From: Phallusia mammillata
Taxonomy: Eukaryota
DNA: 64,000 bases
NCBI GenBank assembly: GCA_965637545.1
Contig: OZ281497.1
Coordinates: 19,530,001-19,594,000, forward strand
Direction: 5' to 3'
Shown here: in pieces, positions 1 through 64,000 of the stretch
Layout of the letters: every line of letters begins with the position of its first letter
Numbering within the stretch: the first letter of the stretch is position 1
Position numbers and translations under genes: made by a program
Notes under the pieces: generated by a model
Databases searched by the model: none
What the model saw: the letters and a program-made list of their open reading frames with translations, nothing else
Told to the model about the DNA's origin: nothing

Positions 1-1212
1 ACCCTGGAAGCCTGTAAACATACCACAACACCGGAAGACAGCAGAAGTGATTGACGTCAAGCAAACTGCACGATCTGTCGCACTGCAGATCCAAACGAAA
101 GGAATTTGGATTTGCTGGGGCTTGATTCGTCAATGTGTCCGTGATTGGCACCGCCAAAGGGTCGCATCTGGCAACTGGCAACGTCGATGAGATTCCTTCG
201 TCCACTCGTGGGAATTCCGTACACGTTTGGCAGCGCTATTGGGGCAGCAAGATGTCAATGGACATTTACTTAACGGTCACGTTCGCAATGTCCTGCATGA
301 TTCATTTCTGCAATATCGGAAACATTTGCACTCAATGTTTCCTGCCAGGGTACAATAACCGCAAAATAACCTTGGAATCAATCCCATCATATCTCTTGCT
401 TGTTGAGTTGCTATTTCTGTATCACACAGTTGGTTGGACGCCGAGTACGGGTTAGAATCGGGTGTAGCGCACCTTTCTGCTCTAGTGGGACGTTTTGAAT
501 TTACTTATTTGTTTAATCCTGTCAGCTTTTAGCTTGCGGCGCAAATGCCGTCAAGCAAATGGGCTTTTCTTGTTGAAGCGATTTGCAGCGCTTGCCTAAT
601 TAAATATTTATTTAGATCCATGAATGGTTTTTCCAACTAATGTTTCTCGTGAAAACGTTTAACCTGAAACGCATCGCAGTTGATTGAAGAGGGAAATGTG
701 GGGACTCTTCCGTTACTTGTGAAAACACCTTCGCTTCAGCAAAATACCTTTCCTTACAACACGGACTAGCAATTAAATCGGCGGATTTTGGTTTATAAAC
801 GCGACATATCGACCGAGTGATTGGCATTTGGTGTGGTAAGGTGCTTTTATTCGTAGACCTGCGTGCTTAGGCCACAGATCATGGATTTCGCACGTAAGAA
901 CCATAAACCAATAAAGACAAGAGGTTGCGAGTGCTGGTTCTATCGACCGGTGACTACACAACATAGGACTCCGTTTAACCTGTGGATTAAAGCGGGTCGG
1001 GGAAGAGGGCACTTACACAAGCTACGTTTACCAGCTTTCGATCGATGCGTGGGACTCAGTGACAAGTGCTGCTTGATTTATTGTTTACTGCTTGTTTTCA
1101 CACTAATTGAATCGGCCCTCCAAGAGCAGGTGGCGTATGTTGATGGGCCTCTTTGTGATTGGCTGTTTCTTGTCCGTCACTATATGACGTCATAACTGGT
1201 ACGAGCATCTAT

Positions 1213-1280
1213 CAGGGGTCACCAAACTTTTTTCACTGCGGGCCGGATAAGTTTAATAATGATTCGCGCGGGCCGCATGG
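1213..1280 (+). mobile_element. Solo left end of a hAT MITE
   Basis: CAGGGGTCACCAAACTTTTT followed by two GCGGGCCG motifs; no matching right TIR seen. Confidence 0.55.
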
Positions 1281-4200
1281 TTTACAAGCGCCCTCTTTCC
1301 AACTTGTGTTTGTCTCTGTTTCAAAGCTGACCAGAAGGCTCCTGCTTTCATTCAACGAATATCGTAAAACTTTTGTTTTCAGGTCCTAAGATAAGTATAA
1401 AAAAAAATTTGTGCCGGCACATAGGTAGGAGGGGACATGCGTAAAATTACGAAAAGTTACCTAATTATTATTATCAACTTAACAAATCAAAACAAATCTT
1501 TCTTCCGAAAGATTTTCTTGCTTGGAAAATACGTCGAATAAAAGCACGTTTGTATGTGATTATGAATTTGGTACGACTTTAAGCTTAAAGCAACTTATAC
1601 CAAGTGAGATTTTTTGCGAATGTTCCAACCGCAACTGGTTTATCTTTGACCCAAACTGCCTTTAAACCGTGTATCGCAGTAATCCGGACAAAAGCGCATC
1701 TTGTTGACTGGGGTTGCCGAGACGCGTGACGTGTTTCAGTCACAACAAGGAAACCACAGAGCACGACGAAGGCATAAATTTTGCAAGTCGTGTCAGGCGA
1801 TGTTTGCATGCACGAACTTCTCAGTTCAGGGCGAGCCAAGTTTTTGCACAGTTATGACTTTGCAGTTCCACGTTTCACACTCAATCGTGAATGGCAAATT
1901 GTTGGGATATGGCATCAGGTGGCAATCTGCTGCCAAATTGACGCGCATAGTTTCCCTGGGAAAACGCATTTCGCCGGGTTCGTGCAAGGACGCTTACGAT
2001 GGAAAGAACCCCTGTTGTCAGCGATATGTAAAAACCCAATTTCCGACCTATTTGCATTTTTCGATTTATTGCTTTTACGATCGAAAGCGAAATGACAAAT
2101 ATGTTATTTCAAGGTCTAGACGTCTCACAAATATGCAGTTGTCAAATGTGATATAGCCATACATCAACACGATCTGTAAACTATAATATATCGAAAAGCA
2201 AAATTTAACAAAAAACTGAGTTGTTCTTTCCCAAGCTAATGCGGTAAAGTTTGTTTTTCAACACGAGTTTAGCTATTGTATATTATTTTGGAGAAACATA
2301 TGGTTCCAAAAACAAATTTACACAGAACAACTCTAACAACCTTTGACTACCCTTACTTTAAAAACAGAAACGATTTGTCAAAAGTCAAATGTCTACAAAC
2401 ATACAACCAACCGGCTAATGTCGACAATACAAACAGTATTTTGCGCTCGCAAATCATCAATATATTCAACAACCTTATACGACTCCCGACGTAGAACAAA
2501 TAGAAGTGCCCTAGGGGGTCAAGGAGGCACCTTTGTCTCTGATCTTATCAACACAGGATTAGACTGGCAGGCTACAATTCTGTAGGCAATCGGATGCCAC
2601 TACAACATCCGAGTCTTCCCGAGTAAGGTTTATGCACTGATTTGCGTGTGGATCCAGGCCAGCCGTTGACCCTATAGGACGTCTGCTGTGGATGGATCCG
2701 ACCTGAATTGCAACCTTGAAGGATCGAAAAGTTTGACTCGATATGTCAACACAGCGTTGTTCAAGTGCACAAGAGAAAGCAAAAGGGGAGTTTTAAGATT
2801 CGCAAGCACCATGAGTTTCTGACCTTTTTCATGGCAGACGCGTAAAGTGAAGAGCACCCGTGAGGGCAAAGCAGTTTTTTTGGCAACGGTATGGGACAGA
2901 CTTTAAAACTTGGTGTTGAAAGGTTTATAGTTTGATGTTTATTTAACTCCGTCGGACCGCTTAATTGGTCTTCTCGCAGTATTTCATCGGTTTTGAAGTA
3001 AGTTTAATTCTGATTAATAATCTGCAAGCAAACGCGAGGCACGATCAAGCGCAGGTAAACGAGGAAAGGTATAAATTAATGAGAAGTCAAGGTTTTGAAT
3101 ATTACCAACGCTTAAAGTGTTTATTATAGGCCATTAATCATCAACATCGGATAAAGCAGTCGGCAAAGGCTGTTTGCGGAGTTGTATACATGTTGGCCGA
3201 GGTGAGGGATTCTGTGTTTTATAGTTCACTTGTTCGTGCAGAATGCGGTCTAAGGATTTAGTGTGATAAAGTTGTAGATAATCTTATGACAGCAAATTAG
3301 GTTTATGTCTCGTGTTGGTTGGGCTGGGCAGGCCAAAACTCAAGCTGCGTGCTTCCGTGGTTGCTGATCGCAATTAACAAGGCTCAGAGCTGACCTAGAC
3401 AGCAATGAGAATCTCTTGGCGCCGCAATTTGTTCCGATGAGATTCGGTGCATGTAATAATCGGATGATCGCTGCATCACAACACTCTGGAATTATCGTTG
3501 TGTCAGGGTGGCCCAACGATACTTAACCGCAAACCTAAAGCCTACACACGCTTCACTGTATCGTATAAGATATAACCGTAGCCTATTTAAATGCTAACGG
3601 TGGTCATCCTGCGATTGTTTACGGTCATTTGCAAAATCCATACGGTTACAGCCTTATGGGTATGCTGCGCGGAAGTTAAATATCAGCTTAGGCTCGGGCA
3701 CCGCTAATTCTTTGTTTTGTGTGCGTCAAGACAACCACGGATTCTGCGCAAACCGAAGTAAGAATTTGCATCGGCGAGCCGCCTATAACGCGTCCGAGCG
3801 AGTTTCGAGCGCTCTACCTACCACAGTCGAGTTGTTGCGTCAATAAAGTGACAATAATATATCCCGTGCGCCCGTGCGATTTACCGATAGCCGCTGACGT
3901 CAATCAGGTTGTGCCGGGATTATCGAAGTTTTTGCTGTAAACTCTCAAGCGTTCGGGTTTGCGTTTATTGAACGTCCTAAAAGTTAGTCTTCATCCGATT
4001 AGACGGCATTTTTGCGACGACAATGAAATAGTGTAACGTATACTGTTTAGCTTGTAGTCGATAAGGGATGAACGTTAAAATGAACACGCCAAACCTGTAT
4101 GGTGGTAAAACAACATGTGAAGTATTTTGTTGTATAATCAAGAGGCTTTATTAGTTTTGTGCTGGAGTAGATTCGCTTATTATAATAAACAACACGACAA

Positions 4201-7200
4201 CTTGCAACTTGCATATTACCAATGCAGTGTGTGGTTTTTAATTAAAACTGAAAACTCAAATATGCTACGAAATCGTGTGACAATTAATATAGGAGTGGTA
4301 TAGGGAATTCATTTAAACGCAAAAATTGCAAGACGGGCCGTAATCTTTATTAATGATCAATCTAATTGGTTTAGTATCGTATATTTTACCATTAGACGGA
4401 AGTTGTGGCGACGTAATGTGTTGCAAACACCATCCGGAAAATCCACTGACTCAGTAAATCCCAAATCGATACAGGTTTTGTCCCATGCCCCAAAAACTGG
4501 GGTTGAAGGCATTGGGTGACGAAAAACATTTAAACTTTAATACATGAATTTTCACACCATATGCCGTGTGGGAGTATTGATATTGTGCCCAGTTCAAACT
4601 TTATATCTGTCGCATAATCGAAGTAGATGCTTCCTTTTAACAAGTCATTAAAATGTTTAACATTACAATGCAATGTAACGAAACTTAAAAACACAAAATA
4701 AAGGTGGGGCAGGTTGGTGTATTGTGCCCTGCAACAAGTGTTTTTACGTGTGTTTGCAAATGGGCGAAAGGCATAAGATAAGTTGCTACTTTATTTTGAT
4801 TCTTTGGCAATTATAGATTGATTGGTGTATTTTAAACCAAATCACAATCATATAACAACTCGCTCCAATCGGTTTCACCTCAGCACGCGTTTTGTCGTTG
4901 CGCTTTATAAAATGTCGTGGTTAAAACAATCTTTCAGTTTCGTCGCGGCAAACACTGGAACAGCAACCCCACCGTGGTGTGCAAAGGGGCAAAAGATGTG
5001 GGACCAAGATGTGCTGGCAGCGGGCCCCGGCGGCTTAGCCAAACACTGTAATTGGAGGAACGCAATTTTACTCTTAGGAAAGGCGAATGTCTGTTTTGAG
5101 TGCGCGTAATTTGACACGGTACGGATTCGCCTGAGCATGTCGACTTGCCGCTCACCGAGAGGATTTCGGCGTTAACAGACGAATGTGTCATCCTCTGCGG
5201 GGCCCTGCTGCATGGAGTGCGATTGCAAGTCTATGGGCAAGTACCAAAAGTGTTTTTACTTGGTTTTTTACGTGTGTGGGCGATAGGCATACACTTTATG
5301 TACTACGATAAGTTGCTACTTTATTTTGATTTCTTGACAATTACTTTGTTTTGCGTTTTAGATCCTTGCACTCCCAGGCGGGAGAGAGCGGCAGGCCCAT
5401 TAGAACAAAAAAATGCGAGCACGCCCAAGCGTCCCAAATGTTTTGACTACAAATGTTGTCCGTGTGTGGATCTACACTACCTTCGAAAGACACAATTTTT
5501 CCTAATTACCCGATAGACTCAAGGAATAATGAATAAAAATTACCGATTGATTCGAATTTAGAAACACCTCCCGTTCCCTTCTCCTTTTCTTAAGCGATCT
5601 CCCAAAATGGCAACGGCGATGGGGCATTCCTTTCTTACTCAAATGTGATTTTATGGCTGACATTTCGTGTGCGCTATGGGTTCAATGCAAACCAATTGGA
5701 CTTGGGTGGTCTGAGAGTGCTTGGGCAACAACATCATACAACAACTAACTGCAAAGGCATCGCGTTGACAGGCTCGGATCTGCGTCTATGCTCTTGATGC
5801 CCTTTGTGCCGTAAGTGGCGCGATGCTCTGGAGCGGCACAGGTTGTGTGTTACGAAAACATTGCTTAAAAGGGAAATGCAATTTACTATCGCACTTTTGT
5901 GGTGATATTTCAATGCGATGTGCGTAGTTCGTCAAGCGTGTGTTATTTCACCCGACGTTCCACAAGTTGTTGCACAGCGATTTTCCGCTTGTCTGGATTC
6001 GTAACACGCCGCAAAACGTTCGGTAATTCGCTTCCAAACGCAATATTACAGCATAATGGGATATGTCTCGCTTAGAGATTATCCCCTGTTGCCGCGTGTC
6101 TCAGAGAGCGAATCGCGGTTTCGAATTGCAACTAGTCGCTTTGAAATGAAGCCACAACCATTTGCCGCCTTAGCGCGAACTTGGAATTTGATGAAAGTGC
6201 CGAGGTGGCGATAGACGGTCCACAGGGATTCACTTAATGCTGCTGGAGCGCCGCCTCAACAAACCTCGCTTGGGATTGGTCTCCGAGTTAAGAGGTTTTC
6301 ATAGAAACAAAACTTGTTGTGCACAGAAAAGATCACTTAAATTTAGAAAAAACAAAATAAAGCCTGTGTGGGTTCAGAAATCATTTGCCTCGCCACTTTA
6401 TAAGCATAGGCTTCAAATTACAATTTACATTTTTTCGAACATAGAATATCACAACCTTTTTTGGCAAAAATGCGCTCTTTTGCATTTAAAACAAAAACTG
6501 GGCAGACAGGCTTTTGCAGTTTATGCAATTTTCCTAATTAATTTGTTATCCAAGCACTCTTGTAAAGAGGAGTAAAAACTATTTACACAAACCGTGTAAA
6601 ATACAACTCTTGCTATAACAACTTGCAGCAAAATTTTTACTTTCATCAATTACACTTACGTCATCGAGGGTTTTCATTTATCAACTCTTGGGTGTATCGC
6701 ATTGTAACCGCTCTGCCCATCGTTTATCCTTTCGAGTCGCCTTTTAATTTTCCCGTGTTTACAGTTTGTTTAAGCGACCGACCGGGGAAAAAACGCTCAG
6801 GCCTCCGCACTTGGCAAGGTTGTTTCGACTGTCTACACAGCTGCAATGACCCGGATTAGTGAGCCCGTCAACTTGGGGTTGCTCGGGCGTGCTACAGGAG
6901 GGGCGGCCATGTTTTCTAAACAGCGATCACCTTTTCACTAACTTTAAGGGGCACTGTACAAGAGCTATGGGATCAAATGAATATTTGATGTTAAATGTAC
7001 CGGAATGTACCGAGTAAAGTTTAAGGCCTCTCCATCGACTTGATTGACTTGTTTTTCACGTCATACTACTTATAAAGGAACACGGCGTTTACGTTACAAC
7101 AACTACCGCTTTTCTGTTGAGATGTTCAGTGTCAAAACAAATGTACAGAGTTTGTCTGCGCCGCTGATGCCTCCGATGTCAACGTATTAGGACCTTTCCT

Positions 7201-10200
7201 TTTTGTCCTGTAACCGCAGTGTTGTCTCAATGTCAGTGCCGAGAGTTTCTATCAATAATCGCGTACTTAACATCGCGACGTCGCAAGCTCATAGACCAAT
7301 TCAGTCCTGAGAAGGTGGGTCTTTGATGGGCCCTGGATCGCCGCTTGAGTTATTGTCGCTGCGCGTTGTCTAAGGGGGCGTCGGTTGGTGTTTTTTTAGC
7401 GACTCCCTCGTTCAACTGATTCATTCGCCACGCTCAGTTGCACCATTAAGCGCCAATGAAACATCGCCCTATGCGATCACGTGGATATAGGGTACTCGGC
7501 GACAATATGCGGTAATGGTCCGATCCCGGAAGAGCCTTGAATGGCCCATCACAATACGTCATACCAGGTCCTTTGTCCAACGGAACATGCTCCTCTAGCC
7601 TTTATGCGCCAACCGCTCGCGACGCTCGTTAATTATTTATGGATATTATTTCATTCAGTCGCTGCAGCCCAATCGTTTATCCGAAAATTTCGCGCGGCCC
7701 GTATTTGTGCGGGGCTGGTCCCCGGGTCTTTGTGTGCATCGACCTGATTGACATCTCCGCTCCTTTGTCAGTTCTCCTCTCGAGGGATGCTGTAAGTGAC
7801 GCGTCTGCTCGATGAAATTCCACTGGCGCAAGTCGTGTTTGTATTGCGCCCAACCTTGTGGGTGACGCTTATTGTGTGTTATTATGGACTGGCAATGTTT
7901 GTGGGGCCCTATAATTGTTTTGCATTATTTTGTATGATTTGGTGAGGCATGGATTTTCAGCCTGTTACTCCCGACAAACGTGAGTGTTTTCAGCAAATGT
8001 TTTATTTCCAACTGCACTGATAAGATCTCTTAGGTCGAAACAGTGTGCTCCGTTTGCAGAAATTATTCCTATATGCATATCGTGATGCTTTGGCAATTAT
8101 TTGTATGAGGGATTCGTTTTATCTATCCAGGGGATTAAGGGGAATTCACATTTCTCTCTTCTCTTTTTGAAATCGCCAAAAGGAGGTATTGTCGTTCCGT
8201 ATACGTTTGTTTGGTTGCGATATAAAGCGCGGAAAGCTTTCTCGATGCTAAAATGCTTCGTAGTCGATAGTTAGGACTTTCGCAAAGGGCAAGGCACACT
8301 ATAGTTTTAGGCACTTAAACAAAACTTTGACTATATTTTACGCGTACTTGGACGTGAAATCGTTGTTATGACACCCCGCCCTGACTTTAAGCGCAAGGGT
8401 ATGCAACATATACTTCCTTTGCAGCCCACTGAGCTGAATCGCTTGTGTACTTCCACTCGGTGGCCAGATACTACAACTTAAAAAAACATCCACGAATTGA
8501 AGGGCTCCGATTTCGCAACTGTAACGCGATCTGCAAAGTATCCAAAGCTTCTGGTCCAGCTGCCTAGCGCCGCTTTGGCAATGACTGTTGATACAGGCCG
8601 TCGTGGGTTGGTTGCCATACGCCCTGGCTAATATTTGGTCTCCACAAACACATGGCGGTGTATAAATGATAAGGTATGTGTGATGATTATTGTTTTAGCA
8701 CTCCAGGTATGAGCTGCGTTCGGGCGCATGCTTTTATGTGCAATGCAAATGCCATTGAGTATATTCAAGGGTCGTTTGTCGTAGGTGTGTTGAAGGATGG
8801 TATACATTGTCAAAATTCGTATACCAGCCAATTGCTTTATATCATTGGGCGAGTCACATATGGTTTCTCTAAATTAAACTAAAACAACTAAACTGCTTTG
8901 ATAAGAATGTAACCAATAAACACCTTGTGTTGAAAATAAAAAAGTACTGTTTTTGAAAACTTTTTCTGAGTAAACGTTACAAAGTAATAATTTATAGCAT
9001 TATCGACTAACTATATAATTTGGATTTGAAACAGCCACTCAAGATTAGCAACAAAATCAGCCGAAACCTCTTCCAGACTTACGATGGGACGAAACCTGTG
9101 GGGCAACAGCCTTTAAATCTTCCACAAATAAAACCCAAAGCCCGAAGCCAATTTGACGATAAGTGGCCGACATCTTACCCGAAAACAAACAAACCTACAA
9201 CAACCAGTAATTCAGTTGAACACAAAGACACGGACCCACAGAATTGCAGGAAAATAACAAAATCCCGCTCAATACCGATCGATCACCGTGTTCTCGCGTC
9301 AGATTCTTTTCTTCATTGCCGTCGCTTGACGAATCGCTTGTCCGTTCCTAATTCTGCTATACACAGCGACACATCAGAAATATCGGAAGTTGTGTCTGTC
9401 CAGCCTTTGTGCAGAGCCTACGTTGATCGTGCATTCCTGAGAGCTGAAGTCGTGTTTGTCGATGTTGACCCGTCTCTAAACTTGAATGATCACGTCAATG
9501 CACGCCCAAGATCTGACGAGCCGTTGTTTTCGGCCGAAATCAGATTAGTCGAGAAAATGGCGCCGATACTAGTGTGACGCATCCTATCATTAATTCATTG
9601 CAACGCTCTGGAAAGGCTATGGACAAATACAAACATGTTTCGTAACAAATGACCTTTGTAGTTTAAGTTAAGTTTTAACTTCTAACACGTTGTTGCGCCT
9701 TTTAAAAATTATATTCTATGACCTTTGTTTTGGCTCCTTTGCTTGCCGCGTGAACGGGTCTCATTTGTCAATCGCACCTAGACATAATCTATTCTGAAAT
9801 CACTCCATCGCACTTATGCATGTCCAAGCTAAGCATGCTATAAAAGTTTAATGTCCCTGCCAGCAGCGGGAACAGTTTTCTGTGAGTGTAGAGGCACCAC
9901 AGAAGCTATAGGCAATCAGCAACGGGTCACCTGCTTCAATTAGCGAAATGAATCTTTCATGTTCCGTTCGTTCGCTCATGTAAACCGACTTTAGAGAATC
10001 ATTGGTATGCTTTTGCTTTTGTTTGTAGCTCTGATGTAAACAAGTAGTTTTTGCTTGTTGCAGAAGCAAGTCATAAAATTTTTTGCCGACTTTAATACTT
10101 GTAAGTGTGCTGTTGGGTCCCCTTTGGCCAGAGTAAGTTATAAGTAAATGTTGGCAGTGAAGGTTTAATTAAAATCGAATAAAGGCTTTAGAAAAGTAGA

Positions 10201-13200
10201 ACCGAAGAGCACATTAACAAGCGATCATTTCCAATATTTGCAAATACTGTTGAATTGTTTCTACCTCAGACTATATACGTCTCTGTGCATATAGTAAGGC
10301 AAGTTATAATTTGAATCGCAAATAAAGAAAGTATCCAGTGATGCTACCCTGTATTCTCCATTTTTCTTGTGGTCTAATGATTATTGCTATGTGGTTAGTT
10401 AATGCGTTCTACATGCTCACACCGAAGCCTATGTTTACCAAACTGAAAACCCGGCGACGGCGACAGGCCGAAAGTTATGATTACATTGAATCTGTCAGTC
10501 ACATAGGTTTCGCGCTACTTCGCCCGATAACTGGTATTTCTGTTTCCGCTTGAAACACGATCGTAGAATCGCGCGAAGGCCACTCGTTGCTCGTTCCCCG
10601 TCAGCTAAACGTAAACTTGTAAACTTACGGCCACACCGATTCTCTGGTATTAAGTGTTCACCACTTCTCCTATCTGTCCAAGCCGATTAACTGTCAACAA
10701 ACAAGACCACGGCGATATTCAGTGTGCTTAATGAGTCGAAATGAGATGCACGTTCGATATGCTGTTGTGTTGCGTACTGGGTGCTACATTGTCGAGGATT
10801 TTGTGCGGTTGTGTAATGGATAAGCGTTTCTCAATCACCAGGAGTTTTAGCCATTTTCTTGAGCGCGGTTGGCAACTAATTCTGTTTGTATTAAAGATTT
10901 GATCTTAGTTTACATGATTTTGCTATAATTAAAAAGCGTGCTGTATAAAACTGTGCAAAGTGGTCCGATGGTCCAACCACCAACACCATTTAGTTTGCTT
11001 ACTGCATAATTTTTGTGGAGAAAACAAATGCAGACAGATGATTAAGTTAGGCCGTTTTTTTTCTATGGGTTGTTCCACAGAAATACGATTCAATTACCCA
11101 AAGTTCGTCGGCTCTCAGTAAAGCGTTTAATTTTAATTTCAAATTCTTATAGGACGAGATAAATCAGATGGACGAGTATGTCAAAGAAAATTTAATCTAG
11201 ACAGTTTCTTTGCAAAAAAAGTAACGGAATCGTAAAAACAAAATATATTTGTGTTTTTCCTGCTTCATAAAAACCGTGTACGGAAAAATCAGATAACAAC
11301 CCGCGGGTGTGTAATGCCTATTTTCGCGTGTTGTCTTGCGGTTGGCCCTTGTCAAGATGCGAAAGACAAAATGAGATAATAATCGGTCTTTGTCGCTGCA
11401 GCTAGATTAGGTGCTACTCTAGTGGATTTTATCCCACAGAATATGCTCCTTCGGCATCCTTGTATGTCGTGTTTACTGACCCGTTACCGCAATCACGACA
11501 GTAATAGTTCGTATCTAGGATAATACGCACAATAAGCGTTTTTGAATCATCATTGAACGATCACCGCCCAACTGCCTGTTGTCTCTGCAAGCCTGGTTGT
11601 AGTGTTCACACATCGTCATTAAACATCTCCTTGGCGTCGTCGGATGAAATTCGCGGCCGGACGGCACTTAACAATCGCACAGTTGGTAGCCACATCCGCC
11701 TCGGGTTGTTTGGACATTGTCATCCCGGTGAGAAACGATTGCGCCTCGTAATGAGCGTGATAATACACTGTCTGTATGGAAATCAGAGAAAAGTCAATTA
11801 AGTGATGTTAATTATTTCCAAAGACAGGCGAGAATAACTTTAAGGTTTTTTCCTGTTCTGTTATGTTCACATGGTAATGATGACGTTGGTTCAGGGCTAG
11901 ACGGCACGCGGCTCCATAGATCAAGTGCGAACTATGTCAGTTACGCCCAAGAGCTTTTGCCGAGCCAATAAATTTAAATCGCGAAGTCCAAATTGGTAAT
12001 AGTTATCACGTAACGTGTGTGGCAAACCGCATATATTCATTTCAGACTCAAACTTGACAATTTTAAATCCATAAACTCGAACGAGGTAATACCTGACTAA
12101 AATCGTACGTTTATAAACCTTTAGTGTATTCAATTAAACTTACAAAGAGTATTTTGACTGTCAAAAAACTATTCTCCTGTTTATGTATTCTGGTCCATGC
12201 AGATACGAATATAAATGGAAATGCGGCACATTGGGGGTCTTTAAAAACGGCCAATCAAAGTGTTTTACGTCAAGTGTGGTTTTGATACGTATATATTAGG
12301 GTTTCAAACGCTCCATTTGCTGCCATTTTTGTCCTTATGTCAAATCAATGCTAATTGAGGAAGTTGTCATCGATTGTTGACATTCCCGCTCGCTTTAATC
12401 CCAGTCCCTCGATAGCGAGTAAAAATTTCCACAATAGTATCGACAACTGCCCTTTTCCTTCCGCCCCAAGCCTGCGCAGTGTATTATGGCAACATCGCTC
12501 AGTTAAGGCGATTTAAATACAGCTCTTGCCTGGGCTTGGGTTGCCCTTTACTTTCGTTATTGGACAGTTAATTAACCTGATATTAGTCGAGCTCAAAAAG
12601 GTCGCAAGGCATTTGATCCAGAAGGTACCGCGTCGTATTTGTTTTTTTTGTTCTTAAAAGTCAATTAACGGCATCCACTGTTTGCTGATGACTTTTAACT
12701 TTGCGCTGCTAATGGCGCGCCACCTCTTCGCGCAGTCGTGTGAAATGGATTCCCTGGGAGTGAACTTGAATATTGACTTCGACCGAGCATTGGCCGCTGT
12801 GAAAATTATGTTTCCATACCGGGTGCTGGGTCGGGACCGCTTGCTGAGCTCTTTCACCGTTGTTTCACGCTTCAATTCGCGAGAAAGCTACCTCTGTATT
12901 TGTGCCGCCGACGAGGTGCAGCCCTGGCGCGACCAGCCTCAATATTCAGTCGTTTCCCACGTACTTGCACTTGACAATTACCACCCGAGAGCCATAATCG
13001 CTCGTCAGTCGTTCATGCAAAGTCCATTCAAAGCGGCGTTTTTATAGGAGCGGCTGCGCCTGGAATTCAAATTTGAGCGATCGGGGACAATCGTTTATCT
13101 TCATTCCGCCACCCGCAAAACTTTTAGGCTTACCAGAATTGGAACACGCTTTGGGTGAACATGATCCAGTTCAAATTACGTCCATTTTTCGCCATTTATC

Positions 13201-16200
13201 TGCAAATGCAAAGTCATTAAAATTCCACTCGTTGATGCCCGTAAACACATGTCCCTCGTGGTCGCAATCCATCCATGTGGTAGCGCTTGAAAATCAAAAT
13301 TTCACGCCGACGTCCGGGATTGAAAATTGGCTCCCCAACCTGGTTCGAATCACTTCCGAGGCAGCGCCAAAGGATTCTGCCGGCGACTTTTCTCACAGAA
13401 CTGAGCCAAATGTGGGCCAAGTTCAAAGCTTCTCGGACTGTAGCGAAACGAAGGTTTCCGTCGACGTGATTTCAGGTTTACTGCCCCAAGCTAATTGAAC
13501 AAAAGGTCAAAATCAATATCAGTTAGTCCTCGCGGGCCGTCGGATGAACTCTGTCCGGCTGTAAACTGGCGTTCGATCCAAATTTCAGTATCGAACTGGG
13601 GCACCACGCTAACATCAAGCCGACACAGCGCAACTCGGACGCAATACACGCCCAGTTTATCTGTAGCTATACTGAATTTATTGCGACGCTTGGCCCGAAA
13701 CGAAATTTACTTAGAAGCAACGCAAACAGGACTAAGACGCGCGCGACTGTTTGAAGTCAGTTTTGGAAGCAGTGTCATGCTTTAATCGTCTCTAGCTAGT
13801 TTACATTGTATATTAAAAGATCGTCGTCGCTTCGCGTTCAGTCCAGTTATAGCAGGTGCAATTGATTTCGACCTAATGAAAAGACGTATTATTGTGTGTA
13901 TTTATAGAAATATAAAGTGATAATTATTCAATTTGTGGCGTTATTGTGTAAAAATAGACACATAGAAAATAATATGCACGTACTTGTCTTCAAGTTGTAA
14001 ACATTGGAATAACGTCTGGCATTATGTATTTTGTAAGCGACAATCTTTCATAACCTGGTGGTAGTTGAAACAACTCTCGTCATATTTTAGTCACCACTTG
14101 TAGCTTTGTTTATTAGCCAAGAGCACTCGCAACAAAGTGGATTCAACTGGAGTGTCTTATTTGCGACTCGGGACAACCGGCCTTGCGTATTTTGCCACAA
14201 GCAAAAAGTGCGCGTCGTCGCGATAGGAAAACGCTGAAAGAGGATTCTTGTCGCACGCGTTCGCGCCCACGGAGAGAAAGAATTGAAGCCTAGAGGTTTT
14301 CCCTTTTTTCAACGTGTTCTTTCGCTGCTTGAGATCGAGTCGATCCCAGTATGAGTGGTTTGATTTTAGTGTCGACAGCGGCTTTGTTTTATTCACGCAG
14401 ATCAATGTATGACACTGACAGTTAGATAGCATCTGTTAGGATACAAGTTAACTATGTTGAACAGGTTGTTACAGCGAGATACATTATGTTCGCAAATAGA
14501 CAAAGTTAGACCGGATTGCCAAGGACATTAACTATTTGTATGGCAGCGGATAGCCGGATACTATGTATTATGTCGCAATAAGGATTGGAGTGAATTGGAT
14601 GTAGAAACTAGAAACCTATATAAGGATGCTATAAATACAGTTAAGAGGTCGACTGGTCGGTGTGTTAAGCATTGTGGTTTGTGACTAGCCGTGGAATGCA
14701 CCTTGAACGACACTCATAGACATCTACAACGGCCCTGAGACGGGTGCGCGGGAGTCAAGTTTAATTCATTCATTAAAACACAGTTGCGACTTCGGTACTC
14801 GAGGCCAGGAACGACCAGTTTGTTCAACGAGCACTTGAACCATCTCGAGCTTCTGGAGCGGGGATGTTAAACCAAAAGGAATTCGACGGAAATGAAGGAC
14901 TAGTTGGATTCACAACAGCAACTATCTTTATTTTGTGGGTGCTCGTTTTCGAACAGGTGCGCAAAAATTGGAATTACTTGCATCGTAGGTTCATGATCTC
15001 AGCTTAGAGTAGAAAATGTCATGCGTGGGCGTCTATCGAGATCCGCGTTGTGACCGCAAAACGCTGCTTGGTATCCGGCCGATAATTTCACAATTCTCGA
15101 TGTCAGTTTCGACAACATGGCGCGATAAAAAGTTTGGATTGCAGGCAGGTAGTTAGAAATCTCCGGACAGGAAGACACTATGCTTGTAGGTAATTTTGTG
15201 TCGTTTTAATCCGCTTAGTGCAGCAGATGACAATCGGCACTATCTTACTGACAATACGGGCTTTTGGTTGCGCCTCGCAGTGACTGTTCGACGAAGCTCG
15301 GAGGGTTATGATACAAATACAGGAGAGCGCTGAAGGCGATGGTCGTGCTTACATGCGTCATGGGCAGATTAGCTTTGTGGGACGGAATTCGAGATTTTAC
15401 ATTTTTTAAAGTGCAAAAGGTTAGTCTTGGAAGATTGGTACTTGCAAAGCAGAGGCTTTCAACAGAGTGAGAATTGAGGTTTTCTTCTCGCTTTTCTATA
15501 CGTTAAGCTAGATTCGTCCGTCAATATTTATTTAGCTATTAAGGGGACACCGCTGAATGCAAACATCAGAATCGAACACATTTGTTATTTTCAGCATATC
15601 GCAAGACTTAGTGTAACCAAACTTTTTACCACAACCAACCATGTACCATCATCTTTTTCGCAACCGCTTTCTCACCGTTGCCACTTTCTAATTTGAGATC
15701 AGCGAGTCTACATGGCCGGCTATTAGCTGTCTCGGCGAGCCACAACTCAAGTCAGTTCCTGTCCGCAAGTTTTGTAATTAGACCGTCGGCCGTTTGGTGA
15801 TGTAAAACAACGAAGATAGCACTTACGCACTTGAAAGTGATCCGACGTGACTGTTTACCTGCATTTTGCGTTGGCTTTGTTTCGCCAGCAGGCTCGCGAG
15901 TTAACCTCTAGCCTTGCATTGTGATTGGCTGCGGTTTTTCGGAGGCCTGTTCCTGCTGACAAATGTCAGATCCCCGTGAAGCACCATGCGTAGTTCCTGA
16001 CAAGATGCATTTAATACTTTATGGCTTGTTTACGGTTTTGAAAAGTACAAGGTGTTGTCCACGGCGTGCACAAAAACCATTGCATCGGATAACTCACTGT
16101 GATATTGAGTTTGTGCTGGTGACAGTTGCACGCTGCCTCGCTCCGATTTAATCGAATCTAGTAATTGACAGTGGTTCCGACCGGTTGCATGCAAATGGCA

Positions 16201-16954
16201 AGTGGCGCGTTCGGAAGTTTTCATCATTGATCGGTGTGACGACGAGGACAAAACGAGATTTGACCGTGAATGCCGACGTTTCTTACACATCACTGTCAAC
16301 GAAAGAACGCGCCTCGGCCCTTTATTGCCTGAATTTCACACTTTGCATCATTAACCAATAGCCATACAGTCGCGCGTTCCTAATTTGCTGCCATCGGAAA
16401 CAATTTCTGAAAATTATCACATTAGTGTTTACATTCTCACTGGACAGGTGTCCCAGCTCTTTGCTACAGGAAAAAAGTTTTTGTTTGTAAATGTTGTCTG
16501 TCCAGGCGCGACATATTGAGATGGAATGACCGTTTGTGCGTATGTCGGTTGTTTCCAATTTCACACTTCGCGCCGCACCTATAGCGACATACGGGGGAGT
16601 GGTGTTGTCTCGTTGTCGTAGCATACAGTGAAGAGGCCACTTGAATTCGAAAAACAAGCTTTGATGTTGGCGGTACTACTCCACCGGCGCTGGTGCTCGG
16701 GACCTAACGAAAAAACGAGGCAAGGAGATTCTTACAGGCCCAAAGTAAATGAAATCAGTGCTGAGGGCGAACAAAGTGCCCTGCAATCGATTAGGCTCAA
16801 CACCTTACGTCCAGTTAGTTGCATAGTATGAAGCAGTACAATTGTTGTGATGCGACGTGTTGCCAAATAGTCTCAATTTTGTGACAGATTCAGGTTGTGT
16901 AAATGTTTTCTGATTTGTAGGAAAACGTGGTTATGAAAAAAATGCTTTTACTAA

Positions 16955-17159
16955 ATTTTTTCCTTTCCTTTGCAGCATTAACTTAACATAAGATATTAAG
17001 AAACTGTGAAGTAATGGCTAAAGTGTAGAACCGTGTGGAACTCCTATACAAGAAGAAATAGTGACAGAAACAAATTCAAGAACTCGCCAAGTTACTTTGG
17101 ATGTCTGCAGAGAAGCAGGCGGATTAAATTCCCGGTTGAGACGGAACCTGTCATTCAAG
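16955..17159 (+). other. Strong splice acceptor (AG at 16974-16975) and 5' UTR part of the latrophilin ATG exon; cis- or SL trans-splice site
   Basis: ttttttcctttcctttgcag| 184 nt upstream of the ATG; no coding exon found in the preceding 17 kb. Confidence 0.55.
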
Positions 17160-17244
17160 ATGGAAAATTTACTAACAGGGAAGCGAAGGCGATGTTTCCC
17201 TCTCTACGCACTTGTCTTAGCCCTTGTAATAAACACAGCCAGCG
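17160..17244 (+). CDS. ADGRL: Latrophilin coding exon 1, signal peptide
   Basis: [28 protein letters not shown]: basic n-region plus hydrophobic core. Donor G|GTAAGT is phase 1, matching exon 2. Confidence 0.8.
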
Positions 17245-20200
17245 GTAAGTAGAAGGAAGAAAGCTTGCTTCAGCTGTACTCGCCCACTGTGTGCGTATTT
17301 GCCATGCATAATGCATGATAAGATTGGAGTAATGCACTGCAGACCGGTCCGTGCAGGCCACCAAAACTAATTTCGGCGTTAATTAGGGCAAGGAGTACAA
17401 GTCAGTATTGATTTTAATTTGGGCGTTTAGAGCAAGATTTAGCCTAGATACAACGAAACATGCTGATATAAAAGTTTTTTCTCTCATTTCAGTTCACGGT
17501 TAGTTTCTAAACCTGATTGATTTAATGGTCATGGCCTTGTTACTCATTTCATTTTTCAGTAAATATAGTGCGTGACATGCCTCGGTAAATAATAGTTTGT
17601 TTGTCCATGCACTTAGGGGAAACGTTTTAAGTAGCTACTACTTACAAATTAGGTAAAAAATCTACAACTGTCACGTACAAGGGTTAACCACAACGATAGG
17701 CTGGCCTCTCAGTATGAGGGTTGCACTGATAAACTTGAAAAATTAGGCCCAGTTGTTTACATATTCATTAAGAATATATGGCCCTGGAAGTTATGTTCTA
17801 CACTATGAGTTAGTCGGTGTACAGGGAGGGATTAATACATGCCAGCTTCCCTGGAGTGATCCCATCGTTTGAGGAATAGATCTATGTTGACATAATCTCA
17901 TCTCGCACCAACGGCGTGTTGAAAAACATAAGCCTCGTGGTACACATAGCCCCGCCCGTTCCGTCGAAGCGTTTTCATGCCGCCGAACTAGTGCAAACAC
18001 TCTCTTATCCCGAGTGCCCTATTAATTGAACCAGAATTTGTCACTTTTGTTTGTCGGTGAAAGCCCTGCGCAAACCCAAATCAATGGAAGCGAACAATCG
18101 ACTTTACACCAAGATTAACGGTGCATGACTGTTGATCCTTCCGAGATAACTTGCAGGTGTTTCAGATATGCCATGACGGAAAATATAAACCTGAGCGTTG
18201 ATTCAAACTTCACGCTGGATACAAACATAAGTTTGTCCGTCGGGGCCCGCGTTGCGTATACAGTTGTAATACAGCCATCCGGCCATTTTGTGCGGATCAC
18301 ACATTCCGAACATTTGCGCTCATGTTTATTCAAGCGTATGTAACTTGTTTGGTGCGAACACGTCCTGCCATATTGTTCGCTCGAAGTCGATTTGACAGTT
18401 AAGTGGCGGAATTAGAAGGTTTGCGACGCTTGTCATTGACGCCGCGTGTTCGCCATCTGCTTGTACACTTGCAGCAGGCGGCAATCACCGACAGTGGCGA
18501 AAGCCAACAGACTTGTTTCATTAATAATGCATGGAAATGATTTGCCAACCGCCAGTGATATTGAGTTCTACCACACAAGAGAGATAACCATCAGAGACAG
18601 AAAGTAAATTGGCTGATTTATTGTGTGCAGCAATGCGACATTAATGTCTTTCTGCAAAGGACTGCTTTTGCAAGCTTTGAAATAAAAACCAAACGACAAA
18701 GATCATAAGAAACATTCAACAGTATCAGTGCAACACTGGTACTTCAAACCTAAAGATATTCCAGCTCGCTTGGTGAATGAAAACTTAAATGCACCTTATG
18801 TCAGTAGAATTCTATTTGAATAAGATACTCATGATGTTGTTAGAGCAAGAAATGCCATTTATCCATTTAGGATGTATAACTAAAGTTTTTGTGTATTTAA
18901 ATGCTTTAATAGATGATTTATTTTTGGCAGGCCGGTTAAACTTTGGCGGTGGAACAAACCTCATGTTTCCGATACCAAGTGAATTGGCTTGCGAGAACTA
19001 CCCCATTGTGTTGAGGTGCCCCGGGACGGATGTGATCCAGGTATTTGTCAACCTTAATATCAGGCGACCTGGACCTAAGTTAAGAGCCTTGGCCGCTGGG
19101 CAAAGCCATCTACTTACTAAGGCTTATTAAGCAGCGGCCTTCGCCTAATGGTTAAAATTTATGTTTGGCCTTGTTTGGCCAACGTCGGATCTCCTCGGAG
19201 CCGTGATTCGTCATCGTAATTGACTTAATTGTCCGGGGAATTACCACATTATCACAAGTGTGCTGCTTCCAGTCGTTATTGTTGTCATGAATATTTCAGG
19301 TGGTCGGAGCCGAGTACGGTCGACAGAACGCCGAAACTTGTGTTACAAACCCAGAAAATATGAGAGACACCGACTGCTACATGCCAGAAGCATCAGGCAT
19401 TATGTCTGCCAAGTGAGTAAATGTTTCTGTTATATACAATTTTTCTGTCACATCTTTGCCGACTTCATTAGATTTTAACGTGCTTTGCAATTCACTTTTA
19501 GTTTCATTAATTGCAAGCAAATTCTGTTTAAAAATAAGATATAAAGAGTAGATGTGGAAAATTATGTTTACGATTTCTACTTTTATTGTCATCTTTAAAA
19601 TCGCATCATGTAGAATGTAAATTCGCTAAGTTTTGGCCGACAAACCACATGATGTTGATACCGTCCTAAAATAGCCGCGAAAAATCACTTTCTCCGAAGC
19701 TAATACACGATTTTGGGTAACCCGATGCGGAGACGAGATTGATACGGCGACTTTAACGACGCGGCGGTCTACTCGGCGATCTGTAGCCACTATATACACA
19801 CTGTTGTATCGCCGTGCAATCGCCAGCCTGCTATACAGTCAATGTACTAACTTGCAAGCCACGCGGTCTGCAGTTGCCAACGCCCCGCAGGTCAAATTTC
19901 AGCTCGATAAAATCACTTTGTGGTTTGCTGAAAAGCCGTGGAGATGTGCATGGAATTCCGTCATCGCATCAGGTTGTGTAGGAAGGCTTGTGCTAATTGA
20001 CACGTTGTTTAGACGAGAGCTGGTTCTGTTTGCATGTGTTTGTTGCCGGATTCGCCCAATGCACCTTCGGTCCTTACCATGTCAGAAATACATGCCTGAA
20101 CTATTTTTACTTCAGGCCTAATAAAGAAAATACATGACGGTTCCAGCAATAGGGCTTTGTCACAAGAAAAATTCAACATATTTAATCCAAAAACAACTTG

Positions 20201-23200
20201 GTGGGATAGAAAACGTCCAGTACCAATAAAGTCAAATTGTCATTGAACATATGGCATCATATAGACTTTATGGCATCATAACAATCATAATCCAGATGTG
20301 TGTGAAAATTCATAATATATGACATTGGCCATAAAACGGATTCGTTATTCGATTGCAGCGTGACGTATGCGTCACAATTGCAGTAACAGACTCTGGCGTT
20401 TTGTATCGGCCAGCTTGAAGGTTCTCCGCTTGGCTGGCGACACAATACATTCCCGCTGTGCACGATATGAGATGAGTATACGACGATTTGGAGCATGACT
20501 GCGATAAATCCGTGTGCGGGATGGAGTTTAGTTTTAAGTCGCTGTTGCGTACGGAAATAATCGCCGTTTATGTAAGTTAAGCCCATTGTGGCGAATTCGG
20601 GGTTGACATTAAACCGATGCCCCCAGGTCATGCAGGATGCAAGTTCATTGGGGAACTATACTACACCATTTCAGTTCAATACACTTCAAAGAAATGCCAT
20701 TTGTAACGTTTTATAAACCGGCTAACCCAACGTTGTATTTTAACTTTTCTTATTTGAATTATTATTACTCATATTCTCAACGAAGTTGACAATTTACTAC
20801 ACTTCTGTCAAGCCCCAACTGTAGTATCTCGCAAATCCTAGAAGCTGACAGGTTTAGAATCGTTGGCAACGAGTGGTAGTAAGGAATACAAACAAGTTAA
20901 TGTAGACATCGTCAAGCGCATGTTTTTCAAAAACTTTAAATGGAACTTGCTGACCAGCGCCTGATAAAATTGAATTTATCTCCTTTATCGATCTTATTCA
21001 ACAGTTGCTTTGTTTGTGTCTGACAGGTTGCCAGCCATTTTGTGTATTGTGATCGTTAGGCCATCAATCCTAATGAGCTTATCGCCTGTCACGTGCTTCT
21101 ACGCTTGGTTGCACGTGTGCTGTTCATTGTCTTCCCGCCCAAACACGTTCGATTGCGTTTTTTTGACTGGGCCCGAAAATATAGGGCCCAATTTTATTCA
21201 ATAACAACCCCAAGCCGACTAACCCTTTATATAACACCAATCCCTGCCTTTAAGACTCGGGATATCGTCTGTGTAAATCACCAGTTGCGAGAAACAAGTA
21301 CTGGTATTGTCTTTCCGGGTTAACTCTCCGATCATACGGTCAACTTAGATAGCAATCGGGGGTTCATCAACTGCTGGTCTTCGGTGGGATTTTGTTCGCT
21401 TGTTGTTTTAGTGGCGGATTTTGAAGTTGTTTTTTTCCTTCAGTTCGCCTGCCAGTACACCCGGCCCCAGCGTTCGTGCCATGCCCGTGTCCTGCTGGAT
21501 AAGTCTCAGTGGCGCTACGCCAAAAGCAAACTCGGCCCAGGAAACCTAATTAGGTGGCCTATGGGCGAACGGGGTCGTTCATAAGCGAACTATAGACGCC
21601 GGTCAATGTCGCTTTTTCCTGCTTGCTTGCAATGATAAAATCGTGGTATGGAGTTGAACAGACAAATGAAGCCGTGCTCACATTCCTTCTTCATCCTGAA
21701 GCAAGTGCAAAGAAATTCGAGTCACAAAACTGACAGGGTCTTCAATTCACACCCCATAATTGAGGACCGATGAGGGTGCGCGTCTGCTGCGTCGTTGGTT
21801 TAGTTCCCGTCCCTAAGGCTGCTTGCCACGTAAGTCTGCCACGGGTCAGTTCGTTGATGTCCGACGGATCACTGCGGTTCGCAGTAGGCTGAAGTTTCGT
21901 CGAATGCCAAGTGCAGCACGTCGGTTCCTCTACACCCAAGCATAGGAAACTCTCGTTTAATTAAGTCGCCCTGTGGGCTGGTGTAGGCCAAAAAGGCCCT
22001 CAGCACATGTGGCCGGAATTCTCGGTACGTTTGTGGGGTTGACTAGCGTTGCCTAGGTCGGTGACTAGAAAGCGGTGTGATGACGGCAGCTGTTATCAAT
22101 CGGCCACTGAAGATCGGGTTTCGTCAAACCTGTGCACTTTATCCGTTCGGGTTTAATGCACGCCTGCTACTTCGCATTGTTCGCCCGCAATCGTTTTGCC
22201 TGCTGACAACCTAATGGCGCATCTGGACCCCGATTAAAACCTCGTTTGTTGCCTAAACTTTACACATCTTCGGCGATCGCTCAATAAATGCGTCAACATG
22301 GGAGCATAAACTACCGGTGATTGCATTATCACCAGTTTGTGGTTGTTTATATCCGGAACTGCATGGTTTACAGTGACTGTGGAAACCGCTTTTGCGTAAA
22401 CAGAGAAAACATTTGACCTACATTTAAATGTTAACGATTTGTTTGCTGTTTTTTTTCAGATGCAATAACAAGACCCAGTGCAAAGTGACGGTATCCGATG
22501 AAAATTTCCGACCCGATCCATGCCCTGGAACACACAAGTACCTCCACGTGACATTTAAATGTGTCAAATACAGTAAGCACCAATTTAAAAATTATAACAA
22601 ACTTGTTTCAAACTTTAACTGTATCCTTATACGTGGCTAAATACAGACAAGTTTTAAATTGTACCAGAAAAAAATGCATTTGTTTTTGTAAGTCTAAATC
22701 GAAAACAGTAGCAATGTTTTCCAGTCCGTGCAAACAGGGTCGAAGCAATTAAAGCCGACACCCATATGTTCTCTGAGGTTTTTGTGTGTTTCCGACAACC
22801 TCATAAACTTTATGATTTGTGGGTTTCGACGGTTCCATTTACGAGACCCGCAGCCGCTGACATAATTAGGCAGCGCTGCTTTTTCTCGTTGCGGCGAAAG
22901 GTTCGGTGCCATCTAAAGACGCAAATTAGTTTACAAGATCTCGCACGTGGTGTTTGTTTTCTGATCTTTCGTTTAATTACCCTTTAACCCCGGGACGCCG
23001 CGGGCCTGCAAAGAAAAGTAGGGATCTGAGAGAGGCCGATGGTGTTTTCGTTTAATCGCACCACCATAATTTGTTGCCACGTCTCCGATAATTAACCGTC
23101 CATTGGCAATTCATTAACGACCTCATAGCAAAGTATTGCACCAAATTGTTGGCCGCGCCCGCTATAATTAACCAGTCACATTAATTACCAACATGGAATG

Positions 23201-26200
23201 CGGGATTTAATTACATCGTGACTATATGCATGACTAATGTAAAAACAGCCTGTCCCAAGCACAAGTGCAGCTACTCGTGGTCATGGCTAATGTGTTTCCT
23301 CTTTCAAGTGTTTGGATGTGCTGGAATGTTAAACGGGATCGGATCAAACGTAACTTTGGATTTCACCATGTCCCCACAAGCCGGTTCTTGGGTTAAGGAT
23401 CCTCTGTACAACCCTGATCGCGTTTTCTTTGTTCCAAAGTCGCAGAACATTGTCGAGGTTCGTAATCTGTTGATGTACATATCAAATTTGTATGAATTTT
23501 ACTTATATGATTTCGATTTTTGTCACAGGAATATGAAAACACTGATGAATTTCTCCACGGCGCACCGAAAAAACGACATACATTGCCGTCATCTATTCTT
23601 GGAACTAGTTTTGTCATTTACGATGGCAATGTTTACTTTGTGAAGGTAGTTCAAAAGTGGGAATCATTGCAGTTATTGTAAATGTTCAGAACCAACAAGT
23701 GCCCTTGTCACACATATTATCATCCTAGTATTATAAATACGGTCAATTTACAATAAGTAACATGTCGTGTTTTTGTTTTTAGAGCACTTTGAAACTAAAA
23801 ATACAAATACTTGCGTTCTAACTAGTCGATTGCAAAAACACTAAATGTTTTACATTTACCTGATTGTAACACTTACTTGATTGCAGACGAATCGCCGCAT
23901 TGTGAAGTTCAGCATGTTAGCCAGCCTTCGAATTAGAGAAAGTTCAGTGCCAGGTTTCTCTGGGAAATCCTCATCTTTACAACGAGGAAGTATGAACGGT
24001 ATTGAGTTGTCAGTGGACGAAGAGGGTTTGTGGGTGATATACACGAGCAACCACGATATGGACCGTATTGTGCTCAGCAAACTCAATAAGGATACGTTGC
24101 AGCTGGAGGTGAGTGTTTGTGTACTATATGCAGAAATCTTTGACTTAAACACTAAGGTGCCTGAAGGTATTAAGACGCACTGAATTTACTTTTGAATGTG
24201 TATGAAAATGGATGCTGGCTCATCTGATCAATAAATTACCTGTTCGTTCTGTACAATATTTTGTTAGTTGTAGGGAATAGTTTATAAGTGGGCCTTAATT
24301 AACACCTGCAGGTATACTTCTTTAACTTCAAGCTGTAAGCATTCACGAAGTTCTGTTTAGTCAATAGTAGGCTTGCTATTTTTGACTAAAAATTGCCAAT
24401 TTCTGCGCTGATAACACTGACCTTTCACGTATTTGTGTAAACAGCAAACCTGGCATACCACATACCCGAAGAAGTCGGCGATGCACACCTTTCTCATTTG
24501 CGGCGTTCTCTACGTTGTTGGATATCAGTCTGGAAATATCGAATACACCTACAACACAAGAGTCGACTCGCGGCGTGGACGTACAGTAAATATCGGATTT
24601 GACCGCAACAGACCTAACTCGCCATCCGATCCCGTTGGATTTCGTTCACCAGGCGCACCCGCCTCACGAAGGATTTATCCTGCAAAGAATTACGGTCTTA
24701 AGCTGGGTCGGTCGTTCAGGAACTACAATTTTTCTTCACTGAAATACAATCCCCGAGAACGCCTACTGTACGCATGGGACGCTTCTGGCAGCAAGGCTGT
24801 ATATTACATGCTTCATTTTGGATTACCACAACCATCTGACGGTACGAAATTACATTTATATTCAGTTGGTACCATACGTCCAGCAATATGTGTGGCAAAT
24901 TTTCTAGTTGTGTTATTGTAGATGCATGTGAAGTTTAAAAATTAAGATAAAGGTGACAGATATCATTGAACAGGATTTAAAGATTAACTATTTTGCAACT
25001 CTAAGTTCTCTGAAGCAATTTTTCATGTATCATTTTTTATGATAGTTTCGGCTACCAGTAGTCACCACTGTTTTCAAAAAACGCTTAGATATATGTTGAC
25101 GACTCAAAGTGACTTTGATTTTGTTTCAACAGCCAATGCTCCCAGCACCACCGCTTCAACCACAACTACCACCATCCGCACAACCACCCGGACTATACCT
25201 CCCACACCTCCACAGCCACCGTTTTTCCCAGACGAAACCACGAACGAACTTACCCGGACACCGTCCGAATCTGCTCCAACTAATGACCCCAAGTGTCCAC
25301 CAACCTATAGAAACGGCATGTCCTGGCCCCCCACAGACGCTTATGTGGTTGCGACTATTCCTTGCCCTGACCAGCCAGGAGGTAAAAATTTGGTTTAACG
25401 GAAATTTAAAATAGGATAAAGTTGAATAAAAGAGGGGAAAGCGTTATGAATATCCCCACATCACGCCTTGGGCTTTGAATCCACACCGCATTTTTATTAA
25501 AGATTTTTCTTTTGTGACGGCCAAGGTTGATCTAGCGCTGTTTGTTTGAGCGGATCGCCCAAAATAAATAAACCAAATCCGTTTTCATTGTGATGTTGTG
25601 CTTTGAAATAATTAATTTGTATCGTTCAAACAAGCTCGCTCTCCTTTTTGTCGTAGTTTTGACAAAAGTTCTGCGGTTTTTGTCAACTGCAGAAGGAACC
25701 AGCCCGACTTGTTGCAAAACGTCGGCTTCCTTTCCTTTGGTCTTTAGCAAACCTCAATCACTTTTCTGGCATGTTTTTACCCACTAATTGCCTCCATAGT
25801 TTGTTACCCGAGACGGCAGCTCTCAGAGAGGTGCGACAGAGGCGTAAAATAACTTTACTGTCTGCTGCCAAAACAGCAAGCGGGCGGGAACAGTAATGAG
25901 CTCTCCTTCATAGAAAACTGTTTTTTCGCCCAGTCGTCGGCAGAATCAACATCTGTCAATCTTCAGCCTGGCTTTCCGCTCGGAATGTGTTACAAACGTC
26001 ATATTTGTCTTGTAGATGTAGCCTCCTGGCGATGCGAGTTCGATACATACACCAGGGAAGCAAATTGGGCACCCAATGGACCTGACGTATCGGCCTGCTC
26101 TACCTGGATTAACGAATTGGAGCAGGGCCTCTCTGACGGTAAGCGCAGATAAGTGTCAAATCAATTCACTTACGCCATCTTGACAATGCTTATGGCGATT

Positions 26201-29200
26201 TAGGCTTTTATGCACAAGTGCATATTAGCATAGCACATAAAAAAGCGCTTGAGAAAATTCGCATGTATTGGCACCAATATGGCAATATGACGTAACGTCT
26301 GTTTGCTTCGCCAGGTAACATACTTCCAAGCAGCGCAGTGACGAGACTTTCCAGCGAGCTTGAAGCCACTTTGCAAACAGGGAAGCCACTGAGAAGCGAC
26401 CAAATCAACAGCGCGGCTAGACTGATGAAGCAGAGCGCCCGACTTGCCGCGGGCAGCTCGGAACAGCTCACCGCATCTCAAGTGCAACAGTTGACCGAGG
26501 TGAGTTGAGTGTGGAGAAAAATATCTTCTTAGGTGTCCAAACCCAGGCTTAGCGCATGAAAACAGTGACGTGATTGTTTCGACAAGCTCGTTATGATCTC
26601 ATCGTCGAGGACTCAAAATGATCTGAAGGCTCCGCTATTTGGCGTTACAGCGACAGTGCGTTTCCCCAGGTCTGCGCCGGTGACGATTAGCTTCTATATG
26701 CGCTTAATTGACTAATCTAGGTAGCGTGATAGCCGGAAACGGGAATTGAGTCAACTGAGAAACCCGAGCTGGACCAACACGGTGGCCAGCCCAATGGCAT
26801 GTACCTGGCCACAGGGCTGCGTTTGTGGGCACAAGCCATCATTAGGCATCAGTCGAATCGTTAATCCGCTTGCTGTCGAGTTTCGCTGCACCGTTTCGTC
26901 ATGCTCGCTTTGTTGTAAGTATGAGGTTGCTCGCAAAGTCTCTCATTCCGGCAGGTAAACAAGTCTCAGGCCGCCTTTGCTTTTGCCGAGGCCACGAGCA
27001 GAGTGTAACTGACGTGGGTCAATCGCACGTGCCCCTGTCGAGTTGATCGCACCAGAGCAAAGCAATCAAAGCAACCCTTCGTAACCTCGCCCACGATGCG
27101 TTAGTTGTGTACCTGGCAAATACTAGCCGGTCATCGCGCTGAAGTATTGAAAGAGCGCTTCTTTCAATATACCCATGCGATGTGTTTGTTTTGGTGAGCG
27201 TTCGCTATGGCACGGGGGCCAGAACGTACTCTGTAGTTCTCAGATCCCATCATGCGCATGCGCAGACCGCTTGCCAACCATAACAAAGATCGCAACAGTA
27301 GAATAAAATTAAGTAGAATTTGTTAAGTTGCGTGACGAGCGTGAGAGAAAATCGTTCCGTGACAAAGCCGGCCATGTCTAATGTTTGGTGCCACAATACG
27401 CACGGGTTCGTGATTTTTGGTTGCCTCAAGGCGCCACAAGAAAGTTTCCAGTGTTGTAGCTATTAACATTCTCGAGTTGTACTCTCTGGCCGCGTAATTT
27501 GGCAACGCAAAGACCAGGAAAATGCTGACCACAAACGTGAAACCATTTAACGCACAGTCAGACACCCCTGTAGTGGTTTTTTGCGCTTTTAAAACCATTA
27601 AAGTTGTGTAATCGAACATGCTATGGCTAAATTAGGACACACGGAATCAGTCAAACAAAGTTCATGACACTGATTATTTCATTATGACCACATCGACAAA
27701 TGCTCTTCTTCAGACGAAGTGGGAGACGTTCAATTGAGGACAGGTGTGATTGCGCAAACTCATTGTTGTCCTTTTCGGTCACTCACCCTCCCTGCCAATA
27801 TAGACGCAACGTCGAAGTGACGCATCGTTTACGAATTGACCTCCTCTGATTTCCACTCCCCCTTTTTTTCGCTAAGTTGCCAAAATAAACTTTCCCAAAC
27901 TTACTCCAAGCGCGTCTCCCCCGGAATGACGATTGCAAATGAGCGTGACGAAAGCACTGACGTCACACGCATTCCAGCGCGCCGAGAGCCTGATTTTTGC
28001 ATTCCTTGGAAAAACTGAAGATTAAAAGTAAAACCTTGCGCATGGAAACGCAAAGATGGCAACAAGCGATAAGAGCGCTTACTTGTTCATTATATTCCGG
28101 GTCAGCGTCTGGGTCAAAACACAGTTGGCTATAAGCTATGTGACTGGTGCAGGGTCGCATGCCTAAAACCCACCAACTGTTCACAGCCTTATTGGAAATT
28201 TACTCCCATGCCTGGTGCATAAACCCTGTACTATCTACCGGCTTATGGGGATAATCCGCAGCCCGTTGACTATCGCTTTACATAGAGCAATTACACCGTT
28301 CGGACTTAAACAGCACAGCACTGTGTCGTGAGATTGGCGGCCGTAGCGCTAGTTGCAGCATCACATAGGAATTATCGACATTCCGGAGTTACAAAACTCA
28401 CGGGACATTTCGATTTGACATTTTGCGCCCGCTGAATGAAATATTAATGAAAATTTTCCCGCTTTTTTGAATTTTCGGTGTTGGATCGCGAAGTTCGTTG
28501 TCGACGGTGAACAGGCTTGAAATTGATTTCGACTTGCGCTTGTTAAACGCACGAAGCTGATGCCTATCGCTTCTAATTAAACAGGGCATATCGAGATCGG
28601 CTGACTCACTCATTGCCGCCGAGAACAGACAATCGTGGAGGGATATGAGTGATGACCTGAAACAGGAAAATGCAAACGAAGTCTTACAAAGTGTGGAAAC
28701 TGCTGGGTTTCTTCTTTTGAGCCAAACTTCTGATGATGATTCCGCCACAGGTATTTCAGTGTGTACTTAAACTTTGTGATATATGGTTGAAATAAGCCCT
28801 GCTGAAATTGCTGGTGTCCTAAAAAACGAAGGTTTTTTAATCGAAACCAGACAGTCTTGTGTACAAAATTAGGCGTGATGTTTGTCGCATAAAAACTTTT
28901 CCGAAAATGTATTTTCACGTTGGTATATTCATCATCCGAAACAAATGCATCTAACTGTTTGATCGCTTCTCGACAACATTAGGAATTCCGGGGACTTTGA
29001 CAACATCGAATTTTCAACGCGATATTATTCAGTCTTAAGATTATTCAAACCTTTAACGTTTTAGCCTCCCGCACCTTGGAGCAGACCCACTTGTTGGTGC
29101 AAGCAACCGTTCAGAAATCCTCGCAGTTTGAAACAGTTACTTTTCCCGATCCACTCAACACAAACCAGCGCTCGAAATGGTCACGCATCACTGATCGTAT

Positions 29201-32200
29201 CGTCATGCCTTCTGACAACATGGCATCGTGGGCAAGTCAAGGTAAGAGTTTTTGAAAGAGGCCACCCCCTCTGTTTTTGACTGGATGTGAATGTGAGGTA
29301 GACACACTGCGTAGGACGAACGTTCATGTGACAACATATCATGCTTGCATTACGCTAAAAGACATCAAGGAGCGGTATTGTAACACAACGGTGTGCTCCG
29401 TACCGCGTTATGCTTGCTTTAAGTCAAATAGTCTAAAATTGACTGTTACGGTACATTATCTTGGGGTGCGGATCATCATTATGTGATCATGTTATCCAAC
29501 GTCAAAGCAGTAGGATTTGTAGAAAAAAGTACCATGTTTTATGGATGTTATGTTTTAACTGTAGTTGTATGTTAATGCATACTTTCATCCTTACAGGAAT
29601 CAGCAAGGTGGTATTTAGTGCCTACAACAACCTCGCCGACTTCGCCGACGCTCGGGCGACAGGCGACGATGTTTTGGGGCAATGGAAGGTTGATTCAAGG
29701 ATGTTGTCGGCGTCACTCGGCCGCCCAAACAATCGCGTTCAACTCAAATCCAAGGTTCGGGTCGTGTTCGAAAACAAGCAGGTCAGTAGCTCTATTCGTG
29801 GATTAACATCTTAAGTTACAGCCCAATATGCTGTTGTTTTTACAAACACGCTACTTGGCAACGGTTACCATTTCGTTTGGCCACAGTGCTGGATGAATAA
29901 TTAATGCGCCAACGACTTGGTCGGTCATATGTCGTAATTATGCGATCTGTCTATCGGCACTGCCCTCCGAGGCCCGTAACTAATGAAGCCGACGTGCGAG
30001 CTCCCGTTGCCGATTTCGTTTACGCACGATTGCACCGATTTACAAGCCCGCCGCGCTGCTAGCCTTTCCCCCTTTATAGCATCCAGTTTCTAGTTACCTT
30101 CAAAATACAGCTGATTCTCATTTTGAGTGCCGCAGTTGTCGTCTAAGCCCGAGTCTTGTTGCCAGTAGCTGACTTCACAAGCCAACAAATCATAGATCAT
30201 CCATTGAGCTCGGTCAAGAGCACGTAGCCTCTTTGACCTGTAACAATCCCCTTTTGCTCCCCTCTGGGCCCCCTTTGTTGCCTAAAGAGGTGCTAGCTTT
30301 TGCAATAACATAGCCTGTCCAGGCCGATTAGTGTGTCAGCGCAAGTCGAGAAATAACTTTGTGGTTTAGTTTAGAAGCATTTAGATTAGGTCAAGCATTG
30401 TAGTCTGCACTCACCCTGTATTCTTCAAAGACTATACTGTTATCGTTTCTTAAGTCATGTACTCATTGACATTTACATATTTGTAGTAACAGTTACATAA
30501 TTTGACCCGACCGATTTGTAAGTCATCTTCTTCGGCCTGACTTCGGTAATCCAGATGGGATTGTGCGCATTTTTTGTTGGTTTAGTCTGGGACATGTTCA
30601 CGTTTCGGAAATCCAAACACGCTGCACCCCCTTGGAGTCACCTAATCCCGGCTAAAATTAATCGAATGCCGCCGTTGGCTCTCTGGGACTGCGCTCTGTC
30701 AAAACACCCAGTGTTCAACCCACCACAAGCCAGTAGAGTTAATTGATGAGGGAGCTGGTGATTAGCTGACCAGCTGAGTGGATACTTGGCTCGCACCATC
30801 GGTCTGACCTTTCGACTTTTCTGTTGTGGGCATCGAAAACGTTCCTTGATAGAGTTTGGGACTAAACATGGCTCGTTTTGTTCGCCGTCTCTCAGCGCTC
30901 GCAAAATGAAAGCGACTTTCCATCGCTTTGCAATTGCCCGCCAAAATGTTTTCTTAACCTCCGACCCCTCGTAGCGCATGACCGACGTTGGCGCGTTTCG
31001 CTTTGGTTCCAGTCGAATTTAAAAATCCTCATCATTCACCGTCGAGACTCATGAATTTCTCATGAACAGCAACTTTTATTGTCTCGTATCGATTTTACAT
31101 CCATCTCCGCCATAAAATATGATGTCGTATAAATCTTAGCTGAAAGTCGCCTTCAATTTCAATAGATTTATATTTTGTGCTGAACTTGTCAGAGATTGCC
31201 TGGGGGAGAAACAAATTAGGCCATAACGTCGTTCTAACCTTAATCCTTTGTTTTCGACAGATTGGAAATGCCCCAAGGAAATGTGTTTACTGGTCGTATT
31301 CCAACAGGTAATGCCTTAACGTATAAGTTGTTGTTTGCATTGTTTGCATTTCAAGGAGCTATTTTTGTTGTTCAATTGTTCAAATTGTATATAATTAGAC
31401 TCGCACAAAAGTATACAGAACCGCGCCTTTTAACTTTCGCTTTGCATTATTCAACAATTTTCATTTCAGTGAACATAAGGGGATGTGGAAGAGTGACGGA
31501 TGCACTATGACGTCATCCAACGCGACGCACAGCGAGTGTGCTTGTGATCACCTGACCAACTTTGCAGTTCTCGTGAACGTAGCTGGGATCGCACCTTATT
31601 CTGAGCACACGCTCGCCCTTGAAATCATCACCAGTGTGGGGATTTGCATCTCACTCGTCTGTCTGGCGATTTGCATCTACACCTTCACTTTTTTCCGGTA
31701 AGAAGTCTTTTACTTGGCATAAATTGCGTTCCCGGTGGATGTTTAGCCCTTGGTTTATTTTCTTTGTAAGATACGGGTAGTTTTGATGTCTTGAAAGTGA
31801 GTCATCTTCTGCGAAAGTGCAACCTTTAACTTGTCCCAGCTGCTGCCAATCGTCACCAGCCTTAGTGAACCTTCCGCAGGTTCTATGTTTAGGTTTCGGT
31901 GTCTTTCATGAGGAAATACCGCGCTTCAAATGCTACACTTCCGCCGGCGTTTTACATTTGCGCGTCAAACCCCCTGTGGTCGCCATGACGACATGATACC
32001 CCCGAGCGAAACGGATATCGCTCGGTAGATCAAATACCGACCCGCGAAATGCGACTAATGTTTACGTGTCGGAAAGTCGAAGCGGAACCTAAACAATCCG
32101 TTTTTACGGAGAAAGGATTCATGGTCACCAGGCGCCATGCTTTGGTTGTTTACAGCGTTTATAAGAAGCCACAGCTGCCATGTTATTGGCGGTCATCATC

Positions 32201-35200
32201 GCGCTAGCCATCGCTAGGCATTTTAACGTAAACATGTCAACCGACGGCCGACGCTCGTTTACTCTGCTTTATGACGCATTCATGGCGCGCTTCTGGTAAT
32301 TAAATTGTCACTTCAAATGGACTCTAAGCGATGGTTCCCCAGTGGCGCCGCGAACATCGCTCCGGGGTCGCCGCGCCTGCTCTAAACGAGTCAAAGAAAA
32401 ATAAACGCAAACACAATTTTTATAATCGTTATACCCGACTGTGGGGCGGTCGGCGCCGAACTTTTGAAGTAATTTGTGCAGATACACGTGCGATGTCCCA
32501 ATACGGACGCCGATGTAGCAAGGGAACGTGACAAATAAAAGTGTATGCTTGGTTTCGCTCAACCGAGCCTCTATCTTATAAATTTAGTGTCAGGTTACGA
32601 CGTCACCCAAATGACAATCCGCCACGCGACCCGCTCTAATTATATTTGTTTCATAGCGGCCTAAAAATATACCCTTTACATGTGCAACGAGGTGTGATGA
32701 TAAAAATTAATCTCCATTCGCTGTAAATAGGTTGCGTTCTTCTATAAAATGCCTGAAATAATCTGTAATTTGGATGGGTAGCTTTGTTGCCCAATGACAC
32801 ATCTTAATCCTAGTGATCTCGTAAGTTTTTGCATCAACACGTCTCAAACCATCTCCCAAACTCGATACTTCATGTTTGAGCCAAACGGCACCCGACCATA
32901 GCGGGCGCGGCTAGGCCTTTGCTTTGATATTTGCCTGTTTTCCTTGTTCGCAATCTAAAGCCCCTGAAAACCAACAAACCACCGAGGCCCCCAGCACCCA
33001 AATAACCGACAATTACTTGCACAGGAACCTACAGGGAGATCGGAACACGATCCACAAACACCTGTGTCTGAGTCTGTTCGTTGCTGAGCTGGTTTTCCTG
33101 GTGGGAATTAAGCAAACCGATCACCCAATCCCATGTGCAATTGTGGCTGGCATTCTTCACTACACCTTTCTTGCCTCATTTATGTGGATGGCGCTAGAGG
33201 GATTTCAGCTTTACGTAATGCTGGTTGAAGTATTTGAAGGTCGATCAAGATGGAAGTGGTACTACTTGACTGGATATGGTAAGTTTAATCACTTTAAAGT
33301 AAAAACAACAGCTGCAGACTAATGTACTATAAACTTACTTGAAAAGAGTTTCGTAGGAACTTTAGATGATTGAAATTTTAGATGGTGAAACAATGCCAGA
33401 TGTTGTTTACCAGATTTGCCTAATTAGATTATGCTGCTAACGCTTTCATTATGCTGGTAAAGTTGTCAGTTGGCCCTTTCAGGTGAAACGCCAACGTTAA
33501 AGCAATTCAATAGGTCGATAATGATATTTGGCCATGACACACAAACACAGACTTGACGGTCGCCTTTCGGTGTACCAAAATACTCAGCTGTCATTTTGTC
33601 CGATGAAAATCAGCGCTTTGGATCAATTTCTGCCCCTTCGAGATCAATGCCTGGCGCTTATCATGGTAACGGATCGCGCCGACAGTGCTAGCCTTTTCGA
33701 GCCAATGCCATCCGTTCGCTCCCGTGAGACCCTTCGTCCATCCGCAAACGCACACGCTTATCCTGCTAATGGCGAGTGCAAATCTGCCGCGCATCAGAGG
33801 CAGGGGAATCAATTTTGTAGTATCTCGTCGCAACGTTTTCGAAAACAAAAACCCCCGAGTGCTACGTGTGCCATGTACTGCTGTCGTGTTACTGGATTTA
33901 AGGGTCAACTCTGTCTTAATGTAAATTCTTACGCATCCATAAATCATCCTCCCTACGTAGAGTTGACAAACAAAATTCCCCCTATACTGTTTTAATCCAA
34001 TCCATAGAGGAAGTGGGTGTTACTTGGATAATGTTATGACTGTGTCGATATAAATCCGGGTTACTTCACGCAATCCTGAAAATTTCCCGTTGGAGTCTTT
34101 GTACCCTTTAGGCAGAATAGATTAACTTTAAACTGTTTTTATTATTGCAGGAATCCCTGCGGTGATCGTGTGTGTTTCGGCGGTTGTCGATAGTTCAGGA
34201 TATGGTAGTGACACTGCATGTTGGCTGAAAGTTGACTCAGGATTTATATGGAGCTTCGTCGGACCGGTGTGCGCGGTCATCCTCTGCAATCTTATCTTTC
34301 TCGCCATAACTGTATTCAAAATGTACCGACACACTCTCACATACACCGATTCGTCCAAAGTCAACGCAATCAAGTAAGTACACAGCTGACATAAAAACAC
34401 ACAAAAACTCACGGTATTTCATGCTTTTAAATGAATTTAGTCGAAAATGCTGTAGCCCTTAGACAATATCGCTTTAAACACTTTTATTTGACACAAGATA
34501 CACCAAAAGCCCCGGATGCTAAAATAGCCTTCCTGTAACTCAACACCACCAGGAACAGATGCCTAATAGGTGAAGGCGCTTACAGGAATCTCCTAATTTG
34601 CCTGAGTTACTCTTTGACCCCAAAGCGAAGTGCTCAATTATACTGTGTCCGGCGCTTATACGCTATCCCCACATAAAGTACAAAACGTAACCTTCAACTA
34701 TTCCCACAAGTGTACGCACTGAATTGAACACTTCCTTCCATGTGTTAGGGCTTCAGTGCGTGGTGCATCTGTGCTTCTGTGTTTGCTCGGAATCACTTGG
34801 GCTTTTGGAATACTCTGGGTGTGGGAGCAGGCACCTGTCATGGCTTACCTCTTTTGCATCTTTAACGCCTTCCAGGGACTCTGTATCTTTGTCTTCCATT
34901 GTCTGCTGCAAAAAAAGGTCAGTGGTTTTACTTTAATATTATTTTGCATTTGATAGGATTTTGTAATGGATTCCAGCTTGTAATCGTATTGATACTGGTG
35001 GCAATGTCATTTTCTGTTCCATTTTCGTCGCGTTATTTCTAGATTTGACATTAGCGAGAGCACTTACAGTTCCGTTGTAAATTATTGAAAGGTTTGCGGT
35101 TCAGTCGTTCGCATCTATTATTGATGTCTGAGACCGTCAACTTGCAGACGTAAAATCACCGCTTTTGTAGCGTTTCCCAAAACAAACATCAATTCGCATG

Positions 35201-38200
35201 TAAGACAAGTTCAGTTCCCTAAAACTAACACTGTTCCTTTCTGCACATAATTGCCCTACTCTCCTGTGGAGCCAACATACATTGAAACCACAACGGAAAT
35301 CTCAACACTTTTGCGATTTGTGGGTTACGTCATGCTCGTGTCAGGTTACATCATGTTGCGCTGACCCCAGCAGCAAACGTCCTTAACCACATCCGCGAAA
35401 AGGGCCTTAGTGTTAAGTAGTGAAGGTCAAAATAAGTTTGTAACTCCTGTGAGACTCTGGACCCAGAAATTACCGGCTTGTTAAACCCGCACAGCTGAAT
35501 ACAACTTGGTGTATCTCACAACCAACCTATATATCATTCATGAAAGCGTTGCGCCAACGCCAGAACGTAGCAACGGTTTTTGTTCTCCAGCTTCTCTCCC
35601 GAATGATGACAGTGTTTACTGACCGACTCTAAGGTTTCCTCTGAACGAGGCGTTTGGTGCCGACTTTACTGCGTTGTAAATAATAGTGGTTCCGAGTTGC
35701 TTGGGCGCATCGCGGCCCGTTATCAGAAAACCATGAAGACAAACAAACGCTTGGCGCATTAAGCAATTCGATACAGACCGAAGAACATCGTTTGCGCTCT
35801 TTTGCGCATTTTCAACTTCCTGTTCGCGTCGTTCGCTGAAAGGTGCGATGGCGGCCGCTGACGGTTGACTTGCAGCGCGAAGTACGTTCCCATGACCCTC
35901 GACAGGGCACGGTGATACGAAGCTCGGGCGAGATAGCGTGAAGTGTTTTCATCTCCTTCAGTTGGCTTTAACCATAACACACTCGCTGCGTCAATTGAGA
36001 AATCATACTTGGGGTTCACCCCGGGAAATGGCCGACACCCGAGTCGCAGTTCTGCTTTGAATTACCCAAACTCATGCCAAGTTCTTGTTTCAGGTGCGAA
36101 CTGAGTACAGCAGGTGCTTTGGCCGATCGGCGTGCTGTCGCAAGCGCGGACAGGATTCCTATGTAAGCAACAGCATGTCGTTTTCGAAGCAGTACACTCC
36201 CGGTCGCTATACGGCGCCCAACACCACCACACACAGCACCACTCTCACGACGCAAACTGCCAGCGTAAGTAATGAATGTGAAGCCTGTTGTGGATCAGCG
36301 CGGAGGTAAACGCCGCGCACTAATACTCGCTTAATCTGTGGCTTGAAGCTAATTTATTGCGTTGCTGCTGCTGGTGAATCAAGCTTGCCAATGAGCAACA
36401 TAGCCAGGCGGTGCAACCGCTCGGCGGCCATAAATCTAAATAATCAGCTTAGCTTGTGCGTCAGTGGAAATGCTCACGGCGGTGCATTTTCTTCTCAGCA
36501 GTCGCAACTGAGGCGAATGTGGAACGAGACTGTGGTGAATGGACCGCGAACCTCGGACTCAGCCATCAATCACTCCCAGGACCTAAACACAATGCCAAAC
36601 AGAGGTAAGGCGTCGACATGAGCTTTCATCTGCCGCGAACCATGTTTGACAGCTAAATGCGCGTTGCCCAAGCTCGTTTCAACATAATACGTATTTATAT
36701 GAATGCTTGGTAACAGCACATAATGCACCAGCGTGTAATTCCATTGAGTTGCTGCCTGACATATATAGCACGTGGTTCACCCACCGAAAGCCGCTTGCAC
36801 TAATCGATTTAATCGGAGGAACTTTGTACAGAGTTTGATACGAATTCCGCCACGCTGCAGCGCCGTGACGACTAAACGCCGGCACTCTGCACCGGTTGTA
36901 ATCTCGCTATAGTAAGTCTTCACATGCCCTCATAGCTCATCCATCCATGCTTAGCTATAGCACCCATTCGAGAAGTATTGGGGCGAAAGCTACACAGTGA
37001 CATTAATCATTCAAACAAACCCACCAGTTTTGATGCCAGCAATGTCACGCGCTACTTCAATGCATCTTTTAGCAACTAATATCACATCACCAATCAAACC
37101 CATCTACGATATTACTCTTAAGGGTCGCTTCGCTTACTAACCAACCCACACATGCGCTGCGCTACCTTGCGGAGCCGCGGATTCGACACAACGTCGTCAT
37201 CCATCATATTTTTCTATCCAAATAACGATTCTCCGCCCCAGCTGCCGATTGGCATAAGCCGTAGCGACACTCTTATGGCAGGTCAGGGTGCGTGTGAGTG
37301 CCTTCCTGTGTCGTAGTAGTGTCGTGTGTAACGCAACACGTTAGTCAGGTTGTTGCTACTAACGACGCCCCTAACCTGTTTGCATGATCTTATCAAACCT
37401 TGCTTGACCGAATCCATTTTTTGGAATGACATGCTTGTCGTATTCATGTGCAATATATTGGATTCATGTCAGCTATTGTTGTTTTATTTTCGCATAAAGT
37501 TTTTTCTTTTATGCGTGGTATGTAATTTGATGTAAGTTATTTTAAATTTGTTGCATTGGTAGTAATTCTTTTCGTTTTTTAGACCAAGTCCGAACCGGTA
37601 CCAGAGGACAACGTCACAGCGCCACTCAACAGTTCCCATCATCATCATCGCCCCAGTTGCGACGATCCAGCGTTGAACGGCTTCTCCACGACGTGACACA
37701 ACAAAATAACATACCCATAAACGAGCACGTTGAAACCGCCATTCAACACGAAGACGAGGTTTTTCTTCCCGCAAAATCCGCCGCTGGACCGCGAGATGTC
37801 GCCCAAGAGCTTGTTGGCGAAGACGCGTACGAGTATGATCGCTTGCAGCGCCATTGTCACCTGCCAGACTGTCACCGAGATTGCCATCAGCACTACCACT
37901 CATCCGACAACGAGTGCTCACATAGACATCATACCAGTCACTATCCACGTCACAACCCGACACCCGGCAATCCTCCGCGACCGCATCCCCGCTCTATGAC
38001 TATGAACCCGGTAAAGCCAGCGCATCAGTTCAGTGAAAATGAAGACCCGACAAGACCTCGAAGGCAACAGTTCACCCGTGCCAGCACCCTTGCCCAGCAA
38101 CCAGGACGCCAATGGGATGGAAGGCGGCCATCTTCACCATCAAGACGCTTCTCACAGCCTGTGCATTTGGATAATGCTTGTCCCCACCATCCACCACAGG

Positions 38201-39111
38201 AGCGCTGCCAAGAGGCGTGTTACGGGACACAAGAGGCTCATCCGGGACACTATCGACAATACAATGACGATGCGTATATCGCTAATAAACAAAGACCCAC
38301 ACTGGAGCCGCTCCATTCTTCCAGGATGTCGCACAGGCGGCGTCGATCCCTCAACAGTTCCGACTCTGACGAGGCGATTGTAAACGACTTTAGCGCGAGC
38401 AGCAGCGCCGGGTCCTCCTGCGGAAATCCCGCATCCCTGAATAGAGGAGGCGTCAGTCGCTCGGCTCTTGCTGACAACATCATCCTTGAACATCGCGATG
38501 TCGATGATGATCATCCGACGTCACAGGAGCGACATCGTGAACCATGGACTCCGCTCTACCGCGATGAAACAGACCTGGAAGTCCAGAGGCTCACTGACCC
38601 AAACGAGGCAAACAGTGCAGATGAGAGAACCCACGTCAAATTGGGGCTGGTCGACAATCAACGTGACTCTGCGTTTTACCAAAGCATGAACGATCTTCCG
38701 AATAGTACTGGAGCACAGTACAGTTCCCCGTCAAGCGGCTGCAGTACAGAAATGGCGAGCGGTGACGATGATGTGGCGTACCACGAGAGACAACACCGCA
38801 TGACTGAAGGCAGCAATCCCCGTTACGTGCTGTCGCCTCCTGTTGCCTTTAAGTCCTCAAGAACAAACGCTCCCGCATCTCGCAAGGAGCGCATGTATGA
38901 GGACATGATTATTAAGTCACACGATGACAATGAAGATGTCGCCGTTTATTATAAGAAGGACGCGACGGAGAGATTGCAAGACCCACGTGATGAGCGTTAT
39001 ACGGAACATACACCAAACTCGCTGTCCGCGGCTCCGCGTCACCATGTCTCTGACGCCTCGGACGCCGGACGAAACTCGGCAGGTTCCACTCGGATGGCAA
39101 CTTGCTTGTAG
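17160..39111 (+). CDS. ADGRL: Latrophilin / adhesion GPCR L family, whole gene (23 coding exons, 5277 nt spliced CDS, ~1758 aa; ~1705 aa without the cassette exon)
   Basis: All exons join through GT-AG introns with consistent phases and no internal stop. Domain order is signal peptide-RBL-OLF-STP linker-HormR-GAIN/GPS (CACDHL|TNFAVL)-7TM-tail, with IRRMWN-like motif LRRMWNETV and C-terminal T-x-L. Confidence 0.97.
18809..18824 (+). other. Exact genomic copy of the Ciona-type 16-nt spliced leader exon, lacking the SL donor
   Basis: ATTCTATTTGAATAAG followed by ATACTC rather than GT. Confidence 0.6.
18931..19040 (+). CDS. ADGRL: Latrophilin exon 2, RBL/SUEL lectin start
   Basis: [20 protein letters not shown]; acceptor ttggcag|, donor CAG|gtat. 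Confidence 0.95.
19300..19412 (+). CDS. ADGRL: Latrophilin exon 3, RBL lectin
   Basis: [37 protein letters not shown]; tttcag| ... |gtgagt. Confidence 0.95.
22460..22572 (+). CDS. ADGRL: Latrophilin exon 4, RBL lectin end
   Basis: [37 protein letters not shown] contains the DPCPGTxKYL signature. Confidence 0.96.
22863..23213. promoter_or_regulatory. Candidate homeodomain-site enhancer in latrophilin intron 4
   Basis: Six TAATTA palindromes at 22863, 22974, 23089, 23165, 23182 and 23208. Confidence 0.4.
23309..23457 (+). CDS. ADGRL: Latrophilin exon 5, olfactomedin start
   Basis: [11 protein letters not shown]...[20 protein letters not shown]; GxWxKDP motif. Confidence 0.92.
23529..23645 (+). 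CDS. ADGRL: Latrophilin exon 6, olfactomedin
   Basis: [11 protein letters not shown]...[21 protein letters not shown]; follows a 71-nt intron. Confidence 0.93.
23887..24108 (+). CDS. ADGRL: Latrophilin exon 7, olfactomedin
   Basis: [16 protein letters not shown]...[15 protein letters not shown]. Confidence 0.95.
24445..24841 (+). CDS. ADGRL: Latrophilin exon 8, olfactomedin end
   Basis: [23 protein letters not shown]...[14 protein letters not shown]...LHFGLPQP. Confidence 0.95.
25133..25381 (+). CDS. ADGRL: Latrophilin exon 9, Thr/Pro-rich linker and HormR start
   Basis: [15 protein letters not shown]...[14 protein letters not shown]...IPCP; phase 1-1. Confidence 0.92.
26016..26138 (+). 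CDS. ADGRL: Latrophilin exon 10, HormR
   Basis: VASWRCEFD...[16 protein letters not shown]. Confidence 0.93.
26315..26499 (+). CDS. ADGRL: Latrophilin exon 11, GAIN subdomain A
   Basis: [21 protein letters not shown]...QVQQLTE; phase 1 to 0, donor |gtgagt. Confidence 0.85.
28585..28750 (+). CDS. ADGRL: Latrophilin exon 12, GAIN
   Basis: [39 protein letters not shown]. Confidence 0.9.
29065..29241 (+). CDS. ADGRL: Latrophilin exon 13, GAIN
   Basis: [16 protein letters not shown]...VTFPD...[10 protein letters not shown]; phase 1-1. Confidence 0.87.
29597..29781 (+). CDS. ADGRL: Latrophilin exon 14, GAIN
   Basis: [16 protein letters not shown]...[10 protein letters not shown]...VRVVFEN. Confidence 0.93.
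31261..31307 (+). CDS. ADGRL: Latrophilin exon 15, GPS start
   Basis: [15 protein letters not shown], CxYW motif; 47-nt exon, phase 0 to 2. Confidence 0.92.
31470..31697 (+). CDS. ADGRL: Latrophilin exon 16, GPS cleavage site, Stachel and TM1
   Basis: GMWKSDGC...SECACDHL|TNFAVLV...[29 protein letters not shown]. Confidence 0.97.
33025..33278 (+). CDS. ADGRL: Latrophilin exon 17, TM2-TM4
   Basis: [21 protein letters not shown]...[28 protein letters not shown]. Confidence 0.97.
34151..34373 (+). CDS. ADGRL: Latrophilin exon 18, TM4-TM5
   Basis: [10 protein letters not shown]...FIWSFVGPV...[12 protein letters not shown]. Confidence 0.97.
34749..34917 (+). CDS. ADGRL: Latrophilin exon 19, TM6-TM7
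   Basis: [12 protein letters not shown]...[26 protein letters not shown]. Confidence 0.97.
36094..36264 (+). CDS. ADGRL: Latrophilin exon 20, helix 8 and proximal tail
   Basis: [15 protein letters not shown]...; tttcag| ... |gtaagt. Confidence 0.93.
36499..36604 (+). CDS. ADGRL: Latrophilin exon 21
   Basis: [12 protein letters not shown] matches vertebrate QSRIRRMWNDTV; NAGNAG acceptor allows a start at 36499 or 36502. Confidence 0.93.
37123..37281 (+). CDS. ADGRL: Latrophilin exon 22, putative symmetric cassette exon
   Basis: [16 protein letters not shown]...DTLMA; LLTNPxxR resembles vertebrate LLTNPLLR; phase 1-1, 159 nt. Confidence 0.7.
37583..39111 (+). CDS. ADGRL: Latrophilin terminal exon, long cytoplasmic tail ending in PDZ ligand
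   Basis: ttttttag| with phase 1 entry is in frame with the 484-aa ORF; ends ...STRMATCL*. Confidence 0.92.
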
Positions 39112-39625
39112 ACAACACTTTTTGCGCCAGCTTGTAGACTCTGTCAGACAGACCCTTGCAGGTTGTAGGTTTTTTGCTTTATTTATGATCGCCCATGCTT
39201 ATCCAGCTTCTTCTCGCATTTGTCGTCGTTGCGTCTGTTGACTATAGATACTTTGAACGCGACCAAGACGGCTTCTGTTTGTTTTGCTCTTTGTTATTTG
39301 GCCAACGCTATTTAGTTTATTATGTTCCAGTCGTATAGTGACGCTGTCTGCACCTGATCCGTTTGCGGCGTTTATTCTTTGTGTTTTGTTTTTGCATGGC
39401 GCCCATGGCGTTTCACAACGTTTCTGTATCCAACACTCACAAGTTTACCTATTGCAAGAGTCCCAACTTTTTGGTGAATATACATCTCTAAACAGTATCA
39501 ACATTTGCTATTTAGTCGATCTCGGTGGGACATTTCCTATTGCGTGTGTGTGTTTGTGTGACAGCACTGTATTATTGCACTTTCACTCGAGCCTGGCGAC
39601 AGAAAACAATCGTACCAGCATTATT

Positions 39626-39631
39626 AATAAA
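39626..39631 (+). terminator. Candidate polyadenylation signal of latrophilin
   Basis: AATAAA about 515 nt after the stop codon. Confidence 0.4.
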
Positions 39632-40201
39632 TCTTCTATTGAAACTACAAAGCGTCCTGTATTCTGTCGAGCGTGCTTGATCTCAATAATCACCGCGAGG
39701 CATTTATTTCGCACCCAAGCGTTGACATAAGCCCACGTTAAGGCTTTGGTGGAGAAAGCGTTATTCGGCCCAATCTATTGTTATCGTTGGACGACGCAAT
39801 AGAATGGGTCGATGCCTGCTATAACAACAGGGCCCATGAAGGTCGCCGGGCAGGTGCGAGCCAACGAAAACATGACTGAGGTTTCGCAATTTTTCCCACT
39901 TATATGCCAATGTTGACAAATGTCCTGGTCTGTCAGCACTGCAGTGCATATTTGCCAGCTGCTTATGTACGACTGGGTGCATTGAAAAAAAAACATAGCT
40001 CCAACCTTTGCGAAACATTACGAAACACTGTCATTACGAAACACTGTACACTAGGTTTGCACCACTTTCCATGTATTTTTCATTAATTTTTGAGAGTTTG
40101 AATCTTTCACTGGGCAAGGTGATGTTACTTTGAATATCTTTCACAAAATGTGAAAAAGTATAGTGGCCTCAACACTGTGTAAAATGAAATACGCCTTGTA
40201 T

Positions 40202-40207
40202 TTTATT
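40202..40207 (-). terminator. Candidate polyadenylation signal of the Tctex1-domain gene
   Basis: TTTATT on + (AATAAA on -) about 95 nt past the TGA. Confidence 0.55.
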
Positions 40208-40302
40208 TGGTGTATAGCAAAAAAAATCAACGAAAAGAATACGTTACAGTATCATCCATAAACACAGTGGTTGCGTGAAGTCACGCTGAGCAAAGTCCCG
40301 TG

Positions 40303-40522
40303 TCACTCATAATAAACGGCGTACACAGTGACTATGCAGAATAGCGACTCGTTTTGATAGGAGCACGTAACGTAGCTGTCACTTTTCGGGTCCCAGGCGC
40401 AAAGGCTCCCCACTTGTACTCCTTGGTCCATCTTCTGTCCTAGAGAGACATACACGACGCATTTGTATCGTCGAGCCCAAACCGACGACTTTACCTTCTC
40501 TTTTGTTTCATCCGCAATCGTT
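40303..40522 (-). CDS. Tctex1-domain gene, last exon
   Basis: RYK...GQ...QG...S.C.WD...D...Y.N.SLF...VYAVYYE* Tctex-1 signature. Confidence 0.95.
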
Positions 40523-42844
40523 CTATAAATAGCAAAGCTAAACGTGATGAATCTAGTTTAGGCTTGTAAGGATTAGGGCTGTGGTTGCCTTAAGTTTGTT
40601 CTGGTGTCTGTGGAGCTACACAGGATCCTGAATTGGTATCAATTTTTGTATTGGGCAAGCCCAACCAAGATTAAGTGTGTACGCAACTGGGCCACAAGCA
40701 CAGTTCGAGGTTGGATTTAACTTAAAAATCTTTGCCAACCCGAGAGGGAGATCAAATGCAAACAACAAGTGAAACCACAGAAAGTCAAATATTCGATTTG
40801 TTTAGCTTTCAGTAGATTTAGGCCCAACCCTTATTCAAAATGTTATCTATTCCATTCTAGCAGAACTGTTTTATATTTAGCAAAAACTTCACAGTACAAA
40901 CACAGATTACTGGCGATGATACGATAAACTAACACTTTAACAGACCTTGAAAGAGCTGCTGCCGAATCAGCTATTTGCTCGTAGTCAACTCCCTTCAGTT
41001 TTTCTTCCAAGTATTCATCAACAACTTCTTTACATTTGGATTGCGACGGTTTTTCGTCAGGTTCCATCCTGTATGTGGGCTCGGCTTCAATCATCGGCAT
41101 GAACTGCTTTCGCACTCCCCTGCTTGTGCGATCGAGCTAAAGCATCAAAGATTAACGGCATAAAACCACGAAAACAATATACATGCATCTCCATTATGTC
41201 ATATCTTCAATAAGATTTTGAAACAATACATGTGCACATATTGGTGTGAAAACTACAACATATGTGTCGGGTTTGTAGTTTTTGTGGGTAAATTCTAAAG
41301 GATGGATGACTTAATGTTTTTCATGAACTTTTGATTCAAGAAGCATAAGGCTCACTATAGTCTTCATCCATATTAGTTTAGATTTTAAAGTATGCAGGAT
41401 AGGGTTTTTCGAAACCAAATGATAATAATATTTTGTTATAGATGGGCTAAAGAGCTAAAATATGTAATCTTGCATGTTATGTGGTTTTAAAACTATGTGA
41501 GACTTTTGTGGTTACCCAGCAAAACGTTCGTTGTTCGCTCTGCTTTTCCACGACTCGTTGCTTGAGATTCCTCGTAAATCTTCTCCAAATCATGATGTCT
41601 TTCAGATTCATGCGACGAGCTTCGTTGAGAACCGGCAAATGGCGACTGTCACTGGTCGAGCTCATACCGCCTGCAGAAAATGCACTTACTGATCCTATTC
41701 TACGTTTCGACATGTTATTAACTGGCCACTGTAAGCAATCTGCAGATATAAGAAAATGCTTGGCAAAGGTTCTGGCATTCACTCAGTGCATTTTAGACTT
41801 TTTCAGCTACTGTACTTTTTCACATTGCACCAAATATGCGATATACAAAGGCGTTTGAGACGTACGTGACAAGTCGAACTTAATATCTGAATTTTATCAT
41901 CGAAAAACGAACACAACCTGCAAATGAATAGCTGGACAGTACATTAAGCGTCCTGCCTGTCAAACACCAATGATTTAATAGCGTAAAGAGTGCCGGTTTC
42001 CACGGTCCCTTGACCTACTGAAGACTTTCAATGGCCACAAAACGCCGTCTTTCACAAGCGTAGCGTCATCATAGACCAATGCAACAATGGATTGACGCTT
42101 ATCTAAACACTATTGACGCAAAACGTACACCGGTGTTGTGTGTTCATAGCGCTCATGTCACATCAATTAGTTTCAACACATCTTGCTAACTGTGCAGAAG
42201 CAACCAACTTCGATACGCTGCTGGGCGCTGCGAGAAGTTGCCGCAGATCGTATGTTTGTTCACAACGTGTAAGCAAGTAACCCAACACATGTTGCCACAA
42301 GGCAAACGATCTGGAATACGCGAGGCAGGCCACACTGAAAAGGCTCTTGTAGACAGCGTATTACAGAACTCTCCCATCCATTGGTACAAAAATGTGTGTC
42401 TATTTTCTCACTGCTTTCCACCTTAAATGTGCTTCTTATGTAAGAGATTCTAAGAATGCACTGCTCGTTCTACTCCCAGCTTTTTGCGGTCCAATTGCCG
42501 CCTGCCCAGGAGGTCCACATTGCCCGAATCGTAGCGCAAAACCATATTTTCGTGGAATCAATTACCGTGCTGAAAGTAACATAAACAAATCCGCTTCCGA
42601 ATTTGTATTCAAACTTTACTGATGGAGCAACAACAAATCTCAGATTCAGGGCAACAGCGGTACGTTATGCAACAATTTCAGTGCGACAGAGCCACTTACT
42701 TTCAGGCATTTGCGAGTGTCGTCGAGATCCGGTTCGGAAAGACGGAAAGGCGCTAGAACGGCGTCTGTTCTCGCTGGAAACAGTGTCATTCGAAGATTCC
42801 AAACTGGAAGACGGCGCCGATAACGATCCAATTCTCCCCGACAT
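40303..42844 (-). CDS. Tctex1-domain dynein light chain (DYNLT4/DYNLT5, TCTEX1D-like) with long N-terminal extension; at least 4 coding exons, start uncertain
   Basis: Exons 42700-42844, 41516-41739, 40946-41136 and 40303-40522 join in phase. The product has EPTYRMEP...RRYKCVVYVSLGQKMDQGVQVGSLCAWDPKSDSYVTCSYQNESLFCIVTVYAVYYE*. Confidence 0.9.
40946..41136 (-). CDS. Tctex1-domain gene exon
   Basis: LDRTSRGVRKQF...EPTYRMEPDEKP...LEEKLKGVDYE...ALSR; phase 0 to 2. Confidence 0.9.
41516..41739 (-). CDS. Tctex1-domain gene, N-terminal extension exon
   Basis: CLQWPVNNMSKRRIGSVSAF...RTFCW|gtaac; phases match both neighbours. Confidence 0.75.
42700..42844 (-). CDS. Tctex1-domain gene, probable first coding exon
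   Basis: MSGRIGSLSAPSSS...RRRSSAFPSF...MPE A|gtaagt, phase 1; acceptors upstream at 42871-42872 and 42881-42882. Confidence 0.6.
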
Positions 42845-43829
42845 TGTCAACCTGCAATGGGTTCGACAATCTGATACAATCTGAAAACGCGTACGCTTGT
42901 AAGAGGCAAGCAACAATAGCATTAGTCGCCATCGCTCAAAATCTATAATTTCGCTTATTTATTTGCTCAAGTATCGCCTTACGGTTTTATTCAACTCCCG
43001 ACAGCCTGTAGTTCAAAGACAACAAACTTGAAGCTGTATATTTTGGTACAAACCCGCTCTGCTTTCTCGGCCTGGCGAATGGCATTGAATCCCTCTCCAG
43101 CTGGTCAGCGAATCTTTGCACTTGCTGAGTGGTGGAAGAAGCCGGGCTGCTGTGGACTGTACTCACACTCATGTCTTAGTTTTAAATTTTCTCTAAAAAC
43201 CAAAAAAATGCTGGGGTATGTGACTGTACATACAAACTAAAGTTTGAACCTAATGCAGTTCGCAATTTGAGAGGCGCATTTCTAAGTAAAGATCTGCAAA
43301 AAATGCCCCCTTCGGTCGCTCTTATTACTAGGCCAAGCGGTGACAAATTGACTCGACCGCTTCATCTTGGACCACTGCTGCGATACACGGTACAAACTGC
43401 GACAAAGGCTAAAAACAACATCAGTTCTCGCAAAATGCTCCAAGCGTGGCGCCGAGAGTTGGAACCAGGAGGCGTGCACTCTCATTCTGACAGAGAATTT
43501 ATGAAGAAAACCGCCTGCGTTCGTGGTATTAATCTTTCCTGTTTCTTTTCTACCTCAGATATGTAAATACGCCGAGAAAACTTGAACGCAGGCACAGTCA
43601 ATATTTGAGCACTCTAGAAATATAACGCTGGCTTTTCTTCCATTCCAATCTGTCAAATAAATCACCGCCCTTCGGAAAAAATACAAGAGCAACGATTGTT
43701 TTTCACCAAGGAAACCTTGACAAAGTCCTAAGCAATAATGGCAAATATATTTTCGATTTAGACGCTGACTGGAAAACAACCTAAAAAAGAGTTCGGTAGG
43801 AGCCACAAACAGGAAAAAGATACGGTTTT

Positions 43830-44940
43830 GAAAAGGTTAGGGATTATTCCAGTTTCAAAATTGTTTAGACCGGCTTCTGCTCTCCTATAGGCGCTACACC
43901 GAACTTCCAAACCGGTTTAAATCTGCTAAAGACTTAATCGAAATTTTGACCCGATTTAAAAAAAAAATATGACTATAGCCTTTCCGTTTTTTTTTTTAAT
44001 TTTGGGGGTTACGAAATCGAAAAACAAATGCGGTTTACGGTGGGTTTTCGGGGGAATATTCCAGTTTCAGACCGGTTATGACCGGTTTCTGCATCCTATC
44101 GATCCTCCAAACCGGTGTGAACCGGTTTTCAAAATCGAAAATTTTGACCCGATTTTTGAAAAAAACCTAAGGCTATAGCCTTTCCGCTTTTTCGATTTTG
44201 GAGGGTCAAAAAATCGAAGAGAAATCCGTTTTTCGGTGGGTTTTCGTGGGAATATTCCAGTTTCAAACCAGTTATGTCCGGTTTCTGCCTCCTACCGATC
44301 CTCCAAATCGCTCCAAATCGGTTCAAACCGGATTTCAAAATCGAAAATTTTGACCCGATTTTTGAAAAAACCCTAAGGCTTTCCGTTTTTTCGATTTTTG
44401 GGGGTCAAAAAATTAAAGAAACGTCCGGTTTACGGTGGGTTTTTGTGGGAATATTCCAGTTTCAAACCGGTTATGACCGGTTTCTGCCTCCTATCGAACC
44501 TCCGACCCGGTTTGAACCGGTTTCAAATATCGAAAATTTAACCAGATTTTTGAAAAAAATTCGGTGGGTTTTTGTGGGAATATTCCAGTTCAAACCGGTT
44601 ATGACCGGTTTCTGCCTCCTACCGAACCTCCGACCCGGTTTGAACCGGTTTTCAATATCGAAAATTTGACCCGATTTTTGAAAAAATTTCGGTGGGTTTT
44701 CGTGGCAATATTCCAGTTTCAAACCGGTTATGACCGGTTTCTGGCTCCTACAGAACCTCCAAACCGGTTTGAACCGGTTTTCAAAATCGAAAATTTTGAC
44801 CCGATTTTTGAAAAAACCCTTTCCGTTTTTTCGATTTTTGGGGGTAAAAAAATCGAAGAAAAATCCGGTTATCCGTGGATTTTGTGGTAATATTCCAGTT
44901 TCAAACCGGTTATGACCGGTTTCTGCCTCCTACCGATACC
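43830..44940. repeat. Satellite of about 7 units, with long (~182-212 bp) and short (~128 bp) forms, rich in ACCGGT
   Basis: Anchor TTCCAGTT at about 43847, 44059, 44255, 44454, 44583, 44711 and 44893. Confidence 0.95.
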
Positions 44941-45061
44941 TTTTTTTATCATCCTACTGTTGGTGCCCTGCAACATGAAGAACGAAAGCGTTTCCACCTC
45001 ACATACTAAGACGTCATAAGATGCGCTACCGTAACGAATTAAAGCAGAACATCGTATACCT

Positions 45062-45572
45062 CAGGGCTTCCCAAACTGGGGGTCGCGACTTGAGGGGTCG
45101 CAGAGAGCTGTACCAACTTTGCACAAAGTACTCCATACACTGGCGTGGAGTACGGGGGTGTGGGGGTTTTCCGCCCATTAAACTACTTAAAATTTTCCGT
45201 CCATTAAATTACTTAAAACCTAAATCGTTGTTAAAATTGCCGATTCGGCAAATCGTCTTTTACGTATGTGCGTATATTCTCGACGCACAGCAAACGTCCA
45301 AACCACACGAAGAAATTGTGACAAGTGCCCATTTGCAAAACAATGTGACAGAAACTAAAGGCTGAAGCACGTAAAAGGTATCGGTGTTTGGACGTGCAAG
45401 GTAGTAGACTCCCGAGTTCCCGTAGGTTGTTTTTAGTTTTCGCTCTAATTAGGCGTGTCAATATATACAACAAACGTATTTTTCGCACTGTTTATCATAT
45501 TATCTGTGAAGGGTCGTGAAAAATTTAAAGAGATTAAAAGGGGTCGCGATCAAAAAAGTTTGGGAAGCCCTG
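45062..45572. mobile_element. hAT-type MITE
   Basis: Perfect 16-bp TIR CAGGGCTTCCCAAACT / AGTTTGGGAAGCCCTG; subterminal GGGGTCGC repeats; TSD poorly matched. Confidence 0.88.
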
Positions 45573-47189
45573 ATATAGTAATGTTTTATGTTAAGTAGCG
45601 TTCATACCAGGTCAAGAAAAACCTGCTGTAGATTAATTAACTGTCTTTTTGGCTTTGTTACCATACAGAGAATTTATGTAATAAACTTATCTTGCAATTA
45701 TATTGTAAAAAACTTACAATCAATAGAAGCTCACACATCAACACTTATAAAACGTTGCGAACGACTAAAAGTCAACAACAACAACAACAACTGCTACACT
45801 ACACACAACATGATACGTCGCTTCCTTGCCTTGTTGGTTTACGACTGGTTCTAATTCGCTACAGCGATAAACACAGAAGGGTGTACATGACGTCATAAAA
45901 CGAAAAAAATGACGTAGCAATTTACACTATCACTAAAACATTAATAAACACGTCATAGGTGATACGAGTTTAACCATAGAGCAAACCAAAAGACGAGAAA
46001 TTCAAAGCAATAATAAATAATTTAATGTGTAGCGGGTTTTACGGTAAATATTACGTCCAAATAAAACGTTGTTTATCAGTACAATATTGTTTTGCTTTTT
46101 TAAACAATAGAATGATCAAAAAAGGTTTGAAAATTTTAAAAAACGTTATTTAAAACTTTAAAACAATGTATCTTCATTAAAAATTATTAAGGAGTTTTCG
46201 GGGCTTCAACAAACCGAAGTCAAATCTTACACAAGCTTGTAAAAAAGGCAACAACAACAAAGGAAAAAAGCCTATAGCACGCTTTGATGTACATGAATAA
46301 CTACGATATAGAGGTCAAGATGTAAAAAAAGCAAACCGACAAACAAGTAGGTAAAGTATTGGCTAAAGCCCGGCAAATTTGCGTGCAAAACTCATATAAA
46401 GAAAATACGTCCACAAAAACAGCATAAAATCGTAATTATTGAAGCACCAACGTGGTTTCGAAACCAACGTATGTTAAATGTTGTTAAGGTTTTGGCGTAA
46501 ATTGTAACGTAATAAACACTGCGTTTATGTATTTCAAGGCATTTGCCAAATTCTGACTCGAAGTAGACAATGAGTGTTCGAAAGGACGGGATAATTTGTT
46601 TATTTGTTCATTGTATTCAGCAAAATTACTGAAGTTGCGTCTGTCAGGGTTCACTTTTGGTATTTAACCCATTCGTAAAAGTTGATTTGTAATTGTGCTT
46701 TTATGAAAAATAAGCTTAATTTATCATCAAATACAGCTTGTTAGCTTAACGGGAATATTTAAGGTTTTCAAGGGTTCTCAGAAGTAAAGAAAAACAAATC
46801 TGGGACTTCAATAGTAAACCGGCTACTGCTGCAGACGATCGAAAGAACATTAGGTGCGTAAGCAAACAAATATAACAATTTTTTGCATTTTGTGAACCAA
46901 ATGTTTGATGTTTAAACTCGGTTTCTTACGTTTTTTTTTTACTTTAAGTTTAACTGATTAAAACGCCTGAAACAAAACCATGCTTCTAAATTGAGATTGG
47001 TGATATTTGACACACGTTTTAATGGGCAGTTTTTGAACACAGAAAACCTAAATAACCACTCCTGTTCTTTTGTATAGCACAAACGACACAGCTGGTTTGC
47101 AAGAGAATTTGGTCCTAATTTCTACATTTGTTTTTCTAACTTGAAATAAACATTATTTTTCTAATCATGAAACAAGTTTTGGGTTCTGC

Positions 47190-47251
47190 GAGTTGGTCTT
47201 AGTTCTAAATCAGGCCACTGCACCACGTCGAGGTGCCAACTCTCGCAGTGG
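47190..47251 (-). ncRNA. Candidate HDV-like self-cleaving ribozyme fold with non-canonical positions
   Basis: Minus strand: P1 CCACUGC, J GA, P2 GAGUUGG(C), P3 ACC, L3 UCGACGU, P3' GGU, P1' GCAGUGG, short P4 region, CUAAGA, P2' CCAACUC. Confidence 0.45.
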
Positions 47252-48094
47252 GTCTCTCGTTAGGTGACAGTGGAGAGACCCTCGTCTGGCGCAGAACCAG
47301 GCCGAGACGAGGAAGACAACACTGATCCATTTGCCAAAAAAATTCACTGCAAATGGACGCCTAGATCATACCTCTGCACTTACGTGTGAACGTAAATGTT
47401 GCCAATTATTCAAGTTTGTTTGCATTGATTGTTTGATTTTCCACAATACATGTAAGCTATAAATTCCATTACGATTTTCCTTTTTTTTGCAAGCTCTGCA
47501 CACAAAAGAAGGTCAATTTTAAGTATTTATTATTATACAGTCACCCTTCAATTTTCCAGAAATAAATCTCCACAAATTGTGCCACAACTAAAAAACAAAA
47601 ACATATGTTAGTTGTGAAATAAAAACAACCAATTCCGCTTTTTCAATCTTCTTCCAAAAATCTGCAAAACAAAAAACACAGTGTTAGTTTGTGACGTAAC
47701 AATATACAATGCTCAGCTCGCAAACTCGTTCCGAAATCAGCATTTCCGGTTCCTTGGTCTTATGCAGGCAGACTCTGTCGCTATGACCCTGTACTTGTGA
47801 ATGCTAGCTTCTGACGATGGCGGCCCGATTTGCCTGACTGACTTTACCACGAAGCAGCTCGCAGTATTCGGTAAAACTAAACTGGATCTGAGTTCGCAGC
47901 GCCGAGTTAAGAGAGAATATGAAAAGCAAACCCATCACATTCACATCAATATAGTTAAAGTTAAGTAACAAATTTAAAATTACTTTTACCATATAAGGAA
48001 GGAAGAGTTAACGCCTAAACCGCGACGTGTGTTTCAAAACAACCTAAACCTAGAAAGATTTTTACACAACAAATAAACATATTTAAAAAATTCA

Positions 48095-48230
48095 GGTTCT
48101 AATTTCCAGGTAGTGTATTAAACTACCTTTTTGTTTTGGTTCTAATTTCAAAGTAGTACATTAAACTACTTTTAGGTTCAAAATCCAAGTAGTATATTAA
48201 ACTACTTATTTCAAGCAGTATATTAAACTG
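48095..48230. repeat. Degenerate minisatellite, about 4 units of 25-45 bp
   Basis: Recurrent (ggttc...)agtagtayattaaactac. Confidence 0.75.
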
Positions 48231-48346
48231 CGTAAAGGTTCGAACTAGCTGGTTTCCTGTGGAAAATAGAGGTTGGTTAGTTTCTTTACTTTATTACAGC
48301 AAGTTGCACACTAAAATTTAGTCGTGGACAACTAAACTATCATTTT

Positions 48347-48930
48347 CCCAAAGTAACCACCAGTGGTTAGTTGTGGTCACCAAAAAAGATACTAAAGTAA
48401 CCACCAATGGTTAGTTGTGGTCAACAAAAAATCCCAAAGTAACCACCAATGGTTAGTTATGGTCACAGAAAAACCTAAAGTAACCACCAATGGTTAGATG
48501 TGGTCACCAAAATATCCAAAATAACCACCAATGGTTAGATGTGGTATCTAAAAAACCCAAAATAACCACCAATGGTTAGATGTGGTATCTAAAAAACCCA
48601 AAGTAACCACCAATGGTTAGACGTGGTCACAGAAAAACCCAAAGTAACCACCAATGGTTAGTTGAGGTGACTAAAAATCCTAAAATAACCACCAATGGTT
48701 AGTTGTGGTTACCAAAAATCCCAAAATAACCACCAATTGTTAGTTGTGATCACCAAAAGTCCCAAAATAACCACCAATGGTTAGTTGTGGTGAACAGAAA
48801 GTCCCAAAATAACCACCAATTGTTAGTTGTGGTCACCAAAAATCCCAAAATAACCACCAACGGTTAGATGTGGTCACCAAAAAAGACACCAAAGCGACCA
48901 CCAATGTTAAGTTGCGATCAATAAAAAATC
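48347..48930. repeat. 41-bp tandem repeat, about 14 copies, with a palindromic unit
   Basis: Consensus CCAAARTAACCACCAATGGTTAGWTGTGGTCACCAAAAATC; TAACCACC recurs every 41-44 bp from 48354. Confidence 0.97.
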
Positions 48931-49520
48931 CTTTGCCCTTTACGATTGGACCGGTTTAGAACACAGTTCAATCGTATTTAAGCTTAAGCCACTTGTGTTT
49001 TCTATAAATTATAAAACTGTTCTTCGTTCATCTGGTACACGAATGGTTGAACTTCTATCAAATCGTACATGATTAGTTGTTCATCTTCTTCAGTGCGATT
49101 TGCACCTCACGTTATTTAAGCCTTAACTCACAAACATTCCCACACAAACATACTTGTGGAACCGCCATCGTCCTGCGCGCCCCTATAATGCCGCCGCAAC
49201 TAGATCACAAACAAAAACAAGAAAAAACACAGCTTCTGAGCTCGCTATCTATCTGACTTCTCCGCAACATTTAGCCTATGAATAGTAAAATGTGAGGCTG
49301 CCGCGCCTGGCAGTGTAAACTTCACCAAAAGTAAAGTTATGAAACAAACAGAGCTTTTAAGTGGGTTTATAAGGCCGAGTCAACAAGGAATGCGAGATTT
49401 CGGTAATTATTATATTATAACATTACTATTAAACTATATTAACATTACTAGGGAATATTATAACATTACTATTAAAAAATAAAACGTATGCAGACTGCAT
49501 ATGAAATAAAAATGATTAAA

Positions 49521-49595
49521 ACCTGTGGAAAAATGCACCTGCAAAAAAGTACCTGTGGAAAAATGTACCTGCAAAAAAGTACCTGTGGAAAAAAT
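49521..49595. repeat. 30-bp tandem repeat, 2.5 copies
   Basis: ACCTGTGGAAAAATGYACCTGCAAAAAAGT at 49521, 49551 and (partial) 49581. Confidence 0.9.
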
Positions 49596-51659
49596 ACACG
49601 AGTTGCTAGAACCGCTGGGTGGCAGGCTTTGCCACAAGAACAAAGAACATTGTGTGCATCTGCATGACATCGCAACCCAGCCGCAGTCCAGGGTCTTCTT
49701 ATGGAAGAATAAACTGCGAGTGGATCGTTCAGCCAATACAGATGCACGGCACTGATGGAACAGTGCGACACCAAGCGACAGATCCCTACATTACAATGCG
49801 CTCAAGCTTATGGCAAAAAGGGAAGACACGGAAAAGCCACGTGTACAAACAACAACATCATCATCTTCAAAGACGGAATGAAAAAATCATCATCAAAGAC
49901 GGACCCTCCCGAATTCTGACATGTTTAGGGGGAATTGAAAACAGCCTTACGGTATTTTTAGCCGGCGTGCTCGCAAACCTTTCCTCTCCAGCCCAAAAAT
50001 GAGGGGAGACTGAGGCCGCCTGCACCGGTACCCATATCCGGTGGAATTTTGACTCCTGGGGATCAAACTCCGGTGGAATTTGACCACCAGCGGGCCTGGG
50101 TGGGTGACGGCGACGTGTTCTAGCCTTAGGTTTTAACGCTAACGTTTACCGCGCCGCGCCTAACTAAACCCATAACTAAGAGGGAATGCGGCGCGCGAAC
50201 CCATAAAAACCCTAGCCTAACTATTCTAACCTTAGTTATCGATGCTACAACTTCAACTTAATTGCGACTTAATTTGTAGCACCAAAAAAACAAAAATAAC
50301 TTGGGCCTCCAATCCGCTGGACCTGACAATGACGAATGGAGGTCCAGCGCAAGTTAGCATAGAGTTATTGGCCTGGGTGAAAATCTCGCATTCAATGTTG
50401 ACTATAACGCAGCAGTCTCCTATTAATAACTGACAGCTGTAATTTTGAAGTTGAATATAAGATGAAGGTTTGAAGACGATGAGTTGGGTCTGAAGAATCT
50501 GAAAAATAGAAAGTAGATTAAGACCAAAGGTTCGTTGTGTAAGCACAGATATCATCTGAGTAGGTTTGTTAAACATATGTAAACTACACTGTTATGTGAG
50601 TGTTTGTTTTTGTTATTAAATGAGCAGATAAAACAAACATAGACAATGTGGTACAATGGATACGAGGTTCGGACAATAGTGATCATAGTATGTGACAAGT
50701 AATTTATAATGGGCTGTTCAATGTTACACCGAAAAAAGGCAAATTGAAGCAATAAATTGGAGAAAGCCAAGTTTGAATTATAATACAGTGTTTTAACTTT
50801 GCAAGGTCGACGCACATAACTGAATTTCTTTCTCACCTTGAAGCTTGTATAGAAGTTTCGAGGTTAATCTTGTTCGAACGAACAGCAACAAAATCCTCTT
50901 CGCCTGCACAAAACATATCAGTTATTATCAGAAACGCCATTAGATAAATGTTTATGTTAAACGCTAAAATCTCAAAAACTGTCACATGTAATTCGCTGTT
51001 AGGTTCAGTTGCTTTGCCGTAAGCAGAACTACCGCTCTTAATTTCTAATACTGATAATATGCAGTTAAGAAAAAGCTTGTTTTTGAGTTTGTGAAGGAGA
51101 TACCCATTGATTACAGTAACACGAATCCAATCTCGTTTAAATCTTACTTTCAGCCTCAAGAATCGTCGTCATGGGAACAGAAAAGCCGCGCTACGTCATG
51201 TCACGTGTTCTGCTCTATCCATTTCATCACAGCGACCTGAAAAAGACAATAAGAGTTCAATAAATAAAGCATGACAAAATAAGAATTAAACGTTGGATTT
51301 CGAGATAACCAGTTTTAAAGTATGTCATTCCATTCGCTTTAATGCTTGCTTACAAATGCAAAAAGTGCTAACAATTGCAAAAGTTTATTACAGCATCTCA
51401 CAGTGTCGTTTGATAACCTGTTAAGTGACCGCTGAAGTGTTAATTGCACAAACCTGTTTTTATTGTCGCTGCATCACAGGAGGCTGGTTGAGGCGATGAA
51501 GGATTAAGTTAATGTTGTTCAGCTCCTGAAGCAGAGTTTCCGATGAGAACATAGCTCCATCTAGTGACAAAAATACTTATTGAACTGAAAGTTAGTTGCA
51601 GTGTGAATTCTGCACAGCCGAATTTATCAAAGTATGGTGGAATGTGACATAGTCTAGCT

Positions 51660-52365
51660 CAGTGATTTTCAACCGGTGTTCCGCGGAACACCGGTGTTCC
51701 GTGAAAGATCATCAGGTGTTCCGCGAGAAATTTGCTGGTTTCAATATAGGATTCTAATGTTTTAGACTTCTATGGTTTGACTAATGTTTCATGTCTAACA
51801 CCGGTCTAAAATCACTGGTTTAACACAGCTGGCGGAAATGGCTTTTATTTTATGAAAGTATTTATCCACCAACACCAGTTTGAGTGCTATGTAGTGATTG
51901 GCTTCATTTATTGTTGTGTAATAATAAGACCCGTTCTCTAATGATAACATAGCTAAATTGCGACTAAACTGCTGACGGTTAGTGCAATTTAGCTGGGTAA
52001 GCTTCAAGAATAATATACCCTTTAAACCCTGTCTCAGCCTAAACGAGTTTCAACCAGTTTTTTGACGCTCAGCAAAATTGTTTGCTCGAAAAACGATGAA
52101 TCAAGAAACAGCCAGTGCGGGGCGTGTATTGTATTTAAGTACAATACTAGTTTTATTTTCGTTTTCATAAAACCTCCCCTCAACTTCAATAGCTTTATAG
52201 GAGCATTTTCATCCGTTTCCGTGATTTGCGATTTAGCGGTTCCCGCGATTTAGCGTTTTAGTGTCAGAGCCTGGTTGTTTTATTGCATCAAATTTCGTTT
52301 GGTGTTCCGCAAAATTATTTTAATGCATAAAGTGTTCGTGGCTTAAAAAAGGTTGAAAAACACTG
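51660..52365. mobile_element. hAT-type MITE
   Basis: TIR CAGTGATTTTCAACC / GGTTGAAAAACACTG; 8-bp TSD GTCTAGCT / GCCTAGCT; GTGTTCCG subterminal motifs. Confidence 0.92.
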
Positions 52366-52715
52366 GCCTAGCTGTCCATTGTGCGCAAAATAAGTTAATA
52401 TCATCAGGTATTTTAAATAATCTAATCGGTGCGCAAAATCAATGTAACAAAAACCTCCAATTGTCTCTCCACCAATTGTGTCCTTAACTTTATAACGTCA
52501 TTACGTTGCGCAGCTATCCCCGGCTTGGTGAATGTTTTAGTGCAATTGTGTTACTGCGATTGTTTTTCCGAGCGAAATGAACTTAACTCAATCCCTATTT
52601 TTAATGTTTTGAATCTTTTTGGTTCAACGTAATAAGTTCCTTTGCATACACAGTCGGCTTATAAAGTAATCATGTGCTGGGAAAGGCGACAGTAAAAAGG
52701 ACAGGAGCTGCAAAG

Positions 52716-53137
52716 CAGAGTTGCAAGCGGGCCCGAAATCTGAGCCCGAACCCGGCCCGAACCCGGCCCGAACCCGGCCCGAACCCGAAAGTATGAGCCC
52801 GAAGCCCGGCCCGAACCCGAAACGTTTTTGCGAAGCCCGTTTAGGCCCGAAATTTTGATTGACAGGATGAGAAAGAAAAAAGAGATAGACAACAAATACA
52901 ATGATCAATAGTAGACCATGGGGTAAACAATACGTTTTAGAGTAGAGTGGGCATTAGGTCAAAGCCAGAGTTTCTTAGCCGAGTGATTTTATTTTGTTTT
53001 TTTAAATGGCGGACACGGAACGTAAAGTCAGGCCCGTTTTAAGCCCGTTTTCTCACAAATACCTAAGCCCGAACCCGGCCCGAACCCGGCCCGAACCCGA
53101 ACCCGGCCCGAAAAGCCCGGCCCGACTTGCAACTCTG
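52716..53137. mobile_element. hAT-type MITE with GCCCGAACCCG subterminal arrays
   Basis: TIR CAGAGTTGCAAG / CTTGCAACTCTG; perfect 8-bp TSD CTGCAAAG. Confidence 0.95.
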
Positions 53138-53429
53138 CTGCAAAGTACGTAATAACTCACCAATCCAAGTTTCCATATATTGGATGAGGTAACTGTGACG
53201 AACAAACACAGACATGTTCCCATGACAACAGGTGATGACTTCACTGCCGTTGGGCGTCCGTCTGTGAAAAATAAATTCGATTTTATAAATTCTGTCCAAG
53301 TTTGGAAACTTGCATCAGGGATACTTACATTTAAGTTGGATGCACAACTTTGGTTAAAGCAGAATGCCACAACGACAAGTTATTACGAACACAGAAATAA
53401 AAACAAGTGAGGGGTTGGTATGTTTTAGT

Positions 53430-53790
53430 CCAGCCGTCGCTGGTGGTTCGTAAAAAGGCCATTTTGCAACAACGTATGAATAAGCACTTTTTAAAACTGT
53501 TACTATTTCGTCAACAGTTGCTGCGATTTAAAAACTATTGCCAACCGTCGCTGGTTAATAAAGGGACGTTTTCATAATATAACAACAAATGAGCATTTTA
53601 AAACTGCAAAATTCGCATTATAACATAACCACACGCATTTGGGGATTTCATTTATCGCCAGCAGTCGCTGCGTTTTAAAAATTACCTCCAGTCGCTGCTG
53701 GGTTTAGAAAGGGAAATTTGCACAAAAAATGACAAAAAAAGCATTTTTGTTTTAGGTCCATAACTTTATCGTCAGCAATGGCTGCGTTAA
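53430..53790. repeat. Old degenerate tandem repeat, about 3 units of 110-150 bp
   Basis: Recurrent ccgtcgctgg...aagg...agcatttt...cgtcarcagtygctgcg blocks. Confidence 0.6.
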
Positions 53791-56693
53791 ATAACATGCT
53801 TTCGTGATAAATACAGAAAAACTGACAATAAAACAACCCAAGGTTACCTTGTTATCTAAATGTTTAATATTTGAAATATTTGATGAAAACTATATTTTTG
53901 TCCCTGTTTACACTCCATTGCTGTTCTATTTTCTGTCTGAGATTAAATAAACTGAACTGTATCAAGCTTGCACAAACAGATCAACTTTCCCGAATACCGT
54001 CCGCATTACGAGACCGTGCACAGCGCTGCAACACGAATACGCAGGTGCTACGTTGAACAACCAGATGTTGGGGGTTGGGGGGGATTTGCGCAAGTTAACG
54101 TGCAGAGGGGAATTCCCTACCACCGGAACCGGAAACTGGTTTCAGCGAACGAGAATTTTCACGCAACACCAAAATCAATCAACGACACAAACTGCTCAAT
54201 ATTCAGAAAATATCTACTGTTTGTGCATCTCCTTGCTATAAGCTTCTGTTTAACGTTAAAGATTGGCTGGTTGCTGATTAATATCTTGCAAAATCAATAC
54301 TCAAATCTGACTTTAGAAAAGTACAAAAACACTGAAACTTTAGCTACATCACCTAATTAACCTTCACTAAAGCTTGTGATTGCTAAATAAAAACTTGCAG
54401 AACCGCCGCGTACAATGAACACATTTTTTCCTGCGCAGAAAGTCCAAGGCCATTGCGTATAATGTTGATACGTATGCAGTAGCCATCCACAACTTAAATG
54501 TCCGTTGTGTTTTGGGGTAAATATTGTGACTTTCTGGAGTCCATGTCCATTGCGTATATTGCTTCAGGCACAACAGACTGTCCATGGTGTTTTGAAACGG
54601 TGATTGTGTGACTTTGCAAGCCCAAGTCCAAGTCCCTTGTGTGACAATGGTTTTCAATGTCCATTTGAAACGAAGATGTAATTTTGTAGGTCAGAGTTCA
54701 TTGTATAAGTCGCTCATACGCGTACGTCATCAACATCTCAATTGTCGGTTGTGGTTTGTACGTCTGAGACCGGATCTGGTGCTTTATTGTAGAAAGAGGC
54801 GAGCGTATTCTGTTGACAAGTAGCAAAATATTGTTGCATGATTCATACATATCAAACCAGTAAGTTCAAACCAGTAAGTATGGTGGAAACCAGTAAGTTA
54901 ACTCGCAAAAATTCTTTAAACGCAAGAAATGGATTTTAAATCAGTTTAATAAAACTGTTTTTTTAATTACTGGAACCCATGATAATGCAAACGCCAACTA
55001 ACTTCACATGAGATACACTACGTCACCGTTACATAACTTTTGGTTACCAAAAAATTGGCCGAATTTAAATGACCGCACAGTGCACCATACTTGACGCTGT
55101 TTTAAATTAAGCAGGCGTGACATTTTGCAATACACAGATTCCCTAGAGGCGCTGCAACAACACGCGGATACGCAAGTAAAATACGTAGCCGAATCTGATT
55201 GGCTGTTTAACACGGAAGCACACAAAAATCTCGCAATCAGCCAGGAACTCGAAATACTTGGCAATCAGCGCTTTTGTTAAATGAGCGAATACCTTCGGTG
55301 ATTGGTTTATTTCGTCACGTGGCATTGCCGAGCATACAAATTACAAAGTATTGCTACGTCATTTATGTAACTCATGAAGAAATTGCGCAACAATTACTGG
55401 GACAAACATGCGTTACGGGTCCAGATAAAATACGTTTTAGCATGGAAAACGTTTTGCAACTAAGGCATTTAATGTTTAACCGCATTATGAAAATAAAACA
55501 CGTCCCAAGTTGGACATACAAACACAATTGCTAATCTTCAAGTTATGTGGCCAAGTTGAACACAATATTATTACAACATTATACTTCAAACAAAGTAACA
55601 CCGTGTTTTGGCACACGCTTAATTTTAAACCACAAGGATTAAACTTGCCACAACACAATATCTTAACAAGCCTATGCCACATTTTCAGGTACACACAAAT
55701 TTTACGCATTTGCAGTATTAGGATTATACGCCCTAATGTTATATACAACAATTTTATGCACATAACCATATTAAAGCTTTGCTAAGAACGTGTTTTAGTT
55801 TTAAAGGATAATTATTGAATCAGTTAACATGCGGTACATTATAACTGATCAAAAAACAAAAGCAGTCCGTTATTTCAGACGCTTTGACCAACAATCTGGT
55901 TCAACATGTCATAATACATTTCGCTTAGAAACGTATATTTGTTTTCGACAAACTTAACATAAATCATAATAATTGTTGAATCGCCTAATAAGCAGTACAT
56001 TATAAATAGTCAAAACAATATTAACACTTAGTTATTTCAGACGCTCTCACTTAGTTATTTCAGAGACTCATTGTGAAGTAATGAGGTTCCAAACATCATT
56101 ACATTACACATAATCTCACCTTTATGACAACGTCATTGCAAATGGAGAAAAATGACCGCCTTGTCGTTTGCCTCGATTTTTGTGTTGGTCTACTTAAACT
56201 TGAAAGTCTGCATTTATAATTTGCATTATATCAAATCTCTTAGTATTAAAACTCTAGAAAACTGAATTCACTATGTGGGCTACTATACAAACGCGCAAGG
56301 CAAGATTCAAAATCAAAACTAACGCGATCAACAACGAAAACATTTAAAAAACATAACTTACCTAAAATTGTACACAGCATACGGTGCAGGTCGAATAATG
56401 TAATTACTTCATCAGCATTTAAGATTGTTGAACACTGTGCAGCCTCAAAACCAGCAGTATTCTTACACCAGCATGATCTGAAACCATTCAAGTAACTGTG
56501 GATTAACATTCAGGCTTTCTTCTCCCTGAGAGCTGCCAGCGACAAAATTGCAACAACGCTGGATTGCTTGGAACGCAAAAAGCAAGTTTATCAGCGAAAA
56601 GCGCCGATCGCCTCAAAACTACGCCGATCAGGGACTCACAACGTGGCATTGTTCCGTCACAGAGCAACTGTATTGTAGAACGTTGTTCTAGTT

Positions 56694-57251
56694 CAGGGGC
56701 GGGCAACATACGGCCCGCGGGCCGGATCCGGCCCGCGACGGGATTTTGAGCGGCCCGCTGACAGTTTCTGGTCTTACATGATAATGTGGCCCGCGGCCAC
56801 AGTCTGCCCCAATCCCCCACTACTTGCTTACTACGTCAAATTATTGTTGTGACGGACAGCAACGCTCCCCAATAGCAAAAAATTTTCCCGCCGTTGTTAC
56901 CATTGCACCATACATCCATTGTTACGACATAACTGCCAACCTTGTGTGTGACCTGCTTTAACGGTTTCCTTTGTTTCCACACGTGTAGCCTAGTTAGTGT
57001 TTCAGCAGTATCTAAGTCTGTTGTGTATGCATTAAATTTGCTGTGGTGAATAATTTTATGTTATATCAGTTAGATTGTTTGGACTGTATTGTAATTGTGA
57101 CGTTCTTGATTGTATTTGGTTTAGGTGGTCAAAAATGCGTTTTAAATCACTGGATAAATGCGCGATTAATGTATCGATTCAGGAATCCGGCCCGCCAAGT
57201 ACTTCATTTTCCCATATCAGGCCCGCCGACTGGAGAAGTTGCCCGCCCCTG
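56694..57251. mobile_element. hAT-type MITE
   Basis: TIR CAGGGGCGGGCAAC / GTTGCCCGCCCCTG; perfect TSD TTCTAGTT; GGCCCGC motifs. Confidence 0.95.
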
Positions 57252-57571
57252 TTCTAGTTTAATGCTCAACTTGTCTAAATCTTAATGAATACTGTAACAC
57301 ACTCAATTACTTAGCAAAACATAACTGTTTGATTTCAAATGTAATTAAATTGTGAAGTTTACACCATAACCTAATTGTTGCGCCGCCCATCAATTATGCA
57401 AATTATCGTAGATTAGCCAAAAAAGAAACTTATAGTTCTAAAATCATTTTTTAATGGAACGAAATCTTTACATTTATTGATGATTGTGTGTTACAGGCAA
57501 GATAAAAAAGGAATAAAAATACTTGTCAGAAGAGCTCTATGAACTTGATATTATGCCTTCGAATAAATCTT

Positions 57572-57750
57572 TCAAAATTTTCGATTTTTAAAACCCGCTT
57601 GGAAGCTCGGTAGGAGGCGGAAATCAGTCAAAACCAGTTTAAACCTGGAAAATTCCGGCGAAAACTCACCGAAAACCGATTTTTTTTTCGATTTTTTGAC
57701 CCCAAGACCGGTTTCATTCTCCTTCCGAACTACCAAACCGGTTTAAACCG
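57572..57750 (-). repeat. Dispersed diverged copy of the 43.8-44.9 kb satellite unit, inverted, followed by a forward fragment
   Basis: tcaaaattttcgattt...cggtaggaggcggaaa...ctggaaaattcc...ttcgattttttgacccc is the reverse complement of the unit. Confidence 0.8.
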
Positions 57751-60630
57751 CAATTGGACATACATAAGCTTGAGCAAAAAGTTAAGTTCTTGTTCAGTGA
57801 AAATACCTTTGTGTTATGCTTGCATTTTATTTTAAAACATTTTAAACACTGATCACAAATGTTAAACATTGACATTAAATAGTTAGCAAATGTGTTTTAG
57901 TAAATAATAAACATTGTAATATAAGTTATTACATAATGAACGCAAATACAAAAATTAGTGTGTACTATGGGCACTCGTGGATTTAACATAAAAAATACAA
58001 GTCAACTGTTAAAATTTTTGTGATTTCAAAATGTTGCCATGCAAATTTTGAATGAACTTCCTTTTTGTGAAACGTGACAAGCCGCTTTCCTGAACTACCG
58101 CTGTTTGTCACCCTAAACGTCACGGTCCTGTAATCTTGTCTGACGTAAATTGTTGATCGGTCTTCCGGGCAAGCTTAAAAGTCGGTTCACCATTTACGTT
58201 ATTGCTGAATGTTATGTGTTTTTGATGCGCATTCATAAGATCTTGGCAAATGTATCATTTTGTAACTAACATAAACATTAATGCATGCGACAATACATTA
58301 CAATTAATACAATACATGCGACAAAAAGAAAGAAAACAGTGCATTAACAACAATTCCGACTTTTTAACAACAATTCCAGGGATGCTAATTGACGATAAAT
58401 ATTAAGTCGTGTGATCATGTTTAGGCACAGTAACGTTTGGTGGGACAATTAGTTGGGTAGAAAAGTTGTAATATTCCTTTATGTACATCTCATCAAGAGC
58501 AAATATACTTTATTCACTAGAGACCAACAGTCATTTTCCGGTCAGCAAATTTGCAGTTTTGTACAACTTACAATAAAGTATGCGAATGGTCGTATCCTTT
58601 TGTGATGCCGACGGAAAAACAAACAGTTAAACTCTTTGTTGCAGAATATGGGCAAAAGGTCCCTTTTTATACATTATGCCGCAGTCTTGTTTGCCGAATT
58701 CACTTTAATGTCTACGAATCGGATTTATGAGAAACTTGCCTGACATCAAAAACCCTTTGAGGTATTAACAACTTAACTTGTGAAGTAATGAAGCCACCAG
58801 ATTAAAAATGGAAATGGATTAACACCTGACTCAATAACCAAATTCCGAAGACAATGTGATCTATGTATTTTGTTTAGTGGCAAGTACCCGTAATGAAGTC
58901 ACGAACGCAACGGACAAACAAATTCAACGAAATAATTTTAACTTTGAGTCACGAAATCGAGAAAGTCAACAAACCTCGCTGTAATGACCCGTAAACTTCC
59001 AAGCGAATCATGCCGCTTTGTTTTACACCTCCATAAAATGTGTTTGAAAGTTCAACGAACTCTCGGTCGATCGGTTGCTACGTGTGGTTTCGTCGCCTTT
59101 AGCTGCGTTGATCTGTCACTTAGCACGTACAGCAGATGGTTTGGCAGGAAACTAGCGTCCCAGGTGGGGAAAAATCCTGTTTAAGTGTTTGCGCAACATT
59201 TCATTGCCGGGAATTCAATGCATAGATTTTATAGTCACGATGAGGTGTCGGCTACATTGCTATGTCATGCGGTGGCCGGGTTGGAGAGAACTTCACCTCT
59301 ATAGATGTAGAGTTCCGTAGTTAGATCACGTCCACTTTAAATTTGCTTGATCATCGCCACCATTGTTATAATTTATTCAACATCAGCAATAGTTGTGCAA
59401 TATTTAAAATCATGTGATGTTAAGGCTCAAGTGTTAGGATTTAAGAAACGTGACACGTTATTTTACAATTATACCACGTTTAATGTGAGTAAATATGAAA
59501 TTAACGACAAAACATACGATTTTCGATTTCGTCTATTTTTGCTCCTAAATCTGCCATTAATGCACCCTTCGGTTTGCATTGGGCGTTAAATTTCGCCAAA
59601 CAAAGGATATTAGTAGCACTGAACACCAGTAAAGACTAACGAAAAATCGATTAATGTTTTTGTTTCTTGGCAAACAACCGTTTCGCATTAAAGGCGAATT
59701 TGGTATCTAGGCCAGTTGAAAGTGGTGAAGCACGGGCCGTGTGCAAAAGTAAAACTCTGGCAAATAGTTCTATTGTTAATCAAGAGGTCATCGCCCGAAC
59801 TACAGCATGTGACGTTTAACGGGCTTCACTAGGCAAAGTTCACAAAGCCTGGGTGATCCGCATCAGAGCGCATTAGACAAGGAGTGTGTCACTTGTTAAA
59901 GTTCTGTATGGGGACAGACTGACTGTCCAGTGACTATAGTATGTTTCCAGTGGCAGGGCTCGGGTCAATAGCAGAAAATAATAGGCAGTAGTGGACAAAT
60001 ATAAATTATTGTTACTAGTTTAAGGTTGTTTGAACGGACGTATGCAGCTGCTTGTCAAGCTCGGTCACTTAAATCAAAGGCTAAAGGCACGATTAGACTT
60101 GCTGTACAAAAAATATACCTTTCTCAAATTGTCTCGCTACTGGTACAATGTAGACATAGTATATTTAGTTTCGTTGTCTTGTTAAAAATGAGCGTATACT
60201 TGGAATCACGTGGAACGTTATTTGTGCGTATACGTCAGGCCGCGTTTTGTAAACAAGTCAACACCCAGCAGTAGCATGTAGCAGTGTTTATCTAACACAA
60301 CATTCAAATCACAAGCTTGTACCGCGACACTAATACAACAAAACCGTCGAGAAACTACTCGTCATTTTCACTCAAGTTGTGTAGTTTGTCTTGTACCAAC
60401 CCATAGCAGTAACGCGTCATGTACAGCTTCAAACGCAATGCGTCATCAGCTGTAAGAAGCTTTTCTCCTAACACTTGTGTTTGCTTGCTCAGACGCGGTC
60501 CTGCCTTTTTTGCCGTCCGGTCTACGCGAATGTGTATAGTAAACGGCCAGATTTTTTGGATTAGATTGTCAGCAGGCGTATGCAGGAAACAACAACCACC
60601 AGTTTGGTGTAGCACAGCTGAAAATAAACG

Positions 60631-60663
60631 ATGAACGCGACTGCAGCTCACAATATTACAGGG
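60631..60663 (+). CDS. SLC51A: OST-alpha exon 1
   Basis: MNATAAHNITG|gtaagt; in-frame TAA just upstream; two N-glycosylation sequons. Confidence 0.75.
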
Positions 60664-63600
60664 GTAAGTACGAAAAATGTAGTAATAGATTAACAGAAGT
60701 GGTTAAGTTAGAAAAAGTCGTAAAAACAGTAGCGTATGTTTGGCATGTTTTAAAGGTTGTTGGGTTTATAAACGCTGTGTTGTCCTTGTGCAGAATGTGT
60801 CAGCGAACACGTTCGATCCAATTCAGGCGGCAAAAGAGGAATACAAGTACCATTGTTTGCACGATCCACTGCCCAACGCCAGAGAAGTGGTTGCCAGTAA
60901 GTGCCACAAGTATCTTGCATCAAATGTTTGTGTTGATCATATGGCCCTTCGCGCGTATATAACCTTCGACAAAACCACCAACTTCTTCCATAAGGTATAT
61001 TTGGCAACATTTATGTCCGAATAAATAGCAAAAATTGTGGTCTTTTTAATTCTATTCGCATCGCCGACCATGCGCAAACAAAGAAAATGTCGGTGATAAA
61101 AATTGATCGATCTAGCGTTCGATTTTGGAATTTTAGGGCTTTTCAACTAACTAGCAACGATGCCGTTTAAATAGTTTCGCTCGTAATACTGTGGTGAAAA
61201 CAGTAAATTTGTCTCATTGCAAAAGCAAATTACGTAATGCAACTACTAAACTTAGATTGAAATTTTCCTGTAAAATTGGTGTGTCCAAATTAACAAACTA
61301 AAATATTGTATTGTGTTTAGTGCAGTGGTTCTTAACCTTTTTACAACGGCCGAACCCCTACGCTAATCTTCAGCATTTGGTCGAACCCCAAAGTTACATC
61401 CTAGGTTTTTAACCCATTTTGTTTGTTGAGTCATAATTAGTTTTTTTTCAAACGTATTGGCAACAGTTACTGTTTGCCATTTTGTTAAATTTTGACATAT
61501 TAATACAAGTAACTTGTTTCAGGATTGCTTTAATTCCGGCAATTTTTAGTTTTTACCAAAATAAAGCATTGCATTTTAGCATCTGTGCACGAACAAGAAA
61601 AAGATATGTTTTTGCTGCCAACAAAATTTCGTTGTTTTTCTGCTTCCGAACAACGCGCACAATGTTCTTTGTTACGTCAAAAAAAAGAAAATAAAACCTT
61701 AGTGAAGGGGTGCACAACCTTTTTGCTAGGACGGCCGCATCGCAGATTCTTATTTCACAAACGACCGCCATTTACCTGCTTATTTTTGCTTTAAAATACT
61801 TGAATGATTTATATTTTATTTACCATATAATAGCGCCCAAAAAGCCCAGATTAATTTCTGCACAGATTGAGCTGGACCGCGTAGAGATCAGTCCTAAGTG
61901 TTGATGATGTCATAATCTATATTGTGATGCTTGTGGTACATGTTTGTTCGCATTGCTTGCACACAATGGTGTACAAAAAGTCTGACGCTTATGGTTATTA
62001 GGTTGGTAATACTCTTTTTAGTACCACAAGAACTGTTTAGAGCAGTTGAAAAATCAAAATATTTAGAAAAAGAGTTTTATTTACGTCACGGCCGCCAGTA
62101 CATATATAAACATGTTCACTGCCGCACAAAATCGACTCTGCGGCGGCATGTGGCCGTCCGGCCACAGGTTGTGTGCCAATGCCTAAGTGTAACCTTCCAG
62201 TGTTTTGATATTTGACAAATACAAATTGCCAGTTTAAGCGAATATAGACTCTAAAGTTTGACAAAAACTAGTATTTGTATTGTTCTTCAAAAAGACCTTC
62301 GTCGAACCCCTAAATCGGCGTCGCCGAACCCCTGGGGTCCGACGAACACCGGTTAAGAACCACTGGTTTAGTGCCAGAAACTGCAACTTTGTGATACAAT
62401 TCCCTCTATTTACACTGGATGGTACATTTCTAAACCAATTGTCCAAAGGATTTGACCGCTTCTAAATTGTTTATGTTTGGTCGACAGGTTTCGATGCAGC
62501 GGCTATCGCGTTGCACTCGATTCTCATTGTCATGGCAACAATAACCGTGGCGCTTTTCATCGAAGAGGTATTTTTCCTAAAAGCCAACATCAAACTTTCG
62601 TACCGACGGCGACTCAGCATTCTACAGGTGAGCGACCCCTTGCCCTAAGTTGAAGCGAACGTTGCCCGCGTTTACCCAAAATCGTAAAACCCTGTCGAAA
62701 AGTTTAATTGCACGAATTTAGGAATTCGCTGCGTTATGAGGTGTTCAGCGTATTATAATGATCTTTTACTGCGCTTTACAACCCTACCAATGCTTTGGTG
62801 TGTTTTTCAAAGGCCGGGATCCCGCCAGTGTTTGCCGTCTCGTCAGTGGTGGGGACTTTCTTTCCGGGAGGCAACATCATGATTGACTTCGTGTGCTCCG
62901 TGTAAGCATGCCTCGACATTTTCTGTTTAATATAAAACTGTGTGAGGTCTAATGTAAAAGTGTCGACTGACTGGTGACCACCAGAATGTTGACAGCGGGA
63001 GTTTTTGTGGGCTTCCTGTTGCAAACACGCCGAATTTGTTTACTTCCAACCGTTTTAAAAAAGCCGGGAGGTATTTGCAAAACGCGTGTCGTCAAGCTTG
63101 CGTGTGACCATAAAGTGTTTGTTTATCACCGAGTTACAGAAAGCAACCGGAGACTTGTCAAAAATAGGTTGTTACTGTCGATCACTCAAAAACGTTTTTA
63201 TACGAATGAACTTTGAACGGAATGCCTATGCAATCTACTTCCAGTGATCTTATTACATGACTTAAACATGACTAACACTCCGAAACATGAACTTTATTTT
63301 GTTTTTATACAATTCAAACTTCAAAAACTATAGCAAAAATATTTATTGAATAAAAATCATAATCCGTCATTCTTTTACCAATTTAGTTATTTTGGATTCG
63401 GACTTCATGCCCTCTTGGTTTTGATGGTAAATTACTTTGGAGGAATGAGACAATTATTGCTTCGCTTCGACGGACGATTCGTGCAAATTAGCACCGGACC
63501 TTTCTGTTGCTGCTGTTTCTGCCTTCCAAGCTTTAGAATGACCAAGTAGGATTTTGTGCATGTAATATTTACAGCATGGGGTTTTAATTTATATTTTTTT

Positions 63601-64000
63601 ACAAACCCAACTCAACCGTTTGTTGTAATGTTTACTACATTTTAGTCAATTGTTAATGCAAGTTTAAGCGGAACCAATAAGTTAGGTGTGTCCCGAATAG
63701 CACTCAATAAAAGAGTTTCACTAACGCAGACAAAGCGTCCCAAATTTACGACCCAACTTTCCAAACCGTCCTAAAAATCAGAGCGTTTGCGAAACAAGCA
63801 AACAAAACCCATCAGGCTAAATACAAAAGCTTGCTCTCAAACTCTTTAAATTTGACTGAGCAAGGTCAATTTACAAATCCTGCCATGACAAAGAACGCTG
63901 CATTTGCAGACTGTTTGTTTTGACGCTCAACTAAACTGTTGCAGGAAAAACTTTCAAATCCTTTGGTACGCGACATTTCAAGCAGCCTTTACTCGGCCGA
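60631..64000 (+). CDS. SLC51A: Organic solute transporter subunit alpha (OST-alpha), 5' part; runs off the window
   Basis: Six phase-consistent exons giving MNATAAHNITG-NVSAN...CLHDPLPNAREVV-ASFDAAAIALHSIL...LFIEEVFFL...RRR-...NYFGG...STGPFCCCCFCLP-KKNFQILWYATFQAAF. The TGPxCCCC Cys cluster is typical of OST-alpha. Confidence 0.92.
60794..60896 (+). CDS. SLC51A: OST-alpha exon 2
   Basis: NVSANTFDPIQAAKEEYKYHCLHDPLPNAREVVA A|gtaagt. Confidence 0.85.
61323..62365. mobile_element. hAT-type MITE in OST-alpha intron 2
   Basis: TIR CAGTGGTTCTTAACC / GGTTAAGAACCACTG; perfect TSD GTTTAGTG; CGAACCCC motifs. Confidence 0.95.
61705..62181. mobile_element. Degenerate hAT MITE nested inside the 61323-62365 element
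   Basis: aAGGGGTGCACAACCT ... AGGTTGTGtgCCaaTG; TSD CCTTAGTG / CCTAAGTG. Confidence 0.7.
62488..62627 (+). CDS. SLC51A: OST-alpha exon 3 (TM1)
   Basis: FDAAAIALHSILIVMATITVALFIEEVFFLKANIKLSYRRRLSILQ|gtgag. Confidence 0.92.
62813..62901 (+). CDS. SLC51A: OST-alpha exon 4
   Basis: AGIPPVFAVSSVVGTFFPGGNIMIDFVCS; phase 0 to 2. Confidence 0.88.
63387..63545 (+). CDS. SLC51A: OST-alpha exon 5 (Cys cluster)
   Basis: YFGFGLHALLVLMVNYFGG...STGPFCCCCFCLPSFRMT. Confidence 0.93.
63945..64000 (+). CDS. SLC51A: OST-alpha exon 6, truncated by the window end
   Basis: ttgcag| KNFQILWYATFQAAFTRP. Confidence 0.85.

What the first reader, a model, noticed from the sequence alone, without database searches (positions are those of the whole stretch)
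18809..18930. Exact ascidian spliced-leader 16-mer hard-coded in latrophilin intron 1, followed by in-frame ATGs
Seen: ATTCTATTTGAATAAG at 18809-18824, then ATACTC ATG ATG (18831), with a stop-free frame running into exon 2 ([14 protein letters not shown]...LFLAG|RLNF). Known (recalled): this 16-mer is the Ciona SL exon, and in SL RNA genes it is followed by a GT donor, which is absent here. My rough hand estimate for a chance match in this window is about 1e-4. Inference: either a relic of a reverse-transcribed trans-spliced mRNA 5' end inserted in the intron, or a cis-encoded leader for an internal transcript making latrophilin without the exon-1 signal peptide.
Basis: partly seen in the sequence, partly recalled or inferred. 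Interest (0 to 1): 0.7.

Follow-up and report, generated by a model that had tools for sequence, protein, structure and literature searches.

The report
Spliced-leader-capped Penelope retrotransposon stub
The 16-base leader in this gene's first intron sits at the joint of a short, decayed jumping-gene fragment and is one of hundreds of scattered copies in the genome; it was likely copied from a transposon RNA that had received the cell's spliced leader, which would show that Penelope-type elements copy their processed sense RNA, and the host gene is likely unaffected.

Summary
The 16-mer, the ATGs and the open frame are real, but the 16-mer is not rare: 3,860 exact copies in the genome, 681 without GT, about 0.15 dispersed copies per 64 kb. 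It lies inside a decayed ~170-bp insertion (about 18734-18902) from the terminal repeat of a Penelope-like element (PLE). The inverted 3' 'tail' sits left of the SL; a decayed minimal hammerhead ribozyme sits right of it. The 'ATG ATG' is the hammerhead core. In intact parent elements (RT + GIY-YIG ORF) the hammerhead begins 3-5 nt after a splice-acceptor AG. In 165 genomic copies the SL's 3' end replaces the sequence upstream of exactly that AG; young copies have 10-14 bp target duplications. The stub was therefore most likely reverse-transcribed from SL-trans-spliced, sense PLE RNA, with two RT starts (about +85, +164). RNA contigs of 4 of 4 runs splice latrophilin exon 1 to exon 2 across the site. 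SL-capped PLEs were not found in seven literature searches, nor earlier in this scan. They bear on the sense-versus-antisense template question.

The parts
18734..18808 (-). Left arm: inverted 3' 'tail' of the PLE terminal repeat (model positions about 83-163); homology may reach to about 18723
   Evidence: nhmmer with profiles built without the window: E 5e-5 (family A, positions 83-163) and 7e-7 (family B, 82-151); pairwise alignment to L134; about 250 first-look candidates for this segment in the genome
18809..18824 (+). Spliced-leader exon, 16/16, at the head-to-head joint of the two arms; inferred 5' end of the template RNA
   Evidence: same position in relatives L103, L104, L141
18825..18864 (+). 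Decayed minimal type I hammerhead: ATA, core CTCATGA (G5 changed to C), bulged T, damaged helix II, GAAA at 18849-18852, helix I GATA/TATC retained; predicted inactive
   Evidence: Best hit of the covariance model in the 64-kb window, 18820-18867, but weak alone (13.1 bits, E 0.41); anchored alignment score 34 against a maximum of 26 in 528 shuffles
18865..18902 (+). Rest of the right arm, to about position +83 of the repeat (weakly alignable)
   Evidence: family B profile positions 2-83 on 18825-18902, E 5, not significant alone; BLAST to L104 over 18768-18890 at 71%
18831..18930 (+). Stop-free frame into exon 2; its ATG ATG are hammerhead core letters A6-U7-G8 and A9-U-G10.1; judged incidental
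   Evidence: core alignment
16976..17244 (+). Latrophilin first spliced exon (ATG at 17160, signal-peptide-like); begins right after a polypyrimidine-CAG acceptor, a possible true trans-splice site
   Evidence: RNA contigs start at 16976 (X11, X17) and 16977 (X13) (weak hint); acceptor sequence and translation
18931..19040 (+). Latrophilin exon 2 (start of the lectin domain), joined to exon 1
   Evidence: GT..AG joint in 4 of 4 runs

Best explanation
The SL 16-mer is the joint of a decayed ~170-bp two-armed fragment of a Penelope-like retroelement terminal repeat, which was likely reverse-transcribed from a sense PLE RNA that had been SL-trans-spliced at the acceptor in front of the element's hammerhead ribozyme, and it is likely a neutral passenger in the latrophilin intron. 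Shown: the repeat family belongs to elements with an RT + GIY-YIG ORF; the hammerhead starts 3-5 nt after a polypyrimidine-YAG; in SL-led copies the SL replaces everything upstream of that AG; copies end near +85 or +164; young copies have target-site duplications; the window has the tail (+83 to +163) on the minus strand abutting SL-to-+83 on the plus strand. Inferred: (1) the host spliceosome trans-splices SL onto this acceptor; (2) the PLE protein nicks both target strands and primes reverse transcription at two internal sites, about +164 and +85; (3) the +85 cDNA runs to the RNA's SL end, the +164 cDNA copies the tail, and the two are joined head-to-head; (4) because RT starts so near the cap, such events give short dead-end stubs; (5) the copy then decayed.
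For: Hammerhead motif: 536 genomic hits, 0 in control; helix I covaries (A-U, U-A, G-C, C-G), 91.9% of 198 cells paired, covariation 0.411 vs 0.207 shuffled, 0 of 500 shuffles as high, slid controls 31-52%. Parent ORFs: 949-aa RT + GIY-YIG ORF between two direct repeats 3,311 bp apart (L168), and family A itself behind an RT/GIY-YIG ORF (L167); GIY-YIG above the Pfam cut-off in 2 of 3 fragments. SL-end + intact core 165 (control 0) vs YAG + core 1,022 (control 10). Family A: 12 SL-led, 17 acceptor-led, 4 unclear of 33 heads in 30 loci, two heads counted twice. Exact 10-14 bp flanking duplications in 8 of 15 young loci. Same inverted-tail geometry in L104 (arms 1-85 and 86-163), L141 and L140. 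28 of 87 exact-SL loci (85 of the 86 on C1, plus 2) have a hammerhead head right after the SL; only 1 of 87 has GTAAG. 0 of 56 SL-led heads resemble the SL-gene upstream (at most 6 of 12 letters). Exon 1-exon 2 joint across the site in 4 of 4 runs. Literature: intron 3' end at hammerhead helix I in D. virilis Penelope and the bulged base after A9 (PMC4209133); two internal RT start sites bounding the tail, both strands nicked, uncleaved RNA as template (PMC11167929).
Against: The window's right arm is weak alone (CM E 0.41, second-best hit 12.9 vs 13.1 bits; HMM E 3.5-5). No target-site duplication is recognisable around the window copy (best 6 of 7). The SL is 16/16 while the flanks are only about 70-85% like the nearest copies; I put this down to ascertainment on the exact 16-mer and an older subfamily (SLs of family A copies found by their head score 14-16 of 16), but did not test selection on it. 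No SL-PLE RNA was observed directly. RT hits fall below Pfam's curated cut-off. Family B seeds came from a search started with the window's own sequence, so that profile is partly circular; family A less so. The tail here is about 80 nt against 30-40 nt in the papers.
Confidence: 0.86

Rival explanations
1. The stub arose as above but was co-opted: a minor latrophilin transcript starts at the genomic SL, or is trans-spliced at the SL's own AG (18824), and makes a receptor without the exon-1 signal peptide.
For: SL intact at 16/16 amid decayed flanks; ATGs in frame and stop-free to exon 2 (joint chance roughly 2-5%, post hoc); element present in DNA contigs of two studies with no empty allele seen.
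Against: Contigs in 4 of 4 runs skip the site; the ATGs are hammerhead core letters; with about 680 dispersed copies some in-frame cases are expected. Contigs drop rare isoforms, so a minor form is not excluded.
Confidence: 0.05
2. The SL joined the PLE at the DNA or cDNA level: insertion into an SL gene or orphan (as SL-targeting retroposons do, recalled), or an RT template switch onto SL RNA or an SL-capped mRNA, without trans-splicing of PLE RNA.
For: SL RNA genes are very abundant here (3,179 SL-GT copies); both partners end in AG, a 2-nt microhomology; PLE RT is prone to inversions and jumps.
Against: The joint falls at each family's own acceptor AG across many families; no SL-gene upstream sequence in 56 of 56 heads; no SL-intron letters at the joint; target duplications lie directly outside the SL.
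Confidence: 0.06
3. It is a retrocopy of the 5' end of an SL-capped host-gene mRNA, or an orphan SL RNA gene.
For: SL relics on retrogenes are described in dinoflagellates (PMC5585692, PMC6050394; listing abstracts only); some other dispersed copies here look like host-gene pieces (L021, not tested).
Against: All 4 non-self genomic matches of 18740-18930 are PLE-repeat copies; no GT donor and no SL-gene flanks.
Confidence: 0.03

Closest known systems
EN+ Penelope-like elements with minimal hammerheads in their pLTRs (Cervera and de la Pena 2014, PMC4209133; clade traits from Craig et al. 2021, PMC8557442)
   Same: Single ORF with RT and C-terminal GIY-YIG, two Cys between GIY and YIG, linker Cys/His motif (Neptune/Nematis type), minimal type I hammerhead with bulged base after A9 and palindromic helix III, solo and opposite-strand copies, intron 3' end at helix I as in D. 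virilis Penelope.
   Different: The acceptor takes a trans-spliced leader, and SL-led copies are fixed in the genome by the hundred; none of the passages read mention SL or tunicates.
Anolis Poseidon PAc internal RT initiation and the PLE 'tail' (Frangieh et al. 2024, PMC11167929)
   Same: Two 3' end points downstream of the hammerhead, nicks on both strands, uncleaved RNA as template.
   Different: End points are about 80 nt apart and lie upstream of the ORF start (ATG about +197 in L168); the template's 5' end is marked by the SL.
Genome-encoded SL on retrocopies: dinoflagellate retrogenes (PMC5585692, PMC6050394); six SL-bearing transposable elements in Schistosoma mansoni (PMC5832876)
   Same: An SL in DNA without its donor marks reverse transcription of a trans-spliced RNA.
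   Different: There the carriers are host genes or a few unspecified elements that the authors thought might be misassembled; here they are PLE terminal-repeat stubs with a precise joint and target duplications.
L1 twin priming (recalled, no call)
   Same: 5' part inverted against the 3' part, the two 5' ends joined.
   Different: Both priming sites are fixed element positions rather than poly(A) plus a chance internal match.

Membership tests
EN+ Penelope-like element (family of the repeat) | ORF with RT and C-terminal GIY-YIG endonuclease linked to this terminal repeat | tested here: met
   L167 (family A) and L168: RVT_1 E 7e-6 to 4e-5, GIY-YIG E 0.004-0.009, below curated cut-offs; GIY-YIG above cut-off in L073 and L084. 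The window copy itself has no ORF.
EN+ Penelope-like element (family of the repeat) | Two Cys between GIY and YIG; extra linker Zn-finger-like motif (Neptune/Nematis) | tested here: met
   GIYVATCRICNAQYVG and CGHCALCGH read in the translations; motif definitions from PMC8557442
EN+ Penelope-like element (family of the repeat) | Clade assignment by RT phylogeny (Neptune vs Nematis) | not tested
   No reference PLE proteins were fetched
EN+ Penelope-like element (family of the repeat) | pLTRs in tandem or inverted arrangement with a tail | tested here: met
   Direct repeats 3,311 bp apart plus an inverted copy in L168; inverted pairs in L167, L169-L173; ends near +85 and +164
EN+ Penelope-like element (window copy) | Homology to the pLTR in PLE geometry | tested here: met
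   Left arm E 5e-5 and 7e-7; right arm weak alone but above all 528 shuffles in the anchored test; arms meet at position 83
EN+ Penelope-like element (window copy) | Target-site duplication | tested here: inconclusive
   None recognisable; present in 8 of 15 young relatives
Minimal type I hammerhead (family) | CUGANGA...GAAA core with covarying helices I and II | tested here: met
   alignment chosen by the core pattern and structure set by me. Rfam gave no hammerhead hit on 17 loci.
Minimal type I hammerhead (window copy) | Intact catalytic core | tested here: not met
   G5 is C (18830), helix II and the palindrome are damaged
Minimal type I hammerhead | Self-cleavage | not testable with these tools
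   needs an in vitro assay
SL RNA gene | SL followed by GT donor, with SL-gene flanks | tested here: not met
   Array unit has GTAAGCATC after the SL; the window has ATACTC
Host-gene retrocopy | Sequence after the SL matches a host exon elsewhere | tested here: not met
   4 of 4 non-self matches are PLE repeat copies
Non-LTR retrozyme | Tandem arrays of hammerhead monomers | tested here: not met
   Single two-armed copy in the window; definition from the abstract of 10.64898/2026.07.22.740005

The most novel reading that the evidence does not exclude
Ascidian Penelope-like elements keep a splice acceptor fused to helix I of their hammerhead so that host SL trans-splicing caps their mRNA. The genome then records each template: SL-led stubs prove sense, spliced RNA is copied, SL-SL hinges explain the head-to-head palindromes without antisense RNA, and because RT starts within about 165 nt of the cap, spliced RNA yields only stubs, so full-length copies come from unspliced read-through RNA. 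That would explain PLE 'intron retention'.
Probability: 0.45. Interest if true: 0.7.

Novelty: new variant of a known kind. Interest (0 to 1): 0.52.

Why it matters
For latrophilin it matters little. For retroelement biology, the template strand and the cause of intron retention in PLEs were left open in PMC3846280, which read head-to-head palindromes as self-priming on an antisense template and asked for experiments. An SL can be added only to a sense RNA, so hundreds of SL-led copies, some with the SL at the palindromic hinge, give a natural label of the template's strand, splicing state and 5' end in a chordate. It is also a caution: exact SL matches in ascidian DNA are mostly retroelement footprints and can mislead trans-splicing and gene-start annotation.

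Tried and rejected
Rfam scan of 17 SL loci: no hammerhead or SL family hit, only hairpin look-alikes from inverted repeats. A first guess from the ATGATG letters, a C/D-box snoRNA, was dropped when the GAAA and covarying helices appeared. Run search: no RNA holder on record; runs were only guessed RNA, though their GT..AG joints show spliced RNA. No RNA contig covered 18827-18929; lack of cover alone is no evidence. Runs X6 and X9 did not cover the element. TSD search at the window copy failed. tblastn with 4 PLE proteins found an ORF near 0 of 40 SL-led loci and 17 of 60 loci found by the hammerhead head; the two sets differ in flank length and direction, and the control ORFs lie mostly upstream, so this shows only that SL-led copies are stubs. 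One metagenome SL-hammerhead segment had no match in G000; an empty answer does not prove another species. The 35-aa exon 2 peptide alone gave no Pfam hit. Earlier scan notes: nothing on this genome or this idea.

Full report
OBSERVATION. The 16-mer is at 18809-18824, unique in the window, followed by ATACTC ATG ATG and a stop-free frame into exon 2. The gene is a latrophilin (SUEL, OLF, GPS, 7tm_2). The 16-mer is the major Ciona SL (PMC1488885, Table 1). This species uses it too: a 553-bp tandem array has it before GTAAG, and one RNA contig carries it right after a tag that I recall as a template-switch oligo end. It is not rare: 3,860 exact genomic copies, control 0; 3,179 with GT; 681 without. 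Contig C1 has 86 in 36.4 Mb, about 0.15 per 64 kb.

WHAT FOLLOWS DISPERSED SL COPIES. Many continue as NNN-CTGANGA-T-GCC...GGC-GAAA-TATATA, a minimal type I hammerhead. The motif has 536 hits, control 0. On 22 copies, 91.9% of 198 cells pair, helix I shows A-U, U-A, G-C and C-G exchanges, and no shuffle of 500 reaches the covariation score; the set was chosen by the core pattern and the structure was set by me. Rfam did not recognise it on 17 loci. Of 87 exact-SL loci (85 of 86 on C1 plus 2 on C2), 28 have such a head right after the SL (23 of 80 distinct), above all 528 shuffles; the window copy scores 34 against a shuffle maximum of 26; only 1 of 87 has GTAAG. The remaining 59 are LINE starts, other repeat families or unclassified.

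THE PARENT. The hammerhead lies in the terminal repeat of elements with an RT + GIY-YIG ORF: a 949-aa ORF between direct repeats in L168, and family A behind such an ORF in L167. The CxxC between GIY and YIG and the linker CGHCALCGH fit the Neptune/Nematis type; no tree was built. In these copies the hammerhead starts 3-5 nt after a polypyrimidine-YAG. In SL-led copies the SL replaces all upstream sequence and its final AG stands where the acceptor AG stood. Counts: 165 SL-end + core and 1,022 YAG + core, about 14%; the patterns differ slightly and decayed SLs are missed. In family A, 12 of 33 heads are SL-led, 17 acceptor-led, 4 unclear, with two heads counted twice. Exact 10-14 bp flanking duplications occur in 8 of 15 young loci. 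None of 56 SL-led heads carries SL-gene upstream sequence. None of 40 SL-led loci has a PLE ORF within about 4.4 kb downstream (control 17 of 60, not like for like).

THE WINDOW COPY. A search with 18740-18930 gave 4 non-self matches, all of this repeat. Profiles built without the window place repeat positions 83-163 on the minus strand at 18808-18734 (E 5e-5; second profile 7e-7), and positions 1-83 on the plus strand at 18825-18902 (E 3.5-5, weak). The covariance model's best hit in the window is 18820-18867, weak alone (E 0.41). The arms meet at the SL with almost no gap or overlap. L104 (1-85 and 86-163), L141 and the intron-led L140 have the same build. The core has G5 changed to C and helix II is damaged, so the ribozyme is predicted dead. 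No TSD is recognisable. DNA contigs of two studies hold the element with no empty allele.

EFFECT ON THE GENE. Contigs from 4 of 4 runs join 17244 to 18931 across the element. Three begin at 16976-16977, right after a polypyrimidine-CAG, a weak hint that the gene's own SL is added there. Contigs drop rare isoforms, so a minor start at the stub is not excluded. The frame's chance is about 5-15% for no stop, times one third for phase, judged after the fact among about 680 copies.

MECHANISM. Shown: precise SL-acceptor joint, two fixed 3' ends (about +85 and +164), TSDs, two-armed head-to-head builds in which one arm ends at +85 and the other at +164. Inferred: trans-splicing caps the sense RNA; nicks on both target strands prime RT at the two sites, as in vitro for the anole element (PMC11167929); each cDNA runs toward the 5' end; when both reach the SL a palindromic SL-SL hinge results (L056, L139, L165). 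PMC3846280 took such palindromes to need an antisense template and left the matter open. These copies show that sense, spliced RNA is a template; they do not show that antisense templates are never used. No SL-PLE RNA was seen directly.

GENERALITY. A metagenome scan gave 7 loci: three share an SL-led hammerhead-like head in an inverted build with the SL at the hinge, three match the hammerhead model (E 1e-7 to 1e-4; two are the same sequence), one looks like chance. One tested segment had no match in G000, so other ascidians may share the trait; this is a hint only.

WHAT IS KNOWN. Read: PMC4209133 (parts 1-2 of 4: abstract, results, discussion); PMC11167929 (parts 1-2 of 4: main text); PMC3846280 (passages and Discussion); PMC8557442 (passages and Introduction); PMC1488885 (passages, Table 1); PMC5832876 (passages: six SL-bearing elements, misassembly not excluded); 10.64898/2026.07.22.740005 (listing and passages, no hit for leader or tunicates); PMC5585692 and PMC6050394 (listing only). 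Seven searches listed no paper on SL-capped PLEs; the library lacks most subscription papers, Repbase and Dfam, and supplements were not read. L1 twin priming, SL-targeting retroposons and Yeats 2010 are recalled.

VERDICT. The locus is an ordinary dead retroelement stub; the class it reveals is a new variant of a known kind with a real bearing on PLE mechanism. Confidence in the best explanation 0.86; interest 0.52.

Noticed in passing
L003:1501-3015 +, L008:1501-3014 +, L036 (minus strand, from the SL): Exact SL directly at the 5' end of two-ORF LINE-like elements (coiled-coil ORF1, then an APE-type endonuclease in L003 and L008, Pfam E 1e-4 to 7e-4). Full-length LINE RNAs also appear to be SL-capped.
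   Followed up: partly
L041 (G000:C3:11108000-11110000) and onward: SL RNA gene array with a 553-bp unit; 3,179 SL-GT copies in the assembly, most presumably in such arrays.
   Followed up: partly
L001, L193, L196, L207, L213 (SL at locus centre): A repeat family whose shared sequence lies upstream of the SL (ending TGTTTATG or similar) and is followed by about CAATAAAATAAGTT: the SL seems to sit near an element's 3' end. Unexplained.
   Followed up: partly
L004-L006, L183, L184, L214; L026, L186, L187, L210; L182, L185, L202; L009-L014: Other multi-copy repeats carry an internal SL, some as degraded tandem SLs; an SL-hammerhead stub is amplified inside a larger repeat in L009-L014.
   Followed up: no
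window 41289-41370 +: A second, better-preserved fragment of the same PLE terminal repeat (E 5e-15).
   Followed up: partly
window 34548-34596 +: Possible second decayed hammerhead (12.9 bits, E 0.49) inside the latrophilin gene; not significant.
   Followed up: no
window 15601-16740 and 16976: RNA contigs of run X17 cover sequence upstream of the acceptor at 16976, possibly the outron of a trans-spliced latrophilin pre-mRNA, or DNA carry-over.
   Followed up: no
G000:C3:746149-746244: Four SL copies in tandem at 24-bp period (listing).
   Followed up: no
L168:2142-4988 -: Apparently intact 949-aa PLE ORF in partial tandem; SL-led stubs of the same family exist (L230, L250). A candidate for in vitro work.
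   Followed up: partly

Follow-up and report, generated by a model that had tools for sequence, protein, structure and literature searches.

A putative HDV-like ribozyme module at the 3′ end of a repeated non-coding unit enriched near chromosome ends in Phallusia mammillata

The window, a 64,000-nucleotide stretch of the Phallusia mammillata genome, carries on its minus strand one copy of a repeated non-coding unit, delimited by colinear homology with paralogous loci. Across loci the unit is 2.3-3.7 kb long and consists of a structured 5′ block (block U), a variable middle with tandem repeats and, at the 3′ end, an HDV-like ribozyme module of about 140 nt.

47172-50450, minus strand: whole repeated non-coding unit
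50050-50450, minus strand: block U, the structured 5′ domain, about 400 nt
48347-48928, strand not assigned: internal 41-nt tandem repeat, 14 copies (Tandem Repeats Finder)
47321-47324, minus strand: CAGU motif, at the 5′ edge of the 3′ module

Block U and the 3′ element are the only parts common to all subfamilies. The internal repeats differ from one subfamily to another; for example, 21-nt repeats are found in L036 and L037. Conservation of block U begins near a TATA-like TTATAT and a GTCAGT motif, and nhmmer places the block 1.6-2.8 kb ahead of the element, L035 being the one exception among the subfamilies examined. RNAalifold predicts 55 pairs in block U, 11 of which show compensatory changes. 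In one DNA run, the sequencing depth over 47088-50436 was about nine times that of the flanks.

Several alternative identities of the unit were rejected. There are no long ORFs around the element, and tblastx between subfamilies gave no conserved coding exons; the changes follow a compensatory pattern, which argues for RNA structure rather than coding. The first-pass annotation had seen no reverse-transcriptase ORF nearby, and indeed none was found near the element or at any examined locus, which speaks against an autonomous retroelement. A tRNA-derived SINE is unlikely because ARAGORN found no tRNA or tRNA-like gene. Helitron-like ends and target-site duplications were not evident by eye. A scan for bacterial promoters and terminators was uninformative. 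Two sequencing runs covering the element look like DNA runs, and three runs guessed to be RNA gave no contig over it, which does not prove silence.

The 3′ module contains a core that can be read, in helix order, as P1-P2-P3-L3-P3′-P1′-(P4)-J4/2-P2′.

47245-47251, minus strand: 5′ strand of P1 (CCACUGC), the predicted scissile bond lying between 47252 and 47251
47244-47243, minus strand: J1/2 (GA), preceding the 5′ strand of P2
47236-47242, minus strand: 5′ strand of P2 (GAGUUGG)
47234-47232 with 47224-47222, minus strand: P3 (ACC/GGU), 3 bp
47231-47225, minus strand: L3 (UCGACGU), 7 nt, enclosed by P3
47215-47221, minus strand: 3′ strand of P1 (GCAGUGG), completing 7 bp (47251-47245 with 47221-47215)
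47203-47214, minus strand: C47214 and a rudimentary J1/4-P4 segment
47197-47202, minus strand: J4/2 (CUAAGA), with CUAA at 47202-47199, then GA
47190-47196, minus strand: 3′ strand of P2 (CCAACUC), completing the 7-bp pseudoknot helix (47242-47236 with 47196-47190)

Re-reading the minus strand recovered this core with every helix where the first-pass annotation had placed it. An HDV-like descriptor run over both strands of the window gave a single match, at 47251, against 3 matches in 100 dinucleotide-shuffled windows (0.03 per window), so shuffled sequence does not match as often as the real one. C47202 is the candidate catalytic cytosine. The departures from the classical fold that had been pointed out earlier were seen as well. 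The +1 position is an invariant C, paired with G rather than forming a G.U wobble, and P1.1 could consist of one pair, between G47229 in L3 and C47214 after P1′; neither base varies, and compared with CPEB3 and HDV the G and the C have changed places. For P4 there is no conserved helix, and 8-12 nt separate P1′ from J4/2 (12 nt in the group of the window, 8 nt in other subfamilies). P4 is thus minimal, as claimed, but this is less unusual than was supposed, since active silkmoth R2 ribozymes have no P4 (PMC3774820) and minimal HDV-like ribozymes have a reduced one (PMC10879173); P4 is dispensable in natural HDV-like ribozymes. Similarly, the extra A before P2′ is present but is hardly an anomaly, CUAAGA being the consensus of RF02682.

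The core is preceded by two hairpins and followed by a short tail.

47280-47312, minus strand: hairpin A, a 7-bp stem CCUCGUC/GACGAGG (47312-47306 with 47286-47280) with inner pairs
47298-47291, minus strand: loop of hairpin A, GGUUCUGC, complementary to the 3′ tail
47252-47279, minus strand: hairpin B (47279-47273 with 47258-47252), whose last base is the -1 nucleotide C47252
47182-47189, minus strand: 3′ tail, GCAGAACC, complementary to the loop of hairpin A

Both hairpins, previously described as lying directly 5′ of the core, are present and conserved, with compensatory changes in each. Hairpin A folds in every subfamily, with 99% of alignment cells paired and three compensatory stem pairs. 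Hairpin B, with one compensatory pair, folds in all family-1 subfamilies despite their differing stem sequences, and in most copies the -1 nucleotide is paired within it, which might hinder cleavage. The long-range complementarity reported between the loop and the tail, which the first-pass annotation took for a possible clamp or regulator of the ribozyme, was recovered too, GGUUCUGC (47298-47291) matching GCAGAACC (47189-47182). In family 1 the two strands hardly vary, if at all, and show no covariation, so covariation gives no information on this helix. In several copies an A.C mismatch takes the place of its outermost pair, and the tail is absent from a second repeat family.

A covariance-model search found at least 56 full-length copies of the element in the P. 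mammillata genome; the search for genomic copies suggested in the first-pass annotation therefore shows a conserved multi-copy element rather than a single locus. The second repeat family shares the core but not the sequences of P1 and P2, and the search also returned weaker matches of other families. Among 8 interstitial copies, the element is 96.8% identical while the upstream flanks are 60-73% identical and the downstream flanks, at 33%, are unrelated; such identity amid diverging flanks suggests that the element is under selection.

In the family alignment, 94.6% of the cells of the named structure pair, versus 35-44% when the partners are slid. Changes on both sides were found at 8 pairs (three in hairpin A, one in hairpin B and two each in P1 and P2), as anticipated if the structure is real, although the covariation comes from only about five independent subfamilies. 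P1 and P2 pair in 97-99% of cells. Besides the two compensatory pairs among the seven of P1, other pairs of that helix shift to G.U, and one pair of P2 runs through the series A-U, G-U and G-C. Where 47236 changes from G to A, P2′ carries the matching change and P1′ does not, for which reason P2 is preferred over a longer P3. In P1 and P2 together, nine cells are G.U and none is A.C, which assigns the RNA to the minus strand. P3 is invariant in the 16 distinct sequences, leaving covariation silent on it, for or against. The same 16 sequences show no variation at L3 U1, G3, C5 and G6, at C47214 after P1′ or at the C and the two As of the C-N-A-A joiner, whereas all four bases (U, A, G and C) occur at N. 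The +1 C likewise stays constant across the aligned copies. Together, the comparison of copies supports an HDV-like nested double-pseudoknot core with two 5′ hairpins, and the G.U strand asymmetry, the pseudoknot covariation and the invariant HDV catalytic positions point to an RNA under selection.

Across copies L3 reads U(C/U)GACGU. L3 of the CPEB3 ribozyme is UUCACGU. The element shares with CPEB3 and HDV the helix order, the 7-bp P1, the 3-bp P3, the C-N-A-A ahead of P2′ and a 7-nt L3 with U first and G sixth (PMC4836649); the invariant U1 and G6 of L3 and C of J4/2 fit the U20.G25 wobble and catalytic C57 of the CPEB3 ribozyme (PMC4836649). This reverse wobble between the first and sixth positions of L3 holds the catalytic metal (PMC4836649, PMC3774820). 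The element differs from CPEB3 and HDV in having C-G at +1 where a G.U wobble is typical (PMC4836649), in the reversed bases of its single candidate P1.1 pair, in its rudimentary P4 and in its additional conserved 5′ hairpins and 3′ tail. It also lies at the end of a repeat unit, whereas the CPEB3 ribozyme is intronic and that of HDV is in a viral genome.

Rfam gave no match at gathering threshold in the window or at seven loci, and permissive scans of 46900-47600 and 49900-50600 gave noise only. The best match on the core is RF02682, the HDV ribozyme of F. prausnitzii, aligned from 47251 to 47190 with 10.3 bits against a gathering score of 44; Rfam models cannot represent pseudoknots, and HDV-like families share little sequence. 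The J4/2 of this model is identical and its L3 is UCUACGU in place of UCGACGU. That ribozyme is bacterial and lies upstream of glmM, whereas the window element is from a chordate and scores far under the gathering threshold.

A parallel in placement is given by the theta ribozymes of bacteriophages, which sit behind tRNAs and were proposed to process tRNA 3′ trailers (PMC10879173). These and other minimal ribozymes resemble the window element in their reduced P4 and in following immediately on a structured RNA whose 3′ end they were proposed to make (PMC10879173). The chordate element differs in lying behind two hairpins that end a unit of about 3 kb, and its conserved leader-to-tail complementarity sets it apart from the theta ribozymes.

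On balance, we think it probable that the stretch is one of at least 56 P4-poor HDV-like ribozyme modules that form the 3′ end of an upstream RNA. The 2.3-3.7 kb unit would be transcribed from near block U towards the module, and the core (47251-47190), once folded into its nested double pseudoknot, would cut its own transcript between C47252 and C47251. The upstream RNA would terminate with hairpins A and B and carry a 2′,3′-cyclic phosphate, and the ribozyme would be detached along with any read-through or poly(A) region. Cleavage would then serve 3′-end formation of the upstream RNA, as proposed for the theta ribozymes, instead of freeing the 5′ end of a retrotransposon. By pairing over 7-8 bp, the hairpin A loop and the tail, whose complementarity is conserved, would connect leader and 3′ tail over the cut site; this helix might pre-organise the fold, or else hold the ribozyme and its product together. 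Among the points in favour of the ribozyme reading, the second family keeps the core with different P1 and P2 helices; the C-G pair at +1, the swapped single P1.1 pair, the paired -1 nucleotide and the Rfam score far under threshold count against it. A ribozyme sitting at the 3′ end would be lost from any RNA that it cut, which suits a gene family multiplied by DNA duplication better than a retroelement.

Should this be correct, the 3′-end-forming role proposed for theta-type ribozymes would extend from phages to an animal, in a natural core variant that has C at +1, a P1.1 of one swapped pair and hardly any P4. The way in which conserved peripheral elements span the cut site would also bear on how HDV-like ribozymes are regulated. 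The 3′ end of MALAT1/mascRNA is likewise formed by cleavage at a structured module and not by polyadenylation, and the hammerhead in the 3′ UTR of Clec2 places a ribozyme in the 3′ region of a transcript. Both are functional analogies only: MALAT1 (RNase P) and Clec2 (hammerhead; PMC6765202) use other catalysts and have no sequence or structural relation to the window element.

A less likely explanation is that the HDV-like fold is real and does not cleave, acting instead as a structural or protein-binding module at the 3′ end of a mobile or repeat RNA that is non-autonomous, where it might, for example, be recognised by a reverse transcriptase or serve for RNP assembly. The 3′ placement and the conservation of both unit ends around a variable middle are typical of non-autonomous elements, C-G at +1, the swapped P1.1 and the pairing of the -1 nucleotide are not what the best-studied active ribozymes show, and for the R2 protein, binding to a pseudoknot inside the HDV-like ribozyme of R2 itself has been reported (PMC6765202). 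However, invariance falls precisely on the catalytic positions (in J4/2 the C and both As, in L3 the U and G), which stay fixed while the neighbouring N and the helix sequences drift. Moreover, no partner combining the same tail with a reverse-transcriptase ORF was found among the examined loci, and close copies look like segmental duplicates with shared flanks.

One of the main places where HDV-like ribozymes are known in eukaryotes is the CPEB3 intron. Most of them are found at the 5′ ends of retrotransposons (PMC6765202), and the first-pass annotation had hinted at such a 5′ end. This usual role, in which the ribozyme would release a downstream element, is very unlikely here, even though the model search gave weaker matches of other families. 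The retrotransposon ribozymes of R2, L1Tc, RTE and Baggins are likewise repeated eukaryotic HDV-like ribozymes, that of silkmoth R2 also being without P4 (PMC3774820), but they have conserved sequence downstream and variable sequence upstream and adjoin reverse-transcriptase ORFs (PMC6765202). The window family shows the reverse arrangement: the conserved 2-3 kb lie upstream of the ribozyme, homology stops 10-60 nt after the tail, the sequence beyond is unrelated between copies, and no examined locus has a reverse-transcriptase ORF downstream. The hint is thus not borne out.

The placement of the copies bears on a further explanation. Of 49 strong copies, 26 are situated no more than 1 Mb from a chromosome end, and of 29 copies so placed 26 are oriented towards it. 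Successive copies make up distal arrays, for example at C8:19.04-19.69 Mb. No telomeric repeats adjoin the element in the window or at the examined loci. A link to the intelectin-like genes on C6 was rejected, the gene being missing from the window and other loci and merely co-duplicated with the element. Recombination between chromosome ends would be expected to yield copies that cluster distally in a fixed orientation, and the element terminates a unit with internal tandem repeats; a DNA-level signal could therefore be imagined, either a single-stranded DNA structure ending a rolling-circle or other DNA transposon or a distal repeat spread by recombination with no RNA function. We regard this as highly improbable, given the selected RNA indicated by the G.U asymmetry, the pseudoknot covariation and the invariant catalytic positions, and the lack of visible Helitron-like termini or target-site duplications. 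Chance resemblance inside a conserved and unrelated structured RNA is extremely improbable: 0.03 descriptor matches per 128 kb amount to roughly a hundred in the 240 Mb genome and Rfam does not recognise the element, yet the family-wide covariation follows the HDV topology and the core recurs in the second family with different helices.

The same distribution allows the 3′-end ribozyme to be placed, tentatively, in a wider setting, in that these may be telomere-directed distal non-coding RNA genes whose 3′ ends come from a built-in ribozyme tethered through the leader-tail helix. We consider this full version doubtful; on this view the family would be one of ribozyme-terminated lncRNAs enriched in distal chromosome arms, perhaps a repeat that has been domesticated, rather than a device for releasing retrotransposons. 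The literature searched yielded no HDV-like ribozymes of ascidians or tunicates beyond those of R2 elements, no subtelomeric ones outside trypanosome L1Tc and no paper tying a ribozyme family to chromosome-end biology, a connection that the end clustering and end-directed polarity would provide.

Finally, the A-G-U of the CAGU motif is invariant in all copies and the preceding C is conserved (alignments A2 and A3). The motif is complementary to the invariant CUG core of the hairpin B loop, which makes the two a candidate pairing; the loop core is ACUG in most copies and GCUG in L032 and L033.

The element was read on the minus strand of the window from 47312 to 47182, and the helix coordinates proposed by the first-pass annotation all proved correct. 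The parts are the following:

47312-47280, minus strand: hairpin A, CCUCGUC...GACGAGG, read from the sequence
47298-47291, minus strand: hairpin A loop segment, GGUUCUGC, complementary to the tail GCAGAACC
47279-47252, minus strand: hairpin B, GUCUCUC...GAGAGAC, read from the sequence
47251-47245, minus strand: P1, CCACUGC, followed by J1/2 (GA)
47242-47236, minus strand: P2, GAGUUGG, followed by one unpaired C
47234-47222, minus strand: P3 (ACC), L3 (UCGACGU) and P3' (GGU)
47221-47215, minus strand: P1', GCAGUGG
C47214 and 11 further nt, minus strand: between P1' and the joiner
47202-47197, minus strand: joiner, CUAA-GA
47196-47190, minus strand: P2', CCAACUC
47189-47182, minus strand: 3' tail, GCAGAACC, complementary to the hairpin A loop

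An HDV-like descriptor (7-bp P1, P2 of at least 6 bp, 3-bp P3, 7-8 nt L3 with U first and G sixth, and C-N-R-A at most 2 nt from P2') matched once on the two strands of the window, at 47251. Dinucleotide shuffles of the window gave 3 matches per 100, a rate that corresponds to about 100 chance matches in the 240 Mb genome. The lone match is thus no more than suggestive, and the case rests mainly on the comparative data.

BLAST found 22 matches to the element in the same genome. A covariance model of the module (R1), built from 15 copies, returned 128 matches, at least 56 of them full length and each of these above 134 bits; the count is a lower bound, as 150 of about 37,000 candidates were scored. 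In the 15-sequence alignment, the named structure (hairpins A and B, P1, P3, P2 as a pseudoknot and the long-range helix between loop and tail) pairs in 94.6% of cells, and sliding the partners by 1-3 columns lowers this to 35-44%. The observed covariation score, which rests on about five subfamilies, was reached by none of 500 shuffles. Compensatory double changes occur at three pairs of hairpin A and at one of hairpin B, which refolds in each subfamily with different stems. P1 has two compensatory pairs (CCACUGC/GCAGUGG becoming CCACCGC/GCGGUGG and CCAUUGC/GCAAUGG), as does P2, where one position runs through A-U, G-U and G-C. Because the change of G47236 to A in one copy is matched in P2' rather than in P1', the alignment fits the HDV topology better than a mere extension of the P3 hairpin. 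P1 and P2 together contain nine G.U cells and no A.C cells, so the minus strand is the functional one. P3 and the long-range helix show no variation able to test either by covariation; at the outer end of the long-range helix, several copies have A.C and one has G.U. In the window's group, another hairpin, CCAUUUGC...GCAAAUGG (window 47335-47365, minus strand), lies shortly before the module; it could be an additional part of the structure or arise by coincidence. The copies on contig C6 have a different one, GGGCAUACG...CGUAUGCCC, at the equivalent place (e.g., locus L021).

The eight interstitial copies nearest to the window share 96.8% identity over the 145-nt module and 60-73% over the 600 nt upstream of it, and have unrelated sequence downstream. 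The module is therefore far more constrained than its surroundings, or homogenised separately from them.

In 16 distinct sequences, the +1 C, U1, G3, C5 and G6 of L3, the C directly after P1', and the C and both As of C-N-A-A are invariant, while the N is U, A, G or C. These are the positions important in HDV-type ribozymes. In the CPEB3 and HDV ribozymes, a metal-binding reverse wobble pairs U1 of L3 with G6, and the catalytic residue is the first cytosine of J4/2, C57 and C75, respectively (PMC4836649; PMC3774820). P4 is essentially absent (8 nt in most subfamilies and 12 nt in the window's group). The natural and active R2 ribozymes of the silkmoth also do without it (PMC3774820), and a subclass of minimal HDV-like ribozymes is established (PMC10879173). 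In three respects the element truly departs from the canonical ribozymes: the +1 pair is C-G instead of G.U, P1.1 has a single candidate pair with its bases swapped (G in L3 and C after P1'), and the -1 nucleotide is paired inside hairpin B in most copies. No Rfam family matched the element at gathering level. The best match, obtained with the 81-nt core alone, was to the HDV ribozyme model from F. prausnitzii (10.3 bits; threshold, 44), which aligns the core end to end (47251-47190) with an identical CUAAGA joiner; this is consistent with the HDV-like reading and is no evidence for it.

The same core was found in a second repeat family, matched by R1 at 37.6 bits:

L035:8444-8579, minus strand: P1 CCACUAC/GUAGUGG, P2 GUCGG/CCGGC, P3 ACC/GGU and L3 UUGACGUU, with C after P1' and CCAA ahead of P2'

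This copy differs from the window's family in its leader and in the sequences of P1 and P2, and it is without the GCAGAACC tail. The core lies about 165 nt past the stop of an ORF (L035:8744-10000, minus strand) that weakly matches ubiquitin-hydrolase (UCH, PF00443; E 7e-6), and it is followed by AAUAAA and, about 20 nt later, by a satellite array. The element bearing it has at least 10 copies, 97-99% identical. The HDV-like core thus recurs in an unrelated setting as a module, once more 3' of the conserved part. Dozens of weaker R1 matches, with equal scores at many sites (57.5 bits over about 125 nt, 44 over about 136 nt and 36 over about 78 nt; e.g., G000:C1:24174223-24174347 and G000:C3:11518271-11518348), probably represent further repeat families whose ribozyme cores are related.

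The best-supported reading of these comparisons is a P4-poor HDV-like ribozyme predicted to cleave at its 5' boundary. The chief alternative is a fold maintained for binding rather than cutting. The sequencing runs presumed to be RNA had no contig covering the element, and RNA ends cannot be read from contigs in any case. The classic role, release of a retrotransposon 5' end, at which the first-pass annotation had hinted, is contradicted by the direction of homology between copies, which extends upstream of the module and ends 10-60 nt past the tail. Cleavage by the predicted ribozyme would instead form the 3' end of an upstream structured non-coding RNA, on which hairpins A and B would remain as a terminal structure. 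A functional precedent for such a role comes from the phage theta ribozymes, which belong to the minimal HDV-like ribozymes and for which a part in processing tRNA 3' trailers has been proposed (PMC10879173). The conserved loop-tail complementarity links the leader to the strand leaving P2. This helix might act like the activating peripheral "pinch" of large HDV-like ribozymes (PMC4908430), or it might keep the ribozyme on its own product.

The upstream part of the repeat unit contains one conserved domain:

50450-50050, minus strand: block U, conserved structured domain of about 400 nt at the 5' end of the unit

It lies 1.6-2.8 kb upstream of the module on the same strand in all subfamilies compared but one, and occurs at loci L030-L034 and L036-L038 as well as in the window. 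Like the module, block U is a structured RNA, with 55 pairs predicted by RNAalifold, 11 of them compensatory; it has no Rfam match. Degenerate TTAGGG-like motifs occur in it in sense orientation. The stretch between block U and the module is variable and includes tandem repeats (14 copies of 41 nt in the window, 21-nt repeats at other loci). No ORFs, conserved coding exons or reverse transcriptase were found in the unit in the window or at the compared loci, in line with the earlier remark that no reverse transcriptase lies nearby. A DNA run is about 9x deeper across 47088-50436 than in the flanks. Because the closest copies share flanks past the unit boundaries, they appear to be segmental duplications. 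Five copies lie in a 5.2-kb tandem array with an intelectin-like gene, which is a passenger of the duplication, since it is absent from other loci. In this array (L021, L022 and L031; G000:C6:3.30-3.33 Mb), each unit carries the intelectin-like (fibrinogen-related) ORF and the module on opposite strands, tail to tail. The window also holds high-copy dispersed repeats unrelated to the ribozyme unit, at 45191-45578, 51660-52365 and 52713-53137 (about 380, 700 and 425 bp), 83-95% identical to very many genome sites; first-look candidates numbered 1363 for the query with the first and 3246 for that with the other two.

On contigs of known extent, 26 of 49 strong R1 matches lie within 1 Mb of a contig end, against 6.6% expected by chance. 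The 3' end faces that end in 26 of 29 matches within this distance, a set that includes three more matches, close to the left ends of two contigs whose extent is unknown; counted by chromosome end, 10 of 11 agree. Copies are non-independent, so p-values overstate the case, and the distal clustering and end-directed polarity are clear despite this. The right end of C1 is a true telomere with (TTAGGG)n on the plus strand (G000:C1:36413079 to the contig end), so the units are oriented like the G-rich strand, towards the telomere. This is opposite to the expectation for reverse transcription primed from the chromosome end, and as expected of chromosome-end recombination or an end-directed transcription unit. 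The window copy itself is interstitial, at 19.58 Mb of the 31.3 Mb of C4. C1 also has an interstitial (TTAGGG)n array, 8.9 Mb from its start (G000:C1:8893168-8893257), and a (TTAGGG)n 30-mer has 2814 forward and 3714 reverse matches in the genome.
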